Shown here in pieces: positions 1 to 64,000 of a stretch of 64,000 nucleotides of DNA (within the stretch, counting starts at the first letter, position 1; each line of letters opens with the position of its first letter). The notes under the pieces were generated by a model, which saw only the letters and a list, made by a program, of their open reading frames with translations, had not been told where the DNA came from and did not search any database. This stretch comes from Nitrosopumilus sp. (GTDB lineage Archaea > Thermoproteota > Nitrososphaeria > Nitrososphaerales > Nitrosopumilaceae). The stretch lies in NCBI GenBank assembly GCA_965214775.1, contig OZ243974.1, positions 2,560,001 to 2,624,000 on the forward strand, in the 5' to 3' direction. The translations under genes and the position numbers were made by a program.

Positions 1-616
1 TTATCTGATCCTCGATTTTGTGGGCCTCGTCAAAAATAGAGACTTTTCTGTCAAGATAACCCTCAAACAATTTTTTGTTGAATTTCATTATTTGAAAAAA
101 AGCATGATAGTTCCAAAGGGAGTGCTTGGATACTAGCGCCTCGTATTTTTGGAGATAGTAATGGCAGGATTCCGAATCAAATGATTTTTCTTCAACCTGC
201 TGAATCGTAGGCTTGAATTGGCAGACTTTGATCACCTCTTTTCCGTTTTCATTGGTCCTTTCCTGGCATTGGCCCATGTCACACGTCAGTCCCCGGCGCA
301 TGGCGTGTCTGGAATCCTCTATTTTTTTAGCAGACATTAATTTCAGACAAGAAAAATTCTGCTTTCCCTTTACTGGCTTGAGATATGGGATGTCTTTGAT
401 GTATTGATCCTGCAGGTACTTTGAGGCAGTTACGGTAAATGAGCTATCAAAATAGTTGGATACAGCCGCTCCAACCAGTGACTTTCCAGCTCCAGTTGGG
501 GCACACAGGATGATTTTTTTGTACCCTGATTTTAACTTCTCTTCTATCTCCCCAAGTATCTCTTTTTGAATTTCTCTCGGAGTAAAATTTGAAGGGAATT
601 TTTCTAAAATAGACAG
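1..616 (-). CDS. Rad3/XPD/DinG-like SF2 helicase, N-terminal part (runs off window)
   Basis: Manual minus-strand translation SILEKFPSNFTPREIQKEIL...IILCAPTGAGKS...TASKYLQDQY (Q motif, Walker A, motif Ia); start codon uncertain. Confidence 0.8.
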   Translation of the reverse strand, partial: MSILEKFPSNFTPREIQKEILGEIEEKLKSGYKKIILCAPTGAGKSLVGAAVSNYFDSSFTVTASKYLQDQYIKDIPYLKPVKGKQNFSCLKLMSAKKIEDSRHAMRRGLTCDMGQCQERTNENGKEVIKVCQFKPTIQQVEEKSFDSESCHYYLQKYEALVSKHSLWNYHAFFQIMKFNKKLFEGYLDRKVSIFDEAHKIEDQI

Positions 617-719
617 GATGACTGTTCTTCCTTCAAATCAATATTAAAAGCATGAAGGTCTTGTCGTGATATCCTGTTCTTGCAATCTGATTTAATACAC
701 AGTGGGATCTCTGTAATTC

Positions 720-1037
720 ATGGAATTGCTAGACGATAAGATGAGGGTTTGGATTCAAAGTGCAAAATTTGTAAAACCCGTTCCGGGGGTTTATGTCCTG
801 TACAGCAAAAGCGAAGAGCCGATCTACATTGGCAAGACAGATAATTTGAAAGAGACCTTTACAAAATACGTGGATCAGGATTTTGATGGAAACGAATGCA
901 AGCAGAAAACTTCATCGTATCAGAGAGAATTTACAGACAGTCCGAAGGAAAGACATGCTCAGTTAATTGAAGACTTTAAAAAAGAATATGGAAAGTTTCC
1001 CTCATGTAATTCCCAAATCAAAGTAGAGACTCGATGA
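720..1037 (+). CDS. small GIY-YIG nuclease-like protein
   Basis: PGVYVLY...IYIGKTDNL motif, 105 aa. Confidence 0.75.
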   Translation: MELLDDKMRVWIQSAKFVKPVPGVYVLYSKSEEPIYIGKTDNLKETFTKYVDQDFDGNECKQKTSSYQREFTDSPKERHAQLIEDFKKEYGKFPSCNSQIKVETR

Positions 1038-1212
1038 CATTTAATGCATGCACCAAAGACCTGTCGGATTAATACAAAAAAATCAAAATTATTCCATGTC
1101 AAATGCAAGGATTTATGCCGGAATTGCAATTGGCGTATCAAGCATGACCGGGGGATTATGCTCATGTCTGGGACAGTCAACAAACCATCTTTCAGAAGAT
1201 GCAATTCCACAA

Positions 1213-1317
1213 GCAGTAGCAGTAGCAGCAGCAGTAGCAGCAGTAGTAGCAGCAGCAGTAGTAGCAGCAGCAGTAGCAGCAGCAGTAGCAGTAGCAGTAG
1301 CAGTAGCAGTAGCAGCA
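1213..1317. repeat. GCA/GTA trinucleotide microsatellite, 35 triplets
   Basis: Directly visible; generates spurious poly-Leu, poly-Ser and poly-Ala/Val ORFs. Confidence 0.95.
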
Positions 1318-1536
1318 ACAGACGAGGATGTTACAATCATCATCATTACAAATGATTTTGGATTTGCCACGGTTTTGAATAAAGAACAAGACGGCATCAT
1401 GACTCCGTTGCAGAGCTTGCTGGAAAAGCAAAGGGTTGAAATGAACCATGATCAAATTCAAGTATAACCAATTTTTACCTTACAATCTGAGAAGAAATCC
1501 TTGAAACTATTAATCTTAGATTGCCGTAATAGTATA

Positions 1537-1695
1537 ATGCATCAATGCTATTACTGCGAACAGATGTTTGATTCAAAAGAAGAACTATTTTATCATCTGG
1601 AAATTCATTCAGACGTTGAACGAAATAATGAGATGATGAATAGAAAAAAACAGGCTGAGGAAAAGAACAGGCAAGACCAAACTAAAAAAAATTAG
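1537..1695 (+). CDS. small C2H2 zinc-finger protein
   Basis: MHQCYYCEQMFDSKEELFYHLEIH = C-x2-C-x12-H-x3-H. Confidence 0.75.
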   Translation: MHQCYYCEQMFDSKEELFYHLEIHSDVERNNEMMNRKKQAEEKNRQDQTKKN

Positions 1696-1755
1696 AGTTG
1701 TTGTTAGGTTTTTACAAATTTAGGAATCCAAATAGCAATTCTGTGCTCATTTGGT

Positions 1756-2022
1756 ATGGATTGGGTAGAGACGCTGTTGAAGAAATCATGCGACAATACT
1801 TTGAGCAAAGGGGAAGTGTTGCACAGTCTATTTCACATGATTGAGGTAAATGAAAACATATTAAATCGTATTCAGTCAGACACCAGAGATTTTGGTCCAG
1901 AATTAGAAGAGTTAAAACAGACTGAAATCAAAGATTTGGATTTTCATTTAAAATATTACAGAAGTCTTGTAAATTATATCAATTCCATTCCAGAAAATGA
2001 AATTATTGAAAGACAATCCTGA
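1756..2022 (+). CDS. hypothetical protein
   Basis: 88-aa ORF with ATG start and host-like composition. Confidence 0.65.
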   Translation: MDWVETLLKKSCDNTLSKGEVLHSLFHMIEVNENILNRIQSDTRDFGPELEELKQTEIKDLDFHLKYYRSLVNYINSIPENEIIERQS

Positions 2023-2075
2023 GGCATCGGACTGTAGTAAACTCATAAAAAAAGGAATCATTTTGACCATTATTT

Positions 2076-2741
2076 TTGACCCAAAGATCTAAGATCTGGC
2101 AGGCCATACATACATGCATGACCAAAAAGACAGAATACGTGGAATCAAAGGGCAAGTTCCTGCCAAGCACAAGCCGTTCTTGCCTCCACAGGGCATGCAA
2201 AAAAAGAGACAGACCGGAGGGAGCGCGGCAGGCCAGCGCCTCAAGTGGCAGATGCATTGCGCCAAGGGGCCGGGGCCGCCGGAGGAGGAGGAGGCTGCCA
2301 GGCAGCATGACAGTCGGGTGGCAGAAACACGCCAGATTGCCGCCACATGCAAAAAGGAAGGATGCAACAGCTGTCCCACAAAGGTTGACAACGCCTCGGA
2401 GTTTCTCTACACGTTTACGACGCGTCCTGGGATGGATCCCACCCACCAACAACCTGGCCGAGCGTACGCTGAGGCCCGGCGTGATCGTGCGCAAGATACG
2501 GTTCGGACTGCGGACAAAAGAAGGACAGAAGATGTTCGGTAACATGTCGACGTGTATTGAAACATGGCGCCTCCGGGGGTGTAACGTTACGGAGATGATC
2601 AGGGAGGCGCTGACCAGAAACCCCGGGTACGTAGTCATCTGCCCCTAGCAATCCTGCACTAATCTGCCTGCAGTTGTGATTTTCATGCCTGAACAGACGG
2701 GGGGGTGTGACTTTAATTTTAGACAGGGACTAACCTGTTAC
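2076..2741 (+). mobile_element. degenerate IS66-family transposase 3' fragment with right end
   Basis: PPTNNLAERTLRPGVIVRKIRFGLRTKEG (IS66 C-terminal motif), frameshifted; ends in CCTGTTAC like the IS66-type MITE ends. Confidence 0.75.
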
Positions 2742-2914
2742 GATGGTCATTATACCCTATTAGCGAATGGAAAAAAGGATTGATCGAGATGTCCGACTTT
2801 ATGAGTACTGCCAGCTTCGGCCATGACGTCATGGAGTACCTCATGAATACGCCAAGATTTTCACGAACTTATGTTTTTCACCATACATTGTGTGCACGTT
2901 TGATCAAAATTTGC

Positions 2915-3006
2915 GCATGTGGTCACGTCCCTTGCTGGCCAAGTATGGAAATCCTAATCATACATGCCAATTCGTGCCTGATTGATGGGGGTAGGTGACC
3001 ACATAC
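2915..3006. mobile_element. MITE family C (GTATGTGGTCAC-type ends), 8-bp TSD AAATTTGC
   Basis: GCATGTGGTCAC...GTGACCACATAC; AAATTTGC at 2907-2914 and 3007-3014; homologous to 5843 and 42863 copies. Confidence 0.85.
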
Positions 3007-3311
3007 AAATTTGCCAATTTCGAATCAACTCTCAGGCATGCTGATCGATTCAATAATCTGAATTTGTCTATCCATAATCCGAATCTGATAATTTCGAATC
3101 GACTATCTTGGAGCGCGTGCTAAAATCACTGTTGCGACCTGATGAAGATCAGCAACAGAACAGCTGCAAACGGAGCGCTTGATTTCCAATTTCGGATCAG
3201 CTCCAAGGCATTCTGGAATTAGATGTCCATGTGACTGATCGCTAGGTAAGTATTTGTGTAGCACTGGGTTAATTTTTCGTATCCATACATATGTAAAAAG
3301 AATGATTCGGT

Positions 3312-3704
3312 ATGCATGGTATGTACTCTGAGTTGGACAAGTTGTTTACATGCGACAACTGTGGTGCCGAGATCAGGACAGAAGGCGACGTGTACAGTTG
3401 CGGCATGTGTGGGTACGAGTTTGACGGCCCGGTCAATATATCGATATCAGAAGGCACAGGAGAGAGCGCCTTTAAGAAAAAAACAAGGGCAGTAAAGAAA
3501 AAAAACAAGCACGTATGCAGATCCACCTGCCACAAATACGAGACCACATATGCCAAGATGGGCAAGGGTGCGGCATATTGCAACGTATGTGACAAGTACG
3601 TCAAAGTTGAAGAGCCCTACGCGCCTTGTCCGTGCTGTGGAGCAAGCAAAAGCATGCGACGTAAGACTTGGAGAAACAAAGACAGAGGATTTGGCAGACA
3701 CTAG
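3312..3704 (+). CDS. multi-CxxC zinc-ribbon protein, basic
   Basis: CDNC, CGMC, CRSTC, CNVC, CPCC motifs in 130 aa. Confidence 0.6.
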   Translation: MHGMYSELDKLFTCDNCGAEIRTEGDVYSCGMCGYEFDGPVNISISEGTGESAFKKKTRAVKKKNKHVCRSTCHKYETTYAKMGKGAAYCNVCDKYVKVEEPYAPCPCCGASKSMRRKTWRNKDRGFGRH

Positions 3705-3913
3705 GATCACAACCTGCTGATTTTCAGATATGATGACATGGGTGGTTGTCCAATTTTGTTTTCTATGGGAGTGATTCAAAATTGCATCAGAATACACCCC
3801 CGTGTCTTCTTGTTCTACAGGGGTTGTCGCCTAATTCCACCCGGGCCTGATTCAATCTGTTTTATGCAAATTTGTTTGCAAATAATCAGAATTTGCTAAT
3901 TTTGAATCAATTC

Positions 3914-3996
3914 TATAGCAACGGGCATAAGTCTTTGAGTCAAAGTAGGTCATAACTACGCGTAAAAAACCTCAATTATTTCTGCTCGTTGCTATA
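3914..3996 (+). mobile_element. MITE family B (IS630-derived, TA TSD)
   Basis: TA-TAGCAAC...GTTGCTA-TA; copies at 10209, 53644, 59125, 61216. Confidence 0.9.
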
Positions 3997-4087
3997 TGTT
4001 ATGCCGCCGCCATCCCGTGCATGAGCCTAGTCCAATGTCAACAGGCCAGCCAAAATATTTTTGTATTAAAACGCCAATGAAATAATC

Positions 4088-4291
4088 TTGTTGATAATTT
4101 GCAAGGGGACTAGAAAAGGTTCAAAATTAGAAAAATGTGATTTTCTCTATGATGGAAACTGGGGAGACAGACAGTTAGAAGAACATCAAAAATTCCATGA
4201 ATCGCAGTTAAAAGACACATCATGCTGGCTTGGATTTGACATACAACAATCATTTGGCAAATTTAGTGGAAGAGACGGGAAGCGAAATTAG
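4088..4291 (+). CDS. small hypothetical protein
   Basis: 67-aa ORF with Cys/His pattern (C...C...HQKFH). Confidence 0.55.
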   Translation: MLIICKGTRKGSKLEKCDFLYDGNWGDRQLEEHQKFHESQLKDTSCWLGFDIQQSFGKFSGRDGKRN

Positions 4292-4340
4292 TTTTTGAGA
4301 AAACCCCAATAATTTTATGTTAATTCTACTGGTTTCCACT

Positions 4341-4874
4341 ATGGGTAAAAAAGATCTTGTTGTTTGGTCTAAAGATCAACTATTGTCATGGTCTGATTTT
4401 AAAGCCGAGTCCAATCCTGCAGCTTATGAGAATTCTCACAGTTACATAAAATATCACCACACATGGACTGTGAACTCTGAAAAAATGGGACGTGAGGTCT
4501 TCTTTTACATAGAAAATCTCCAAATTCATGTTCATTTTCATACCTTGTTATCCTGGGTGCGAGAGTCTGAAATGTCTGACTTTCTTTTATTGCACGAACA
4601 AGGCCACTTTGATTTAGCTGAAAAAATACGTCAAGAAAATGTTCAAAAAATTCAGGATGTTTTTTATGGGAAAAAATTTTCGATCAGAGGACAGAATGAA
4701 GAGCAAATAAGACAAAATGCAAAAGAAGACTCGGGAATAATGATTTCACAAGAAATTGAAAAGTTAGAAAAAATTCTATCTCAAAGAAGAAAAGAGTATG
4801 ATTCGTTAACTGATTTTGGAAGTAAGAATTTTGAACAGCAAAAATTCAACCAAACATTTTCATCACTGCACTGA
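4341..4874 (+). CDS. DUF922-like putative Zn metallopeptidase
   Basis: LSWSDFK and LLLHEQGHFDLAE (HExxH) motifs. Confidence 0.75.
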   Translation: MGKKDLVVWSKDQLLSWSDFKAESNPAAYENSHSYIKYHHTWTVNSEKMGREVFFYIENLQIHVHFHTLLSWVRESEMSDFLLLHEQGHFDLAEKIRQENVQKIQDVFYGKKFSIRGQNEEQIRQNAKEDSGIMISQEIEKLEKILSQRRKEYDSLTDFGSKNFEQQKFNQTFSSLH

Positions 4875-4957
4875 TTTGGTTGAAGTGCATGCGGTTATCT
4901 TAATCATAACTTGCAAAAAATCTGTTCATAAAGACAATGTGTTATGAAAAGGCAAAC

Positions 4958-5048
4958 GTAAGAGTTTATCCCTCACCTGAGATACGGCGGGTCAGGCGTG
5001 ATCATGAAGGTTCCAGACAGCAGTGACGCCTAAGGGATAAACTCGTAC
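4958..5048. mobile_element. MITE family F (GTAAGAGTTTA ends), 8-bp TSD AGGCAAAC, inside an IS630 remnant
   Basis: AGGCAAAC at 4950-4957 and 5049-5056; flanks read CYEKANS...RFGKI.IFVDNASHRKSK; homologue at 42030. Confidence 0.85.
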
Positions 5049-5435
5049 AGGCAAACAGCGCCGACGGCAGCTCTTGATCTTCCAAACGGATGTACAAAAG
5101 ATTCGGAAAGATATGATATTTGTGGACAACGCCTCGCACCGCAAGTCAAAGGCACCGTATTACGTCCTCAGATTTCTAGGCGCAAAACAACCATCCGAAT
5201 TTCCTAGGAGTGTCTGATTTTATTGAGGGCATGATGTCGCACAGTTAAAGAAGGCAAAAAGGCATCAGAGGAATCGACGGCGACATAATACTGCAGTGCC
5301 TCAATGACGTGATCAAGCGCTGCATCTCAGACTATGGGATGATGCCAAAACCCCCTCCGCCGGTGCCTCCATGAGTTACTTCTGGGAAGACTGTACTGAG
5401 AGTTTGATTTAAAATTAGCAGATTTACAACTGAAC

Positions 5436-5532
5436 GGGTTCTGAAAGCCGTCTCGGATTTTAGGCACAAATTCTGTTTGAACAGCCCTTTTTGGTGGCAA
5501 AATTTCTGCCTGAACTTCCAGAGCCTGAGATG
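5436..5532. mobile_element. degenerate MITE family E copy
   Basis: Internal sequence GATTTTAGGCACAAATTCTGTTTGAACAG...GAACTTCCAGAGCC matches the 35783 copy; ends eroded. Confidence 0.7.
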
Positions 5533-5842
5533 TTGTTTGCAAACACCTGTTTGAAATTATCAAAAAAATGAAATTTATTTTTGGAATCTTTGTAATACAT
5601 CTTATCAACATGTGATACAAACTATATCATGAGACAAAATTCTGAAAAATACAATTTATGTACAAAATGTAACCAGATATCATTTTCTTGTGACTGTGAA
5701 TGTGCGTTTTGTGGAAAAAAGGAAGAATGTGACTGTGAATCGGTGCCCATAATAATTCCATAGCTTTTCTCAGGCTCGATGAAAAATTTTTCATGTAAAA
5801 GATGATAAAAAATTTACTTTGTTTCAGCAATACTCTTTTTTC

Positions 5843-5934
5843 GTATGTGGTCACCTACCCCTATCAATTAGGCATGAATTGGCATGTACAATGTGATTTT
5901 CGTGCCTAGATAGCAAGGGGACGTGACCACGTAC
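5843..5934. mobile_element. MITE family C, 8-bp TSD CTTTTTTC
   Basis: GTATGTGGTCAC...GTGACCACGTAC with CTTTTTTC at 5835-5842 and 5935-5942. Confidence 0.9.
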
Positions 5935-5953
5935 CTTTTTTCCAACCGTGGTA

Positions 5954-6200
5954 ATGTCAACAATTAAAGCACATTATATCAAAGCACGAAAAAAGGTATC
6001 AATGAAAAACCCTCAACCATATCTGATGAAAAATGGCACATGGGCACTAAAAGGGACTAGCACAGACAGGAATGAAAATATTCAAGATTGTGGACAAGAC
6101 TAGGCCTGAAATAAAAAATTTCCGTTTCTCATCATTCATGAGTCTGTTTACAGACAGACAATGCAAGAGTCAAAAAACATGCCAGTCTAAATTTTTGTGA
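5954..6200 (+). pseudogene. DUF5679/Cc1-like small basic protein, apparently frameshifted
   Basis: MSTIKAHYIKARKKVSMKNPQPYLMKNGTWALKGTSTD then TGMKIFKIV in another frame; not in ORF track. Confidence 0.5.
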
Positions 6201-6288
6201 ATTGCAAGATTTGAGAGATCATGGAGATCATCCAGCTGAGCGTTGAGTTTTTTTTAAGAATTAAATTTGATATGATTTCAGAAAGAAC

Positions 6289-6789
6289 ATGTCTTTTGAG
6301 ATTGACTGGAAAAGAAATTTTTATGGAATTTCTTGGGCGTATGAAAAGGACAGACTAGTTATCTCCACGGTATTTGAGGATAAAAAAGAAGCAATGTTGG
6401 TTGCCAAAGAAGTTGAAGATTGGAGTGATAGATTTACAAGATTAACAATCATAGAAAAGGCAAACGATGAGTTTGCAATTTGTTGCTACCAAGATCCGCA
6501 AATTTCCAAAAAGAAAAACCATGTCGGATTGTTTAGAACCGGAATGAGACAAAGTGGAGGATATAAACAAGCCAAACCGATGATCGAAGAAAAATCCCCG
6601 TTATTACAAATCGCATATGCCGCAGATGCAAGAGACATGAACACGTATGAGCAAATTTCAAGACTGGTTCCAATGCGAAAATGCAGAATTATCTCAGAAA
6701 AAGACTTGAAAAAACAAGAGTACTTTTACGAAAAAACCGCAAATTTTGAAAGTCATGGAAAAATGACGGGGTTCAAACCAGAAATTTGA
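6289..6789 (+). CDS. hypothetical protein
   Basis: 166-aa ORF with ATG start. Confidence 0.75.
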   Translation: MSFEIDWKRNFYGISWAYEKDRLVISTVFEDKKEAMLVAKEVEDWSDRFTRLTIIEKANDEFAICCYQDPQISKKKNHVGLFRTGMRQSGGYKQAKPMIEEKSPLLQIAYAADARDMNTYEQISRLVPMRKCRIISEKDLKKQEYFYEKTANFESHGKMTGFKPEI

Positions 6790-6924
6790 ATCTGGCACCG
6801 TCCATGATCATCCGTATCACATGTGAAAAAAATCGAATCTGAAGAAGATCCATATTTCAGGTCTCGAAGATTACACAGAACCCCCCACAACACTCTTTAT
6901 ATTCATAAATGACCTCTTACATAT

Positions 6925-7560
6925 ATGGCAATGGTAAACGAGCTGAAGAACCCGTTTGATTATTTTAGATCTGAGTTGGAGAACGTTTTTGGAGTTGAAC
7001 AAAAACAGCTAAACGCATTGATCAGCGCCTACAATAAAACCGGTTATAACACACCGCTCAAAAAACTTGCCGAGATGCTTGGATCTGAAAACGACTATGG
7101 TTTTGCTGAGGTGCATATATTTCCCCTTTGTTGTGTTTCTTACGAATATTTTCAAAGCAAAGACAATACCAATACATTCCTAGCAAAGTCAAACCTCACA
7201 CCAAAAACCAAGAAATCTATCAAGTATTTTTTTTCCAAACTAACTGATAAAGGGCTGCGTGGCTTGGAAGTTCAATATCATGTTTATGGAAACCTGTTTG
7301 ATTTCCAAGCACTGGATCCTATAAGCGACAATAACATACTACTAGAAATAAAAGATCAGTCTAACAAAGCCGTCTGCTATCTTCCTGTTACTAGAATCAC
7401 GTTTGCCCGTGGTGGCGACGATGAAAAAACAATATCGTCTGAATTTTCTCAGGATAGGCTGGCTCATCTCATCTCAACACTACAGTCAATTTATGATAGA
7501 AACTCCGCACTGACTAAAACATATAAAAAATCCATAAAAGACCTGCCTGTGATTGAATAA
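6925..7560 (+). CDS. hypothetical protein, candidate prokaryotic COMMD-like protein
   Basis: 211 aa; helical N-terminus and C-terminal YLPVTRITF...TISSEFSQDRLAHLISTLQSIY resembling a COMM domain; TTTATA at about 6896. Confidence 0.6.
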   Translation: MAMVNELKNPFDYFRSELENVFGVEQKQLNALISAYNKTGYNTPLKKLAEMLGSENDYGFAEVHIFPLCCVSYEYFQSKDNTNTFLAKSNLTPKTKKSIKYFFSKLTDKGLRGLEVQYHVYGNLFDFQALDPISDNNILLEIKDQSNKAVCYLPVTRITFARGGDDEKTISSEFSQDRLAHLISTLQSIYDRNSALTKTYKKSIKDLPVIE

Positions 7561-7562
7561 AA

Positions 7563-8291
7563 ATGATGTCATATGCACAAGCTAGCACATCTGGAATCTC
7601 AAGGTCTCATTCTAGACGCTATCGACTTGTACGGGTAAAAACCAAGCACAAATCATCTAGCACATACGTACGATCTGGACTGTCGCCTAATTCATTAGAA
7701 TTCTTGAAGACCAAGGATACCATCAGGATTAGGCGTGCAAAAGTGGTGAAAATTCAGAAAATCGTACTGGCTGGATCAAACAAGCGGAACTATGCAACAA
7801 CTTCCATACGAGCGGATTCGAAAGAGAGAGTGGCCTATGTAAGGAAATTCTTTAGAAACCGTCCCAGAGTACAGCCCCATCGGGAATCAAAAACAAAAGA
7901 AATCCGTCGTTACATACAAACTCAGCAATGGGACAAGCTGGTTCCCTACGTGGATGAACTAATCCAGCAAATAGATCTGGGTGCAGTCGCCCTGCCCCTC
8001 ATATCAAAATTATTGGACTCTGTCACGCAGGACTATGCAGTCATGGAAAAAAATGCATTCATGCACGAGGTAATCCAGTCAGTCACCATTTTACTAAAGG
8101 ATGTCATGATATCTGCAATACAAAACAACACCGTTGACGCCATCAATAGTGCAAAACGCATCAGGGAAATTCTGCTGGCCGCGCAAGAAGTTTCTCGCGT
8201 TGCATCAGAGGAAGGCCTGTCTCCCTTGCCAGTGTCTAAACTAGTTCAAATTGACGTGATAAAAGGCAGGCCAATATATGCCCTCAAATAA
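7563..8291 (+). CDS. hypothetical protein, Arg/Lys-rich N-half and helical C-half
   Basis: 242-aa ORF starting 2 bp after the previous stop and overlapping the next gene. Confidence 0.65.
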   Translation: MMSYAQASTSGISRSHSRRYRLVRVKTKHKSSSTYVRSGLSPNSLEFLKTKDTIRIRRAKVVKIQKIVLAGSNKRNYATTSIRADSKERVAYVRKFFRNRPRVQPHRESKTKEIRRYIQTQQWDKLVPYVDELIQQIDLGAVALPLISKLLDSVTQDYAVMEKNAFMHEVIQSVTILLKDVMISAIQNNTVDAINSAKRIREILLAAQEVSRVASEEGLSPLPVSKLVQIDVIKGRPIYALK

Positions 8292-8634
8292 AGAAATCGT
8301 ACTAGTCAAGGATGGCGGTTCATATCCCGACAAGGTCATGCATGAGGGTGATTCACTAGGCATAGGTACTCAAACCCATTCCTTCTATTGGAAAAAGGAG
8401 GGGCCTCAAAACCACGACTATGAACCTCTTGCCATACTGTCTGCTGAAAGGTGTGGGCTGTCCAGATACCACTATCGAGGATTGGTCGTATGGAAAGACT
8501 ACACCGTTAAAAACGGCAAGCCGATAGCGTCATTTGCCCGGGTCTGGCACACCCCCGTTCTGTGCTCTACACATAAGATCACTTATTCTCAGCCATCGGA
8601 TGTTATTGATCGTTTAAAATTAATTGGGTATTTA

Positions 8635-9929
8635 GGCGTTGTCCGGAATCGTGATTTTAGGACGTGATTTCCGGGGAGATTTGTACAAAATCATGGCGCA
8701 ATGACTGCAAACATAGAGACGAATCCGCACTCCGGCCCGCATTGTGCAGTTATGGCCCGTGTTTTGACGTCATACTGCATAGCATCCGCTAGCCGGACGA
8801 TTCCACCGTACCGGCATTATGGATCCTAGCTGACCAGATTGTAGCAGAATACCTTGAGGGTAAGCCTGAGCGACTGCATCGGAAGCGACATGGCGCGCAC
8901 CGTGGAGTCAAACCTTGCCTTTATCGACGAGAAGGCCGACTCAACGAGGCTGCGCTGGTGGTACGTCTTCTCGAATCCCTCGGGGTCCTTTTTGTGCCAT
9001 CTTAGCATCTTGGAGCGGGCGTTGAACCCGTGAACCGTATATCCTGTACGCGGACATATCACTGGGGTTCTGCCTCCGTCGGCTATGACCCTGCAGTTCT
9101 CATACGAGTCGTATGCGGCATCCAGGATCACGTGTCCTGTGCCGTTGGGAACCTGCGGTAGCAGCTCGTTACGGAACACCGGGGAATCATGGAATTCGCC
9201 CGGCGTCACCTCGCAGGCGGCAATCTTGCCGTGCGGGGCCAACAGTATGTGCAGCTTGGCAAACATCTGCCTGGATATGACGCCCTTCTTTGCGTCCTCC
9301 CATGTGTGGTATCTCATTATGGAGAAACCGCTAGAGTCGCCAAGCAACGTTCCCCTGGCGTCTGCGCCTGCCTGTTCTGAGAGTACCGATCTTAGCACCG
9401 ACTTGTCCCAGGCAGCTATCCTTACGGCTGCATCATGCAGTGTCGACTTGGCCGGAACCTTTTTGAGCCCGTACATGTTAGTTGAACCAGGATTCGACTC
9501 CATGTATTCGACGTGCCTGCGATACGAGTTTCCGCGGTACTCCATGTCGAGTACGCACAGAAGATAGGGAATTTCATCCTCTTGCTCTGTGTTATGGAGG
9601 AGGGACAGGAGGATCTTGCGGATCTTTTTGATTCCGATGCCGCACCTCTTGCTGTCCTCTCTCCTTTTTTTCTCGTACTCGGCATAGTATTCCGGAGGTC
9701 TCGTGTACTCTGACTTTTTTTTCTTGCTGGTCTTGCTGGATTCCTTCTTGGATTCCTTCTTGGATTCCTTCTTGGATTCCTTCTTGGATTCCTTCTTGGA
9801 TTCCTTCTTGTTGGTCTTTGATTTCATTGATACGGGGACGTCGATCCTATGATCCATAAGGTTGTCGCATCCTGCGCTTATGATCTATAAGCTTATCGGT
9901 AGATTTCTGGAAAAATTCCGGACAACGCC
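8635..9929 (-). mobile_element. IS5-family element, 15-bp TIR GGCGTTGTCCGGAAT, 9-bp TSD GGGTATTTA
   Basis: TIRs and TSD (8626-8634, 9930-9938) read directly. Confidence 0.9.
8826..9857 (-). CDS. IS5-family DDE transposase with (KKES)6 tract
   Basis: GDSSG, KLH, HDSP, LDAAYD, YHQRSLVESAFSSIK motifs; 12-bp unit x6 at 9738-9809. Confidence 0.85.
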   Translation of the reverse strand: MDHRIDVPVSMKSKTNKKESKKESKKESKKESKKESKKESSKTSKKKKSEYTRPPEYYAEYEKKRREDSKRCGIGIKKIRKILLSLLHNTEQEDEIPYLLCVLDMEYRGNSYRRHVEYMESNPGSTNMYGLKKVPAKSTLHDAAVRIAAWDKSVLRSVLSEQAGADARGTLLGDSSGFSIMRYHTWEDAKKGVISRQMFAKLHILLAPHGKIAACEVTPGEFHDSPVFRNELLPQVPNGTGHVILDAAYDSYENCRVIADGGRTPVICPRTGYTVHGFNARSKMLRWHKKDPEGFEKTYHQRSLVESAFSSIKARFDSTVRAMSLPMQSLRLTLKVFCYNLVS

Positions 9930-10208
9930 GGGTATTTACTTCCCAAAATCCGACAAATGAGTAAAAACACAGACAAATATTCGGCGCGCGGATATGCTGA
10001 GAAAATTGTTGATGACAGGATTCCTCCTGAACGAAAACTCCGATGGAGTGATTTTGACTACTATGTTATGATTGCGCCTTTTTGCGACTATGGAAAACTC
10101 CCTGCAAAAATACCTGACAAGATAAACAAATTTGTAATGTGACAGCGTATGAGGCACATCCCCTTGCGAACCAAGCGTAAAAATCACATTTGCATACAAA
10201 TTTGCTCC

Positions 10209-10291
10209 TATAGCAACACGCAGAAGTCTTTGAGTCAAAACACGGTCAGATTGCCCGTGAAAGACCTCAATTACTTGTGACCGTTGCTATA
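10209..10291 (+). mobile_element. MITE family B
   Basis: TA-TAGCAACACGCAGAAGTCTTTGAGTC...CCTCAATTACTTGTGACCGTTGCTA-TA. Confidence 0.9.
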
Positions 10292-10363
10292 GCTGTTTGA
10301 GAGAAGATGACCCCGCACTTCGATCCCGGTAAATCACATATCCCTAAAAATCGTGGGCAAGCG

Positions 10364-10743
10364 GTGAGGGTCTTGGTGTATGACGAATGTGCAGTAGATG
10401 ACGATTATTCAAAAATTTTACAGATCAAGGACATTCCTGAACCCGTCCCAAAACCTAACGAAGTTGTTTTTAGAGTCGAGACGACAGATCTCAACTATGA
10501 TGATACTTGGGCAATGAGAGGAAAGCCCTTGGTAGTTCCCTTGTCGCACATCTCTGGCACCGATGCCGCAGGCGAGGTTACCACTGTGGGAGACGACGTT
10601 AAAAATTTCATAGTCGACAAAGTTGTCTCATGGAAACATGTCCTGCAAAGTTTGCAGGTACTACACAAGTGGAGAAGAATACAACCGCAAACAAAAAAAT
10701 TGAGGATTTGAAACCGGTTCGCTCTGGGGAGTGTACTGTGAAG
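10364..10743 (+). pseudogene. Zn-dependent (MDR) alcohol dehydrogenase 5' fragment
   Basis: KILQIKDIPEPVPKPNEVVFRV...HISGTDAAGEV; frameshifted near the structural Zn site and truncated. Confidence 0.75.
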
Positions 10744-10782
10744 GTTATGTGTAAAATTGGGGATATGGAATCCCCTCAAAAA

Positions 10783-10983
10783 TCACTCCATAGCCCTGTT
10801 GAGACTGGCATTCTGGATTATCGTCTTCCACTTGTTTGTACCGTCCATGCTTATCAGGGACGATTCTGCCGGGGTCTGGCCGTCCAGTGCACCGTGCTTT
10901 TTTGTATAATTACAGTAGACCCTCATCCCGTCAAGGATTGCAGTGTCGGCGGAGGCGGCCTGAAGTGAATTAGGCGACAACCA
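10783..10983 (-). mobile_element. transposase C-terminal fragment (IS6-like) abutting a family-A MITE end
   Basis: YCNYTKKHGALDGQTPAE...WKTIIQNAS; GAATTAGGCGACAACC at about 10967-10982. Confidence 0.6.
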
Positions 10984-11619
10984 CTATCTCAGGTGTCTAA
11001 GATTACAGAGTCCTTTAGGACGTGTTCCGTCAAGGATGACATCTACAAGTATCTTGAGCGCAGTGTGTAATCAGGCTAATTTTTCAATGATCATCAGTTA
11101 GGTCTTCTGCCTAGCTGTCAAAAGTGTCCTCTGACGGAGGTTTTCCAAAAATTTTATCAATCAATTTGAAAAAAGGACATTTTCCATCATACATGTTACT
11201 TGTACGACAGTTATCCTTAAAAATAATTCTGTGTTTGTTCAAGAAAAATTTTTGAGTAAATAAGTAAATCCCGGACAATGTCAGAAATTGTGCATACAGA
11301 AGAATGCAGATACAAAACGACTGACGATATGTCGCAGACTAGCTGTTGTTGTTAGACTTTATGCGCAACCGACACAGATCAAAAAAACCAGGCATATTTT
11401 ACGTCGTTTTTGACAGATACGCACAAAGCCGATTGCAAATGCCACAAAATCGTCATGGCCGAATCATCAAAATTGGAATCAGGATCTTTTTGAAGAACCA
11501 AAGCTGTCGATTATTTCAGTAACGTTTGCAAGAATGGTTTTTTTGATATCTTCTTTTTTCATTCCAGAGGCAGACATTAGCTTCATTTGATCCATCAATG
11601 CAAAATGAACCCTTCCTTG

Positions 11620-13746
11620 GTACAACTTCAGGTCCTTTTTATACTGACAGTCAAACATTTTTGGGCAGCATCTTATGATCAGATGCCCCTCCGAACATGG
11701 CTGAACATCAGACATTTGTGATCAGACATTGCAGGTTTGGAATTTACGGGAGTGACATAATATCGGCATCTTGGTCAAAGAATTTCGATGGAAATCTTTT
11801 TTGATCTTGCCTGTCTGATGTAACATATGGACTCCAAAGCCGTGCTTGCACACTGTACGGATCCTGGAAAGGCACTTGTCATGATCATGGAGCAGGATGA
11901 GAAGATCTCCGGGCTGGAAAAAGAACTCTCTATTGTCAAGAAGGAGAATGCTGATGTCAAGAAGGAGAACTCTAAGCTTCAGGCAAGGCTTGCCCTGTAC
12001 GAGAGTCCCAACATGCCCACGTCCACGCCGTCATTATACAATGATGCCAGAAGAAAGTTCAGGGAGAAAAGGGGCGAGGATCCCGGCGGCAGTCCCGGCG
12101 ATGCTGCTCGGGGCAAGAAACGCGGCCCTCCGTGCGGACACCATGGTACATCGCACGGCAACCGGCCATCAATGACATTAAGGTACGATCTTGGCTCCAA
12201 AATATGCCCAAAGTGCAACATCCAGTTACGGATGCTCAAGCCGATCCACAAGCTTGTAAACGACCTGGACGGTTTTATGCGCATGCTCACTGCCAATGCC
12301 ATCATCCAAAACGCGGTGTGTCCACAGTGCAATACCGTGCATGTCGCAGCTACCCCGTTTCTAAGCGGCACGTCACTTGGGCCCGTCTCACTCTCTCTAA
12401 TCATGATGTTCTTTGAGAAGGGAAACACAGACGAGGACATTGCAGAGTACTTTCAGTATATGTTTGGATTCAAGATGGCCCCAAATACCGTGACTGCCGC
12501 CCGGCACGCAGTGGCAGAGGCGATTCAACAAAACATGATACAACGCATACAGTCATTCATTGCGGGCAGGCCGTGGATACAGATGGACGAGACCGGATTT
12601 AAGCGCGGCGACGGACACATGGGATACGTCTGGGTGCTCAACTGCGAGGGGGCGTGCTTTGTGGTATTTGCAGATTCCCGGTCCTCTGAGGTACTGCACA
12701 CGCACTTTGGATGGCTGGATCCCAAGACTCCCATAGTCGTAGACGGACTGGCCCAGTACAAGCTGTTCTTTGTGACAATCCAGAGGTGTTGGAGGCACCT
12801 TCTGGCGTATGCAGAAAAGCTTGCAGTAAAGATGCCCGAAGGCGATAACGAGAAAAGGTATGACTTGCTGCTGGAATTCTACAGGAAGATAGATAAAATC
12901 AAGACGCTTGCGCCGCTTACATGCATGGAGCTTTCCAGGGAAGTATACAAAATAATCAACCCGTATGAGGACGTTCACGTGCGTACACACCTGCTAAACG
13001 CCATACATAACATGTTTACGTGTCTGGCGCATCGGGGAATGCCGCTGCACAACAACGATACGGAGCGGTGCATACGCGACGGGATCATACCACAACGCAA
13101 TGCACGTCACAAGATTGTAACTGACGGGGGAAGAAAGACGGCTTCTGCGCTGCTGACATTTTCGATGACATGTCGCAAGCAGAATATACATCCTGCCGGC
13201 GGACTCTTGAAATACCTGCGGAATCCGGGCTGGGATGTCTTTGCAGAAGCAGGAGATGATGATGATAATGCGCGCCTGCTGTCCTCGCTTGCCAATACGG
13301 ACGGTACAAGATACAGCGTCTTTGAGTGTCCCGGGCCGCCGCCGGCGTGGCCGCCTGTAGTCGATGATGACGCAGGCAGTGAAGGAGGAGCGGTACGCCG
13401 GAACCGGACGGCCGTCGTACCAGCAGCAGCAGCTCCCATAACAACATGATCCGTCTGGCGCCTACGGGACGGCGTAACCCGTAGCTTTATGTCAAAGAAT
13501 CCGGCCGTGTAGGCAAGTCTGCCAGTCAACAACGCCTGACAAATCTGACAATGCTGGTTTCCTGCAGGTGCCGTCTGCCAATAATCTGTTGTCTGCCAAT
13601 AATCTGTTGTCTGCGCGCTGCCGGTCTTGCATATACAAGGGACGTGTGATGATGATGTAGCGGGTCTGTCACAGCAGATGCGGAAGGATCAAAAAGTTCC
13701 GGGCAAAAAGTTCCCTAGTCAGTATAAAAAGGACCTGAAGTTGTAC
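11620..13746 (+). mobile_element. IS66-family single-ORF element (ISBst12-like), copy 1, 2127 bp
   Basis: 29-bp TIR GTACAACTTCAGGTCCTTTTTATACTGAC; 8-bp TSD CTTCCTTG (11612-11619, 13747-13754). Confidence 0.92.
11827..13449 (+). CDS. IS66-family transposase
   Basis: Coiled coil, CPKC/CPQC Zn finger, MDETG, QRCWRHL, HNNDTERCIR motifs. Confidence 0.9.
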   Translation: MDSKAVLAHCTDPGKALVMIMEQDEKISGLEKELSIVKKENADVKKENSKLQARLALYESPNMPTSTPSLYNDARRKFREKRGEDPGGSPGDAARGKKRGPPCGHHGTSHGNRPSMTLRYDLGSKICPKCNIQLRMLKPIHKLVNDLDGFMRMLTANAIIQNAVCPQCNTVHVAATPFLSGTSLGPVSLSLIMMFFEKGNTDEDIAEYFQYMFGFKMAPNTVTAARHAVAEAIQQNMIQRIQSFIAGRPWIQMDETGFKRGDGHMGYVWVLNCEGACFVVFADSRSSEVLHTHFGWLDPKTPIVVDGLAQYKLFFVTIQRCWRHLLAYAEKLAVKMPEGDNEKRYDLLLEFYRKIDKIKTLAPLTCMELSREVYKIINPYEDVHVRTHLLNAIHNMFTCLAHRGMPLHNNDTERCIRDGIIPQRNARHKIVTDGGRKTASALLTFSMTCRKQNIHPAGGLLKYLRNPGWDVFAEAGDDDDNARLLSSLANTDGTRYSVFECPGPPPAWPPVVDDDAGSEGGAVRRNRTAVVPAAAAPITT

Positions 13747-13882
13747 CTTCCTTGAAGGTAGTCTACAACCCCATATCCGTTTTTAGGAAATTCCGTGACA
13801 AACAGATCATGCCCGGACAGATCCTTGGAATTATCACCCATGTCTCAAATAAAACCAAAACACATTATAAAATTTTTAAATT

Positions 13883-14065
13883 TTATTTTTTCAAGGACTC
13901 ATAGCCAATGGATCTCATTGCTGCACATGGTTTGTTTCCCTTACTCCAGCATTTGCATGAACAGGAAACCGCCTTGCCGGTTTTCAAGTCTTTGACAACT
14001 TTGTGGAAATAGCCCTCTCTCACTTTGGATTCAACGCTAATCGTTTCAAATCCTTCAGATTCCAT
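13883..14065 (-). CDS. small Cys-rich (SWIM-like) protein
   Basis: CSCKCW...KPC pattern in 60 aa. Confidence 0.45.
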   Translation of the reverse strand: MESEGFETISVESKVREGYFHKVVKDLKTGKAVSCSCKCWSKGNKPCAAMRSIGYESLKK

Positions 14066-14143
14066 GATCAGTCCAAGTCTGTTTTGAACTTAAGGTTATC
14101 CCCCATAGCAAATATTCATTAAAGAAACGAATACAGGTTTCTC

Positions 14144-14494
14144 ATGACAGAATTCATTCACAAAGGTTACGAAAAGATCTATGTTCGAGACATGATCAAG
14201 TTGGATTTAGACGATTTGATCAGCATGATGTCATCGCTAGAATCTGCCAATGCATACTGGGTGGACGGGGTGTTGTTTGCAAGTTTTGCCATGACAGAAT
14301 CTGAGGAACTGGCAAAAAAAGAGATGCAAGATGAGATGTATCTAGATAAAATAATTTTTGCAATACATGAAAACTATTCAAAAACAGTAAAATCATCTAC
14401 AAATCTCGAGGTCGGAGTCCTCAACATGAGCAAAAGTAAATTGTACAGAGAATTGATTGCATGGTTAAAAAAACAAGAAATTTGGTCTGAGTGA
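14144..14494 (+). CDS. conserved hypothetical protein
   Basis: 116-aa ORF, host-like composition. Confidence 0.75.
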   Translation: MTEFIHKGYEKIYVRDMIKLDLDDLISMMSSLESANAYWVDGVLFASFAMTESEELAKKEMQDEMYLDKIIFAIHENYSKTVKSSTNLEVGVLNMSKSKLYRELIAWLKKQEIWSE

Positions 14495-14890
14495 TTTTTT
14501 TAGAAGATGCATGTCCACATTAGATGATTTTGAGCAAGCCATTACTGTGCCATTTGAAAAGAAAGTTTTGACAAGTAAAAAACAAAGACAGCAAAGGCAG
14601 ATACTTGTAAAATCAGCAATGATTCACGGAGAACCCAACAGTCAGAAATGCAAACATGCCTGAAAATTCTTTGACGTGCTAATTTCAGAAACCAAGCAAT
14701 ACTGCAAATCAAACTGTGAAATTTTATCCAATAACAGAGGCCACACACCAGGATGAGAAAGAGAAAGGGTCCACGATTATCAGAATTAAAAAACAGGATT
14801 AAAATGCGGGTGTTTGTTTTTTTGGAAAAAACATCTACGCAGGCAAATCCAAATAATTGAAATAGCGAAAAAATCAAAATTATATTGGGC

Positions 14891-15085
14891 ATGGAGACTC
14901 CAAACCAAATCAACTCGGTCTATTGGGACGAAGAAACAAAATCGTGGCAATACAAAATTCTCAAGGTAGATGAATATCACGGGTTTACAGAATGTCAACG
15001 CTGCAGAAGGCCAATATCCCACAACATAAAGTCAGGCGGGGAATTCAAAGTGGCGTATGTCAAATGTGCTTGTTCTAGAGGCTAG
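14891..15085 (+). CDS. small zinc-ribbon protein
   Basis: CQRC...CAC motif. Confidence 0.6.
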   Translation: METPNQINSVYWDEETKSWQYKILKVDEYHGFTECQRCRRPISHNIKSGGEFKVAYVKCACSRG

Positions 15086-15089
15086 TTTA

Positions 15090-15752
15090 CTATGAATTGT
15101 TCAGATAATATTTCTCAATTCTTTCATTCATTGGCCCGACATAATCAGCACATGGTTTGATGAATTCCTGGCGAGTGTTTTTTTCACTGCTTACCAGTAT
15201 TACCACTTGGTTGATTTTTTGCCCGGTAACTTCTTCAAACATCTGTGCATAACAGGTTGTTTGCAAATAATATTCATACATGTATTCGTCAATCTGGGGT
15301 TTTCTCTTGGTTTTGTAATCGATTATGGAAAGATCCCCGTTGTATTTGGCAATCAAATCGCTGGTTCCTGCAACCCGTAGTCTGTCTGAATACATCCTTT
15401 GTTCAGTACATACCACTTCTGAAATATTTTCCAAATACGGCTTTAGGTTGTGAAAATGTGCAAGTGGCAGCAAGTCAAATTCTTCCATGTTCAGGGATCC
15501 GCCAAGATAATCTTCTATGATTTTATGGGATTGTGTGCCTATATCTTGTGCCTGTGCTGTGATATATTCGTGGGCCGGTTCACCCTCTTTCCAGGAGGCA
15601 AGGCCGTTCTTTTTCTCATCTGAGGCTGTTGCAGAAAGAACAGTGTTTACTGAGGGATAGACATTGTCAAATTTTGTCTTGTACCAATGCCCGTCTTCTC
15701 GATCCAGCAGTGTGGGTTCCCGTGTTTTTAGCATTTGCAAAAAATTCGCCAT
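15090..15752 (-). CDS. PD-(D/E)XK exonuclease (RecB/MGME1-like)
   Basis: YPSVNTVL, GTQSH, AGTSD, IIDYKT, YYLQTTCY motifs. Confidence 0.85.
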   Translation of the reverse strand: MANFLQMLKTREPTLLDREDGHWYKTKFDNVYPSVNTVLSATASDEKKNGLASWKEGEPAHEYITAQAQDIGTQSHKIIEDYLGGSLNMEEFDLLPLAHFHNLKPYLENISEVVCTEQRMYSDRLRVAGTSDLIAKYNGDLSIIDYKTKRKPQIDEYMYEYYLQTTCYAQMFEEVTGQKINQVVILVSSEKNTRQEFIKPCADYVGPMNERIEKYYLNNS

Positions 15753-15789
15753 GATAAACCCAATCTGTTTTGTAATTTAATGGTTAAAA

Positions 15790-16206
15790 TTATTTCAAGA
15801 TGTCTTGAAATTTGTCAAATTCAGATTTGGTTTTGACAAACTGATCAGTGTTGATTTTTAAGGAAAACAACTGCCTCATTTCAGAATCAATGATGCAGAT
15901 TATTTCATTAAATATCAAAGTGTCAATTAGTTGGTCATTTGGATAAACGGCGTATTTGAAGGATTTTTCCTCAGATGATATGATCAATTTGAATCCAAAC
16001 AACAGCCCAAACTCGTCATCCCTGTTTAGAAAACCAACAAGTTTCGCTTTTACACTCGGATTGTCCAACAAAGGTTCAAAATCAGAAGAATCAGAATCCG
16101 TGTCAATTATGCACGATACGGGTCTTTCTTGTATGTGCAATACTGTAGACTTGTGAGTAGGCACAAACTCCTCAGGATTTGGCATTTTGTCTAGTGGCAC
16201 AAACAT
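15790..16206 (-). CDS. hypothetical protein
   Basis: ORF from MFVPLDK, about 138 aa. Confidence 0.7.
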   Translation of the reverse strand: MFVPLDKMPNPEEFVPTHKSTVLHIQERPVSCIIDTDSDSSDFEPLLDNPSVKAKLVGFLNRDDEFGLLFGFKLIISSEEKSFKYAVYPNDQLIDTLIFNEIICIIDSEMRQLFSLKINTDQFVKTKSEFDKFQDILK

Positions 16207-16259
16207 AAATCTAGCATGGCCAGATAAAAAATTATTATAAAAAAAGAAAAAAATAGGAG

Positions 16260-16424
16260 TTACTGTAATGAATAATGGACATCGCAAAAGAGAACTATTC
16301 CATGGGGCAGAGTCTTGGCAGTAATGCTGTGGCCTCCCTCTAGTCCTTGACCGCAGACATAGCACTCTACTGGAGATACGGATGACTGTAATGTTTGCTG
16401 CTGGTTTGTAACTGGCAGATGCAT
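16260..16424 (-). CDS. small Zn-finger-like protein
   Basis: CYVC...FCDVH, 54 aa. Confidence 0.55.
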   Translation of the reverse strand: MHLPVTNQQQTLQSSVSPVECYVCGQGLEGGHSITAKTLPHGIVLFCDVHYSLQ

Positions 16425-16608
16425 CTTGTGTAAGATTGTATGCCTTGCCTTCTGCATGATACAGATCATGCGATCAGATATGATATAAAGGTACCGTACT
16501 ATACGGTAACCTGTCCAGGCATGAAGTGTCAACAAATTCAGACAAAAAATCTGTTGCAGGGCGATTCTAATCAGTTTAAATAACAAATCACACTAGCTTC
16601 GTCTATGG

Positions 16609-17958
16609 GTGAACACCTTTGGAAGCCATCAACCCAGCATAATTCCCCTAGAGTTAACTGAAAACCAATTTCAGATATATGGCAAGATTTCCAGAAATTA
16701 TGATCATTCTTTTCTCTTTGAGTCCTTGACAGGTCCTGAAGTTCTAGCCGAAACATCAGTAATGGGTTTTGACCCAAAAAAAATCATCACGGGATTTTCA
16801 GACAGGGTGGAAATTATTTCCAAAGACAAGACAGAAACAATCCAAGCAAGGGATCCGTTTGCAGAAATCAAGAAGCTGTTGAGAAGATCAGAGAACCAGA
16901 GCTACCGGTATCTTGGAGGGGCAGTAGGTGCAGTAAACTATGATGCCATCAGACTGGTAGAAGACATTCCTGATTCAAATTCTTCAGCAGACCCGCTTAT
17001 GGAGTTTGGAATATATGATGACGGGATACTGTACGATAACTTGCACAAAAAATTATTTTACTTTTACTACGATGAGAATCGATTTGACCAATTCAAGATA
17101 TCTGACGATGTGTTCGGGAAATACAGCGCTACGGGGGCCATTCCAAACTCAAACAATGAACAGTTCGCAGAAATGGTAAACAAGGCAAAGAAATACATCC
17201 ATGATGGAGACATCTTTCAGGTTGTCCTGTCAAGAAAATTTGTATTCGAGTCGTCAGGGGATGATTTAACGCTGTACAAGACTTTGAGAAAGATGAATCC
17301 TTCGCCGTACATGTACCACTTGAAGCAGGGACAAAAGACCATCATCGGCGCATCCCCCGAAATGCTAGTCCGAATTACAAACGACAGGGTTGAAACGTTC
17401 CCTATTGCAGGTACAAGAAAAGTTACCGGTGATGATGATGAAAACAGGAGACTGGCAGGGGAATTACTCGATGATGAAAAGGAATTGGCAGAACATACCA
17501 TGCTGGTGGATTTGGGAAGAAATGACATTGGAAGAGTATGCAAGTTTGGAACGGTTCGTCCAGAATCACTGATGCAGATTAAGCGATTCAGCCATGTTCA
17601 ACACATTGTCACTCATATTGTGGGCAATCTGGCCCCAAAAAATGACATGTTTGATGCCTTCAAGGCGGTATTTCCTGCAGGAACCGTTTCTGGGGCGCCA
17701 AAAGTAAGAGCCATGGAAATCATCGACGAGCTAGAAAGCGAGGCCAGAGGCCCATATGCAGGGGCCGTAGGGTATTTTTCGTACAACGGATGCTGCGATT
17801 TTGCAATTGCCATAAGAAGCATTTTCATAGAGGACGGCAAAGGGTTTTTGCAGTCCGGGGCAGGCATTGTTTCAGATTCCGTTGCACAAAACGAATTCAA
17901 GGAAACAGAACACAAGGCAGGAGCCATGCTTCAAGCATTAAGGGAGGCATCAAATTGA
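16609..17958 (+). CDS. trpE: anthranilate synthase component I
   Basis: FLFES, GDIFQVVLS, ASPE, PIAGT, EHTMLVDLGRND, GTVSGAPK. Confidence 0.97.
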   Translation: MNTFGSHQPSIIPLELTENQFQIYGKISRNYDHSFLFESLTGPEVLAETSVMGFDPKKIITGFSDRVEIISKDKTETIQARDPFAEIKKLLRRSENQSYRYLGGAVGAVNYDAIRLVEDIPDSNSSADPLMEFGIYDDGILYDNLHKKLFYFYYDENRFDQFKISDDVFGKYSATGAIPNSNNEQFAEMVNKAKKYIHDGDIFQVVLSRKFVFESSGDDLTLYKTLRKMNPSPYMYHLKQGQKTIIGASPEMLVRITNDRVETFPIAGTRKVTGDDDENRRLAGELLDDEKELAEHTMLVDLGRNDIGRVCKFGTVRPESLMQIKRFSHVQHIVTHIVGNLAPKNDMFDAFKAVFPAGTVSGAPKVRAMEIIDELESEARGPYAGAVGYFSYNGCCDFAIAIRSIFIEDGKGFLQSGAGIVSDSVAQNEFKETEHKAGAMLQALREASN

Positions 17959-18545
17959 AATTTTTGATCATAGACAATTACGATTCGTTTGTTTTCAATA
18001 TCGCCCAATACTTGGGGGAAATCGGAGTCGATTCAGACGTAGTACGGAACGACAAGATCACATTAGAAGAGATCAAAGAATCAGATTATGATGCCATCAT
18101 AATCTCTCCTGGTCCGGGAACTCCCGAAGATAAAAGGTACTTTGGCGTGTGCAGCGATGTCATCAAAGACATCGGAAGGCAGACCCCCATACTCGGGGTC
18201 TGTTTAGGACATCAAGGAATCATTCACGCGTTTGGAGGAAAAGTAACAAATGCAGGATGTGTCAGGCATGGAAAAACAAGTCCGATAAACCATGAGAATT
18301 CGAGACTGTTCAGGGATGTAAGGAATCCGTTTAGAGCAACCAGATATCACAGTTTGGTAGGAGACAAGGCAATAATTCCAGACATTCTTGAAGTCACGGC
18401 AACTGCAGCTGATGATGGGGAGGTCATGGCAATCAGACACAAGGAATTCCTGATCGAGGGGGTTCAGTTTCATCCAGAGTCAATCATGACCGAAGATGGA
18501 AAGAAGATTTTGGAGAATTTTGTAAGCGAGGTGAAAACAAGATGA
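17955..18545 (+). CDS. trpG: anthranilate synthase component II
   Basis: IIDNYDSF, SPGPG, GVCLGHQ, QFHPES; TTG start overlapping trpE stop. Confidence 0.96.
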   Translation: MKFLIIDNYDSFVFNIAQYLGEIGVDSDVVRNDKITLEEIKESDYDAIIISPGPGTPEDKRYFGVCSDVIKDIGRQTPILGVCLGHQGIIHAFGGKVTNAGCVRHGKTSPINHENSRLFRDVRNPFRATRYHSLVGDKAIIPDILEVTATAADDGEVMAIRHKEFLIEGVQFHPESIMTEDGKKILENFVSEVKTR

Positions 18546-19585
18546 CCATTGTGGAAATTATCTCAAAATTACAAGGCAGGGCGGATCTTACATACGATGA
18601 GATCAACGGCGTCATGGCAAACGTTCTTTCCGGAGACACGACGCTTGAAGAAAACATGGAATTCCTGTCAAGCCTTGCTGAAAAGGGGGAGACAGATGAC
18701 GAGTTATTCGGGATGCTTGAGAAGATGCAAGAACTGTCGCTGAAAGTTGATCTAAGGACAGACGGGACAGTCATTGACATGTGTGGAACCGGGGGAGACA
18801 GATTGCAGACGTTTAACATCTCAACTGCGGCATCATTTGTGGTTGCTGCAGCAGGAGGCAAGGTTGCAAAGCATGGCAACCGATCTAGCTCAGGCGTTTC
18901 AGGCAGTGCAGACATCTTTGAGTATTTCGGATACGATTTGAACCAAGAGCCATCCAAGATTGCCAAAACGCTAGAAAAGCACAACATCTGTTTCATGTTT
19001 GCACAGAAATTCCATCCAGCTATGAGGCATGTTGGGCCTGCAAGAAAGCAGCTGGGAAGAAGAACCGCGTTTAACCTGCTAGGACCGCTGTCAAATCCGG
19101 CAAATGTAAAGAATCAACTGGTGGGGGTCTTTTCAATCGAGTATCTAGACAGACTTCCTTCCATTCTAAAGAGAAGGGGAGCTGAAAACATCATGACGGT
19201 ACGCTCGGATGATGGAATGGACGAATTTTCAACCAGTTCTGTCAACAGGGTGTGCATTCTAAGGGATGGCAGGGTTCTGACATATGCAATAGATCCTGAA
19301 ATTCTCGGACTGCACAAGTCAAATCTTAAAGACATTCAGATCGCAACAAAAGAAGAGGCAGTCAGTTCCTTTGTCAGCGTGCTAAACAATACAGCAAACA
19401 GGTCAATGATTGAAACATGTGCGCTAAACGCAGCAGGGGGTTTGATTGTCGCAAACAAGGCTGCAAATTTTGAGGAGGCAGTTCAAATCGCATTAAATAC
19501 GATTGATAGCGGAGATGCATTCAAATTGTTAGAGAGTTTTCTCAAGGATGCAGGAGACATTTCAAGATTAAGGGAGACGGCATGA
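18542..19585 (+). CDS. trpD: anthranilate phosphoribosyltransferase
   Basis: CGTGGD, FNIST, KHGNRSSSG. Confidence 0.97.
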   Translation: MTIVEIISKLQGRADLTYDEINGVMANVLSGDTTLEENMEFLSSLAEKGETDDELFGMLEKMQELSLKVDLRTDGTVIDMCGTGGDRLQTFNISTAASFVVAAAGGKVAKHGNRSSSGVSGSADIFEYFGYDLNQEPSKIAKTLEKHNICFMFAQKFHPAMRHVGPARKQLGRRTAFNLLGPLSNPANVKNQLVGVFSIEYLDRLPSILKRRGAENIMTVRSDDGMDEFSTSSVNRVCILRDGRVLTYAIDPEILGLHKSNLKDIQIATKEEAVSSFVSVLNNTANRSMIETCALNAAGGLIVANKAANFEEAVQIALNTIDSGDAFKLLESFLKDAGDISRLRETA

Positions 19586-20361
19586 TGGCTGAAAATATTC
19601 TAAGAAAACTGGTAAGCAATTCCCAAGTGGCAATAGATGACGGAACATACGACATAGATGTCAATTTAGAAAGATCTCAGAAAGACTTTATTCAGATAAT
19701 CAGCACAAATCCACACCCAACCCTTCTGACTGAAATCAAATTCGCATCGCCGTCGCTAGGAAAAATAAGAACTGTTTCAGATCCTGCAAGCGTGGCAAAA
19801 CAGATGATTTCTGGAGGCTCAAGGGCACTCTCGGTTCTGACACAGCCGCATTTGTTTAGCGGTTCGCCAGATTATTTTATCAAGGTAAGAGAGGCAGTAG
19901 GCGTTCCCCTGCTGATGAAAGACATCATGATAGACAAAATCCAAATTGACGCTGCTAAAAAGATGGGTGCAGACTATATACTTCTAATACAGTCATTGTT
20001 TGACAATGGGTTTCTAAGTGAAATTGGCGAGTTTATCGATTACGGGCACAAAAAAGGATTGAAGATACTGCTTGAAGTCCACACAAAAGACGAATTCAAA
20101 AATGCACTAGGGACAAATGCGGACCTGATTGGAATCAACAACAGGAATCTAGATACTCTGGAGATCGATCTTGGCACTACCAGAAAGGTTCTTGAGAACT
20201 TTGATGGTTCTCGTCCAATTCTCTCTGAGAGCGGGATTCAAACGCCAGAAGACATCCGGTATTTGAAGAAATGCGGCGCCAAGGCATTTCTGGTCGGCTC
20301 AAGCATTATGAAAAGTGGCGGCATTGAAGAACAAGTAAGGGGGTTGGCAAGGGCATATTGA
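19582..20361 (+). CDS. trpC: indole-3-glycerol phosphate synthase
   Basis: [26 protein letters not shown]. Confidence 0.95.
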
Positions 20362-21545
20362 AATATCCCAAAAATGGCAAGTTTGGCGAATTTGGAGGAA
20401 AGTTTATTCCCGAAACACTGGTTCCTGCAGTCGAGGAGCTGGAAGAAAACTATCTCAAATTTAGGAACAACAAGGAATTCAAAGAAGAGCTGAGGTATTA
20501 TCTCAAAGTGTATGCCGGAAGGCCAACCCCGCTATACTATGCAAAAAATCTCTCAGAAAAGCTAGGCGGCGCCAGAATCTACCTAAAAAGAGAGGATCTG
20601 CTTCACGGGGGGGCGCACAAGATCAACAACACGCTAGGCCAGGCCCTTCTTGCAAAAAAAATGAAAAAAAAGAGAATCATTGCCGAAACAGGAGCCGGAC
20701 AGCACGGAGTAGCCACAGCAATGGCATGTGCTGCACTTGGAATGAAGGCAGAGGTATACATGGGATACAAGGACACGATTCGTCAAAAACTCAACGTGTT
20801 TAGAATGAATTTGCTCGGCTCGCAAGTGCACCCGGTAAAATCAGGCTCAGAGACTCTCAAGGATGCAATCAACGAGGCAATCCGAGATTGGATTACCAAT
20901 GTAGAGGCAACATACTACCTTCTTGGCTCAGCTGTAGGGCCTCACCCGTATCCTGTAATGGTCAGAGACTTTCAAAGTGTGATTGGAAACGAGATAAAAT
21001 CACAGATGAAAAAAATAAACAGGGCGCCAGACAATGTTATTGCTTGCGTTGGGGGAGGATCAAATGCCATTGGAACGTTTTACCCACTAGCAGACACGGA
21101 TGCAGAAATTATAGGAGTAGAAGCTGCAGGGCACGGATTAAAGTCAAAGAAACATTCAGCAACGCTGTCTGCAGGAAGCAAGGGGGTCTTGCACGGAATG
21201 ATGACATATCTGCTGCAAGACAAGGAAGGTCAGATTGCTCAAACGCACAGTATTTCAGCTGGACTGGACTATCCCGGAGTCGGGCCTGAACATTCCTACC
21301 TCAAGGACACAAAACGTGTAAAGTATCATGCTGCAACTGACTCTGAAGTAATTGACGCGTTTTTGATGCTGACAAGAACAGAAGGGATCATTCCGGCATT
21401 AGAATCGGCACATGCAATTGCCGAGGCAATCAAGGTAGCAAGGAAGGCAAAGAAATCAGAATCAGTTGTCGTAACGCTTTCAGGAAGGGGGGACAAGGAT
21501 GTCGAAGAGGTACAAAACCATTTGAATAAAAATGTCAAGGATTAA
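20358..21545 (+). CDS. trpB: tryptophan synthase beta chain
   Basis: [27 protein letters not shown]. Confidence 0.97.
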
Positions 21546-22332
21546 GAAAAAATTCACAGAGTTGAATTCAAGAAATCAAAAGGCCCTGATTTCATATATT
21601 ATGGCAGGGTATCCAGACGAAGAGGCGACGCTTGCCATAGTAAGGGGATTGGTCAAGGGAGGGGCAGACATCATTGAACTGGGCTTTCCATTTTCAGATC
21701 CTCTGGCAGACGGGCCAGTCATTCAGAATGCAGGCACAATTTCGCTGGAAAGTGGCACAAAGACAGGGGGGTTTTTCAGCATTGTCAAGAAGATCAGAAG
21801 GGAGACAGATATTCCGCTTGTACTGATGACGTATACCAACATTCTGTACCGCAGAGGATTTTCAAGGTTCATCGCAGATGCAAAAAATGCAGGGATTGAC
21901 GGGTTTATTCTTCCGGACATGTCAATTGAAGAGTCAGGAGAATACCTCAAGGCCGCAAAAAATCATGCAGATACAATCTTCCTGATTTCGCCGAATACCG
22001 GCAAGGCAAGAATCGACAAGATTGCCAGGGCATCGTCAGGATTTCTGTATCTAGTTGCAGTGTTTGGGACAACCGGAGTCAAAACCGGGGTTAAGAGATA
22101 CACGCTGGATGCGATAAAAAAAGTAAAGAGGCAGACCAAGGGAAAAATTCCAGTCGGGATCGGTTTTGGAGTTTCAACGCCCCGGGACGTTAAAAGATAC
22201 GTCAGGGCAGGCGCAGATGCAGTAATCGTGGGAAGTGCGTATTTGAAGCTAATAGAAAAGACCCCGGAAAAACAACTAGAATCAAAAATATCGTCGTTTA
22301 CAAGGCAGTTAAAAAAAGAGACGGTTCTCTAG
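21532..22332 (+). CDS. trpA: tryptophan synthase alpha chain
   Basis: [28 protein letters not shown]. Confidence 0.97.
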
Positions 22333-22506
22333 TCAGTCCGTTGAAGAAAGGTGGCCGGACAGACATGCACACTGCAACACGGGGAACTTTCCTCAATGAC
22401 CACCGTTTCTAGAGGTTCTCACAACAGTATGGGGCATCAAGGATAAAAAAATTATGTCTGGGAATCCTAAAGAATGTTAAAAAATTTTAAAAAAATTTCA
22501 CATCTG

Positions 22507-23347
22507 TTAGGATCGCATTAGAAGGCATAGTCTGGAACGAATCAAAAGCGTGCTGGAAACCAACCCGACGCCCAAGATTCCAGCTGCAAGAAAGCCAAAT
22601 TCAGGAATTACACGGGTTCCCATAATTTTGACTTGTTTTGCATACGGCTCTGGGAATTATTAATTTCAGGCCCGAAGAGGTTTCTTCAGTTTCAAAGCCG
22701 GTCATGGCCCCATCAACCCAGACGGCGTTGGGATTTTCAATCAGTTCCGGGGGCAGGATCAGCGCAATTTGATCACTTTGGGTGTCTCCAGAAATGACAA
22801 AGGTGACCGTGTTCTCATCGGCATCGATGTGAACTTTGCGTTGAAGGTTTGCATCCAGAACATATCTTACCTCAAATCCCATGCCATCCTCGACAAAGTC
22901 CGAACCCACTCCGTCAATGGAACGGACACCGCTTGCCGGATCCTTTTTGACGTGAACGATTCCAGTCATGAAAGGGCGAATGCTGCAAAAATAATAACAG
23001 TCGCCAATCTCGTCAAATCTCTGAGCATATGATTTTCCTGCAGTAAAAAAGCCGCCATCAAAAACCCCGTCTGCCACAAACTCGCCTGACTGGTAGCTTT
23101 CTGCAGTTACAGAAGTTACGGTGTGAAATGCCGTGTCGGCATTTTGCCATTCCACAGAATCTCCGGGCTGAACGGCAATTATGCCGCTAGTCACGCCGGT
23201 GGATTCTTCAAACCAAAAGTAAGGGGTGCCAGGATCTGGTGCCCCAAAGGGGATGGTTATCTCGTATTTTTCGGCAAACGCAACGACGCCGTCAAGGGCA
23301 AACGCAGACAAGAGCAAAATCGGCAGGACCAGCAGAGATGAGCGCAT
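22507..23347 (-). pseudogene. cupredoxin-domain PEFG-CTERM surface protein, frameshifted
   Basis: Signal peptide, HTVTS, YFCSIRPFMTG; VIPEFGFLAAGILGVGLV tail lies in another frame ending at 22507. Confidence 0.75.
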
Positions 23348-23427
23348 GGGCTAATTTGCCACAGGCTATGTTTCAATCACGATCTGATCGGCAAAACATA
23401 CAAAAACCAGATATTCGTTTCATTAAT

Positions 23428-25092
23428 GTGCAGACGAAGTTTATTTTTGTCACAGGTGGCGTCATGTCCGGCCTTGGAAAAGGCGTTACGACCTCGTCGG
23501 TTGCAAAATTACTGCAGTTGGCAGACCAAAAGGTCTCTTGCATCAAAATAGATCCATATCTCAATTACGATGCTGGAACGATGAACCCCGTAGCTCACGG
23601 AGAGGTCTTTGTCACAGAGGACGGGGGAGAGTGCGACATGGATATTGGAAATTATGAAAGGTTTCTAAATCAAAATATTGCCAAAAGCCACAACATTACG
23701 ACGGCCCAGGTGTACTCTTCAGTAATAGAGGCAGAAAGAAAGGGGGAGTACCTTGGGGCATGTGTGCAAATCATTCCCCACATTACAGATGAAATAAAAA
23801 ACAGAATCAGGAACATTGCAAAAGGCGAGGAGCTGGACTTTCTGATTGTAGAGTGCGGCGGAACGGTGGGGGATATCGAATCGCTTCCATTCTTAGAAGC
23901 GCTAAGGCAGATGAGGGTGGAGGAAGGTCCCCGGGGAGTCATTTTTGTTCATGTTACATTGGCTCCCTCGCTAGATGTCGTAGGCGAGCAGAAAACCAAG
24001 CCAACCCAGCACAGCGTTCAGGAATTGAGAAGGATTGGCATTCAGCCGGATTTTCTTGCAGTAAGGTGCACTTTGCCCTTGGAAGAAAAGACAAAAAAGA
24101 AGATGGCAATGTTCACAAATGTCAGGCCAGACGATGTCCTGTCTTGCCATGACGCAAAGTCAATTTTTGAGGTTCCTCAAATTCTTTATGGCCAAGGAAT
24201 CATGGATTCGATGTTTACCAAGTTCAACAAAGTAGGAATGGTAAACGCTTCGGCAAACTGGGACAGATGGAACAGGATTGCCGAAAACATGGCAGGCCGC
24301 AAAGGCCAGAAAGTCAGCATAGCAATGGTCGGAAAATACGTCGCCCTGGCTGACAGTTATGTCAGTGTCAACCATGCCCTAAAGCATGCAGGGGCGCAAA
24401 TCGGAAAATCAGTGGATATTGACTGGGTTGATTCAGAGTCAATTTCCGATTGCAGTGCCCTGTTAAATTATGACGGCATACTGGTTCCGGGGGGTTTTGG
24501 CACCAGGGGATCAGAGGGGATTATTCAGACTGCGGACTTTGCCAGGAAAAACAACATCCCATATCTTGGCATATGTTTTGGGTTTCAGCTAGCAGCAGTG
24601 GCATTTGGAAGAAGCGTTCTAAAGTTAGACGATGCAAATTCGACTGAAATCAATGCAGATACCAAAGCGCCGATTGTTGATCTGCTGCCTGAACAAAAAG
24701 ACACCCCGGAGATGGGCGGATCATTGAGGCTGGGAGCCAACAGCATACGTATTAAAGAAAGTTCCACGGCACAGAAAATCTACAATTCGGATTCGATCAG
24801 CAAGCGCCACAGACACAGATATGAGATCAACAGAGAATACATCCCGGAGTTTGAAAGGAGAGGATTGGTATTTTCTGCAGAAAGCGACGGCGGAAAAAGG
24901 ATGGAGATACTAGAAATACCAGATCATAAATTCTACCTGGGAGTTCAGTTCCATCCGGAGTTCAATAGCAGGCCAGGATTCCCAGAAGAGTCATTTGTCG
25001 CATTTCTCAAAGCGGCCTCTGAGCAAAACGCCATCCAGACACAAAAGTCTGACGAGGGTGCAAACAGATTGCAAGAACAGACAACGTCATAA
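23428..25092 (+). CDS. pyrG: CTP synthase
   Basis: FVTGGVMSGLGKG, KTKPTQHSV, GICFG, QFHPE; GTG start at 23428. Confidence 0.97.
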   Translation: MQTKFIFVTGGVMSGLGKGVTTSSVAKLLQLADQKVSCIKIDPYLNYDAGTMNPVAHGEVFVTEDGGECDMDIGNYERFLNQNIAKSHNITTAQVYSSVIEAERKGEYLGACVQIIPHITDEIKNRIRNIAKGEELDFLIVECGGTVGDIESLPFLEALRQMRVEEGPRGVIFVHVTLAPSLDVVGEQKTKPTQHSVQELRRIGIQPDFLAVRCTLPLEEKTKKKMAMFTNVRPDDVLSCHDAKSIFEVPQILYGQGIMDSMFTKFNKVGMVNASANWDRWNRIAENMAGRKGQKVSIAMVGKYVALADSYVSVNHALKHAGAQIGKSVDIDWVDSESISDCSALLNYDGILVPGGFGTRGSEGIIQTADFARKNNIPYLGICFGFQLAAVAFGRSVLKLDDANSTEINADTKAPIVDLLPEQKDTPEMGGSLRLGANSIRIKESSTAQKIYNSDSISKRHRHRYEINREYIPEFERRGLVFSAESDGGKRMEILEIPDHKFYLGVQFHPEFNSRPGFPEESFVAFLKAASEQNAIQTQKSDEGANRLQEQTTS

Positions 25093-25259
25093 CAGCCAGA
25101 TGACAGCACCAAAAAGCGCGTAAGGGAACGGCCCACCACGGAAGCAAGGGTTGCCGTTCGTCTAGAGGAATGCCCCGGGAAAGAGTCAAAAAAGAAAAGT
25201 CAAGGCAGCAAAGGAAGGCAGATCCCGCACCTGCCAGTCTCTCCAAGATTGGCCGGGAT

Positions 25260-26261
25260 CTATTCCAGTTTGGAGATCTCGTAGATTTTTTGCCGGGCAT
25301 CGCGAATAGACACCTTTTTTTTGACATACCCTTTTTTTAGCAAGTGGCTGAGTGCCAGTCTTACCGTCCTGCCAGGCAGCAAAGTCTTGTTGGCAAGATC
25401 TTTCTGGGTTAGCGCGCCTTCGTATTCAAGGGTTTTTAGAAGAAGTTTTGAGCTTGGAGGCATACTGAGCAATTCTTCGGCAAGATGGACCTTTTTTGCC
25501 AACGCAGAGATTGCAGTAGAGTCTTTTTTTAATCGGATGATCTTTGCAGGAGGCAGAAATTGTGTGCATTCGACGGTCTTGTTTACTTTGTACCTGTCCA
25601 GTCCATCAAGGACTGCCTCGCAATGCAGCCGGGCAGATATGTCGTCAATTTCGATGGAGCTGCAGTTTGAGACGATTATTGGGCGCCTGGTAACATCAAG
25701 GGAGTTTACAGATATTATTTCAAAGGCTGCAGAATCCTCAAAGAGCACAGGCCCGCCTGCAGACATCGAATACGCAGAAGAGCCAATCGGGGTAGAAACA
25801 ATGACGCCGTCGCCGTTGTCGTGCCATACCTCCTTGCCGTTTACTCGCAGCGTATGCTCCATCAGCATGGCGCTTTTTGACGAAAAAACAGCAACGTCAT
25901 TTAATACGGGATAGACGCTCTTGCCGTCAATTTTTACGCCCAGTCGGGGAACTTCTTCTATTGAGAAATCCTGTCTTTTTAGTATGTCAACATATGATGG
26001 GAACTCCCTTAGCTCAATTTGTGCCAAGAACCCGCTTGCTTCACCTTCGTTGATTCCCAAAACAGGAGACGCCGAATCAGACGTTCTGTGAAAATAGTTT
26101 CTGACGCCCTTGTCCCCGCCTAAAACAACAATGCAGTCTGCCTGCCTGCTGCTCTTTGACTTTGTAATTGCAAATGACTTGATGTCGTTTTCATCCAGGA
26201 TTTTCTTGATTGCTTTTGCGGCACTGCCTGCAGTGCCTGAACCATAGATCCCTATTTGCAT
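25260..26261 (-). CDS. NAD kinase-like protein fused to C-terminal winged HTH
   Basis: GGD, LNDV, GDGVIVSTPIGSSAYSMSAGG; C-terminal PPSSKLLLKTLEYEGALTQKDLA...TVRLAL. Confidence 0.88.
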   Translation of the reverse strand: MQIGIYGSGTAGSAAKAIKKILDENDIKSFAITKSKSSRQADCIVVLGGDKGVRNYFHRTSDSASPVLGINEGEASGFLAQIELREFPSYVDILKRQDFSIEEVPRLGVKIDGKSVYPVLNDVAVFSSKSAMLMEHTLRVNGKEVWHDNGDGVIVSTPIGSSAYSMSAGGPVLFEDSAAFEIISVNSLDVTRRPIIVSNCSSIEIDDISARLHCEAVLDGLDRYKVNKTVECTQFLPPAKIIRLKKDSTAISALAKKVHLAEELLSMPPSSKLLLKTLEYEGALTQKDLANKTLLPGRTVRLALSHLLKKGYVKKKVSIRDARQKIYEISKLE

Positions 26262-26303
26262 GTTTGAAAGAAACTCTCAGCACAATAAAAGAATACTCCT
26301 ATG

Positions 26304-27188
26304 TTATAAATCACGGAATTTTACAAGATTGTAAAAGTAAGAAGCGTTGGTCTGAATGGCGCTCTTTTGGGGAATTTTTTGCAGTCCCACGTTCTTGGAG
26401 TCCAAAGCGGCCTGAGCAGCACCGCCTGCAAAGCACAGAGCCCACAAGTAGTCCTTTTCCTTTAACATGGTACAGCAAAAAGCGGAGCAGAAAATGTCTC
26501 CAATTCCGGTGGTATCATGAATTTCTTTGCTGGGCAGGGTGATCGAATAGACCTTGTCTTTGAGAAGGAGTGAGACGTCTGTTTTGTTTGTCAGGAGAAC
26601 GTATTTTGCGCCCTTTTTTTGCAAGGCAGCCATCATTTCGTCATGAGTGCCACTTGTCATACAGGCAGCTTCCTCAGGATTGACCTTGACTGCGTCAACA
26701 CCAGTCAAATCAACGTCTTTGTTTTGTAGCAAAACATTTTTTTCCGAATCCACAGTTCGTAAAAACCCCTGCGGGTCTACAAAAAGAAAATTTGAATCCC
26801 TTTTGATTTGCTTGAAAATATCGCCAGATATTTCATGGTAAATCGGACTGACAAGATGGCAGTCTGCATCATCGCCGCTGCCGCCACTGCCAGGATATTC
26901 AATGGGTGCGCATTGGTTTTCAAGTTTCAGTGTGCGTTCTGCACCTGTAATATTTATTGCAAATTTTGTGGTTTTTGTATCAGATTCACAGTTCTCAAAG
27001 TTAATCCCGTTTTCAGAAAGATATTGTTTGGGGAAGTCTGGACCGAATTTCGAATACAAGTCAACATCAAACTTGAACTGTCTGGCAGTGATTCCGCAAT
27101 AGCATGCAGCCCCACCAATCTGCTCGTAATTTGAATCGCCTATGGTGATGTCATCAATTGCACAGTGGGAGAAAACAGACAGTTTCAT
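26304..27188 (-). CDS. PfkB/ribokinase-family kinase
   Basis: GGAACY, VDPQG, DTTGIGDIF. Confidence 0.88.
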   Translation of the reverse strand: MKLSVFSHCAIDDITIGDSNYEQIGGAACYCGITARQFKFDVDLYSKFGPDFPKQYLSENGINFENCESDTKTTKFAINITGAERTLKLENQCAPIEYPGSGGSGDDADCHLVSPIYHEISGDIFKQIKRDSNFLFVDPQGFLRTVDSEKNVLLQNKDVDLTGVDAVKVNPEEAACMTSGTHDEMMAALQKKGAKYVLLTNKTDVSLLLKDKVYSITLPSKEIHDTTGIGDIFCSAFCCTMLKEKDYLWALCFAGGAAQAALDSKNVGLQKIPQKSAIQTNASYFYNLVKFRDL

Positions 27189-27674
27189 TTCTCTTGACTG
27201 CAGGGATTGGGGATTTAGTTTTTTGCATTGTTTTTGTTTGCACAGCCATGGCAAAGGATCTCGCCTTTTTCAACAACCAATTCGACTCCGGAACTATGAC
27301 AGGAATGGCACAAGCCCTTTAACGCCATCAATGGGAATTACGCGATCTATCATTAAAACATGCGGTGGTTTTGTGCCCGATTCAGGCTCAATGTACGGCA
27401 ACGGCAGGGCCCCACATGTCACTTTGCCAGCGGTAAACCGAAATCAAAAGCCGTACTAATTTTTCAGGTAATTTCACAGATGACTTGTATTTGTCGGTAT
27501 TTTGGGATGTTTTATGCAGATCTGCTCACAAGCAACCGGAATCGGCTAATCTCAAATCAGTTCTCAGAATCCGGAACGTCTCCTGCCCCCATGGCTGCTA
27601 TTTGGCATTTTTTGTCACATGCAAACCTAAAAAAATCTCATGAATATTATACCGAAAGGCCGTCCTAAAGTGTG

Positions 27675-28565
27675 ATGATGTCTGCTTGGTTTCGAGTAAT
27701 TCGAGTCAGGTTTCTCCTATCTTCTGTAATCGGAGTCACAGTCGGCCTGTCTTTGAATTGGTGGCAGTATGATTCACTTGATATTCTTGATGGCGCTTTG
27801 ACGTTTGCAGGAGTAATGGCGCTTCATGCCAGCGTTGACTTGCTCAATGATTTTTGGGATTTTAAGCGAGGGATCGATACCCAGACTCCAAAAACAAAAA
27901 TGAGTGGCGGCACCGGCGTCTTGCCAGAAGGTTTGCTAAAACCTTCATCAGTGTATCGTGCAGGCATCGCATTTCTGATAATTGGCTCAGCTATTGGCGG
28001 ATACTTTGTCATAACTGACGGGATTGTCATTGCAGTGATTTTGGGATTTGCAATTCTTTCAATATACTTTTACTCGACAAAGATTGTCGACTCTGGCTTG
28101 GGAGAATTTTTTGTTGCAGTCAAGGGATCCATGATTGTGCTTGGAGCGTACTTTATCCAATCCGATCAGTTAACCGCAGAGGCTGCTATGGCAGGAGTCG
28201 TTATTGGGCCGTTATCTGCGCTAGTTCTTTTCATTGCATCGTTTCCTGATCATGATGCCGACAAATCCAAAGGACGAAAAACCCTGGTTGTTGCAGTAGG
28301 AAGGCAGGCTGCCTCAAGATTAATTTGGATTTTTCCCCTGGTCTCATATGCCGTAATTGTTGTCGGAGTTTCTTTGAATCTGTTTCCTATGATGTCTCTG
28401 ATTTGCCTTTTTACAGTTCCCATAATGGCAATGTTTGGAATTGGCTTGAAAAAGCACTGTCTGTCTGTTGAAGAGCTAATTCCGCACATGTCATCAGCCT
28501 TGATGTTTAGCAGGATTACCGGGGCTCTTTTTGTGGCAAGTTTTCTAATAGACTTGTATCTTTAG
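27675..28565 (+). CDS. UbiA/MenA-family prenyltransferase
   Basis: NDFWDFKRGID and PDHDADKSKGRKTL motifs; multiple TM segments. Confidence 0.88.
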   Translation: MMSAWFRVIRVRFLLSSVIGVTVGLSLNWWQYDSLDILDGALTFAGVMALHASVDLLNDFWDFKRGIDTQTPKTKMSGGTGVLPEGLLKPSSVYRAGIAFLIIGSAIGGYFVITDGIVIAVILGFAILSIYFYSTKIVDSGLGEFFVAVKGSMIVLGAYFIQSDQLTAEAAMAGVVIGPLSALVLFIASFPDHDADKSKGRKTLVVAVGRQAASRLIWIFPLVSYAVIVVGVSLNLFPMMSLICLFTVPIMAMFGIGLKKHCLSVEELIPHMSSALMFSRITGALFVASFLIDLYL

Positions 28566-28595
28566 ACATAAATTTAGCATCCTAAAAGAGCAAGT

Positions 28596-29696
28596 ATGAT
28601 TTCTGGCTTTGCAACGTCTGAAGGAACAAGGAGGTTTGCTTCAAAATCAGGCGCAGACAAGGCCAATTTCAGAAGTTTTGCCGACTTGACTCTGTCAAAT
28701 GTAGGAATTGGAACTTATCTCGGCGATCCGACAAAAGAGACAGACGTGCTTGTAACTAGTGCCGTAAAAAAATCAATCGAATCAGGAGTTAATGTCGTCG
28801 ATACTGCAATCAATTACCGATCTCAAAAGGCCGAGCGCTCAGTTGGAAAAGCGCTGAGGGAACTGCTCGAAGAAGGCAAGGCTTCTCGAGATGAAATTTT
28901 TGTTAGCACAAAAAACGGATATGTTACAAATGATGCCGACGTCCAGCTAGGATTCTGGGAATATGTAAAGCAGGAATATACCGAAAAGGGAATTCTCAAA
29001 GAAGGCGACGTTACGTCCGGGTACCACTGTATGACAGTGCCGTATCTTTCTGATCAGCTTGACAAGAGTCTAAAAAACCTGGATCTTGAAACTGTTGACT
29101 TGATGTATTTGCACAATGCCGTAGAAGGACAAATCAAGGATGTTTCCATGGAAACATTTCTGAAAAGCCTCCGGTCCGTTTTTGAATTGTATGAGCAGAA
29201 ACGCGATGAAGGAAAGATCAAGTTTTATGGAATGGCCACCTGGGAATGCTTTAGAGTCCCAAGGGAAAACCCGCAATATCTTTCACTTGAAGACACGATT
29301 GCCATGGCAAAATCAGTAGGCGGGGAGAACCACGGGTTCAGGTTTATTCAGCTGCCATTTAACATGTATTATGATCAGGCACTTTTAGGAAAAACACAGA
29401 CATTTGGCTCTGATACTGTCTCTGCATTGGATGCCGCATCTAGACTAAACCTTGGCGTGTTTACCAGCGTTCCATTTATGCAGGGGCGGCTTTTGCAACC
29501 CGGCGTGATGCCGGAGTTTGGCGATATGAAGCCACCTATGAGGGCGCTGCAATTCATTCGCTCCTCCCCTGGCGTCCTGGCTCCCCTGGTCGGTCAAAAA
29601 TCATCAGCACATGTTGCCGAAAACCTGGAAATCATGAATGTTCCCCCGATTCCCGAAGATGAGTTTCCGGGAATTGTGAAAAAACTTACATCGTAG
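28596..29696 (+). CDS. aldo/keto reductase
   Basis: GIGTY, DTAINY, STKNG, DLMYLH, IQLPFN. Confidence 0.9.
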   Translation: MISGFATSEGTRRFASKSGADKANFRSFADLTLSNVGIGTYLGDPTKETDVLVTSAVKKSIESGVNVVDTAINYRSQKAERSVGKALRELLEEGKASRDEIFVSTKNGYVTNDADVQLGFWEYVKQEYTEKGILKEGDVTSGYHCMTVPYLSDQLDKSLKNLDLETVDLMYLHNAVEGQIKDVSMETFLKSLRSVFELYEQKRDEGKIKFYGMATWECFRVPRENPQYLSLEDTIAMAKSVGGENHGFRFIQLPFNMYYDQALLGKTQTFGSDTVSALDAASRLNLGVFTSVPFMQGRLLQPGVMPEFGDMKPPMRALQFIRSSPGVLAPLVGQKSSAHVAENLEIMNVPPIPEDEFPGIVKKLTS

Positions 29697-29762
29697 ATTT
29701 TCTCGCTTTCAGTGCCAGAATTTTATAGAAAGATAATAAATGAGTTAGTCTTAATAACTACG

Positions 29763-30134
29763 ATGAATTTGCCTCCCAAGATATATGACTATACTGCCAT
29801 CTGCAGTTCCATTTTGTCAATTGACCCCAAAATCAGATTTGCAGGAGTCATTAATGACAGAGGAAGATTGGTTGCAGGCGGCATGAAAGAAAATGTCGAG
29901 CCGCTAGAGAATGAAAAAGACGACGAGATGATTTTCATGGAACTTGCATTGCGCGTAAGAATGCGAAAAGAGTTTGACAGGCAGTTAGGCCCAGTAAACT
30001 TTGCGATGGCCTCCCGCAAAAGGGCACTTGCAATTAGTGTCATAATTAATGACGACATCCTGTATGTTGTAGCAGAGCCTGATTCTGATTACGGTGTTCT
30101 GCCAAAGAAGATTTTAGAAATAGTCCGTTCCTGA
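29763..30134 (+). CDS. thaumarchaeal roadblock-like (DUF6659-type) protein
   Basis: IRFAGVINDRGRLVAGG...MRKEFDRQLGPV. Confidence 0.75.
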   Translation: MNLPPKIYDYTAICSSILSIDPKIRFAGVINDRGRLVAGGMKENVEPLENEKDDEMIFMELALRVRMRKEFDRQLGPVNFAMASRKRALAISVIINDDILYVVAEPDSDYGVLPKKILEIVRS

Positions 30135-30193
30135 GTCTCTGTTTCCATACTTAACCTTGATTGATAACTACAATCGTACGAGGTCATCTGCTC

Positions 30194-30320
30194 GGGGTTG
30201 TCGCCTAATTCTGCTTGTTTGGCTCAACCTGCACGTTTTTCTGAACTTCCGCCTCTGCACGCCTGATCCATTGGCACCTCAATGATTTTCATGAATTCTG
30301 GTGAATTAGGCGACAGTCCC
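30194..30320. mobile_element. MITE family A (GGGGTTGTCGCCTAATTC ends)
   Basis: TIRs match 39542 and 53733 copies; no TSD readable. Confidence 0.8.
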
Positions 30321-30429
30321 ACCTACAACCACCCGATCCGTAGCACTACCACCGTTCACCCAAATAAGTAGCAAAACTGGGGGAATCACTGCGTCCTGAT
30401 GGCTGATCCGGGGAACTTTTTTCATCCTG

Positions 30430-32283
30430 TCAGTTAAGCTTGGTCACATCACGGGAAAAGAAAAGATCCACAAGCCAGTCAAGCCCCACCCTAACCCTCT
30501 TCTCCAACACCGGAAGGGTGGACAGATAGTACTGCTTCCATACAAACCAGGCGGCAAACCCAGTTAGGTTGACTCCGAACATCCTTGCGACGCCGTCCCG
30601 CCTGCCGATCTTTGCCATGGATCCCTTCGACGAGTAAAGAAACCTGGACAGCTGTCCTCCACCACGTACAGAACAGATCAGGTTCTGCGCCACAACCCCT
30701 GCCTCCCTGATTGCATGCTGGGCAGTCGGGGGATATGGGTTGTTTTGAGGATCCAGGATGTGGGCGCAGTCGCCTAGCGCAAACACATCAGGATGGTTGG
30801 GAACCCTTAGAAACTCATCTACCATGATCCTGCCAGTCCTATCGTGCTCTATTCCCATGGACTTTACGAAATCCTGCGGTTCGTTTCCGCCGGCCCAGAC
30901 CAGCACCGAATAACGCAGCCCGGAGCCATCGCTCAGCGATATCTCGGAGCTACTAGCATCGGTAACCTTGGTGTTGTAGACTATTTTCACGCCCGCCCTT
31001 CCCAGGGATCTGGCAGCATACTCTCCCAGGGCTCCGATTTCAGGCAGGATGTGATCCCTTGCCGAGATTAGCGTCACCTGGATGGAGCCGGAATCTATGT
31101 TCCTGTAGTATCTTTGTGACGATTCCCTGATGAACTCGTTGATCTCACCTGCAGTCTCAACCCCCGAAAAGCCGCCCCCTACTATGACAAACGACAGGAG
31201 GCCGGCCTGGCTCGAGACTTCCTGCTGGTCTGCCAACTCCAGCTGTGCAATTACCTGGTTCCGCAGGCGGTTGGCATCATCAAGTGTCTTTATCGTGACT
31301 GCATGCCTCCTTATCCCCTCGTTTCCAAAGAATCCGGTCTTTGTTCCGGCTGCAATCACGAGATAGTCGTATTCCAGCTGGCTGTCCCCGTTTGAATTCC
31401 TGATGGCCGCCAGCCGCCTCTTAAAGTCAACGCCAGTAACCTGAGCCTGGTAGAACCTGGCCCTCTTGCAAAAGTTCCTGATCGGCGTGGCAATGTGCCG
31501 CGGCTCTATCGTCCCAGTTGAGAGCTCTGGCAGCATTGGCGTGTGGAGGAAAAAGTTGTTCTCTGAAACAATGGAAATACTGACGTCGACGTCTTTTTCA
31601 AACCTCTTCTGTATTTTCTCTAACACGCCGACGCCTGCATAGCCGCCACCCAGAATTACGATCTTTTTGGTGTCAGGATGTGCAGACACGTGGATGTACC
31701 GGTGGTGCTCATTAAAGGTGGAAATCTTTGAGAACTCTACGTCACACGTGTGACACCTGTAGTTCATCCCCTTTTTGACGGTCATGACAGAGGATGACGC
31801 CCCGAGCGTGATGCCCCACAGAGCATGGCTGAAAAACGCCCCGAGTAGATACTCTATTGAGAACACCGCCCCTGCAGCAGGGGTATCGCTTATCTCTGCC
31901 ACTATGGGCCAAATCAAAAAATACTGTACGGGAAACGCAAAGACGACGGTCACGACAATGCCTGCTATGACGCCAAACGCTATACCGCTTGATATCTTTG
32001 AGATGTTGAGCATGTTTGTCTTGTATAGAATGATGCCGACGACTATACCGATTACCGTGGCAACTGCAAAGTGCAACAGTGCACCCACTGTCGGCTCTGA
32101 GGATCCCAGGATTTTTGCCGCAGCCGCCCAAAACAGGCCAAACTCGGAGCCGGACGCATCTGAAAAAAACGCGGGCAGAACCATCACAACTGCGCCCAGA
32201 ACCGAGCCAATTGTGATAAAGAACACCTCCCTTTTTATCGAAAAATCAACGATAAGCGACTTCATCCCCATCCGCCTGAACAT
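30430..32283 (-). CDS. membrane domain + C2H2 finger + type II NADH dehydrogenase-like flavoprotein
   Basis: TM helices, CHTC...HHRYIH, GGGYAG, GGGFSGVE, FALGD, PPTAQHA. Confidence 0.85.
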   Translation of the reverse strand: MFRRMGMKSLIVDFSIKREVFFITIGSVLGAVVMVLPAFFSDASGSEFGLFWAAAAKILGSSEPTVGALLHFAVATVIGIVVGIILYKTNMLNISKISSGIAFGVIAGIVVTVVFAFPVQYFLIWPIVAEISDTPAAGAVFSIEYLLGAFFSHALWGITLGASSSVMTVKKGMNYRCHTCDVEFSKISTFNEHHRYIHVSAHPDTKKIVILGGGYAGVGVLEKIQKRFEKDVDVSISIVSENNFFLHTPMLPELSTGTIEPRHIATPIRNFCKRARFYQAQVTGVDFKRRLAAIRNSNGDSQLEYDYLVIAAGTKTGFFGNEGIRRHAVTIKTLDDANRLRNQVIAQLELADQQEVSSQAGLLSFVIVGGGFSGVETAGEINEFIRESSQRYYRNIDSGSIQVTLISARDHILPEIGALGEYAARSLGRAGVKIVYNTKVTDASSSEISLSDGSGLRYSVLVWAGGNEPQDFVKSMGIEHDRTGRIMVDEFLRVPNHPDVFALGDCAHILDPQNNPYPPTAQHAIREAGVVAQNLICSVRGGGQLSRFLYSSKGSMAKIGRRDGVARMFGVNLTGFAAWFVWKQYYLSTLPVLEKRVRVGLDWLVDLFFSRDVTKLN

Positions 32284-32698
32284 GTTTTTGATGGCCGAAT
32301 ATAATAACAGTTTTACCAAATTCAAGGTAAAAGTTTGCCCCTTTACCTTCGTATCATTTAGGTTGAACACGAGGGCAATTTTTGATCATCACTTGGATCC
32401 ATATGTGACCAGACCATATCTGTATTCATTGCCTGATTCAGAGACCAAGATACTGCACAACGAGTTGGCCTGCACCATATCCGAATCAGGCAGGAAGGAT
32501 AGAGTCATCTCAGACAGGGATCGGGCAATAGTCGGGCTTACCGAGCAGCTGACCGAGGCATCGGTGACAATCCTGATGCAGGCGACACAGATCATCTGGT
32601 TCAAGCAAAAGGGATCCACCTCAAGGGGGCCAGAGAGGTGATCCAAAATTAGAGACCGTACGAATTTTTTCAAGTAATTTCACAGATAACTTGTATTT

Positions 32699-34208
32699 CA
32701 GTAGTTCCCAGATGTACTTTTGAAGGCACGATAATTACGTAATTTGCCGAGATTTTTTGACCATTACGATCTTAGATCAGAAGGTGTGTCAAACATCATC
32801 ATGATGATACCAACACAAAACGATGTGTTTGCACACCAGTATGACATAGCATCACGACAGTTTAAAACATTGCGACGGCGGTTCCACAAGCTCGAAATGG
32901 CAGTCTCAAAGAGTCACAACGCGGTGTACGGCCATGCCGACGTACTGCGCGTGCTAAGCCTCATGTCTGATAGGAAGATGTTTTTCAGGTCTGCCGTGAC
33001 GCATCTTCGCAGGAAGGCCTCAAAATACCGCAGGCAGCAGCAGCATGACGGCGGGACTGCTACTACTACTACTACTGCTGCTGCTACCTTCTCCAAGAAG
33101 GGCGGCGCATACAGCTCCCGTACGCCCCACCCGGAGTGGATCTTAAAGACCATCCGGAGCGTCAGCCCGGATCGGATGCAAAGGTGGTGCAACTCCATGC
33201 TACAGCACACGGTAAGAAACGGCCGCAGGTCCGGCATGTTACACAACACGGACGTAGTGGCAGTGGATGTCACCGACGTCGAATACTATGGCAAGGGCCT
33301 AAAGGACGTCGCCAGAAAGTCAAAGCCCAAGAACGGCACGTCTACTTTTCTCTCGCACATTACCGTGCACGGAGTAGGATCAGATGACGGCTCAGACCTC
33401 GTGCTTTCCTCGCTGCAGCTTCCAAAAGATGCAAAACTGGCCGATTTCGTGCCTAAAATGATCCGCAAAGCGTCCAGATCAGGGACGAAGATCAGGATGT
33501 TCCTGTATGACCGGGGATTCTTTAATGTCAACTGCATGGTGGCTGCAGGCAAAAGCCAGGGCTTCTACGTCATGCCTGCCGCCAAGAACAAGAGGATAAA
33601 GGCGGCAATAGAGGAGCACCACCATAAAAAGCGCGACGCGATATCTGACTATACCATGACTAACAAGGAGGGCAAAAACGTCACGTTCAGGCTGGTCATT
33701 GTAAAAAAGGAGGAGGAAGACGAAAATGAAAATGAAAATGAAAACAATGACACAGCAAAAGAGGAATGCACAGAAAAAAAGAAGGAAAAGAAAAAAGAAA
33801 CGGCAGACGAATACCTGGTCTTTGCCACCAACATGCCTGCCAAAAGCGTAGAGGACGTCATAGCTCAGATACCAGAAGAGTACCGCATGCGGTGGGGAAT
33901 CGAGACCGGGTTCAGGGTGATCAAGGGAGTAATGGGCAAGACATGCAGTAATTCGCCGGTCGTCAGGATGTTGTTATTCTACATGCCCCTCATACTGTAC
34001 AATCTCTGGAGGACTGCCATATTCATTGATGTGGAATCCAAGTGGGACGGATTTGCGGGAGGCAAGGATTTTACCATGATGTTGTTTGCCGCGTGCATTA
34101 CAGATGCAGCTGACTCGTTTGTAAACGATCGCGGAAAGTAGTAGTAGTAGCGGCGGCAGTGGTGCCGTGTCAGGAGGCAGTCTGCAAAAGTACACCTAGG
34201 AACTACTG
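32699..34208 (+). mobile_element. ISH3-family (IS4-like) element
   Basis: TIR CAGTAGTTCC/GGAACTACTG, ATTT duplicated at both sides; inserted in a family-D end sequence (compare 27450-27567). Confidence 0.85.
32801..34141 (+). CDS. ISH3/IS4-family transposase
   Basis: VAVDVT, LYDRGFF, FATN, YRMRWGIETGFRVIK (YREK motif). Confidence 0.88.
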   Translation: MMIPTQNDVFAHQYDIASRQFKTLRRRFHKLEMAVSKSHNAVYGHADVLRVLSLMSDRKMFFRSAVTHLRRKASKYRRQQQHDGGTATTTTTAAATFSKKGGAYSSRTPHPEWILKTIRSVSPDRMQRWCNSMLQHTVRNGRRSGMLHNTDVVAVDVTDVEYYGKGLKDVARKSKPKNGTSTFLSHITVHGVGSDDGSDLVLSSLQLPKDAKLADFVPKMIRKASRSGTKIRMFLYDRGFFNVNCMVAAGKSQGFYVMPAAKNKRIKAAIEEHHHKKRDAISDYTMTNKEGKNVTFRLVIVKKEEEDENENENENNDTAKEECTEKKKEKKKETADEYLVFATNMPAKSVEDVIAQIPEEYRMRWGIETGFRVIKGVMGKTCSNSPVVRMLLFYMPLILYNLWRTAIFIDVESKWDGFAGGKDFTMMLFAACITDAADSFVNDRGK

Positions 34209-34256
34209 ATTTTGTTGGTATTTTGAGCCGTTCTATGCAAATTCGTTCACAGATAA

Positions 34257-34657
34257 TCAGGGTTTGCTAATTGCGAATCCACTCTGTCCAATGCCGAATA
34301 TGGCAGATGCCACGTCCTGCGTGATGTACGTCCTATAATAGAACAAAGACAATAGAAGACTCTCCTTTAGGTTCAGGACAGTCGGATGTCCTGCAGCACC
34401 GACGATGTCACGCTTGCGGTCTTTTTTGGCAGAAAGCCTCTTTCTGTCCATCTTTGGGTGTTTTTTTGCCACTTGCATACAACAAATCAAATTCGTGGGC
34501 AGTCATGCCGGCAAACATCTTCTTGAATGTCCGTGGGTTTTTTTGACAATTTATCAAACAACTTCATGAATTGTACATTTTACTGGCATTTGGATCGGGT
34601 TGGTGTACATTATGTGTCTGTTTGATCAAAATTTGCTAATTTTGAACCAACTCTCAG
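34257..34657 (-). mobile_element. IS5/ISL2-like transposase 5' remnant with family-D end
   Basis: LLLSLFYYRTYITQDVASAIFGIGQS (HTH_Tnp_4-like); end CTGAGAGTTG.TTC.AAATTAGCAAA also near 3020, 3890, 5397, 36174, 53529. Confidence 0.7.
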
Positions 34658-34922
34658 TCTGCAAGGCCATAGCAGCGATGCCGGATCATGGCCACCGCCT
34701 TTTTCATGAATTTCCGTATAGGGACTGCTGATATCCTAAAAACAAAAGTACCTGCCATCGACACTTTACAGCCAGCATCCATTTCCGCGGTCTCAAGCGC
34801 ATGCAGACAGGCAGTGACAGGATCCGACCCAGTGTGGACTCTTGCCTTTTGGATCCACGAACGGGCCCGGCCGTCTTTGTGAGAGGCAGGATTGGGGACA
34901 TCATAAAACTAGAAAAAACCGG

Positions 34923-35345
34923 TCACGCGCTTCCAGTCATCTTGTGACTTCCGCACGAACCGCCTTCTTTGACAATCGGTTCGATCAGCTGTTCGCCGGT
35001 ACCTGCATCAAGAACATGAATTGTCTTTGCGTTGGATTCAGCATAGTCAACCAGCTTCCATACGAGGAAATGCTGGCCAGAGTCGTTTACGGCCTTTGTG
35101 AGCCTAGCCTTGTCAACGTCATATCCCTGCAGTGCCTGCTCCTCTGAAATTGCAAGATCCCGGACATCGTCAATGTCGGCATCCGGCGAAACCTCTATCG
35201 TTCCCTCTGCCTCGCCTATCGGGACAGCCCAGCTTCGTTTGTAGGACTTGTTCTCCGAGTCGGCCAGCGCAGGGGACATAGAACCGAGCACCAAAACTGC
35301 CGTCAGAAGAGACAGCAGGAATACAGGAGCGAGTACCTTTTCCAT
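34923..35345 (-). CDS. secreted protein, possibly PepSY-like
   Basis: Signal peptide; ISEEQAL...LVWKL...IHVLDAGTGE. Confidence 0.7.
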   Translation of the reverse strand: MEKVLAPVFLLSLLTAVLVLGSMSPALADSENKSYKRSWAVPIGEAEGTIEVSPDADIDDVRDLAISEEQALQGYDVDKARLTKAVNDSGQHFLVWKLVDYAESNAKTIHVLDAGTGEQLIEPIVKEGGSCGSHKMTGSA

Positions 35346-35387
35346 GCAAGTGATTGTTCAAGACTGTATATAAAGAGTATGGACGGT

Positions 35388-35939
35388 TTACAAAGTTTCA
35401 CAATGTACCGGCACTAGTTTATGTTTTGATTTATCAAACAAAATCATCATTTGGACTATTTTGTTTCCTATCCCACTATGTGAGACATTTAACAGATAGA
35501 GATCATCCATGCATTCATCACAAACTCTGTTGGGATATTTTCTCCAAGGCTGTTTGTAGTATACCATGTTATGCAAAGCACTATCAACTTGCCACCGGTA
35601 TCCTGCATCTAGTTTACGATAAGATGTAACCCATTCTTTTTCTTGCTCCTCGTTGATAAAACTAATTTTTCAGTATTCTTTAGAAGGATTTTGCATGTAA
35701 TACTTTCATGTACTTGCTATATGAAGGGTATACTCGTTGTTTTTTTGACTCTAGATGCCTTTGAATTCTTTTTGCAATTTTGGTAACTGATCGGGCTCTG
35801 GAAGCTGTTTCTGATTTTAGGCACAAATTCTGTTTGAACAGTCCTTTTTGGTGACAAAATTCATGCATGAACTTCCAGAGCCCGACCTGTTACCAATTTT
35901 GGTATGCTTTTTACTCCAATCGGGAACGCGTTGTTGCAT
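35388..35939 (-). pseudogene. hypothetical gene broken by MITE E and a frameshift
   Basis: MQQRVPDWSKKHTKI|AKRIQRHLE joins across the MITE; another frame continues to ...LVPVHCETL. Confidence 0.5.
35783..35893. mobile_element. MITE family E (IS66-type ends), 8-bp TSD CAATTTTG
   Basis: GTAACTGATCGGGCTCTGGAAG...CTTCCAGAGCCCGACCTGTTAC; TSD 35775-35782 and 35894-35901. Confidence 0.9.
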
Positions 35940-36335
35940 ATTGTTAAAAAGCATAACAGGTTTAAAATCTTCTACGTTCAAATAGTCTGTTTGTACAACT
36001 CGATTTTTTTTTTACTTGAATTTGCCCTAAATGATAAATCCGGATAAAAACCACCGTTGATTTCGGATCCATTCGTGATCGAAATCAGGAATTTTTTGAC
36101 GAAAAAGGAAGTCATGCCACAGACTACGATGGCTTGCATGCAAGGCAGTGCCGGGTCGCAAGAGTTCATCCATCTGAGAGTTGATTCGAAATTAGCAAAT
36201 TCGGATCATACATAAACAAACTTACATTAAATCGATTAAAATGCCTGCAAATGACAAGTCATCTGTCAAATTACTTGATAAATATACAGAAAAATCAGGG
36301 CATTTGCGCGGTTTCTAATTTCAAATCATCTCTCT

Positions 36336-36407
36336 GTCACCACCATTGCCACCGTCACCACCATTGCCACCGTCACCACCATTGCCACCGTCACCACCAT
36401 TGCCACC
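36336..36407. repeat. 18-bp tandem repeat GTCACCACCATTGCCACC x4
   Basis: Directly visible, no spacers. Confidence 0.95.
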
Positions 36408-36639
36408 GTCACTACTACCAGAATGACTGTTTGTCAGAGATCTTTTGCTAAACCCGAGTCATTGAGGCTGTAAACGAAACCAATGTAATTACTTTTTAAA
36501 AAAAAGTTGTTTGAGATGAGATTGGAGATTGGGCGTCTTTCAACAATGACTGGCACTGCTGCCTCCAAGATTCAACAAGGGTTTTCTGCCCGGTTTTTCA
36601 TTGCTGAATCTATAAATAGAATTCAAAGGTGGACAATCT

Positions 36640-36786
36640 GTGCCAGTAGATCCCGTGTGCGGAATTGAGCTTGATGAGGATCTAGCTTTGCCATACAAAC
36701 ATGACGGAAAGGAATTCTATTTTTGTTGCAACGGATGCAGGCGAATCTTCATCAAAAAGCCCAGAAAATACAAAAACAATTCCTAG
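36640..36786 (+). CDS. YHS/TRASH-domain protein (48 aa, absent from ORF track)
   Basis: PVDPVCGIEL...HDGKEFYFCCNGCRRIFIKKPRKY. Confidence 0.85.
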   Translation: MPVDPVCGIELDEDLALPYKHDGKEFYFCCNGCRRIFIKKPRKYKNNS

Positions 36787-37730
36787 ATGGGAAAGGCCCC
36801 GCACATTCCGCAGAATCTAGAGTCCTTAACCTCGTGCCTGCAGTATGGGCACGCGCGTTCTGGATCTTTTGATGCAGGCGAACCGAACATTTTCTTAAAA
36901 ACTTCATAGTAATGCATCGATTCCCTGGTTCTAATTGTCACGTTCTCTTTGACTTTAACCGTTAGTTTTTTTTCAACAAATTTCTCTTCATCAACGACTG
37001 ATTCAAAGAGATTTGTAAGCCCTGCAGTGCCAGAGCCGTCCTGCATGGGCGACTTTGCCCTCCATGCAATTTGCTTGGGAATGTGTCCTTCAAACGTCTT
37101 TCTCAGAATCCACTTTCCGTATCTCTTGCCATTTTCATTTTTGACTTTGAGGTTTGCAGGAACGTTTTTTGCAAACTCGACGACCCTTTCGTCGAGAAAC
37201 GGCGATTCTATCCTTATGCCTAGTGCCCTGCCTATCTCTTGGGTTGGAAAATGCATTACAGAACACACCCTTTTGATTTCTGGCTCTAACTCGCTTTCTG
37301 GCTTGTTGGCCAGAAAATCATATCCTGCAAACAGCTCATCGGCACCGTCTCCTGTGATAACGGAGTCAAACCCATTATCCCTTGCAGATCTTACTGCCAG
37401 ATACATCACCACGCTGTTTCTAATTTCAATGTCGTTAAAGTTTTTTAGAATCTTGATGGTGTTTTTAACTGCATCAAGTATTTCTGCAGTGCTCACACTG
37501 AAAATAGACAGCTGCAGTCCCAGTTTCTTTGAGATCATCTGTGAATATGTCAAATCACTAGATACAAAATCCTCCGTAATTATTGCAATTGCCTTTGGAT
37601 TTTTGTCCCTGAGAAGAAATGCCAGAACAGAGCTGTCCAATCCACCTGACAATGAAAGAAGATTCGAGGTGCATTGATTGCACGATTCCTCTAAGAGCGC
37701 ATATAGGTTCTTGGAGACATCATCCAACAT
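36783..37730 (-). CDS. asparagine synthase C-terminal domain protein
   Basis: LSGGLDSS, TGDGADELFAGY, SPFLD; C-terminal CPYC/CGMC. Confidence 0.85.
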   Translation of the reverse strand: MLDDVSKNLYALLEESCNQCTSNLLSLSGGLDSSVLAFLLRDKNPKAIAIITEDFVSSDLTYSQMISKKLGLQLSIFSVSTAEILDAVKNTIKILKNFNDIEIRNSVVMYLAVRSARDNGFDSVITGDGADELFAGYDFLANKPESELEPEIKRVCSVMHFPTQEIGRALGIRIESPFLDERVVEFAKNVPANLKVKNENGKRYGKWILRKTFEGHIPKQIAWRAKSPMQDGSGTAGLTNLFESVVDEEKFVEKKLTVKVKENVTIRTRESMHYYEVFKKMFGSPASKDPERACPYCRHEVKDSRFCGMCGAFPI

Positions 37731-37813
37731 TGTTAAGACGCTTTTGAAACTAAAATAGCTATGCCTAATTGATTTTTATAAACTTTAAATCCCTTATCAG
37801 TTTCTTTGGAGAT

Positions 37814-38230
37814 ATGTTGCTGCCAGCTGAGATTGAATCCAAAACACTGATCCCGGCATTGCGTGCAATTCTTGCAAAAAAACTGGCCGAGGATCACAAC
37901 ATCAGAGAGGATGAAATTTCAAAGATGCTCGGCGTAACTCAGGCTGCAGTAAGCAATTACATTCGCGGTACAAGGGGCGATCCTTCTTTGATTGCAAAAC
38001 TTTTAGCTGAAAAACAGGTATCAGAATTAATTGATGAGCTGAGCCATAACCTGTCTTCCAACATGGCGTACACCCCGTCCGGTCTTTCAAAATTCATTGG
38101 CCTGTGTAACTATATTAAATCCAGCCTTTTGATATGCGATATTCACCACAACCTGGAATCAGACATCGATGAGCAAGTCTGCAAGGAATGTGAAAACATG
38201 CTTCTAAAAGGCCCCGGAAGCGTTTACTAG
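37814..38230 (+). CDS. HTH transcriptional regulator with Cys/His metal-binding tail
   Basis: ISKMLGVTQAAVSNYIRGTRG; CDIH, CKEC. Confidence 0.82.
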   Translation: MLLPAEIESKTLIPALRAILAKKLAEDHNIREDEISKMLGVTQAAVSNYIRGTRGDPSLIAKLLAEKQVSELIDELSHNLSSNMAYTPSGLSKFIGLCNYIKSSLLICDIHHNLESDIDEQVCKECENMLLKGPGSVY

Positions 38231-38544
38231 GTTTTTGTCAGGACAATCTCGATTGTTGACAACATTCTGCCAATTCCCGGCTCTTGTGCCGTATCTAGCT
38301 TGATATCCTCAATCTTGGAATTGCCCTTTAGCATCTTTTCGGTGACAATGTTTGCAACAGCTACTGCATTTGGAATCGAATTTCCCCTGGCCCTTAAAAC
38401 CACCTGGCTTTTGCCACCCAGCATTGCAAGCGTATCTACGGCAGACTGCATTACGGGGCCACTGCCAATATTCACGGCATTGTTATCCACAGACTTTTTG
38501 GTCTGCTCTTGACCGCATCGCTTGCCTGTCTCGTTCATGAGCAT
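38227..38544 (-). CDS. Alba-family DNA/RNA-binding protein
   Basis: VVLRARGNSIPNAVAVA...STIEIVL. Confidence 0.85.
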   Translation of the reverse strand: MLMNETGKRCGQEQTKKSVDNNAVNIGSGPVMQSAVDTLAMLGGKSQVVLRARGNSIPNAVAVANIVTEKMLKGNSKIEDIKLDTAQEPGIGRMLSTIEIVLTKT

Positions 38545-38595
38545 TGTTCAACAATCAGCAATTTTTTGTTCTTTTAAGTTTTATCGACCATTGAT

Positions 38596-39084
38596 TCATT
38601 TTTGAAAATAATCGATAGGAATGTTCTGATAATCCCCGTTTGGAAGAACCCTTCTAATTGTGATGGGGATCACCCTTTGATCCAGCTCTTCCATCGAGAT
38701 ATCTAGCGAAATTCTGGCGGTTTTTGGAATCGGGATGAATGGCGGTGCACCCAATGACAGTTGCAGTGCCCTTGCACCCATTATTCTTGCCTTTTCAAAT
38801 CTTGTCAGGGTCGGAGGCCCGATTGTAATCTTGTTTTTCTCGCATAGTATTTCGACTGGGTCATGGTCCTCGACTCTTTCTACCACTTCACGTTCCTCAA
38901 TTTGTTTAAGCCTCTTTTCTAGATCTTCCTGCTCTTTTTCAGTAAGATCTTCTGCCCCGTCTTTCTTCTCGATTAATTTTCGATAGGTATCAAGTGCTTT
39001 GCTTAATCCGGCATTTTCTTCAGGTTCTTCAGAATTTTCAGATTCTGCAGGTTCGATCACTTCAGTCTCTTCGGAGGCAGACAA
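38596..39084 (-). CDS. rpoK: RNA polymerase subunit K (Rpo6)
   Basis: LTRFEKARIMGARALQLSLGAP...IPITIRR. Confidence 0.95.
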   Translation of the reverse strand: MSASEETEVIEPAESENSEEPEENAGLSKALDTYRKLIEKKDGAEDLTEKEQEDLEKRLKQIEEREVVERVEDHDPVEILCEKNKITIGPPTLTRFEKARIMGARALQLSLGAPPFIPIPKTARISLDISMEELDQRVIPITIRRVLPNGDYQNIPIDYFQK

Positions 39085-39541
39085 GTACGGGATTTTCCTT
39101 AAAACGTTATTTAATTGTACATTTTATTGTATTTTCATTTGATAAAATCATGAATTTTGTGCCTAAAAACTACCTTGGTTTTTGGACTGTGATCCTATAA
39201 TTGTTGAATTAGATTCATTTTCAACAAATCAGATCCCCCAAATATCTCTATTTTACTCGATCCTCGTCTAATTAATCTGAAAATTCATCAAGATTATGAT
39301 TGTCTAAATTATCTATGGAAAAACTTCATTTGATCCAAATATTGGCTTTGTCTGTTCTAATGTTTGCAATATAACATTTTTTTCTATTTTAGATAATTTC
39401 TTGGCAAGTAAAAAAAGATTGAGTTATTTTTATCCTACCATTCTGGTAATAATGCATGATTGATTCTGAAAACGGATTGACAAAAGAAAAGATTTTGCAT
39501 ATTTATCAGTACATCTTTGGTAAAAAAGTAGGCATTGTACG

Positions 39542-39671
39542 GGGGTTGTCGCCTAATTCCACCTGCCGGACTCAATCCGCACGTTTTTCTGAATCTCCGC
39601 CATTTTTGCACGCCTAGTCCGGATAACATCGTATGATTTTCAGAAATTCTGATGAATTAGGCGACAACCCC
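39542..39671. mobile_element. MITE family A, 8-bp TSD ATTGTACG
   Basis: GGGGTTGTCGCCTAATTC...GAATTAGGCGACAACCCC flanked by ATTGTACG. Confidence 0.9.
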
Positions 39672-39689
39672 ATTGTACGAGGAGAATTA

Positions 39690-39800
39690 GTAACAGGTCG
39701 GGCTCTGGAAGCTGTTCCTGATTTTAGGCACGAATCTACACGGGAGGCCTCCCCGAGATAACAAAACTCGCGCCTGAACTTCCAGAGCCCGACCTGTTAC
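39690..39800. mobile_element. MITE family E, 8-bp TSD GAGAATTA
   Basis: Perfect 22-bp TIR GTAACAGGTCGGGCTCTGGAAG; TSD 39682-39689 and 39801-39808. Confidence 0.92.
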
Positions 39801-40019
39801 GAGAATTATACGAATATTTTGTTTTACGCGCATTGTACGATCATGCACAAGACTCATCACTGACTAAAGAAGACATTAGAAAACATATTGAAGAAGATTA
39901 TAACTTAACTCATATTCCAGATATCCGTTTACAATCTGCCTATGCTAATTTACAAAAGAAAAAATTTGTAATTGGAACTGAAAAATTCTCTTTATCCTCT
40001 GACAAACTTATAGAAATTA

Positions 40020-41210
40020 TAGCAACGGTCACAAGTAATTGAGGGTTTTGACCGGCGATCTGTAAATGTACTTGTACATGCAAAGGTGGGCAAATGACAC
40101 CGTCCTGTAATACTCGGATGTGGTGTGCCGCAGCTCTCTGATCCTTCTGTACACTATCCTCATGAAAACAAAATGCTTTCCCAGGTTCCAGCATTCTTCC
40201 ACGACATTGAGGTACGGCGATCCCCTAGGGATCATTATCAGTCTGACGTCGGGGTGACCAGCCAGATATTTTGCGACATCAGTAGATCTGTGCACACTCC
40301 ACCTGTCGCAAAAGACGGCAACCTTGCCAAACTTGGCGCGCAACGCCTCCAGACATTCTATGAACTGCACCGACGTAAAGGATCCCGTAAACGTCCTGAA
40401 CAGCCTTCTGCCGTCTTCTGCGATGCTTCCAAACACGGCCACCTTTGTGTGGTCTCCAGAGTAGACTTTATGCGTAATCGACCTGAATGAGATGAATTTG
40501 TTCGTAATGGTCCTAGATCTGAATAGATTACGCATAAAGTCTAGTACAATGCCACGCTTCTGGTGCCGACCGTACCCCATACGTATCTGTCATATGCGCC
40601 CTGCACGAAGAATGACTCATCAGATGACACCAGCGTAAAACCGTCGTTTTTCAGGCACGGAATACGCACGTTTTCAAGGTATCGCTGCCACGAATATACC
40701 GAGCTTGGGGTGGCATGGTTGACATGTATGTTTTGCACCTTGCGGCGCGACAGGCCGTGCTGGTGCATCATTCTCCGGACATGTTCTATACTGTATTGTA
40801 TCCCGGTGGCATCCCTTATGTCATTGCGCATCGTCATGACATCGGTACTTTTGCATGCAGTGGACAGGTCCATTATGGCTGCAATACTTTTCCTGTCCAC
40901 CTTTGGTCTGCATCCGGAACGGGGAAGATCCCGGAGACCGTCCATGCCGTCCTCCGAAAACCTCGCCGGCCGGCTGTGCACGGAATTCTCACTGCACCGG
41001 ATCCTTCTTGCAGTCTCGGGCACGCCCATGTCGTCTTCTAGCATAAACATCAGCGCCATGATCTTCTTGTAGACTTTGGCATCCTTTTCTTTGCGCATGG
41101 CCTCTGACAGGCTTTTGTCTGTTTCTTTTGCCATGTCATTGCGCCGGTTAGGCGATCCATATACTTTTCGAATGATCCCGTTTTGGCTCAAAGACTTCTG
41201 ATCATTGCTA
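40020..41210 (-). mobile_element. IS630-family element (relative of MITE family B), transposase interrupted by MITE G
   Basis: TA-TAGCAA ends; SDESFF, CDRWSVH, YLNVVEECW; 41134-40542 plus 40461-40029 fuse to a 341-aa ORF. Confidence 0.9.
40464..40541. mobile_element. MITE family G (GACTTTATGCGTAATC ends, TA TSD)
   Basis: 16-bp TIR flanked by TA; related ends at 42161, 43269 and 53579. Confidence 0.88.
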
Positions 41211-41212
41211 TA

Positions 41213-41395
41213 CTGTTCTACCTGTCGCTTGGAATGTCTAACATCTGGATGATCGCAAGATCATGGTGCAAAAAAAAGAAGGAGATCAAGCTCAAGGTGC
41301 TGCTTGCCCACATTATAAGATGGTGTACAAGACCATGGAACAAAAAGCCCCCTGATCCGGGCTAGGGCAGGCCGGGGTCGCAATCGGAACTACTG
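41213..41395 (+). mobile_element. ISH3-family 3' remnant
   Basis: LFYLSLGMSNIW resembles LFYMPLILYNLW of the 32801 transposase; ends GGAACTACTG. Confidence 0.65.
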
Positions 41396-41490
41396 ATTTT
41401 ATCGTGTTTTTTATTTGAAAATGGTTCCTTTTACCAGATTCAGATATGTCCTATGATGTTATTTTCTAATTTGAAAATTTTTCAAAATAA

Positions 41491-41742
41491 TTATTTGTAG
41501 ATGTTTTCTCTGTTACCCATCTCCACCACAAAAATAATCAGTTTTCCTTGTTGTAAATCCAAAATTACACGGTAATTTCCAACTCGCAGTCTGTAAAATT
41601 TGGAATTTTCTAGTCTTAGAACTGCTGGAAATGGATTTTCTTTGATATCTTCGATTTTATCTCTGATTCTACGGGCTGTAGTTTTATCTAATTTCTTTAG
41701 TTGTTTTACAGACTTTCCAGACCATAGCACTACCCAAGCCAT
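41491..41742 (-). CDS. RelE/ParE-family toxin
   Basis: KQLKKLD...YRLRVGNYRVI. Confidence 0.9.
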   Translation of the reverse strand: MAWVVLWSGKSVKQLKKLDKTTARRIRDKIEDIKENPFPAVLRLENSKFYRLRVGNYRVILDLQQGKLIIFVVEMGNRENIYK

Positions 41743-41748
41743 TACAGG

Positions 41749-41976
41749 TCATAATCCTAATTCTTTATCTAGTTGTTCTGTGGTGTAGACTCTGCCTGCC
41801 TTTATGTCTGCTATTCCATCCTCGATATTCTGCATGGTTTCTGGTGATATTATGTCATCATAGTCTTTTTTTGCGAGCAATCTCTGTACCACATCATCAA
41901 ATGGTTCGTTTGGGTACAATCTTTGCTGTTCCAGATTGGTCTTTGTTTCATCTTTGAGTTGAATTGTTGTAGGCAT
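41749..41976 (-). CDS. cognate antitoxin (RHH-like)
   Basis: MPTTIQL...FDDVVQRLL...IKAGRVYTTEQL; directly upstream of the toxin. Confidence 0.8.
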   Translation of the reverse strand: MPTTIQLKDETKTNLEQQRLYPNEPFDDVVQRLLAKKDYDDIISPETMQNIEDGIADIKAGRVYTTEQLDKELGL

Positions 41977-42029
41977 CTATGGTTTGTTATAACAGATTAT
42001 AGTATAAAAAATATGCTGTTCTGCTATAT

Positions 42030-42120
42030 GTGAGAGTTTACCACTCCTCCAAGATACGACGTGGCAGGCGTGACCATGAAGGCTCCTGCCAGCAGTGCCG
42101 CCTGAGGGGTAAACTCTTAC
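42030..42120. mobile_element. MITE family F
   Basis: GTGAGAGTTTACC...GGTAAACTCTTAC; flanks CTGCTATAT/CTGCCATAT. Confidence 0.82.
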
Positions 42121-42184
42121 CTGCCATATTGGCAATTCAGATCACGATAAGAGCATAATAGACCTTGTGCGTAATCGACAGGAT

Positions 42185-42990
42185 TGTGTTATATGAAAAT
42201 TAGGTTCGTTAGTCATTGATGTCCCTCTCCATCCATTTTGGGTAGCTTTTCCTGATCGCTTCTGTGGCCTCCCTTGCCAAAAAGGCCTGCAGTGGCGTCT
42301 CACACTTGTCGATATCCAGCGCAAAGTGCAGCCTGCGCTCGTTATAGTATTTCACATATGCAGCCAGGCCCTCATAGTAATGGATTTCCTTCTCTATGCT
42401 GCCGTGGAATCGCTCCAGCTTGCCGTGGGTCTCCGGATGGTACGGTCTTGAGTTTATCAACCCGATGTCCCTGTCCAGCAGCTCGGCCTCAAATGCAGTC
42501 GGCGTCCATGTTCCCTTTGACATGTTCTTCTTGCTACGGCCGCCGTTGAAGCACCAGCCGTTGTCAGACAGTATGGTGGCCAGCGTGCCAAATCTGTCTA
42601 TGGCATCCCTGAGTGTTATCATCACGTTTTCTGATGTGGCCTCGGCAAACGTCCGTGCCGCCATGACACACCGGGATGAATCGTCCAAAAACGTGACTAG
42701 ATTGAGCCCTCTCAGGCGTGGATCCTTCATATCATGCCAGTCTACGTGCCACATTGCGTTGGAGTACTTGCGCTCATAGCGCAGCCACTTGCGCTGTCCG
42801 GATCTTGCAGCAGGCTTTGAGACCAGCTTGTTCTCACTCATTATCCTGTATACAGAGTCGTAGTATGTGGTCACGTCCCCCTACCATCTAGGCACGAAAA
42901 TTACAATCATGCACGCTAATCCGTGCCTAGCTGATGGGGGTAGGTGACCTCGTACGAGTCGTAGCTTATATTCAGTTGCTCCCTTGCTGC
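42185..42990 (-). mobile_element. truncated IS481-family element interrupted by MITE C
   Basis: WHVDWH, DDSSR, SDNG, GKLERFH; LNISY|DSVYRIM joins across the MITE; TGT end matches 46141. Confidence 0.85.
42863..42955. mobile_element. MITE family C, 8-bp TSD GAGTCGTA
   Basis: TSD 42855-42862 and 42956-42963. Confidence 0.9.
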
Positions 42991-43419
42991 CTGGCCTCCC
43001 TCTTGTACTGCATCTTCTCCTCCCTGCACTGTTTGACTTCCTCCTGATCCTGCCTGTGCCTTTGCCTGCACTGCTCATTCTCTTTCCTCAGTTGCCGTAT
43101 AAGCACGGTCTCGGATTTTGCCATCACTCCTGTTCGAGAATGGATCCCGGATCTAAATTAACCGACTGAAAATAATCGCAGTTTTGATCAAATATCTTGG
43201 ACAATGCGAGGCGCTGCCTGCCAGCCTGATGCATGATCAGCTTGCAAACATGATATTTCGATCCGGGCGATTACGCATAAAGTCTACTGTTAATTTTTGC
43301 AATTACTTTGTATTGGTATTCTATCTTGGCCATGATGGTTGAATTATGATTTTATTAAATAAAGATGGCAAAAACAAGCAATTAAAACGTTATATAATCT
43401 AATCATTTTAAAGTACGAA

Positions 43420-43806
43420 TTGGACACGTTGTCAGTATCCAGAAAACAACTGATTCTGGAAATTCGGGGAAGATCAAAAATTGCATGCGAACTCAAACGT
43501 CATCTGTCTCCTCGAACTGTTGGGACGATTGCAAGATCCCTGCCATTAGAAGGACATGCTCATCTTCTAGGCCAGAGCATCCTGTATTTTGAAACCAGTA
43601 TTGATTCTGGAATCGAAAGATCAAGATCCGAATTCAAGAGAGGCGATGTCGCCTTTTTGCCATCATCAGGCAGCGTCTGTTTTTTTATGAACGACGTGAC
43701 AACGGCAAAAACCATGACGCCAATTGGAAGATTAGACGGTAATGTTGATGCGCTAAACGATGTAAGGTCAGGAGACGTGCTTTGTGTCTATGAGGAGGAT
43801 GCCTGA
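43420..43806 (+). CDS. cyclophilin-like fold protein
   Basis: SPRTV...SLPL...YFET...GDVAFLP...VCFF. Confidence 0.75.
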   Translation: MDTLSVSRKQLILEIRGRSKIACELKRHLSPRTVGTIARSLPLEGHAHLLGQSILYFETSIDSGIERSRSEFKRGDVAFLPSSGSVCFFMNDVTTAKTMTPIGRLDGNVDALNDVRSGDVLCVYEEDA

Positions 43807-44099
43807 TACAGATGGTGTCCCGAATAGCCGCCAACCTTTTTTAAAGTCCCCTTTTCAGCAGACTCCTTGAGGAATCTGTTTGCCGCAGAAATTTTTACGC
43901 CTGTCTGCCTTGCAAGATCATGTGCCGTGATTACTTTGGCACCTTGAATGATTTTTGTCGCTTGTTGCTCGTTGACCATCACGGTAACTTCGGCTTTCTT
44001 TGGACCTCCCTCTGCCTTGCCTTTCTTGCCTTTCTTGGAATCTTTTGATCCTGCAGGTCTGTCTGCCTTTGCCGCAGTTGGTTTCTTTGCGCCACCCAT
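43788..44099 (-). CDS. rps25e: 30S ribosomal protein S25e
   Basis: Lys-rich N-terminus; KVITAHDLARQTGVKISAANRFL. Confidence 0.85.
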   Translation of the reverse strand: MGGAKKPTAAKADRPAGSKDSKKGKKGKAEGGPKKAEVTVMVNEQQATKIIQGAKVITAHDLARQTGVKISAANRFLKESAEKGTLKKVGGYSGHHLYQASSS

Positions 44100-44201
44100 G
44101 AGGCCTCAAAAAGAGATTCCTCTTATAAACGATGAATCATTCTGCTGAAAATTTCACAGATGATTTTTCAAATATAAATAGCATCTTTGCCCAGTCTGTT
44201 C

Positions 44202-44414
44202 ATGGGGGTTGTGTCCAAAGGAGCCAAGTGCAACATTGATGGGTGTGACAAAGACGGGGTCAGATCCTTGAACACGGCAAAAGTAGAGAATGCCGGCCTC
44301 AGAGTCAGTTCTGCCGGCAAAAAGACGGTCCTTTGCAAGGAATGCTACAAAGAGTACAAGAAGAATTCCAAGGAGGACAGAAAACTTGAGCGAGCCAGAT
44401 ATGACAGGTTTTAG
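44202..44414 (+). CDS. small Zn-binding conserved protein
   Basis: CNIDGC...LCKECYKEYKK. Confidence 0.75.
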   Translation: MGVVSKGAKCNIDGCDKDGVRSLNTAKVENAGLRVSSAGKKTVLCKECYKEYKKNSKEDRKLERARYDRF

Positions 44415-45514
44415 TTTTTCCCCTTTGATTTCTTTGCTGTTGTTGTTTTGATACTGGGATTTTCAGAATAATCTTTGCCTAGCTTGTCATATAATTTCCC
44501 TAGTTTTCTGTACAGTCTTTTTGGTCTTCTTGGATTTTGATTGGAAAGAACATACAGTGCCAGTATTGGAAATGCAATGGTTGCATCTGCGTAAACTGTG
44601 ACTACTCCTTTATGTGAATCCTGGACTTTGCCCCAGCTCTTTCCCTCTTGCAGCGTTGCCCCCGATAATCCTCCGGTGTCTGGACGGGCATCAGTGATCT
44701 GAATTATGTAATCCTGACCCCCGTCATTCCGTCTTAGAATTTGATCAAGCAGCGGCCCTGTTTGTTGGGCAGCATTTTTTGGTACCCCTCCGCCAATCTC
44801 CAGAATTCCCGACTTTTTTGAATCGTATAGGATTGCAGCCTGCTCTATGATTTCTCTGACAAAATCCAGGTTGTAATTTTTGCCGGCAAGTCTGTGAACT
44901 GCCAGGTTTAGGGCAAGCGACGAATCCTTGATTGTCGAGATGTAGACAGGCACGTCGTATTCGTATGCAGCAGTTACAAAGCTCTTTTCAGGATGCGTGG
45001 AGTTTTCCTTGCTTAGTTTTCCCATTAAATTGCAAAATTCCGCAGTCGTAAACGGCTCATCTGGAAAATCTTTTCCAAACATTTTCTGCACCACTTGATC
45101 CTGGGCCTCAAGAGTCTCATAAAATTTAACGTAGACATCCCTAATCCTGACAATCTCATTCTCGTACAGTTTCATGTCATCGACATCAAAACTCCCTTGT
45201 TTTACTGGCAGTCCCCAGGCAAAGTGATCCTCATGGTATACGTTTGCCCCCGTTGAGATGATCCAGTCGACAAAGCCCCTTTCGATCAAGGTTTTGATGA
45301 TTCCCCCAAATCCCACAGGAGTCATTGCCCCGGACACCGTTAAGCATATGGTTGCGTTTTCCTTTATCATCTTGGCATAAAGCTTTGCAGCTTCTCCCAA
45401 CTGCCTGCCGTTAAATCCGGAACTTGCAAAAACATCAACAAGCTGTTCTATTGTCATTTTTGGATCTAGTTTGATATGTGGAATGTCTTTTCCGTGAAAT
45501 TTGTGTGGATCCAA
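44411..45514 (-). CDS. dys: deoxyhypusine synthase
   Basis: SGAMTP, STGAN, GGGVPKN, GGLSGATLQEGKSWGK, DATI. Confidence 0.9.
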   Translation of the reverse strand: MDPHKFHGKDIPHIKLDPKMTIEQLVDVFASSGFNGRQLGEAAKLYAKMIKENATICLTVSGAMTPVGFGGIIKTLIERGFVDWIISTGANVYHEDHFAWGLPVKQGSFDVDDMKLYENEIVRIRDVYVKFYETLEAQDQVVQKMFGKDFPDEPFTTAEFCNLMGKLSKENSTHPEKSFVTAAYEYDVPVYISTIKDSSLALNLAVHRLAGKNYNLDFVREIIEQAAILYDSKKSGILEIGGGVPKNAAQQTGPLLDQILRRNDGGQDYIIQITDARPDTGGLSGATLQEGKSWGKVQDSHKGVVTVYADATIAFPILALYVLSNQNPRRPKRLYRKLGKLYDKLGKDYSENPSIKTTTAKKSKGKN

Positions 45515-45614
45515 TTTAACAAAAATGGATTTCTGTTGTAATTAACACTTGCGCAAGTCTCGGTGGGCTTTTAGCAGTCATCATTTATGTACTGATGGCG
45601 TAAACTAGTTCTCA

Positions 45615-45977
45615 ATGGATGTTGTTGATCTGCATGATCCATCCCGAGTCTCTCGAACTCCAGATGACATCAAAGTATTGTTGTTGGGAAAGTTTCCTCA
45701 GGATGAGTTTACCGTAACTAGAGTGGAATTAAGACTGTATAATGAAAAGACAGATGAAAAACTGGGTGCTTATTCCCTGATTACGTCTTTTGTTCAGACT
45801 GATTTGGGTTCAATAGAAATGGTTTATGATGAAGGGTTTAGGGGGGAGAACTCCCTATCTAGATCAGCGGAGTTTCTTGCCAGTAATTTGGGGGTCTCCG
45901 GCCTGATACTGCGTTCTGTAATATCATTACGGCATAAAAAACGTAACAGCTCAGACTCTGAAAGAGATCATTTCTGA
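45615..45977 (+). CDS. hypothetical protein
   Basis: 120-aa ORF. Confidence 0.7.
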   Translation: MDVVDLHDPSRVSRTPDDIKVLLLGKFPQDEFTVTRVELRLYNEKTDEKLGAYSLITSFVQTDLGSIEMVYDEGFRGENSLSRSAEFLASNLGVSGLILRSVISLRHKKRNSSDSERDHF

Positions 45978-46140
45978 TTTTAGACACGAATTCTATTTAA
46001 TTGTCATTTATCAGTAACAAAATTCACTTCCGAACTTCCAGAACACGAGCTGTTATCTATGTGGCGTAGTCCAGAATTTTTCCAGAAATCTATCGATAGA
46101 TTATAGACGCTATATGAAATCTTATCTGTATCCTGTGATA

Positions 46141-47205
46141 TGTATTATATGAAAATTATGTCGCACCATCACCAATGTCCTCCTCCATCCATCTTGGGTT
46201 GCTTTTCCTGATCGCTTCTGTGGCCTCCCTGTCGGAGAATGCCCGCAGCGGCGTCTCGTAGTTGTCGATGTCAAGCGACCAGTGCAGCCTGTCCTCGTTA
46301 TAGTAGTCGATGTATGCAGACAGACTCTTGTGGTTCCATATCTCCTCCTCGATGCTCCTGTGGAATCTCTCCAGTTTGCCATTGGTCTGCGGGTGATACG
46401 GCCTGGAGTTTATCAGCCCGATTTCGCAGTTGAGCAGCTCCTCCTCAAAGGCAGTGGGCCTCCATCCGCCCTTGGGCGGACTCTTCTTCTTCTTCGGATC
46501 CGAGCGCGCCCCGACAAAGCACTTGCCGTTGTCTGAGAGTATGGTGGCAGGCGCGCCGAACTGGGCCACGGCCTGCCGCAGGACCGCCACGACGTTTTCT
46601 GAGGTGGCCTCCCTGAACAGGCCCGCACCAGTCACGCACCTGGACGAGTCGTCTAGGAACGTGACCAAATTGAGCCCTGCAAAGCGCGGATCCTTCATGG
46701 TATGCCAGTCCACGTGCCACATGGCATTGGAGTATTTGCGCTCAAAGCGGACGTATTTTCTGGGCATTGATTTTGCAGCCGATGGCGTCACCAGCCCGTT
46801 TTCTTTCATTATCCTGTATACCTCGTAGTAGCTTATATCGAGTTGCCTTCGCAGCCTCTTGGCCGTATGAACCACCCCTGCTGCACTGTGTTTGTACTCC
46901 TCCAGGACTGCGCGCACGTCCCCGTCGGGAACCGGGGCGCTCTTTTTCCTTCCCGGCTTGAGCGGCACGTGGTGCGTGTCGCCTGTCTTCCTGAACCGGG
47001 CATACATCCGCTGGACGTGCCTTGTCGTGACGCCTATCTCCGGGGCCACCTCCGAGGGCTTTCGTCCCCCTGCACATTGCGTCACTGCGTATCTGATCTG
47101 CTTTGCCTCGAGCCTTACAACCATCGGTTTTCTTGATCGGTAAAGCCTAAAGTAATCCTTTGCAATCCTCCTCAAATTAGTGCGACCTAATTTTCGTACA
47201 ATAGA
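46141..47205 (-). mobile_element. IS481-family element
   Basis: Imperfect 26-bp TIR TGTATTATATGAAAATTATGTCGCAC / GTGCGACCTAATTTTCGTACAATAGA. Confidence 0.85.
46156..47124 (-). CDS. IS481-family transposase (rve integrase core)
   Basis: HTH, WHVD, SDNG, HPQTNGKLERFH. Confidence 0.88.
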   Translation of the reverse strand: MVVRLEAKQIRYAVTQCAGGRKPSEVAPEIGVTTRHVQRMYARFRKTGDTHHVPLKPGRKKSAPVPDGDVRAVLEEYKHSAAGVVHTAKRLRRQLDISYYEVYRIMKENGLVTPSAAKSMPRKYVRFERKYSNAMWHVDWHTMKDPRFAGLNLVTFLDDSSRCVTGAGLFREATSENVVAVLRQAVAQFGAPATILSDNGKCFVGARSDPKKKKSPPKGGWRPTAFEEELLNCEIGLINSRPYHPQTNGKLERFHRSIEEEIWNHKSLSAYIDYYNEDRLHWSLDIDNYETPLRAFSDREATEAIRKSNPRWMEEDIGDGAT

Positions 47206-47539
47206 ACAAAAATGTGGCGGTCCGACCATACATGCAAGGCCGATAACATCACATGACGTGTACACGTGAAGTATCTGATAAGATCAAAGCCCAAAAAGGG
47301 AACAGGCAGGTTCGAGGCGTATGCGACCATGCAGACAGTCGACTTTTGCAAGATAGTCGGACAGATCAACGCAGGGAAACTCGGGATGAGCGGCGATCGT
47401 GGTTTGTGATGTGCATGCTGACGTGGAGTGAAAGGGGCAAATCCACAACAGACGATGTCCTAAAGCTAGTTTAGGGGCGTGGCCTCATGCACGCCTAAAA
47501 GTGAAAGGTTTAATTCAATTATCCTGTCTGTTTGGAATC

Positions 47540-49429
47540 ATGAGAATACTCCAACTTCACTGTGACAGCATTGAATACACTCCAACAAAAAAAGAGATCA
47601 AAGCTGCCGAGGAAATAGAGAATACAGAGACTCAAAGACTAGAAGAAGTGGTAGTGGCGTTTGTTGCAATCGAAAACGACGACGACTCTTCAGTTGCACA
47701 GGATGCAATCTCTCAGATAAAATCATCCATGAAAAAAATCGGCTGTAAAAAATTACTGTTGTACCCTTATGCACATCTAAGCTCCAATCTTGCAAAACCG
47801 TCAACTGCAATGTCCCTGCTAAAGGAGATGGAGGAACACGCCTCCGAACTTGACGTATCTCATTCCCCCTTTGGCTGGACAAAGTCGTATCACGTACAGG
47901 TAAAAGGACACCCCCTTGCCGAGAGCTCCAAAACAGTCACAAAGGATTCCTCAAAACAATCAAAATCAAAAGAAGAGGAGGAGGGGGATGAGGAACACGC
48001 CTCTGAGGCTCTCAGAGGCGAGTCAACCATCCGTTCCCACTGGAAGATAATGTCGCCTGACGGAACAATGGCAAACATTGGCGATTTTGATTTTAAAGAC
48101 CACAAAAAACTAGAGATCCTTGCAAAATACGAATCTGCAAAATCCAGGCTTGTTGATGAGCCCCCGCCACATGTCGCCCTGATGAAAAAGCTTGGGATTG
48201 CAGACTATGAACCGGCGTCTGATTCCGGAAACATGAGGTTCTTTCCAAACGGCAGACTGATCAAATCATTGATTGAAAGATACGTTACAGACAAAGTCAG
48301 GGATTACGGGGGTTATGAGGTTGAAACCCCGATCATGTATGACTCTGAGCATCCAAGCATGATTAGTTACTTTAATCGGTTCCCGGCACGGCAGTACAAC
48401 ATTGATTCGGAGGGCAAGAAGCTGTTTTTGAGATTTGCAGCCTGTTTTGGGCAGTTCCTAATGGCAAACCACTTTCAAATGTCTTACAAGAATCTGCCCT
48501 ACAAACTCTACGAGCTTACACGATACAGCTTTAGACGGGAGCAGTCAGGTGAACTAGTCGGTCTGAGAAGGCTGCGTGCATTTACAATGCCAGACTGCCA
48601 CGCATTTTGCAAGGACTTGCCGCAGGCAGTAGGCGAAATCAAGGTCAGATTTGACTTGTCCAAATGCGTGCTCCAAGAGCTTGGAATTGAAGAATCCGAT
48701 TATGACATGGCAATTCGCTTCACCGAAGATTTCTACAACGAAAACAAGTCCGCAATTGAGGAACTGGTCAAAAAGCACGGACGGCCGGTTCTTGTTGAGA
48801 TGTGGAAGGAGAAGTTCTTTTACTTTGTGCTAAAGTGGGAATTTAACTTCATTGACAATCTTGGAAAGGCTTCTGCATTGTCTACTGATCAAATCGATGT
48901 GGAAAATGCAGACAGATACGGAATTGAGTTTATAGATGAAAATAACACCCCAAGGCACCCGATAATTTTACACAACTCTCCTAGCGGTGCAATTGAGAGA
49001 ATCATCTATGCCTTGCTAGAAAAGGCGGCAAAGGATTCCCAGGAAGGCAAAAAGCCATTGTTTCCCTTATGGTTGGCCCCCACGCAAGTCAGGATAATCC
49101 CCATAAAAGAGGAGTTTCACAGGTACTGTGAGTCACTAGAGCAAAAAATCTCATCTCACGGCATTCGGGTCGACATTGATGACAGGAATGAAAGCATCGG
49201 CAAGCGAATCAGGGGAGCTGAAAAGGAATGGATTCAGTACATTCTGGTGATCGGAAAAAGAGAAACAGATGACAGAGTCCTGAGTATTCGCGATAGGAGA
49301 ACCGGCAATGTCAGGGAGATTCCCTTTGAGGATTTCTTAAAGGAGGTTGGCGACCAGACCAAAGACAAGCCGTTTACAGGCCTGAATCTGCCAAAACACC
49401 TATCAAAAAGACCTCAATTGATGGTATAG
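47540..49429 (+). CDS. thrS: threonyl-tRNA synthetase (archaeal editing domain)
   Basis: MRILQLHCD, YPYAHLSS, KGHPLAE, LRFAACFG, FRREQ. Confidence 0.97.
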   Translation: MRILQLHCDSIEYTPTKKEIKAAEEIENTETQRLEEVVVAFVAIENDDDSSVAQDAISQIKSSMKKIGCKKLLLYPYAHLSSNLAKPSTAMSLLKEMEEHASELDVSHSPFGWTKSYHVQVKGHPLAESSKTVTKDSSKQSKSKEEEEGDEEHASEALRGESTIRSHWKIMSPDGTMANIGDFDFKDHKKLEILAKYESAKSRLVDEPPPHVALMKKLGIADYEPASDSGNMRFFPNGRLIKSLIERYVTDKVRDYGGYEVETPIMYDSEHPSMISYFNRFPARQYNIDSEGKKLFLRFAACFGQFLMANHFQMSYKNLPYKLYELTRYSFRREQSGELVGLRRLRAFTMPDCHAFCKDLPQAVGEIKVRFDLSKCVLQELGIEESDYDMAIRFTEDFYNENKSAIEELVKKHGRPVLVEMWKEKFFYFVLKWEFNFIDNLGKASALSTDQIDVENADRYGIEFIDENNTPRHPIILHNSPSGAIERIIYALLEKAAKDSQEGKKPLFPLWLAPTQVRIIPIKEEFHRYCESLEQKISSHGIRVDIDDRNESIGKRIRGAEKEWIQYILVIGKRETDDRVLSIRDRRTGNVREIPFEDFLKEVGDQTKDKPFTGLNLPKHLSKRPQLMV

Positions 49430-49438
49430 GGAAATGAC

Positions 49439-50332
49439 ATGAGCTTTGTTGATTTGTATATGAACGGCAACCCTATGATCACCAGATCAGATGAGGATTC
49501 TGAACCAGTGGCAACTGTTTTCGGAGTTCCTTTTGATGCGACTCATTCATACAAACCTGGTTGCCGTTTTGGTCCGGATGCCATACGCGGCTCTTTTAAC
49601 AATATCGAGGTTTTTCACCCGGAATTGCAAGTTGATTTGGAGACTGTCAATATCGAGGATTTGGGAAATACAATGCATACAGTCGTTTCATCCGAAATGA
49701 CAGACATGGTAAAAAAAATTACAGTTGAGCTTGTCTCAAAGCAAAGACAGTTGTTCATTTTGGGCGGGGAGCATTCCATTACATATGCCAGTTTTACCAG
49801 TTTTCCAAAGGACACTGCCTACGTAGTGTTTGATGCGCATTATGACTTGCGTGATGAGTTTGCAGGCAGCAGGCTAAGCCATGCATCTTATCTGAGGCGG
49901 ATTGTCGAAGAGAGGGGATCTGAGAATATTTTGCATGTCGGTGCCAGGGCATTTGTAAAAGAAGAACTTGAATTCCTAAAAGAGCACAATATCAAAACGA
50001 TTTCAGACAGGGAGATCCGTGACGGCAGGGGCCCGGAACTAATTTCAGGATTTCTTGGTTCCTTTGGCTCTGTTTATACGAGCTATGATCTTGATGTTTT
50101 GGATCCTGCGTTTGCCCCCGGTGTCGGAAACCCCGAGGCAGTTGGCATTACTTCACGAGAGTTATTTGACATGATCAACTCTCTTAAAGATTCCAGAGTG
50201 ACCGGGGCAGACATTGTAGAATTGAATCCATACCACGATAATGGCGCAACTGCCACTTTGGCTGCCAAAATCATGTCTGTACTGATTGCACAGAATTTAT
50301 GTACAACATCAGGTCCTTTTTATACTGACTAG
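49439..50332 (+). CDS. speB: agmatinase; C-terminus replaced by IS sequence
   Basis: GVPFD, GGEH, DAHYD, DLDVLDP, DIVE. Confidence 0.92.
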   Translation: MSFVDLYMNGNPMITRSDEDSEPVATVFGVPFDATHSYKPGCRFGPDAIRGSFNNIEVFHPELQVDLETVNIEDLGNTMHTVVSSEMTDMVKKITVELVSKQRQLFILGGEHSITYASFTSFPKDTAYVVFDAHYDLRDEFAGSRLSHASYLRRIVEERGSENILHVGARAFVKEELEFLKEHNIKTISDREIRDGRGPELISGFLGSFGSVYTSYDLDVLDPAFAPGVGNPEAVGITSRELFDMINSLKDSRVTGADIVELNPYHDNGATATLAAKIMSVLIAQNLCTTSGPFYTD

Positions 50333-52427
50333 GAAACTTTTTGCCCGGAACTTTTTGATCCTTCCGCATCTGCTGTGACAGACCCGCTACATCATCACCA
50401 CACGTCCCTTGTATATGCAAGACCGGCAGCGCGCAGACAACAGATTATTGGCAGACAACAGATTATTGGCAGACGGCACCTGCAGGAAACCAGCATTGTC
50501 AGATTTGCCAGGCGTTGTTGACTGGCAGACTTGCCTGCACGGCCGGATTCTTTGACATGAAGCTACGGGTTACGCCGTCCCGTAGGCGCCAGACGGATCA
50601 TGTTGTTACTATCGGAGCTACTACTGGTACGACGGCCATCCGGTCCCGGCGTACCGCTCCTCCTTCACTGCCTGCGTCATCATCGACTACAGGCCGCCAC
50701 ACCGGCGGCGGCCCGGGACACTCAAAGACGCTGTATCTTGTACCGTCCGTATTGGCAAGCGAGGACAGCAGGCGCGCATTATCATCATCATCTCCTGCTT
50801 CTGCAAAGACATCCCAGCCCGGATTCCGCAGGTATTTCAAGAGTCCGCCGGCAGGATGTATGTTTTGCTTGCGACATGTCATCGAAAATGTCAGCAGCGC
50901 AGAAGCCGTCTTTCTTCCCCCGTCAGTTACAATCTTGTGACGTGCATTGCGTTGTGGTATGATCCCGTCGCGTATGCACCGCTCCGTATCGTTGTTGTGC
51001 AGCGGCATTCCCCGATGCGCCAGACACGTAAACATGTTATGTATGGCGTTTAGCAGGTGTGTACGCACGTGAACGTCCTCATACGGGTTGATTATTTTGT
51101 ATACTTCCCTGGAAAGCTCCATGCATGTAAGCGGCGCAAGCGTCTTGATTTTATCTATCTTCCTGTAGAATTCCAGCAGCAAGTCATACCTTTTCTCGTT
51201 ATCGCCTTCGGGCATCTTTACTGCAAGCTTTTCTGCATACGCCAGAAGGTGCCTCCAACACCTCTGGATTGTCACAAAGAACAGCTTGTACTGGGCCAGT
51301 CCGTCTACGACTATGGGAGTCTTGGGATCCAGCCATCCAAAGTGCGTGTGCAGTACCTCAGAGGACCGGGAATCTGCAAATACCACAAAGCACGCCCCCT
51401 CGCAGTTGAGCACCCAGACGTATCCCATGTGTCCGTCGCCGCGCTTAAATCCGGTCTCGTCCATCTGTATCCACGGCCTGCCCGCAATGAATGACTGTAT
51501 GCGTTGTATCATGTTTTGTTGAATCGCCTCTGCCACTGCGTGCCGGGCGGCAGTCACGGTATTTGGGGCCATCTTGAATCCAAACATATACTGAAAGTAC
51601 TCTGCAATGTCCTCGTCTGTGTTTCCCTTCTCAAAGAACATCATGATTAGAGAGAGTGAGACGGGCCCAAGTGACGTGCCGCTTAGAAACGGGGTAGCTG
51701 CGACATGCACGGTATTGCACTGTGGACACACCGCGTTTTGGATGATGGCATTGGCAGTGAGCATGCGCATAAAACCGTCCAGGTCGTTTACAAGCTTGTG
51801 GATCGGCTTGAGCATCCGTAACTGGATGTTGCACTTTGGGCATATTTTGGAGCCAAGATCGTACCTTAATGTCATTGATGGCCGGTTGCCGTGCGATGTA
51901 CCATGGTGTCCGCACGGAGGGCCGCGTTTCTTGCCCCGAGCAGCATCGCCGGGACTGCCGCCGGGATCCTCGCCCCTTTTCTCCCTGAACTTTCTTCTGG
52001 CATCATTGTATAATGACGGCGTGGACGTGGGCATGTTGGGACTCTCGTACAGGGCAAGCCTTGCCTGAAGCTTAGAGTTCTCCTTCTTGACATCAGCATT
52101 CTCCTTCTTGACAATAGAGAGTTCTTTTTCCAGCCCGGAGATCTTCTCATCCTGCTCCATGATCATGACAAGTGCCTTTCCAGGATCCGTACAGTGTGCA
52201 AGCACGGCTTTGGAGTCCATATGTTACATCAGACAGGCAAGATCAAAAAAGATTTCCATCGAAATTCTTTGACCAAGATGCCGATATTATGTCACTCCCG
52301 TAAATTCCAAACCTGCAATATCTGATCACAAATGTCTGATGTTCAGCCATGTTCGCAGGGGCATCTGATCATAAGATGCTGCCCAAAAATGTTTGACTGT
52401 CAGTATAAAAAGGACCTGAAGTTGTAC
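50301..52427 (-). mobile_element. IS66-family single-ORF element, copy 2, 2127 bp
   Basis: Same TIR as copy 1 (one mismatch); 8-bp TSD GAATTTAT (50293-50300, 52428-52435). Confidence 0.92.
50598..52220 (-). CDS. IS66-family transposase
   Basis: Same protein as 11827 copy except in the last ~35 residues. Confidence 0.9.
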   Translation of the reverse strand: MDSKAVLAHCTDPGKALVMIMEQDEKISGLEKELSIVKKENADVKKENSKLQARLALYESPNMPTSTPSLYNDARRKFREKRGEDPGGSPGDAARGKKRGPPCGHHGTSHGNRPSMTLRYDLGSKICPKCNIQLRMLKPIHKLVNDLDGFMRMLTANAIIQNAVCPQCNTVHVAATPFLSGTSLGPVSLSLIMMFFEKGNTDEDIAEYFQYMFGFKMAPNTVTAARHAVAEAIQQNMIQRIQSFIAGRPWIQMDETGFKRGDGHMGYVWVLNCEGACFVVFADSRSSEVLHTHFGWLDPKTPIVVDGLAQYKLFFVTIQRCWRHLLAYAEKLAVKMPEGDNEKRYDLLLEFYRKIDKIKTLAPLTCMELSREVYKIINPYEDVHVRTHLLNAIHNMFTCLAHRGMPLHNNDTERCIRDGIIPQRNARHKIVTDGGRKTASALLTFSMTCRKQNIHPAGGLLKYLRNPGWDVFAEAGDDDDNARLLSSLANTDGTRYSVFECPGPPPVWRPVVDDDAGSEGGAVRRDRMAVVPVVAPIVTT

Positions 52428-52544
52428 GAATTTATCCCAAAATTCTCAGAATCCTGCATGAGCCTGATCTCATGATTTTTGACTTGGCACGGGCATGTTT
52501 TTTCTTCTGTTCACTTTATTAACAAGTATTGGTGGGGGTATCTC

Positions 52545-53117
52545 GTGCTAAATAATCTCAGAGATACGCTCAGACCAACATTGGAAAAGATTGGCAGGGG
52601 GTTTGCATCCACAGGACTGCCTCCAAACTTTTGGACATCAGTTGGTCTGGGATTTGCCATGGTTTCGGGAGTTGTGTACGGTCTTGGAATCGAATCGGGG
52701 CTGGTTATAGGTGGCGCGCTGTTGCTGGTCTCAGGATTTTTTGATGTTGTTGACGGGCAAGTTGCCAGGGTTGCCCAAAAGACATCCAGGAAAGGTGAAT
52801 ACCTTGACTCTGTGTTTGATAAAATTGCAGAAGTTGCAATTTTCTTGGGAATTTTAATTGGCGGTTATGCAGAACCCTGGGCCGTGTTTCTTGCAATTAC
52901 CCTGTCTTTGCTGGTCAGTTATGCCAGGGCAAAATCCGACATCATCAACATCAAGATGCAAGGAGTGGGAATAGGCGAACGGGCAGAACGGTTGCTGGTA
53001 ATTGCAATTGTCGGTATCATCGGGTTTATGGAGTATGCGGTAATTATCGTTGCAGTAATTGCAGGAGTCACGCTGGTTCAAAGAATGGTTATGACTGCCA
53101 GAAGCATCAGAGATTAG
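52545..53117 (+). CDS. CDP-alcohol phosphatidyltransferase
   Basis: DVVDGQVAR...GEYLDSVFDK motif. Confidence 0.92.
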   Translation: MLNNLRDTLRPTLEKIGRGFASTGLPPNFWTSVGLGFAMVSGVVYGLGIESGLVIGGALLLVSGFFDVVDGQVARVAQKTSRKGEYLDSVFDKIAEVAIFLGILIGGYAEPWAVFLAITLSLLVSYARAKSDIINIKMQGVGIGERAERLLVIAIVGIIGFMEYAVIIVAVIAGVTLVQRMVMTARSIRD

Positions 53118-53121
53118 GAGG

Positions 53122-53409
53122 CTAGCGTAACTTTCCACGTTTTCTTCTGTTGTCTGCAGATCTGATTTTTAGAATCTTAAAGTGAATTGCACATGAAATG
53201 CAGTACCACTTTAGAACTGTGGGTGATGCAATGTACGCTCCCTGTGCACGCAGTTCTTTTGCCAGTGTGTGTTCCACAAGATTCAGTCGTGATGTGACTT
53301 TCTTTGCCTTGTCTTTGGGAACTGTCTGGCCACAGTTCGTACACTGTACAACACCTGATGATCCTTTTCCTCCCTTTGTACGGCCTCTGCTTGCACGCTT
53401 GAGTGGCAT
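53122..53409 (-). CDS. rps26e: 30S ribosomal protein S26e
   Basis: VQCTNCGQTVPKDKA...YCISCAIH. Confidence 0.95.
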   Translation of the reverse strand: MPLKRASRGRTKGGKGSSGVVQCTNCGQTVPKDKAKKVTSRLNLVEHTLAKELRAQGAYIASPTVLKWYCISCAIHFKILKIRSADNRRKRGKLR

Positions 53410-53454
53410 GAACATAAACTGATTTGCCTACTTATATTCTTGCGGATAATCAGC

Positions 53455-53512
53455 CAAGTGAAGAGCGCCCAAGATCCGGCGTCATGGAGGAGAGACTTGG
53501 GCTCCCTGAGAC
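53455..53512 (+). ncRNA. candidate box C/D sRNA
   Basis: GTGAAGA (C-like, 53458) ... CTGA (D, 53506); TTATAT about 25 bp upstream. Confidence 0.3.
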
Positions 53513-53643
53513 AAGCCGTCATATCCTCCTGAGAGTTGATTCAAAGTTAGCAAGTTTTGATCAAATGGGCACATAATAGACTTTATGCGTAATCGACCCA
53601 TCTGATCTAAAAATCCAACACAAAAGATCATAGTTTGCATACC

Positions 53644-53726
53644 TATAGCAACTGGCAGAAGTCTTTGAGTCAAAGTAGGTCATAACTACACGTAAAAAAC
53701 CTCAATTATTTCTGCTCGTTGCTATA
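53644..53726 (+). mobile_element. MITE family B
   Basis: Near-identical to the 3914 copy. Confidence 0.9.
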
Positions 53727-53732
53727 CAACCT

Positions 53733-53861
53733 GGGTTGTCGCCTAATTCATCAGAATTTCTAAAAACCATACGATGTCATCTGGACTAGGAGTGCAGAAA
53801 TGGAGGAAATTCAGAAAAACGTGCAGGTTGAGTAAAGTAGACGGAATTAGGCGACAACCCC
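53733..53861. mobile_element. MITE family A (inverted relative to 39542)
   Basis: GGGTTGTCGCCTAATTC...GAATTAGGCGACAACCC. Confidence 0.85.
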
Positions 53862-54065
53862 CATCCAAGCATGAAAATCACAACTGCGTGCAAATATGTG
53901 CCTGATTGCTGCCTAGGCATGCTGCCAATTACAGCAACATCATGTAAATAAGAAAGCCAGCAAGCATTACTGGCTGGGAATATTCATCAAAAATTGTCGT
54001 GTATAGCTTTCGCTAAGCGATTCAAAAATGAACCGTCATGCATAGTCTCTATGTAAGTGGCTGAA

Positions 54066-57050
<2,985 letters not shown>

Positions 57051-57202
57051 ATTCAGCCACATATTACACGACTATGCACGACGATCATCGCAAGCCTCCT
57101 GGCAGAGACCTGCTACATCCTTCATACATCACTCTCGTGATGCATTGCATCGATGGTTTGATGTGAAGACTAGTGCATCCGTACACTTTCCTTTTTTTTC
57201 TA

Positions 57203-58674
<1,472 letters not shown>

Positions 58675-58889
58675 CTGAAATTTTGATTTTTGGTTATTAA
58701 AGTACTGTTGTACTTAATATTGGAATTGACGGATGCACATAATCTTCACATCTCAGATATTGATCACTTGATCAAATCCTCATTTTTGTATGCGTAACTG
58801 GAGGCCCGTGAATCACAAAATGGCATATTGCCACGCTTCATCACAAGCGCCGCCTATTGCGTTACGTATGCAGAAGCCAAAGATTGTAG

Positions 58890-58907
58890 AATCCATATAA
58901 ACCATAC
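58890..58907 (-). promoter_or_regulatory. putative rRNA operon TATA box
   Basis: TTTATA on the minus strand about 220 bp upstream of the 16S. Confidence 0.5.
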
Positions 58908-59124
58908 GTAAAATCACGCCTGATCGACAGAAAACTTGCAATTCTTACAAGTTTTTCAAACCGGTCTGTACAGATGCAATAGCAGATCGGGGCAATAGCA
59001 GCAATAGTAATAGCAGCAATAGTAATAGCAGTAATATAGTGCTGCAGGCGGCGGCAACGCGCGGATCTGTGGCAGGCTACCTGATTTGAATCTCCTGGAA
59101 TTTGAAGCAGTTTTGTGCTGCAGT

Positions 59125-59207
59125 TATGGCAACACGCAGAAGTCTTTGAGTCAAAACACGGTCAGGTTACCCGTGAAAGACCTCAATTACTTGTGACCGT
59201 TGCCATA
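59125..59207 (+). mobile_element. MITE family B (TGGCAAC/GTTGCCA variant)
   Basis: Near-identical to the 10209 copy. Confidence 0.9.
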
Positions 59208-59306
59208 TGGCAATGCCGAACCGGAGAAATTCGAGGCAAGATCGACCGAATCCCTCGATTTTCCGAGTATTCTGAAGGGTTAAAATTGCAGAATTTGTTT
59301 GAAAAG

Positions 59307-60605
59307 TTGCTTTTGGACAAATTCATTTCGGAATACAAAAAAAAGACAGGGGCTTCTGCAAGAATTTTTGCAAAGTCGGCCAGGCTTCACGTAAATGGCG
59401 TAAGTCACAACATAAGATTTTACAAGCCGTATCCGTTTGTCGTGAAATCATCGCTTGGAAAAAACCTGGTAGACGTGGATGACAACAGGTATACGGACTA
59501 CTGGATGGGTCACTGGAGTCTGATTTTGGGACATGCTCCAAAATCTGTAAAAGACCCACTTAGAAAGCAGATCGAGAAAAACTGGATGTATGGAACAGTA
59601 AATGAGCAGACCGTAAAGCTCTCCGAGGCGATTTCCAGAGCAGTGCCAGTTGCCGAGAAGATCCGTTATGTCACATCCGGGACAGAGGCCACGATGTATG
59701 CAGTCAGGCTTGCTCGTTCTGTTACGGGGAAAAAAATCATTGCCAAGATTGACGGGGGGTGGCACGGATATACATCCGATCTTCTAAAGAGCGTCAATTG
59801 GCCGTTCTCAGAGCCAGAAAGCAGTGGGGTCGTAAACGAGGAGAAGATCATCTCGGTTCCCTACAACGACCTAGAGGGCACTTTGGGAATCCTGAAGAAG
59901 CATGCAAGGAATTTGGCAGGGGTAATCATCGAGCCGGTACTGGGTGGCGGCGGATGCATTCCTGCAAAACCAGGGTATCTCAGGGGGGTTCAAGAGTTCG
60001 TTCACGAAAATAACTCGTTGTTCATACTTGATGAAATTGTGACAGGGTTTAGATTCAGATACGGATGCCTGTACCCCACAATGAAGCTGGATCCGGATAT
60101 CGTAACTCTTGGAAAGATTGTCGGGGGAGGAATGGCAATCGGGGTGATGTGCGGCAAAAAGGAGATCATGGAACTTGCAGATACGACGGGAAGGAAAAAA
60201 TCCGAGAGGTCGTATGTCGGAGGCGGGACGTTCTCTGCAAATCCGGCCTCGATGGTTGCAGGATACGCCACTTTGAACAGCCTAAAGTCAAAAAAATCAA
60301 TCTATTCAAAGATCAACTCCCTGGGGGAGTTTGCCAGAAAAGAGATCGCAGGGGCGTTTGATGGCAGGGTGGCAGTGACTGGAAAGGGTTCGCTTTTCAT
60401 GACGCACTTTCTTCAAGACGGGATTTCAGAGATCACAGATTCTGCCCAGGCCTCGAAATGCGACACCCGGAGGCTGCAAGAATATCACTTTAAGATGATC
60501 GCCCATGACGGAATCTTCTTTCTGCCAGGAAAGCTGGGGGCCATATCCGGCGCCCATTCCAAGGAGGATATAAAAAGGATCATCAAGGCATCCGAAGAAT
60601 TCTAG
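59307..60605 (+). CDS. class-III PLP aminotransferase (glutamate-1-semialdehyde aminomutase-like)
   Basis: [37 protein letters not shown]. Confidence 0.88.
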
Positions 60606-61006
60606 GTGACAGGGTTTTCCTGGTCTTTCCAAGACATCAGTTTGTTAAAGACCTCCAAAAAGTCGTCAGATTTCGTGATGATGTGGACATGCGCGTACAG
60701 TCCGTCAAACTGAGACTCGAAGATCATCCTGCAGTCATTTTTGAAGAACGGGACAGATATTCCCAGTTTCTTTAGTGAGTGAAATTCGAAATCTTCGACT
60801 TTGACTGACTTGCCACTTACAGTAATCCTCTTTTTTTCAGGATTCTTGTTTACGGTTTCGTCCAATTGCCGTTTGACAGACTCGCTCCAGAGCGGAGTGT
60901 CATGAGGCCATCTATGCACAAACACCTTGTCTGCATAATAGTCAAAGCCGGAGGACAACAGCCAGACTCGATTCCAATCCAAATTAAGCGTATCCTTGAA
61001 TCCCAA
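60602..61006 (-). CDS. hypothetical protein
   Basis: 134-aa ORF. Confidence 0.7.
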
Positions 61007-61215
61007 GACGCAGGTCAGGCGATTGGCCCGGCTTCATCATGGTCTTCAGGGAATCCCTCCTACATGTAATGTCGAATGCAAACCGTCCGTTTTGAATGTT
61101 CGGCTCCGAGTCCCTGCAGGTTTATACAGTTTCATGCTTTTGCTTTTGCCCGACGTCACCACGCCACACAACGACGGCAACACATTTGATTCTAGCAGCA
61201 CCAGTGGATTTGGCG

Positions 61216-61298
61216 TATAGCAACGAGCAGAAATAATTGAGGTTTTTTACGTGTAGTTATGACCTGCCTTGACTCAAAGGCTTCTGCCCGTTGCTATA
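61216..61298 (-). mobile_element. MITE family B (reverse orientation)
   Basis: Near reverse complement of the 3914 copy. Confidence 0.9.
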
Positions 61299-61383
61299 CA
61301 AGTCACAGAAAAAAACCACAGACAGGAAATCACCATATTTGAAAAAACTAGGTTTTTATAAAATCAGATCCTCTCATGTAATC

Positions 61384-61500
61384 ATGAAGGAGAAGAAGGA
61401 GGAAAAGGAGGCCTATGCCACAGTGGATCCCACAGACACGTCTGCAAAGGAGCAGGAGGACTTGGCAAGAGAGGCAGTCAAGAAATTCAAGTCCTTGTAA
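61384..61500 (+). CDS. 38-aa charged peptide
   Basis: MKEKKEEKEAYATVDPTD...; TTTTATAA about 25 bp upstream. Confidence 0.5.
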   Translation: MKEKKEEKEAYATVDPTDTSAKEQEDLAREAVKKFKSL

Positions 61501-61542
61501 AAACCTAAACTTTCATTAGATGTGCAATCCTAGTGGGAAGAT

Positions 61543-62364
61543 ATGGGACTGTTTGGCTCTAAAGAAAAACCCGGGGATTTGATGGGTCGCGCAATGGAAA
61601 AGATGCAGAAAAAGCAGCCAAGAGCTGCAATCTCGTTATTTAACAAGGTGCTCAAGCAGGAACCACACAACACAAAGGCATTGTTCAAAAAAGGGCAGGC
61701 CCAAAACCAGGCTAAAAGATACAGCGATGCGGTGACCACTTTTGACAGACTGCTGGAAATCAACCCAAAGGATGCGGATGCACTTGGCAACAAAGGAGTC
61801 GCCTTGGCAGAGATGGGAAACATCCAAGATGCAAACGAGTGCTATGACAAGGCAATAGAGTCAGACCCAAGACATGCCGCATCCTATTGTAACAAGGGAA
61901 TCCTGCTGGCCAAACTACATGACAGGGAAGAGGCAATAGTGCTATTAGACAAGGCAATCTCAATGGACTCTAAAAGATCTAACGCGCTGTTTTGCAAGGG
62001 AGTCGTGTTAGGGGAGATGAAAAAGCATGAAAAGGCATTAAATTGTTTTGAAAAGGTATGCAAAAAAGAGCCAGGCAACATGGATGCCTTGTTTCACAAG
62101 GGTATGGAATTGGCAGGACTTGAAAAGCATGAAAAGGCAATCGAGGCATTTGACAAGATTCTTGAAAGGCACAGGGATGCTGCAAACATCATTTATGCCA
62201 AATCAAGAAGCAGGGCCGCACTAGGGCAGTACCCCCAAGCATTGGAACTTTTAAAACGAGCAGCGTCAAAAAACGGCAAAGACGTTAGGGTGTGGGCAAA
62301 AGAAGAGCCGATCTTTGTCAAGCTGCATACAAATGACGAGTTTAGAAAAATAGTCCGGTTATGA
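61543..62364 (+). CDS. TPR-repeat protein
   Basis: Repeated 34-aa units AL.KG..L......A...FD......P. Confidence 0.9.
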   Translation: MGLFGSKEKPGDLMGRAMEKMQKKQPRAAISLFNKVLKQEPHNTKALFKKGQAQNQAKRYSDAVTTFDRLLEINPKDADALGNKGVALAEMGNIQDANECYDKAIESDPRHAASYCNKGILLAKLHDREEAIVLLDKAISMDSKRSNALFCKGVVLGEMKKHEKALNCFEKVCKKEPGNMDALFHKGMELAGLEKHEKAIEAFDKILERHRDAANIIYAKSRSRAALGQYPQALELLKRAASKNGKDVRVWAKEEPIFVKLHTNDEFRKIVRL

Positions 62365-62372
62365 TTTTAAAA

Positions 62373-63080
62373 TCAGAGGATCTTTTTTCTGACAGAGTCT
62401 ATCCTCATAATGCGGACTTTCTTCTTTGGGCCAATCAATCTGGCTTCAAAGACGGGCACGTAAATTTCTGAGATCTCACGCAGGACAAACTCGTCAGACA
62501 AATCGCGCACGTCAGTCTCCAGCGGTTTTTTTAACAGGGATTGAAGCTTCCCCAATGCGGCGTCAACTGTAATTTCAGGCTTCCTGACGTTTTGGCCGTT
62601 TTTTTCCAGAATTTTTTTAGGATAGTTCTCTATGGTCTTGGAATTAATTTTGAACGGGAATTTTATCTCTCTTCCGTGATGATCAAAAAAGATTCTGTCC
62701 TCTTCCTTGACAAAGACATGCTCTTCTAACTTTATGTCAATCTTGTTTTTTCGGCGTTTTCCCGCAAGAGATTTTGCAAATCCCGACTTTGATCGCACGG
62801 GAAAAACCCCTCCTCCCAAAACAACTTCTTTGACATCGTATCCTACAGAAATTGCATGTGTTGCTTTTCTATAATAGTCGACCGTATACTTTCCAGAAAC
62901 TGCCAAAACGCATTCATAGTATAGTTTCAGGGAATGAACGTGAACCTGCTCCCTTTTTGGTCGCGAAAGAAGAGACTTGAAGGGGGATGTTTTCTTTTGC
63001 TCAATAATATCCATGGCCTCGTCCTCGTCAATGTTGTTCCTGAGGACGGTTGTTTTGACATCAAGTTTTGATTCTTTCAA
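62373..63080 (-). CDS. hypothetical protein
   Basis: About 235-aa ORF; start uncertain. Confidence 0.7.
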   Translation of the reverse strand: MKESKLDVKTTVLRNNIDEDEAMDIIEQKKTSPFKSLLSRPKREQVHVHSLKLYYECVLAVSGKYTVDYYRKATHAISVGYDVKEVVLGGGVFPVRSKSGFAKSLAGKRRKNKIDIKLEEHVFVKEEDRIFFDHHGREIKFPFKINSKTIENYPKKILEKNGQNVRKPEITVDAALGKLQSLLKKPLETDVRDLSDEFVLREISEIYVPVFEARLIGPKKKVRIMRIDSVRKKIL

Positions 63081-63127
63081 GACCAAACAAAATACACATT
63101 TCCTGCTATTAAACCAATTCAGAAGAG

Positions 63128-64000
63128 CAGTCTTCCCAGAAGTAACCCAAAATGGCACATTTTGACCGAAACAGATCAATTAGGGCAGTCCCAGAAGGTA
63201 CTCATGCATCACCAAAAGAACCAACTGAGACGTGATGCTCTCAACAACCCGCGCATATATCAAGCTATACTGGAGACAGTCGGCAAAGGTATGGCCCCGT
63301 GCGTCAGGGTATCAGACAGGCACAATGCCATCCATGCTGCAGACGACTTTATCAGGTGCCTGACGCGCGCGGCCGTATCCAACGGGCAGGTGGCAGGCTG
63401 CACGATGTCCGCACTCGAGGTGCCGACGACCCCGGGAATATCCCGCAGTCCCACCGACGGGTGGATCCGCAGCGTCGCCATAAAATCCGAGCCCGGCCGG
63501 ATCCTGGACTGCCTTGCAGAAACCGTGGGCCGGCAGCTGGATCAGCTGAGGGAAACTGGGATGATCACAAGGGGTCAGAAGCTGGAGGCGGCAATAGACA
63601 TGCACCCGATGCCGCGCTACGACAAAAAGCACGGCGCGGGCTTGTGCACTCCAGGAAGAAGGGCAGAACGCATGTCTTTGAGCGCTACATCACCATACAG
63701 TGTATTGTAGAGTACTGCCGCCTCGTGCCGGGCGTACTGCAGATGCCTGCCCTTGAGGATACGGCCGGTTTCGTGCGCAAGATCATCGATTCTGCACGCC
63801 GCACAGGCGCCGATCTCGGAGTCGTTATGCCGGGCCGCGAGTTCTTCTCGGCAGCAGTCATCCCCGGGCTGGATGCGGCAGGAGTGAAATACGTCATACC
63901 ATGCAAGAACACGGACACCGTCGTTGCCACCATCAACTGGCACGATGACGGAAAGGGAAAAAGAAGGGAGGTCGAGTCGGTCATATCCAGAGATGCCCTG
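63128..64000 (+). mobile_element. ISH3-family element, frameshifted transposase (runs off window)
   Basis: CAGTCTTCCC end; AAIDMH...RYD then FERYITIQC...REFFS...YVIP in another frame. Confidence 0.75.

Follow-up and report, generated by a model that had tools for sequence, protein, structure and literature searches.

The cassette analysed here, three co-directional forward-strand genes within a 64,000-nucleotide stretch of Nitrosopumilus DNA (the window), is a rare accessory module of Nitrosopumilaceae-type archaea, with a conserved core consisting of the gene 2-gene 3 pair and with gene 1 separable from it. As the best explanation, we tentatively favour the possibility that genes 2 and 3 constitute an inhibitor-effector pair of the toxin-antitoxin kind, to which a COMMD-like scaffold (gene 1) has been added. 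The preliminary description of the locus, borne out in its observations and in part of its interpretation, had suggested a defence system, a proposal that found no direct support: PADLOC reported 0 families in 4 of 4 pieces, and a scan of viral contigs with the A1 profile yielded no relatives. The horizontal acquisition that it also put forward is conjectural.

Layout of the cassette and its mobile surroundings

The features of the locus are as follows.

6828..6883, no strand assigned: short repeat immediately adjoining the cassette on its left, with ~6 further copies in the genome
6896..6901, forward strand: TATA-like box TTTATA, read in the sequence and conserved, flanks included, in the paralogous copy
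6925..7560, forward strand: gene 1, 211 aa, COMMD-like (helical HN domain and COMM domain) according to its predicted structure and structural match
7563..8291, forward strand: gene 2, 242 aa, an ORF with 4 homologues (alignments A3, A7 and A8), comprising a basic variable N-terminal part and a conserved C-terminal part with the tail IDxIxG(R/K)P(I/V)Y
7677..7807 (extent ~7669-7813), no strand assigned: MITE copy within gene 2, read through in frame and adding ~44-46 codons (aa 39-82)
8278..8634, forward strand: gene 3, first 119 codons, an ORF with 8 homologues in a family of predicted NLP fold; holds D47, E49, P50, R63, H65, H91 and P93
8626..8634, no strand assigned: left copy of the 9-bp target duplication GGGTATTTA, supported by the sequence, by the empty site in the sister genome and by 9 shared letters at the contig joint
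8635..9929, reverse strand: insertion sequence (IS), 1295 bp, with 15-bp terminal inverted repeats and a transposase ORF at 8826-9857 (reverse strand; Pfam DDE_Tnp_1, 2.1e-15)
9930..9938, no strand assigned: right copy of the 9-bp target duplication, supported by the sequence and by contigs
9939..10142, forward strand: gene 3, last 67 codons and stop, in frame if the IS and one copy of the duplication are left out; equivalent to residues 120-186 of P0010
10209..10289, no strand assigned: second MITE, directly downstream of gene 3, with up to 102 overlapping matches in the genome

The tight coupling of the genes that had been read from the sequence was confirmed, with a 2-bp gap between genes 1 and 2 (7561-7562) and a 14-nt overlap between the end of gene 2 and the start of gene 3 (8278-8291). 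The TTTATA box was likewise found where it had been claimed, upstream of the gene 1 ATG at 6925, and we infer a promoter function for it; its centre lies ~26 nt 5' of the ATG, a spacing that fits a leaderless archaeal transcript.

Gene 2 carries 32 lysine and arginine residues in the 121 residues of its N-terminal half versus 12 in the 121 of its C-terminal half, in agreement with the Arg/Lys-rich N-half noted earlier. Gene 2 had been proposed as a nucleic-acid binder, a putative role; its basic half is variable, partly encoded by the MITE and missing from short forms in other lineages; the homologues without the MITE measure 194-196 aa versus 242 aa here. The MITE is present in the genome in at least 41 other copies (42 matches including itself, and up to 60 overlapping matches). 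The brief matches to gene 2 found at other places in the genome were considered as paralogues and rejected, as they are copies of this MITE. Neither Pfam, NCBIfam, PADLOC nor the PDB sequences contained a match to gene 2, and no DNA-binding domain was found in it.

Gene 3 is interrupted by the IS after codon 119 (8634), and its two parts together (119 + 67 codons) give a protein of 186 aa, the length previously proposed for the third gene. The 3' part was matched by the A5 profile (E 3.1e-10), an intact 186-aa form is present in the sister genome (P0010, 98% identical), and unsplit gene 3 with identical flanks persists in public contigs. The interrupting element is a DDE-transposase IS displaying all the marks of one: transposase, inverted repeats, target duplication, up to 18 copies in the genome and a site that is empty in L011 as well as in contigs from the X1, X5 and X6 runs.

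The copy numbers of the repeats around the cassette bear out the earlier view of the region as a MITE- and IS-rich zone. The downstream MITE is missing from both the sister genome and an X6 contig, and a paralogous copy of the cassette elsewhere in the genome is partial, genes 2 and 3 being gone from it. That the genes are passengers of a mobile element or a provirus remnant, serving the element and not the cell, is suggested by this second partial copy, by the homology to the paralogue and to the sister genome, which begins at the same point (6891/6892, just 3' of the short repeat), by the transposase genes that flank the cassette in L011, L012 and L039, and by a weak terminase-like ATPase 2 kb downstream in one genome (G159; E 2.4e-5, under the Pfam cut-off). 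We regard this origin as highly improbable, however, given that several families (DDE_Tnp_1, rve, IS1595 and IS66) are represented among the flanking transposases, that the surroundings of the cassette showed no terminal repeats in common, that relatives were absent from the viral contigs (A1) and from PHROGs, and that the stretches examined in G505 and G023 hold no transposase beside the pair.

Distribution of the array and its two-gene core

Gene 1 was detected in 9 and gene 3 in 12 of 401 genomes of the class, and gene 3 in 9 of 401 genomes drawn from the phylum, frequencies at odds with the core-gene status that the preliminary description had named as grounds for refutation. Its other such ground, homologues that never co-occur, was equally contradicted: genes 1 and 3 share a genome in 6 of the same 401-genome draw and form one array in all 6. 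Weak A5 matches in seven genomes (G097, G176, G248, G412, G507, G662 and G761; E 1e-4 to 1e-8) were excluded from the co-occurrence counts because they were unreliable, some of them lying inside long or stop-ridden frames. The G097 match falls within a beta-helix/NosD protein.

The claimed three-gene operon is a real, conserved array that opens with gene 1, closes with gene 3 and has a single ORF in the middle; it exists in three deeply diverged versions, between which the identities of gene 1 drop to 22-30%. The middle ORF is detectable as gene 2 by HMM only in version (a); in the two arrays that have diverged most (L019; L022/L023), the gene in this position escapes the gene 2 profile and lacks the conserved tail. 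Gene 2-gene 3 pairs with overlapping stop and start, unaccompanied by gene 1, were found in G023, G106, L013/L014, G505 and G671, the G505 and G671 genomes belonging to another class of the phylum. The two genes overlap by 50 nt in G505 and are adjacent or overlapping in L038, L026, L013 and L041. Overall, at least four genomes have the pair but lack gene 1, and three have gene 1 but lack gene 3.

This organization resembles that of type II toxin-antitoxin systems in its two-gene core, overlapping stop and start, smaller upstream partner and patchy distribution, as well as in the toxin-antitoxin-type neighbours present in one genome (G505), where the pair sits between a DUF4258/DUF2283 pair and a HepT-like/nucleotidyltransferase gene. 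It differs from them in that the proteins are larger than usual and match no known toxin or antitoxin family, and in that gene 2 has no recognizable DNA-binding domain.

The COMMD-like protein and its candidate partners

[quoted passage not shown] The model of gene 1 (pLDDT 84.7) consists of helices at residues 10-124, strands at 130-143, 149-162 and 169-175 and a helix at 176-203, and it matches solved COMMD or COMMD-like chains (9Q6A and 9Q6C) over its whole length. The protein is thus COMMD-like as judged from its modelled structure, as had been proposed, and an oligomeric scaffold role is therefore plausible for it. Among the 11 members of the gene 1 family, Pfam COMM_domain (PF07258) detected one, marginally and short of the cut-off (E 0.012).

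Prokaryotic COMMD-like proteins, including those of structures 9Q6A and 9Q6C, were described by Liu et al. (Nat Commun 2026, PMC13392464), who, in the portions of the article consulted, state that such members escape sequence searches, report no partners or interacting neighbours for them and call their function unclear; their archaeal list already includes a Nitrososphaerales entry. [quoted passage not shown] No such operon was met among the listed titles on COMMD-like proteins or in those portions of PMC13392464. The nearest parallel in that article is provided by Myxococcota COMMD-like genes located near type VI secretion-like clusters, where, as here, a COMMD-like gene stands beside toxin- or effector-type genes; the partner genes are different, however, the cassette contains no secretion components, and the Myxococcota association is reported as synteny only, with no complex predicted. 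As a COMMD-like gene is kept beside a gene 3 homologue, with a coupled ORF in between, across deeply diverged archaeal lineages, the cassette supplies concrete candidate partners and a first gene context in which archaeal COMMD-like proteins can be tested.

We consider it unlikely that a putative COMMD-like ring, gene 2 and the putative NLP-fold protein of gene 3 make up one membrane-directed complex; if they did, they would represent the first defined partner set, and hence a functional handle, for prokaryotic COMMD-like proteins, and gene 3 would open up an archaeal, cytoplasmic branch within the NLP cytolysin fold. Distinctly unlikely, in our estimate, is an assembly in which the gene 1 ring and a putatively helical gene 2 adaptor would place gene 3 on the membrane, as a prokaryotic counterpart of the COMMD ring with its coiled-coil partners. 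Such an assembly would be in keeping with the COMMD-like nature of gene 1, with the six of six shared genomes in which genes 1 and 3 are separated by a single ORF, with the binding of lipid head groups by NLP-fold proteins mentioned in the sections of PMC6743777 consulted, and with the lack of partners reported in those of PMC13392464. It accords poorly with the separate occurrence of gene 1 and of the pair and with the lack of any demonstrated likeness between gene 2 and CCDC22 or CCDC93.

The predicted NLP-like fold of gene 3 and readings of the pair

The gene 3 family comprises 78 cluster representatives and is unnamed. Across 56 of its sequences, D47, E49, P50, R63 and P93 never vary, whereas conservation is 90% or higher for H65 and H91; the YHYRG and WHTP motifs, singled out early on as possibly catalytic, contain the conserved residues R63, H65, H91 and P93. 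The model of the intact homologue P0010 (pLDDT 94.2) retrieved NLPs as the top Foldseek rows (probability 0.84-0.89), with structures 3GNZ, 3ST1, 5NNW and 9WSC covering 116-126 residues across model residues 1-178. Only the match to NLPs, or Nep1-like cytolysins, is clear, and it is also the best one; the predicted fold of gene 3 resembles theirs. Metallo-beta-lactamase rows in the same search were discarded as noise because of their rmsd of 9-13 and TM below 0.2. To our knowledge, published accounts of the NLP cytolysin fold, a central beta-sandwich with helices, have until now concerned only proteins secreted by bacteria, fungi and oomycetes. Should the likeness be real, the fold reaches into archaea and into an intracellular environment, where a dedicated partner protein accompanies it; the literature on NLPs contained no archaeal NLP among the matches listed.

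The Pfam NPP1 profile (PF05630) recognized none of the 56 family members at E<=10, and none of 6 gene 3-bearing genomes gave a match to it. The heptapeptide GHRHDWE does not occur in the family (consensus ..DYEP..), in which its aspartate and glutamate are invariant and its histidines are not conserved. In the NLP termed NLPPya, Mg2+ is bound directly by Asp104 and Glu106 of this motif, as described in the consulted sections of PMC6743777, and the invariant D-x-E on the central strand of gene 3 is reminiscent of these two residues, as their putative counterpart. The same sections describe NLPs that are secreted and bind plant sphingolipids, a difference from the gene 3 family, which has no signal-like N-terminus: a crude hydropathy scan revealed a hydrophobic N-terminal stretch in 0 of 56 members, and the protein appears from its sequence to be cytoplasmic. 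Because the predicted fold is NLP-cytolysin-like and the D, E and R residues are invariant, with near-invariant H residues, an effector role for gene 3 is plausible.

Under the preferred inhibitor-effector explanation, a pocket formed by D47-x-E49 together with R63, H65 and H91 would hold a divalent cation and the polar head group of a lipid or sugar, the use of D47 and E49 paralleling, by analogy, that of Asp104 and Glu106 in NLPs. Gene 3 would then harm the membrane or another target from the cell interior, the conserved tail of gene 2 would bind and restrain it, and the putative gene 1 ring would serve the pair as scaffold or switch.

The same residues, invariant D, E and R with conserved H, would suit a ligand or metal pocket equally well in a harmless accessory complex devoid of toxin logic, in which gene 3 would bind or hydrolyse sugar or polar-lipid head groups in a cation-dependent manner, for example in envelope or glycolipid turnover, with gene 2 as chaperone or regulator and gene 1 as an optional assembly platform. 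Non-toxic NLPs do exist, such as HaNLP3, which retains the motif yet causes no necrosis, according to the sections of PMC6743777 consulted; moreover, the intact gene 3 allele is kept in the population and no defence family was matched. We nevertheless rate this alternative as doubtful in view of the rare, patchy distribution of the genes, the ease of loss and decay in this genome, the toxin-antitoxin-type genes flanking the pair in G505 and the fact that no enzyme family was matched in any search. These searches returned nothing above the cut-offs of Pfam, NCBIfam and PHROGs for the three cassette proteins and their families, and nothing below E 0.2 in PDB sequence-profile searches with A5, A2 and A3.

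Turning back to the toxin-antitoxin-like pair, the lack of matches in Pfam, NCBIfam, PHROGs, PADLOC or NPP1 speaks against it too, as do the secreted nature of the NLPs described in PMC6743777 and the tail-less middle gene of L019 and L022/L023; the neighbourhood argument comes from one genome (G505), and gene 1 and the pair are also found apart. On its side stand the array kept in three diverged versions, the COMMD-like gene 1, the NLP rows and invariant residues of gene 3, the patchy distribution and the overlap of the upstream partner with the downstream putative effector, and it is the downstream gene 3 that is broken here, with genes 2 and 3 both gone from the paralogous copy. Both G000 and G023 have a similar PD-(D/E)XK gene close to the cassette, a neighbourhood in line with the harmless complex and one that may reflect old vertical inheritance.

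Architecture and decay of the cassette

The tight coupling of the three genes proposed in the preliminary description was borne out by reading of the sequence, with respect to the TTTATA-to-ATG spacing, the gap between genes 1 and 2 and the overlap between genes 2 and 3. The reconstruction of gene 3 as a 186-aa protein also holds, its 119 and 67 codons being in frame across an insertion sequence (IS).

Features of the cassette and its surroundings (window positions)
6828-6883, short repeat, 6 copies (BLAST)
6896-6901, + strand, TTTATA box, ~26 nt upstream of the gene 1 ATG at 6925
6925-7560, + strand, gene 1, ORF of 211 aa
7563-8291, + strand, gene 2, ORF of 242 aa, 2-bp gap after gene 1
About 7669-7813 (BLAST match stretch 7677-7807), MITE in gene 2, read through in frame (aa 39-82)
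8278-8634, + strand, 5' part of gene 3, 14-nt overlap with gene 2
8626-8634 and 9930-9938, 9-bp target duplication flanking the IS
8635-9929, - strand, IS of 1295 bp with 15-bp terminal inverted repeats, interrupting gene 3 after codon 119
8826-9857, - strand, IS transposase ORF (Pfam DDE_Tnp_1, 2.1e-15)
9939-10142, + strand, 3' part of gene 3, where the frame resumes
10209-10289, second MITE, up to 102 matches in the genome (BLAST)
10307-10968 (listed also as 10307-10708), alcohol-dehydrogenase-like gene (ADH_N, 9e-8), apparently broken into overlapping frames, with one to two related genome copies
11827-13449, IS66-family transposase ORF, 540 aa (Pfam 1.3e-19)
15093-15752, - strand, PD-(D/E)XK, Cas4-like nuclease gene, near the cassette and beside the trp operon
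16609-22332, trp operon

Decay of the cassette in this assembly is established. The empty IS site was found in the sister genome (L011, a Nitrosopumilaceae archaeon MAG), where 6892-8634 and 9930-10210 are contiguous, with 98.5% and 99.6% identity, respectively. The unsplit joint (8625 joined to 9930, nine shared letters) is also present in contigs of three public sequencing runs (X1, X5 and X6), indicating that the unsplit allele coexists with the split one, although these contigs give no allele frequencies. The X1 contig, with gene 3 unsplit, shows no differences from the window across 1852 bases; the IS insertion is thus polymorphic or very recent. BLAST of window positions 5001-11900 against the whole genome yielded up to 18 additional IS copies and up to 60 overlapping matches to the gene 2 MITE, which, with the second MITE and the 6-copy repeat, substantiates the MITE/IS-rich setting described previously. 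The first part of the examined IS66-side stretch (11619-11900) recurs up to 32 times across the genome.

The in-frame MITE supplies some of the Arg/Lys-rich N-half ascribed to gene 2, but the N-half is basic even without the MITE (22 K+R in 77 residues versus 12 in 121 in the C-half). Gene 2 homologues lacking the MITE are 194-196 aa long versus 242 aa with it. The sister genome also encodes a 242-aa gene 2 product with the in-frame MITE, and P0007, a homologue of different origin with 78% identity, begins inside the MITE-encoded stretch and so apparently contains it, suggesting that the insertion has been tolerated over some evolutionary time. An extra, C-terminally shorter gene 2 paralogue (L012:4119-4760, profile E 1e-32) lies 2.6 kb upstream of the L012 cassette, with no adjoining gene 3.

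The window's genome (G000) carries a second copy of gene 1 (1398477-1399103, - strand; 209 aa, protein 78% identical), at which genes 2 and 3 are absent. The surrounding region (G000:C1:1398365-1399144, equivalent to L009:8366-9144, minus strand) retains the same promoter region; gene 2 gives way to a MITE after its first 16 nt.

Distribution of the three genes

A word-based search against 5.8 billion protein clusters returned 5 homologues of gene 1, 4 of gene 2 and 8 of the first 119 residues of gene 3 (E<=1e-3). None of the three proteins matched Pfam, PHROG, NCBIfam, PADLOC or PDB sequences, and a scan of viral contigs with alignment A1 found no relatives. In a class-wide draw of 401 genomes, 9 gave a match to the gene 1 profile and 12 to that of gene 3, eight of the latter strongly (E<1e-20); hence, these are not core genes of the class.

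The preliminary description had made co-occurrence of homologues a test of its proposal. All six genomes of the draw with both gene 1 and gene 3 contain a single array, with gene 1 first, one intervening ORF and gene 3 last, although these arrays are not independent and represent three diverged versions: (a) G000, G288 and G247, (b) G159, and (c) G132 and G336. Gene 1 of versions (b) and (c) is, respectively, 30% and 22% identical to that of the window. Their middle ORF lacks the conserved tail, was not detected with the gene 2 profile and can be equated with gene 2 by position only. Thus, the operon structure and its conservation are established, and gene 1 is always linked to gene 3 when both are present. 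Cassettes at L011, L012 and L039 are flanked by transposases of several different families. That the genes are passengers of a mobile element appears quite improbable.

Gene 1 is missing beside the gene 2-gene 3 pairs of G023, G106, metagenome contigs L013 and L014, and G505 and G671, the last two from another class of the phylum. In these pairs gene 2 carries the tail IDxIxG(R/K)P(I/V)Y and its stop overlaps or abuts the gene 3 start; the gene 1 profile has no matches anywhere in the four genomes. Conversely, G002, G207 and G250 (a fragmented assembly) contain gene 1 with no gene 3 anywhere. That gene 1 and the pair can be separated is therefore established, and the pair emerges as the core, with gene 1 as an add-on.

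Predicted folds of genes 1 and 3

The gene 1 model, built from an 11-sequence alignment (pLDDT 84.7, pTM 0.69), places helices in residues 10-124, followed by three strands within 130-175 and a long helix (176-203). A Foldseek comparison with PDB structures produced 17 matches at E<=1e-3, the best 10 of which are all COMMD or COMMD-like, led by 9q6a_B, an octameric COMMD-like protein of bacterial origin (E 1.4e-6, 215 columns). Pfam COMM_domain was reached by one of the 11 family members (E 0.012). The COMMD-like label assigned previously was thus correct, and by its predicted fold gene 1 belongs to a family in print since 2026. In the available text, Liu et al. report 111 archaeal members, one with a taxid resolving to a Nitrososphaerales archaeon, show that the subunits form rings of eight or ten, obtain no predicted partners from neighbouring genes and call the function unclear (PMC13392464). 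The cassette provides a concrete candidate partner set for this question of prokaryotic COMMD-like protein function. A membrane assembly centred on the COMMD-like protein seems improbable for a cassette whose core dispenses with gene 1.

Queried with the gene 3 profile, a full HMMER search recovered an unnamed family of 78 cluster representatives at E<=1e-3 (38 at E<=1e-10, 10 at E<=1e-30), nearly all of 130-240 aa. In a 56-sequence alignment, D47, E49, P50, R63 and P93 are invariant, and F36, H65, F86, H91 and Y138 reach at least 90% conservation; the YHYRG and WHTP motifs, singled out earlier, both fall on conserved positions. The model of P0010, the intact 186-aa homologue from the sister genome, based on this alignment (pLDDT 94.2, pTM 0.90), contains nine strands within 9-103, then helices at 109-127 and 177-185 with a strand at 160-165 between them. 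Foldseek gave no matches at E<=1e-3; the top rows were Nep1-like (NLP) toxins (3gnz, 5no9_A, 5nnw_B and 6qbd_A; E about 0.1, probability 0.77-0.89), aligned from residue 1 to 163-178 of the model. The predicted likeness to the NLP fold is modest. According to the available text of PMC6743777, NLPs bear the heptapeptide GHRHDWE, bind Mg2+ directly through Asp104 and Glu106, hold a plant sphingolipid by its sugar head in a crevice and resemble actinoporins in fold. Gene 3 has an invariant D-x-E on a central strand, but the rest of the heptapeptide is absent, and a signal-like N-terminus was seen in none of the 56 members. NPP1 (PF05630) matched 0/56 members at E<=10 and none of the six gene 3-holding genomes; there is no support for placing gene 3 in the NPP1 family. 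Among the 12 entries listed by a literature search on NLPs and archaea, none was a paper on archaeal NLPs.

Possible function and neighbourhood

Tentatively, we infer that genes 2 and 3 might constitute an inhibitor-effector pair. The two-gene core overlaps, with the partner upstream, its distribution is rare and patchy, and in G505 its neighbours are of toxin-antitoxin type (a DUF4258/DUF2283 pair on one side, a HepT-like/nucleotidyltransferase gene on the other). The loss pattern also fits, the IS having struck the downstream gene here and the paralogous copy having lost genes 2 and 3, and the gene 3 fold has no known relatives other than cytolysins, whose pocket accommodates a cation and a head group. 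Against this reading, there were no matches to defence or toxin families, and the resemblance to NLPs is modest. A harmless ligand-binding or enzymatic complex, which could likewise employ such a pocket, is rather unlikely. The association of COMMD-like, putatively helical and NLP-fold genes was not found in the literature searched, although further supplements of PMC13392464 may hold neighbourhood tables.

In G159, ORFs of 140 and 343 aa lie ~1-2 kb downstream of the cassette (L039:10454-11897), the larger with a weak, below cut-off terminase-ATPase-like match (GpA_ATPase, E 2.4e-5); they may be a provirus remnant. A short ORF at window positions 720-1034 has a marginal GIY-YIG nuclease match, just under the cut-off (E 2.2e-4). 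A PD-(D/E)XK gene also lies 1 kb from the pair in G023 (L038:7076-7741), and this neighbour, found in G000 too, may be left over from shared synteny.

Follow-up and report, generated by a model that had tools for sequence, protein, structure and literature searches.

Is the 211-residue protein encoded at positions 6925 to 7560 of this 64,000-nucleotide stretch of Nitrosopumilus DNA (the window) a relative of the eukaryotic COMMD proteins, and what might it do together with the genes that follow it? A preliminary description of the locus had proposed a COMMD homologue on the basis of size and sequence pattern. Structural modelling now makes it likely, at a probability of roughly 85%, that the protein is a prokaryotic COMMD relative, a figure that covers identity, fold and the predicted COMM-domain dimer taken together.

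The gene begins with an ATG and lies on the forward strand, where the 211-codon reading frame and the C-terminal string quoted for it are present as described. The ORF listing of the window contains no other open reading frame of 50 or more codons that overlaps the gene in either orientation. When 1.84 billion representative sequences were scanned in full with HMMER, 45 homologues emerged at E <= 0.001 (15 of them at <= 1e-10), nearly all about 210 residues long and aligned end to end with the window protein, and comparisons with a paralogue and two orthologues give dN/dS values of 0.27 to 0.62. These full-length relatives and this selective constraint imply that the reading frame at 6925 to 7560 is genuine and did not arise by chance. 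The TATA-like box TTTATATT at 6896 to 6903 (forward strand) is centred about 25 to 26 nucleotides upstream of the ATG, a spacing typical of leaderless archaeal mRNAs, so by analogy with established archaeal promoters it may direct transcription of the gene. The sequence blocks shared with a genome of another genus (G503) and with the paralogue both start at 6891/6892, just 5' of this box. The genome also encodes an archaeal AmoA (E 3.1e-116), which fits the thaumarchaeal host suggested earlier.

Ordinary sequence searches say little about this protein. Pfam returns only noise (SAC3_GANP, E 0.15; HTH_62, E 0.22) and no COMM_domain match at E <= 1, and the protein alone has no matches in NCBIfam, PDB (phmmer), PHROGs or PADLOC. 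The viral fold library BFVD likewise gives no match at E <= 1e-3. Single-protein searches for the loci of relatives found none for the window protein in viral contigs, none for P0012 and P0019 in genome contigs and none for P0027 in metagenome contigs. Protein clusters of the family carry only the name "hypothetical protein".

The predicted structure is far more informative. An AlphaFold2 model built with the 45-sequence alignment has a pLDDT of 91.3 and a pTM of 0.81, whereas the model from the single sequence (pLDDT 36.3) is unusable. Residues 1 to 124 (6925 to 7296, forward strand) form a domain resembling the helical N-terminal (HN) domain of COMMD proteins, with helices over residues 3 to 124, in agreement with the helical segment of about 115 residues that had been read from the sequence. 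This domain lies within the full-length Foldseek and VIA-align alignments, and in the model and alignments it is all-helical with COMMD topology. Residues 125 to 211 (7297 to 7557, forward strand) correspond to the COMM domain. They form a three-stranded antiparallel sheet (130 to 143, 149 to 162 and 168 to 175) followed by a long helix (176 to 203), which is the beta-beta-beta-alpha order anticipated in the preliminary description. The pLDDT values of this block are 80 to 98, and P154 is nearly invariant.

Structural searches with the model return COMMD proteins above every other fold. Foldseek finds 17 PDB matches at E <= 1e-3; every one of the 11 listed is a COMMD or COMMD-like chain, and the remaining 6 are additional chains from these entries. 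The best is the COMMD-like chain 9q6a_B (E 1.7e-7), accompanied by 9q6c, 8p0w, 8f2r and 8esd, and these alignments cover 192 to 224 columns, that is, both domains. In VIA-align the six top entries are again all COMMD or COMMD-like, with Z scores of 6.6 to 7.7, where values of 7 to 8 are "middling" on the tool's own scale, and the next entry is Pur-alpha at Z 5.2. The COMM domain of COMMD9 (6bp6_A) aligns over 77 of 78 residues (Z 7.7, rmsd 2.4 A) and 8esd_F over 75 of 75 (Z 7.4), and 9q6a_B aligns over 190 residues, spanning model residues 8 to 211 (Z 7.6, rmsd 7.3 A). Whole-chain TM-scores in Foldseek are low (0.30 to 0.46) and the rmsds high, because the orientation of one domain to the other differs from that of chains within assemblies. 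The size-and-pattern proposal is thus borne out at the level of predicted fold.

Family-level sequence comparisons point in the same direction. The top matches of the family profile in the PDB are to human COMMD8, at marginal E-values of 0.025 and 0.027, and the alignment (profile positions 152 to 192) spans the proline, strands 2 and 3 and the helix. The Pfam family matched by most members is COMM_domain, with 5 of 45 matching at E <= 1, all below threshold and all on the correct C-terminal segment. The best member scores 18.1 bits (E 0.003), and the two of 40 members that match at E <= 0.02 both do so on model positions 27 to 64 of 64. The 211-residue protein itself does not reach the PF07258 gathering threshold of 22.4 bits, a six-frame COMM_domain scan of the whole genome misses the locus (its best match, E 0.29, lies elsewhere), and even the family profile gives no sequence-level match to 9q6a. 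These signals are weak but consistent in position, and as far as they go they agree with a COMMD identity. The protein contains no tryptophan, so the conserved COMM tryptophan that the preliminary description had failed to see is indeed missing. [quoted passage not shown]

The proposed dimer check also gives a positive result, in that two copies are predicted to form a symmetric homodimer through residues 127 to 211 and a few HN residues, with the symmetric pairs 183:183 and 186:186, as would be expected if two COMM domains interlock. Three predictions gave ipSAE values of 0.60, 0.58 and 0.55 (median 0.58), and the best control gave 0.01. The mark set by the tool was attained by 20 of 30 proteins whose solved structure is a pair of one chain, and among 23 proteins solved singly by 1; this calibration applies only roughly because a user-built alignment was supplied, and memory of solved COMMD dimers may have aided the prediction. 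The runs have at least 87% of contacts in common, and the pLDDT of the partner is at least 83. By analogy with the solved bacterial (9q6a/9q6c) and human (8f2r) assemblies, such dimers would, with a somewhat better than even chance, assemble into a closed ring, a homo-octamer or homo-decamer, whose HN domains face outwards.

Two other folds deserve comparison at this point, since both turn up in the structural searches. The chlamydial proteins Cpn0803 (3q9d) and CT584 (4mlk) also combine a helical N-terminal domain with a COMM-like C-terminal domain, and according to PMC13392464 they form hexamers by N-domain contacts, so a relative of this type would not build COMM-domain rings. Foldseek (E 2.1e-3) and VIA-align (Z 3.4 and 2.9) do recover them, but both searches rank these much weaker matches far below the COMMD and COMMD-like chains. 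The predicted self-contact, modelled as a dimer only, runs through the COMM domain and not the N-domain, and PMC13392464 describes the family as exclusive to Chlamydiales, which together leave this assignment very improbable. Fainter still is the chance that the C-terminal domain is a nucleic-acid-binding module of the Pur-alpha/Whirly type that resembles COMM by convergence and binds DNA or RNA. Borrelia Pur-alpha (3nm7) is the top non-COMMD match (63 residues in the VIA-align comparison; Foldseek E 0.11), it has in common a small beta-sheet with a C-terminal helix and a similar mode of dimerization, and the neighbours of the gene include mobile-DNA and restriction-type genes. However, PMC13392464 characterizes that group by four strands, repeated modules, a charged surface and the lack of an HN domain, whereas the model has three strands, a single module and an HN-type N-domain foreign to PUR. 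The near-neutral pI of the protein (6.84) and the acidic pI of its COMM part (5.31) also speak against a basic binding surface, and the sequence signals favour COMM over PUR. A COMMD relative therefore remains the preferred reading of the protein.

COMMD-like proteins of prokaryotes are, after papers of 2024 to 2026, no longer a new kind. PMC13392464 (Liu et al., Nat Commun 2026) describes them and solves an octameric bacterial example, MBK5214510 (PDB 9q6a/9q6c), and PMC12962969 (Nat Microbiol 2026) describes homologues in Asgard archaea. The fold was recognized here from raw sequence, where two groups had required genome-wide structure prediction. The window protein resembles those of PMC13392464 in its length of about 210 residues, its HN and COMM domains, its predicted COMM homodimer and its being missed by ordinary sequence searches, as the published members also escape sequence methods. 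Unlike what the available parts of that paper describe, the window gene leads a conserved three-gene cassette with a recent transfer between genera, and it has a second copy in the same genome, whereas most genomes there hold at most one. With the Asgard homologues it shares an archaeal host, the HN and COMM domains and very little sequence identity with the COMMDs of eukaryotes, and those proteins were modelled as homomultimers; it differs in belonging to another archaeal lineage, a comparison made by description and not by sequence. The eukaryotic COMMD1 to COMMD10 (8f2r, 8p0w, 8esd, 6bp6) have the same two-domain fold, but identity in the structural alignments is only 6 to 16%, and a single homomeric protein here contrasts with the heterodecamer of ten paralogues that CCDC22 and CCDC93 bind in the Commander/CCC complex. 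Because PMC13392464, in its available passages, reports no CCDC22, CCDC93 or Retriever partners in prokaryotes, the endosomal role is not transferable.

The locus extends COMMD-like proteins to ammonia-oxidizing archaea. These organisms are not named in the main text of PMC13392464, supplements aside, although its Supplementary Dataset S1 is a list of 111 archaeal proteins, and PMC12962969 speaks of "some other prokaryotes", without names in its available passages. The main texts consulted do not mention COMMD together with Thaumarchaeota or Nitrososphaer* names, and their supplements may list such proteins.

The COMMD-like gene is the first of three. Gene 2 (7563 to 8291, forward strand; 242 residues) begins 2 nucleotides past the stop codon of gene 1 and belongs to no known family. 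Its N-terminal part is very basic (pI 11.8 for residues 1 to 105), its C-terminal part is near neutral, and its dN/dS is 0.31 to 0.44. Within it lies, in frame, a 132-nucleotide copy of a miniature inverted-repeat transposable element (MITE) at 7677 to 7808, and these 44 codons account for the roughly 46 extra residues that appear as an alignment gap against the orthologue in genome G470. Blastn gives another 76 matches to the MITE in this genome, the consensus has terminal inverted repeats of about 18 nucleotides, and the matches listed include at least 42 in the genome of the window (G000) and at least about 40 in G503. Rfam has no match to 6700 to 8000, which means that the MITE does not belong to a described RNA family.

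Gene 3 is split. Its first 119 codons (8278 to 8634, forward strand) share 14 nucleotides with the end of gene 2 and are 98% identical to residues 1 to 119 of the intact 186-residue product in G503; the reading frame listed at 8278 to 8667 continues from this part into an insertion sequence (IS). This IS5-family element (8635 to 9929, reverse strand; 1,295 bp) has perfect 15-nucleotide terminal inverted repeats (8635 to 8649 and 9915 to 9929) and a transposase reading frame at 8826 to 9857 (reverse strand) that matches DDE_Tnp_1 (E 2.1e-15) and, under the curated cut-off, an IS5-family transposase (E 1.8e-28). It is flanked by a 9-bp target-site duplication, GGGTATTTA, at 8626 to 8634 on the left and 9930 to 9938 on the right, and G503 has the empty site. 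The last 60 or so codons of gene 3, displaced by the element to 9930 to 10142 (forward strand), are 100% identical over 61 residues to the C-terminal end of the unbroken gene in G503 and match profile positions 131 to 191. The gene 3 family has 15 invariant residues, among them H, E, D, E, R, H and H, and no sequence match in Pfam or PDB; its matches in the Atlas have few features in common. The cassette in the window is thus damaged by the MITE in gene 2 and the IS in gene 3, and its COMMD-like gene is intact.

The same order of genes 1, 2 and 3 is found in five genomes (G000, G503, G470, G307 and G224), with spacings between the genes of -29 (an overlap) to +52 nucleotides, and the three genes are probably co-transcribed. 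The dN/dS values place all three under purifying selection. This order is kept although the COMMD-like proteins of the two cassette subtypes are only 22 to 31% identical. Gene 3 is homologous in all five. The gene 2 types of the two cassettes have no homology detectable by BLASTP (E 0.81 and 2.1) or by hhalign with very shallow profiles (probability 0.2%), so that in gene 2 it is the position that is conserved, and the sequence diverges fast.

Carriers are rare. The COMMD-like family is present in 8 of 301 genomes of Nitrosopumilaceae (4 of 27 genera); among 401 genomes of the phylum it is found in 4, every one in Nitrosopumilaceae, and in none of 24 from other families of the order. G503, which belongs to another genus, carries a cassette that is 98.5% identical over 1,743 nucleotides, with 98.5 to 99% identity in the COMMD-like gene, while the trp operons of the two genomes are 69% identical, a disparity that indicates horizontal transfer between genera. 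As judged from these comparisons, the cassette belongs to the accessory genome, spreads by horizontal transfer and sits in IS-rich variable regions, and the COMMD-like gene behaves like a rare accessory gene that passes from one genus to another. A provirus was considered as the setting in G307 and rejected, since the adjoining terminase is truncated (343 residues, covering profile positions 18 to 212 of 576) and marks at most a remnant; none of 10 downstream reading frames there matches structural phage families. Nor do we claim a role in defence, for which PADLOC offers only a weak GajB match to the G307 gene 2 (E 0.0034).

What the cassette does may be tentatively sketched. Two copies of the COMMD-like protein would dimerize symmetrically by their COMM domains and the dimers would form a ring, and this ring might, though the odds are against it, act as a non-enzymatic platform for organizing the proteins encoded by genes 2 and 3. 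The fuller picture, of one functional mobile module with a ring platform, a putative enzyme from gene 3 and a fast-evolving basic adaptor from gene 2, is a little more doubtful. Because the cassette keeps company with IS elements, restriction-modification genes and a terminase remnant, it could serve in conflicts with mobile DNA or in the maintenance of such DNA. If the module is real, genes 2 and 3 would be the first known case of operon partners of a prokaryotic COMMD-like protein, and through them experiments could directly address what COMMD rings were for prior to their recruitment into Commander in eukaryotes.

An alternative that is possible but not probable is that the ring protein acts alone and that genes 2 and 3 are an independent unit that travels alongside in the same variable islands. 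COMMD-like genes without genes 2 and 3 occur in G002 and at the second locus of the window's genome, and the only trace of the missing genes at such solo loci is one short MITE-encoded peptide match in L014. Conversely, G023 has an overlapping pair of genes 2 and 3 without a COMMD-like gene. In other lineages, the predictions of PMC13392464 yielded no complexes of COMMD-like proteins with neighbouring gene products, and in the window itself gene 1 has survived where gene 3 is destroyed. However, an arrangement with near-zero spacing has been kept in five genomes down to 22 to 31% identity of gene 1, and five of the six genomes with gene 3 have a COMMD-like gene adjoining it. Moreover, the paralogue in the window's genome, which is 78% identical to gene 1, is visibly a truncated cassette copy and not an ancestral solo gene, as its cassette breaks off next to a MITE, at the fifth codon of gene 2. 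The same damage could mean that the cassette of this genome is a decaying remnant whose COMMD-like gene is open and functionless. The MITE in gene 2, the IS with its intact target duplication, the truncated second copy, the crowding of the region with IS elements and gene fragments, and a fairly high dN/dS of 0.58 between the two copies all lend themselves to this view, and clear remnants exist elsewhere, as a fusion behind a methylase fragment in G017 and as copies with stop codons in G029 and at G224:C69. Yet both copies in the window's genome are fully open with dN/dS below 1, and the IS insertion looks recent, because its target-site duplication and terminal repeats are perfect and its flanks are 98.5 to 99.6% identical to the uninterrupted copy in G503. 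Decay of the COMMD-like gene is therefore improbable.

The locus thereby adds a small conserved neighbour set for a COMMD-like gene. PMC13392464 states explicitly that function is open, and published analyses of gene neighbourhoods have turned up no binding partner, so the compact intact cassettes in genomes of cultivable type, such as G503 and G470, are a reasonable place to seek a partner. Concerning distant relatives, the ESM Atlas listing is the sole hint that many of them are bacterial. One cluster of Myxococcota at rank 25 of that listing carries COMM_domain on 23% of its members and can serve as a lead only.

The open reading frame at 6925-7560 (forward strand) starts with ATG and encodes 211 amino acids whose C-terminal part contains the string quoted in the preliminary description, and no other reading frame of at least 50 amino acids overlaps it on either strand of the window. 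An AT-rich, TATA-like TTTATATT box at 6896-6903 lies about 25-26 nt upstream of the ATG. In archaeal promoters, a box at this distance from the start codon fits a leaderless transcript, and this geometry suggests that the gene may be transcribed without a leader. The genome that contains it, a single 2.83-Mb contig, encodes an archaeal AmoA (E 3.1e-116; 0 of 14 control genomes matched), so the host, earlier assumed to be thaumarchaeal, is an ammonia-oxidizing archaeon.

The protein is most probably COMMD-like, a reading that we place at about 0.85. A single-sequence search returned nothing meaningful from Pfam, NCBIfam or the PDB. Its close relatives in a word-indexed search are five proteins with 62-98% identity, and HMMER over 1.84 billion representatives yielded 45 proteins at E<=0.001 (15 at <=1e-10 and 4 at <=1e-30), nearly all of them 203-256 amino acids long and aligned end to end. 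The resulting alignment, A1, holds 45 sequences: the window protein, P0002-P0004 and 41 of the 45 HMMER representatives. Fragments P0013, P0017 and P0045, the locally matching 2,016-aa P0042 and the 98% identical P0001 were omitted. Near-invariant residues are N37, L106 and P154, the last within a G-Y-L-P-x-x-R motif directly before the second predicted strand.

AlphaFold2 models the protein with pLDDT 36.3 without an alignment, and with pLDDT 91.3 and pTM 0.81 when A1 is supplied. The latter model bears out the domain layout first proposed: helices run across residues 3-124, followed by strands at 130-143, 149-162 and 168-175 and a helix at 176-203. Foldseek against the PDB gives 17 matches at E<=1e-3, of which 11 were listed (192-224 columns, probability 1.00) and six are further chains of the same entries; all are COMMD-like or human COMMD entries. 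The best is 9q6a_B (E 1.7e-7), which, like 9q6a_A and 9q6c_A, represents the octameric bacterial COMMD-like protein MBK5214510, and chains of 8p0w, 8f2r and 8esd (human COMMD ring or CCC complex) are also matched. Cpn0803 follows at rank 19 (E 2.1e-3). Whole-chain TM-scores against PDB chains are low (0.30-0.46) because the domains are placed differently in the monomer model and in assembled chains; the COMM domain alone matches 6bp6_A well (TM 0.71, normalized to the target).

The top 997 Foldseek chains were also compared by using VIA-align, whose own warning treats Z below 8 as middling. The first six are again all COMMD or COMMD-like: the COMMD9 COMM domain (Z 7.7, rmsd 2.4 A, 77 of 78 residues), 9q6a_B (Z 7.6 across 190 residues), 8esd_F, 8p0w_E, 8f2r_E and 9q6c_A (Z 6.6). 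Pur-alpha comes next at Z 5.2. The weight of the fold comparison lies in how cleanly one family is set apart and in the fact that both domains are aligned. Sequence comparison points the same way: searching all PDB sequences with the A1 profile places human COMMD8 in the two best positions (E 0.025 and 0.027), with the part of COMMD8 from the proline through strand 2, strand 3 and the helix aligned to profile positions 152-192. The other six of the eight matches at E<=10 are unrelated.

Two copies of the window protein, run with A1 supplied as the alignment, are predicted to dimerize through the COMM domain, with ipSAE values of 0.60, 0.58 and 0.55 (median 0.58; three controls, 0.00, 0.00 and 0.01) that possibly owe something to memory of COMMD dimers already solved. 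The mark used with this tool, which the window pair passes, is reached by 20 of 30 solved one-chain pairs and 1 of 23 solved single chains, a calibration that applies only roughly to a run with a custom alignment. At least 87% of contacts are common to the runs, partner pLDDT is at least 83, and the predicted interface is symmetric (183:183, 186:186), comprising residues 127-211 and a few residues of the helical N-domain. This predicted pairing is evidence of likeness to COMMD dimers and is not proof of binding. Together, the modeled fold, the Foldseek and VIA-align matches, the COMMD8 profile match and the predicted dimer support the proposed COMMD homology.

Pfam assignment is another matter. 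COMM_domain is detected at E<=1 in five of the 45 members, more than any other family (the next reach 3 of 45), and the window protein is not one of the five. At E<=0.02 it is found in 2 of 40 members, P0012 (residues 152-190) and P0047 (residues 156-193), both matching model positions 27-64 of 64 and both below the 22.4-bit Pfam threshold. Scanning the whole host genome with the Pfam COMM model did not recover the window locus. Pfam membership formally fails for the window protein, as it does for published prokaryotic members. The missing COMM Trp remarked on earlier is real, in that the protein (pI 6.84, near neutral) has no tryptophan at all; the main text of Liu et al. describes several prokaryotic COMMD-like proteins with few or no Trp (PMC13392464).

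Such proteins are already known in prokaryotes from two papers (PMC13392464, PMC12962969). The former used crystallography, cryo-EM, MALLS and mass photometry to show homo-octamers and homo-decamers, and the latter reports Asgard homologues and 'some other prokaryotes'. By analogy, the window protein is probably ring-forming. The main text of Liu et al. does not mention Thaumarchaeota, Nitroso- names, Thermoproteota or Crenarchaeota, and in the main texts of the literature searched COMMD was not found together with Thaumarchaeota or Nitrososphaer- names; the supplementary lists may name relatives. The kind of protein is therefore known, and the present lineage is not named in those main texts.

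The most useful new lead is a compact mobile cassette of three genes. In five genomes (the window's own, G503, G470, G307 and G224), the COMMD-like gene comes first, a gene encoding 196-251 amino acids second and one encoding 180-194 amino acids third, with spacings from a 29-nt overlap to a 52-nt gap. In the window, gene 2 is at 7563-8291 and gene 3 at 8278-8634 and 9930-10142. Gene 2 occurs in two types between which no similarity was detected; the N-terminal part of the window type is very basic (pI 11.8). Gene 3, whose copies in the five cassettes are all homologous, shows 21 invariant columns in alignment A2 and 15 in alignment A6 of eight sequences, including H34, E41, D47, E49, R63, H65 and H91, and has no sequence match in Pfam or the PDB. 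It is the most constrained gene of the cassette (dN/dS 0.12-0.24). Values of 0.27-0.62 for the COMMD-like gene, when it is compared with its paralogue and with the orthologues of G503 and G470, imply purifying, though not strong, selection. In G470, a second, diverged gene 2 copy (locus L019, 6496-7140, reverse strand) lies 2 kb from the cassette, with 44% identity over 102 amino acids.

Of the 301 Nitrosopumilaceae genomes searched, 6 contain gene 3, in five of them adjoining a COMMD-like gene. The sixth, G023, carries genes 2 and 3 as a pair overlapping by 8 nt (L020, 3850-5029, reverse strand), without a COMMD-like gene upstream; at a distance of 3.3 kb from this pair, and in the same orientation, there is a homologue of window ORF 6289-6789. 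The COMMD-like gene is solo in G002, and in G490, where the contig ends 0.5 kb from it, gene 2 has no match. In G017 (L011, 6126-6953, reverse strand), its C-terminal two thirds (profile 83-210) form an in-frame fusion downstream of a C-terminal N6/N4 DNA methylase segment (Pfam E 2.3e-26), probably a rearrangement remnant. Linkage with genes 2 and 3 is thus frequent and not obligate. Among metagenomic proteins, P0004 (COMMD-like) and P0057 (gene 2) are each reported on a longest contig of 3,054 bp, and one length, 16,299 bp, is likewise given for both P0011 (COMMD-like; 29% identity with the window protein) and P0051 (gene 3), which hints that more distant members also have the cassette.

In our working model, to which we give well under even odds, a COMMD-like ring would serve as a platform for the products of genes 2 and 3. 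The main rival holds that these genes are mere fellow travelers of the COMMD-like gene. The Myxococcota COMMD-like genes described in the main text of Liu et al. cluster with T6SS-like genes, and no complexes with neighbors were predicted there (PMC13392464).

The family is sparsely distributed. It was found in 4 of 61 genomes of relatives, the window's own included (0 of the 24 that belong to the order's other families), in 4 of 401 drawn evenly across the phylum, all Nitrosopumilaceae, and in 8 of 301 Nitrosopumilaceae (4 of 27 genera); these counts are samples, in which absence means not found among the genomes searched. Cassette DNA at 6892-8634 (1,743 nt) shares 98.5% identity with that of G503, a member of another genus, and 9930-10210 is about 99-99.6% identical, whereas identity across the trp operon, 10 kb away, is 69% with G503 and 73% with G307. 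This disparity in nucleotide identity indicates recent horizontal transfer of the cassette. ORF 6289-6789, upstream of the cassette, is conserved backbone; in G307 its homologue has the trp operon about 6 kb away and the cassette about 1 Mb away. A 57-nt sequence at 6828-6884, just ahead of where the cassette begins, recurs 13 times in the host genome (up to 100% identical) and is 91-100% identical in G503 and G307, versus only about 70% for their backbone DNA. It may represent the end of an IS or MITE, or else a site of integration.

In the window the cassette is damaged. An IS5-family element of 1,295 bp (8635-9929), whose 15-nt inverted ends are perfect and which is flanked by a 9-bp target duplication, splits gene 3 after codon 119 and leaves the last 60 or so codons at 9930-10142. 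The N-terminus of its transposase (9721-9822, reverse strand) includes six tandem 12-nt units encoding a (KESK)n run. Gene 2 carries a 132-nt MITE in frame (44 codons, 7677-7808), as it does in G503, and the G470 orthologue lacks these residues. The MITE family (about 130 nt, terminal inverted repeats of about 18 nt, 72-84% identity) has 76 further blastn matches in the host genome and about 40 among the matches listed in G503, and no match in Rfam; its in-frame presence is tolerated within a protein-coding gene. The repeat ends of the MITE look like those of the IS5-family element, so that IS family may mobilize it. A second COMMD-like gene in the host genome is 78% identical in amino acids and 88.4% in nucleotides. 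The match (window 6891-7578) extends from the TATA-like box through codon 5 of gene 2 and breaks there beside another copy of the same MITE, so this is a truncated duplicate of the cassette.

The neighborhoods are variable islands. The window holds transposases of the IS5 and IS66 families together with a PD-(D/E)XK nuclease; the corresponding neighbors are a type IIG restriction-modification enzyme in G224, an HSP90-like ATPase as well as IS elements in G002, where the COMMD-like gene is solo, and an IS1595 transposase and truncated terminase in G307. The G307 large-terminase gene (L012, 9866-10897; L021, 1866-2897) matches phrog_675 (E 3.3e-49, profile 18-212 of 576) 1.5 kb downstream of the cassette, with no other recognizable structural phage genes after it. 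Between ORF 6289-6789 and the trp operon (16609-20361), the DNA has the look of an insertion hot spot. It contains a zinc-type alcohol dehydrogenase fragment (10307-10711, 134 amino acids, ADH_N only), within a block 94-98% identical to G503, and then an IS66-family transposase (11827-13449). A 185-aa ORF at 4317-4874 (forward strand), which may encode a small metallopeptidase-like protein, contains the motif H-E-x-x-H and matches DUF922 weakly (E 0.034).
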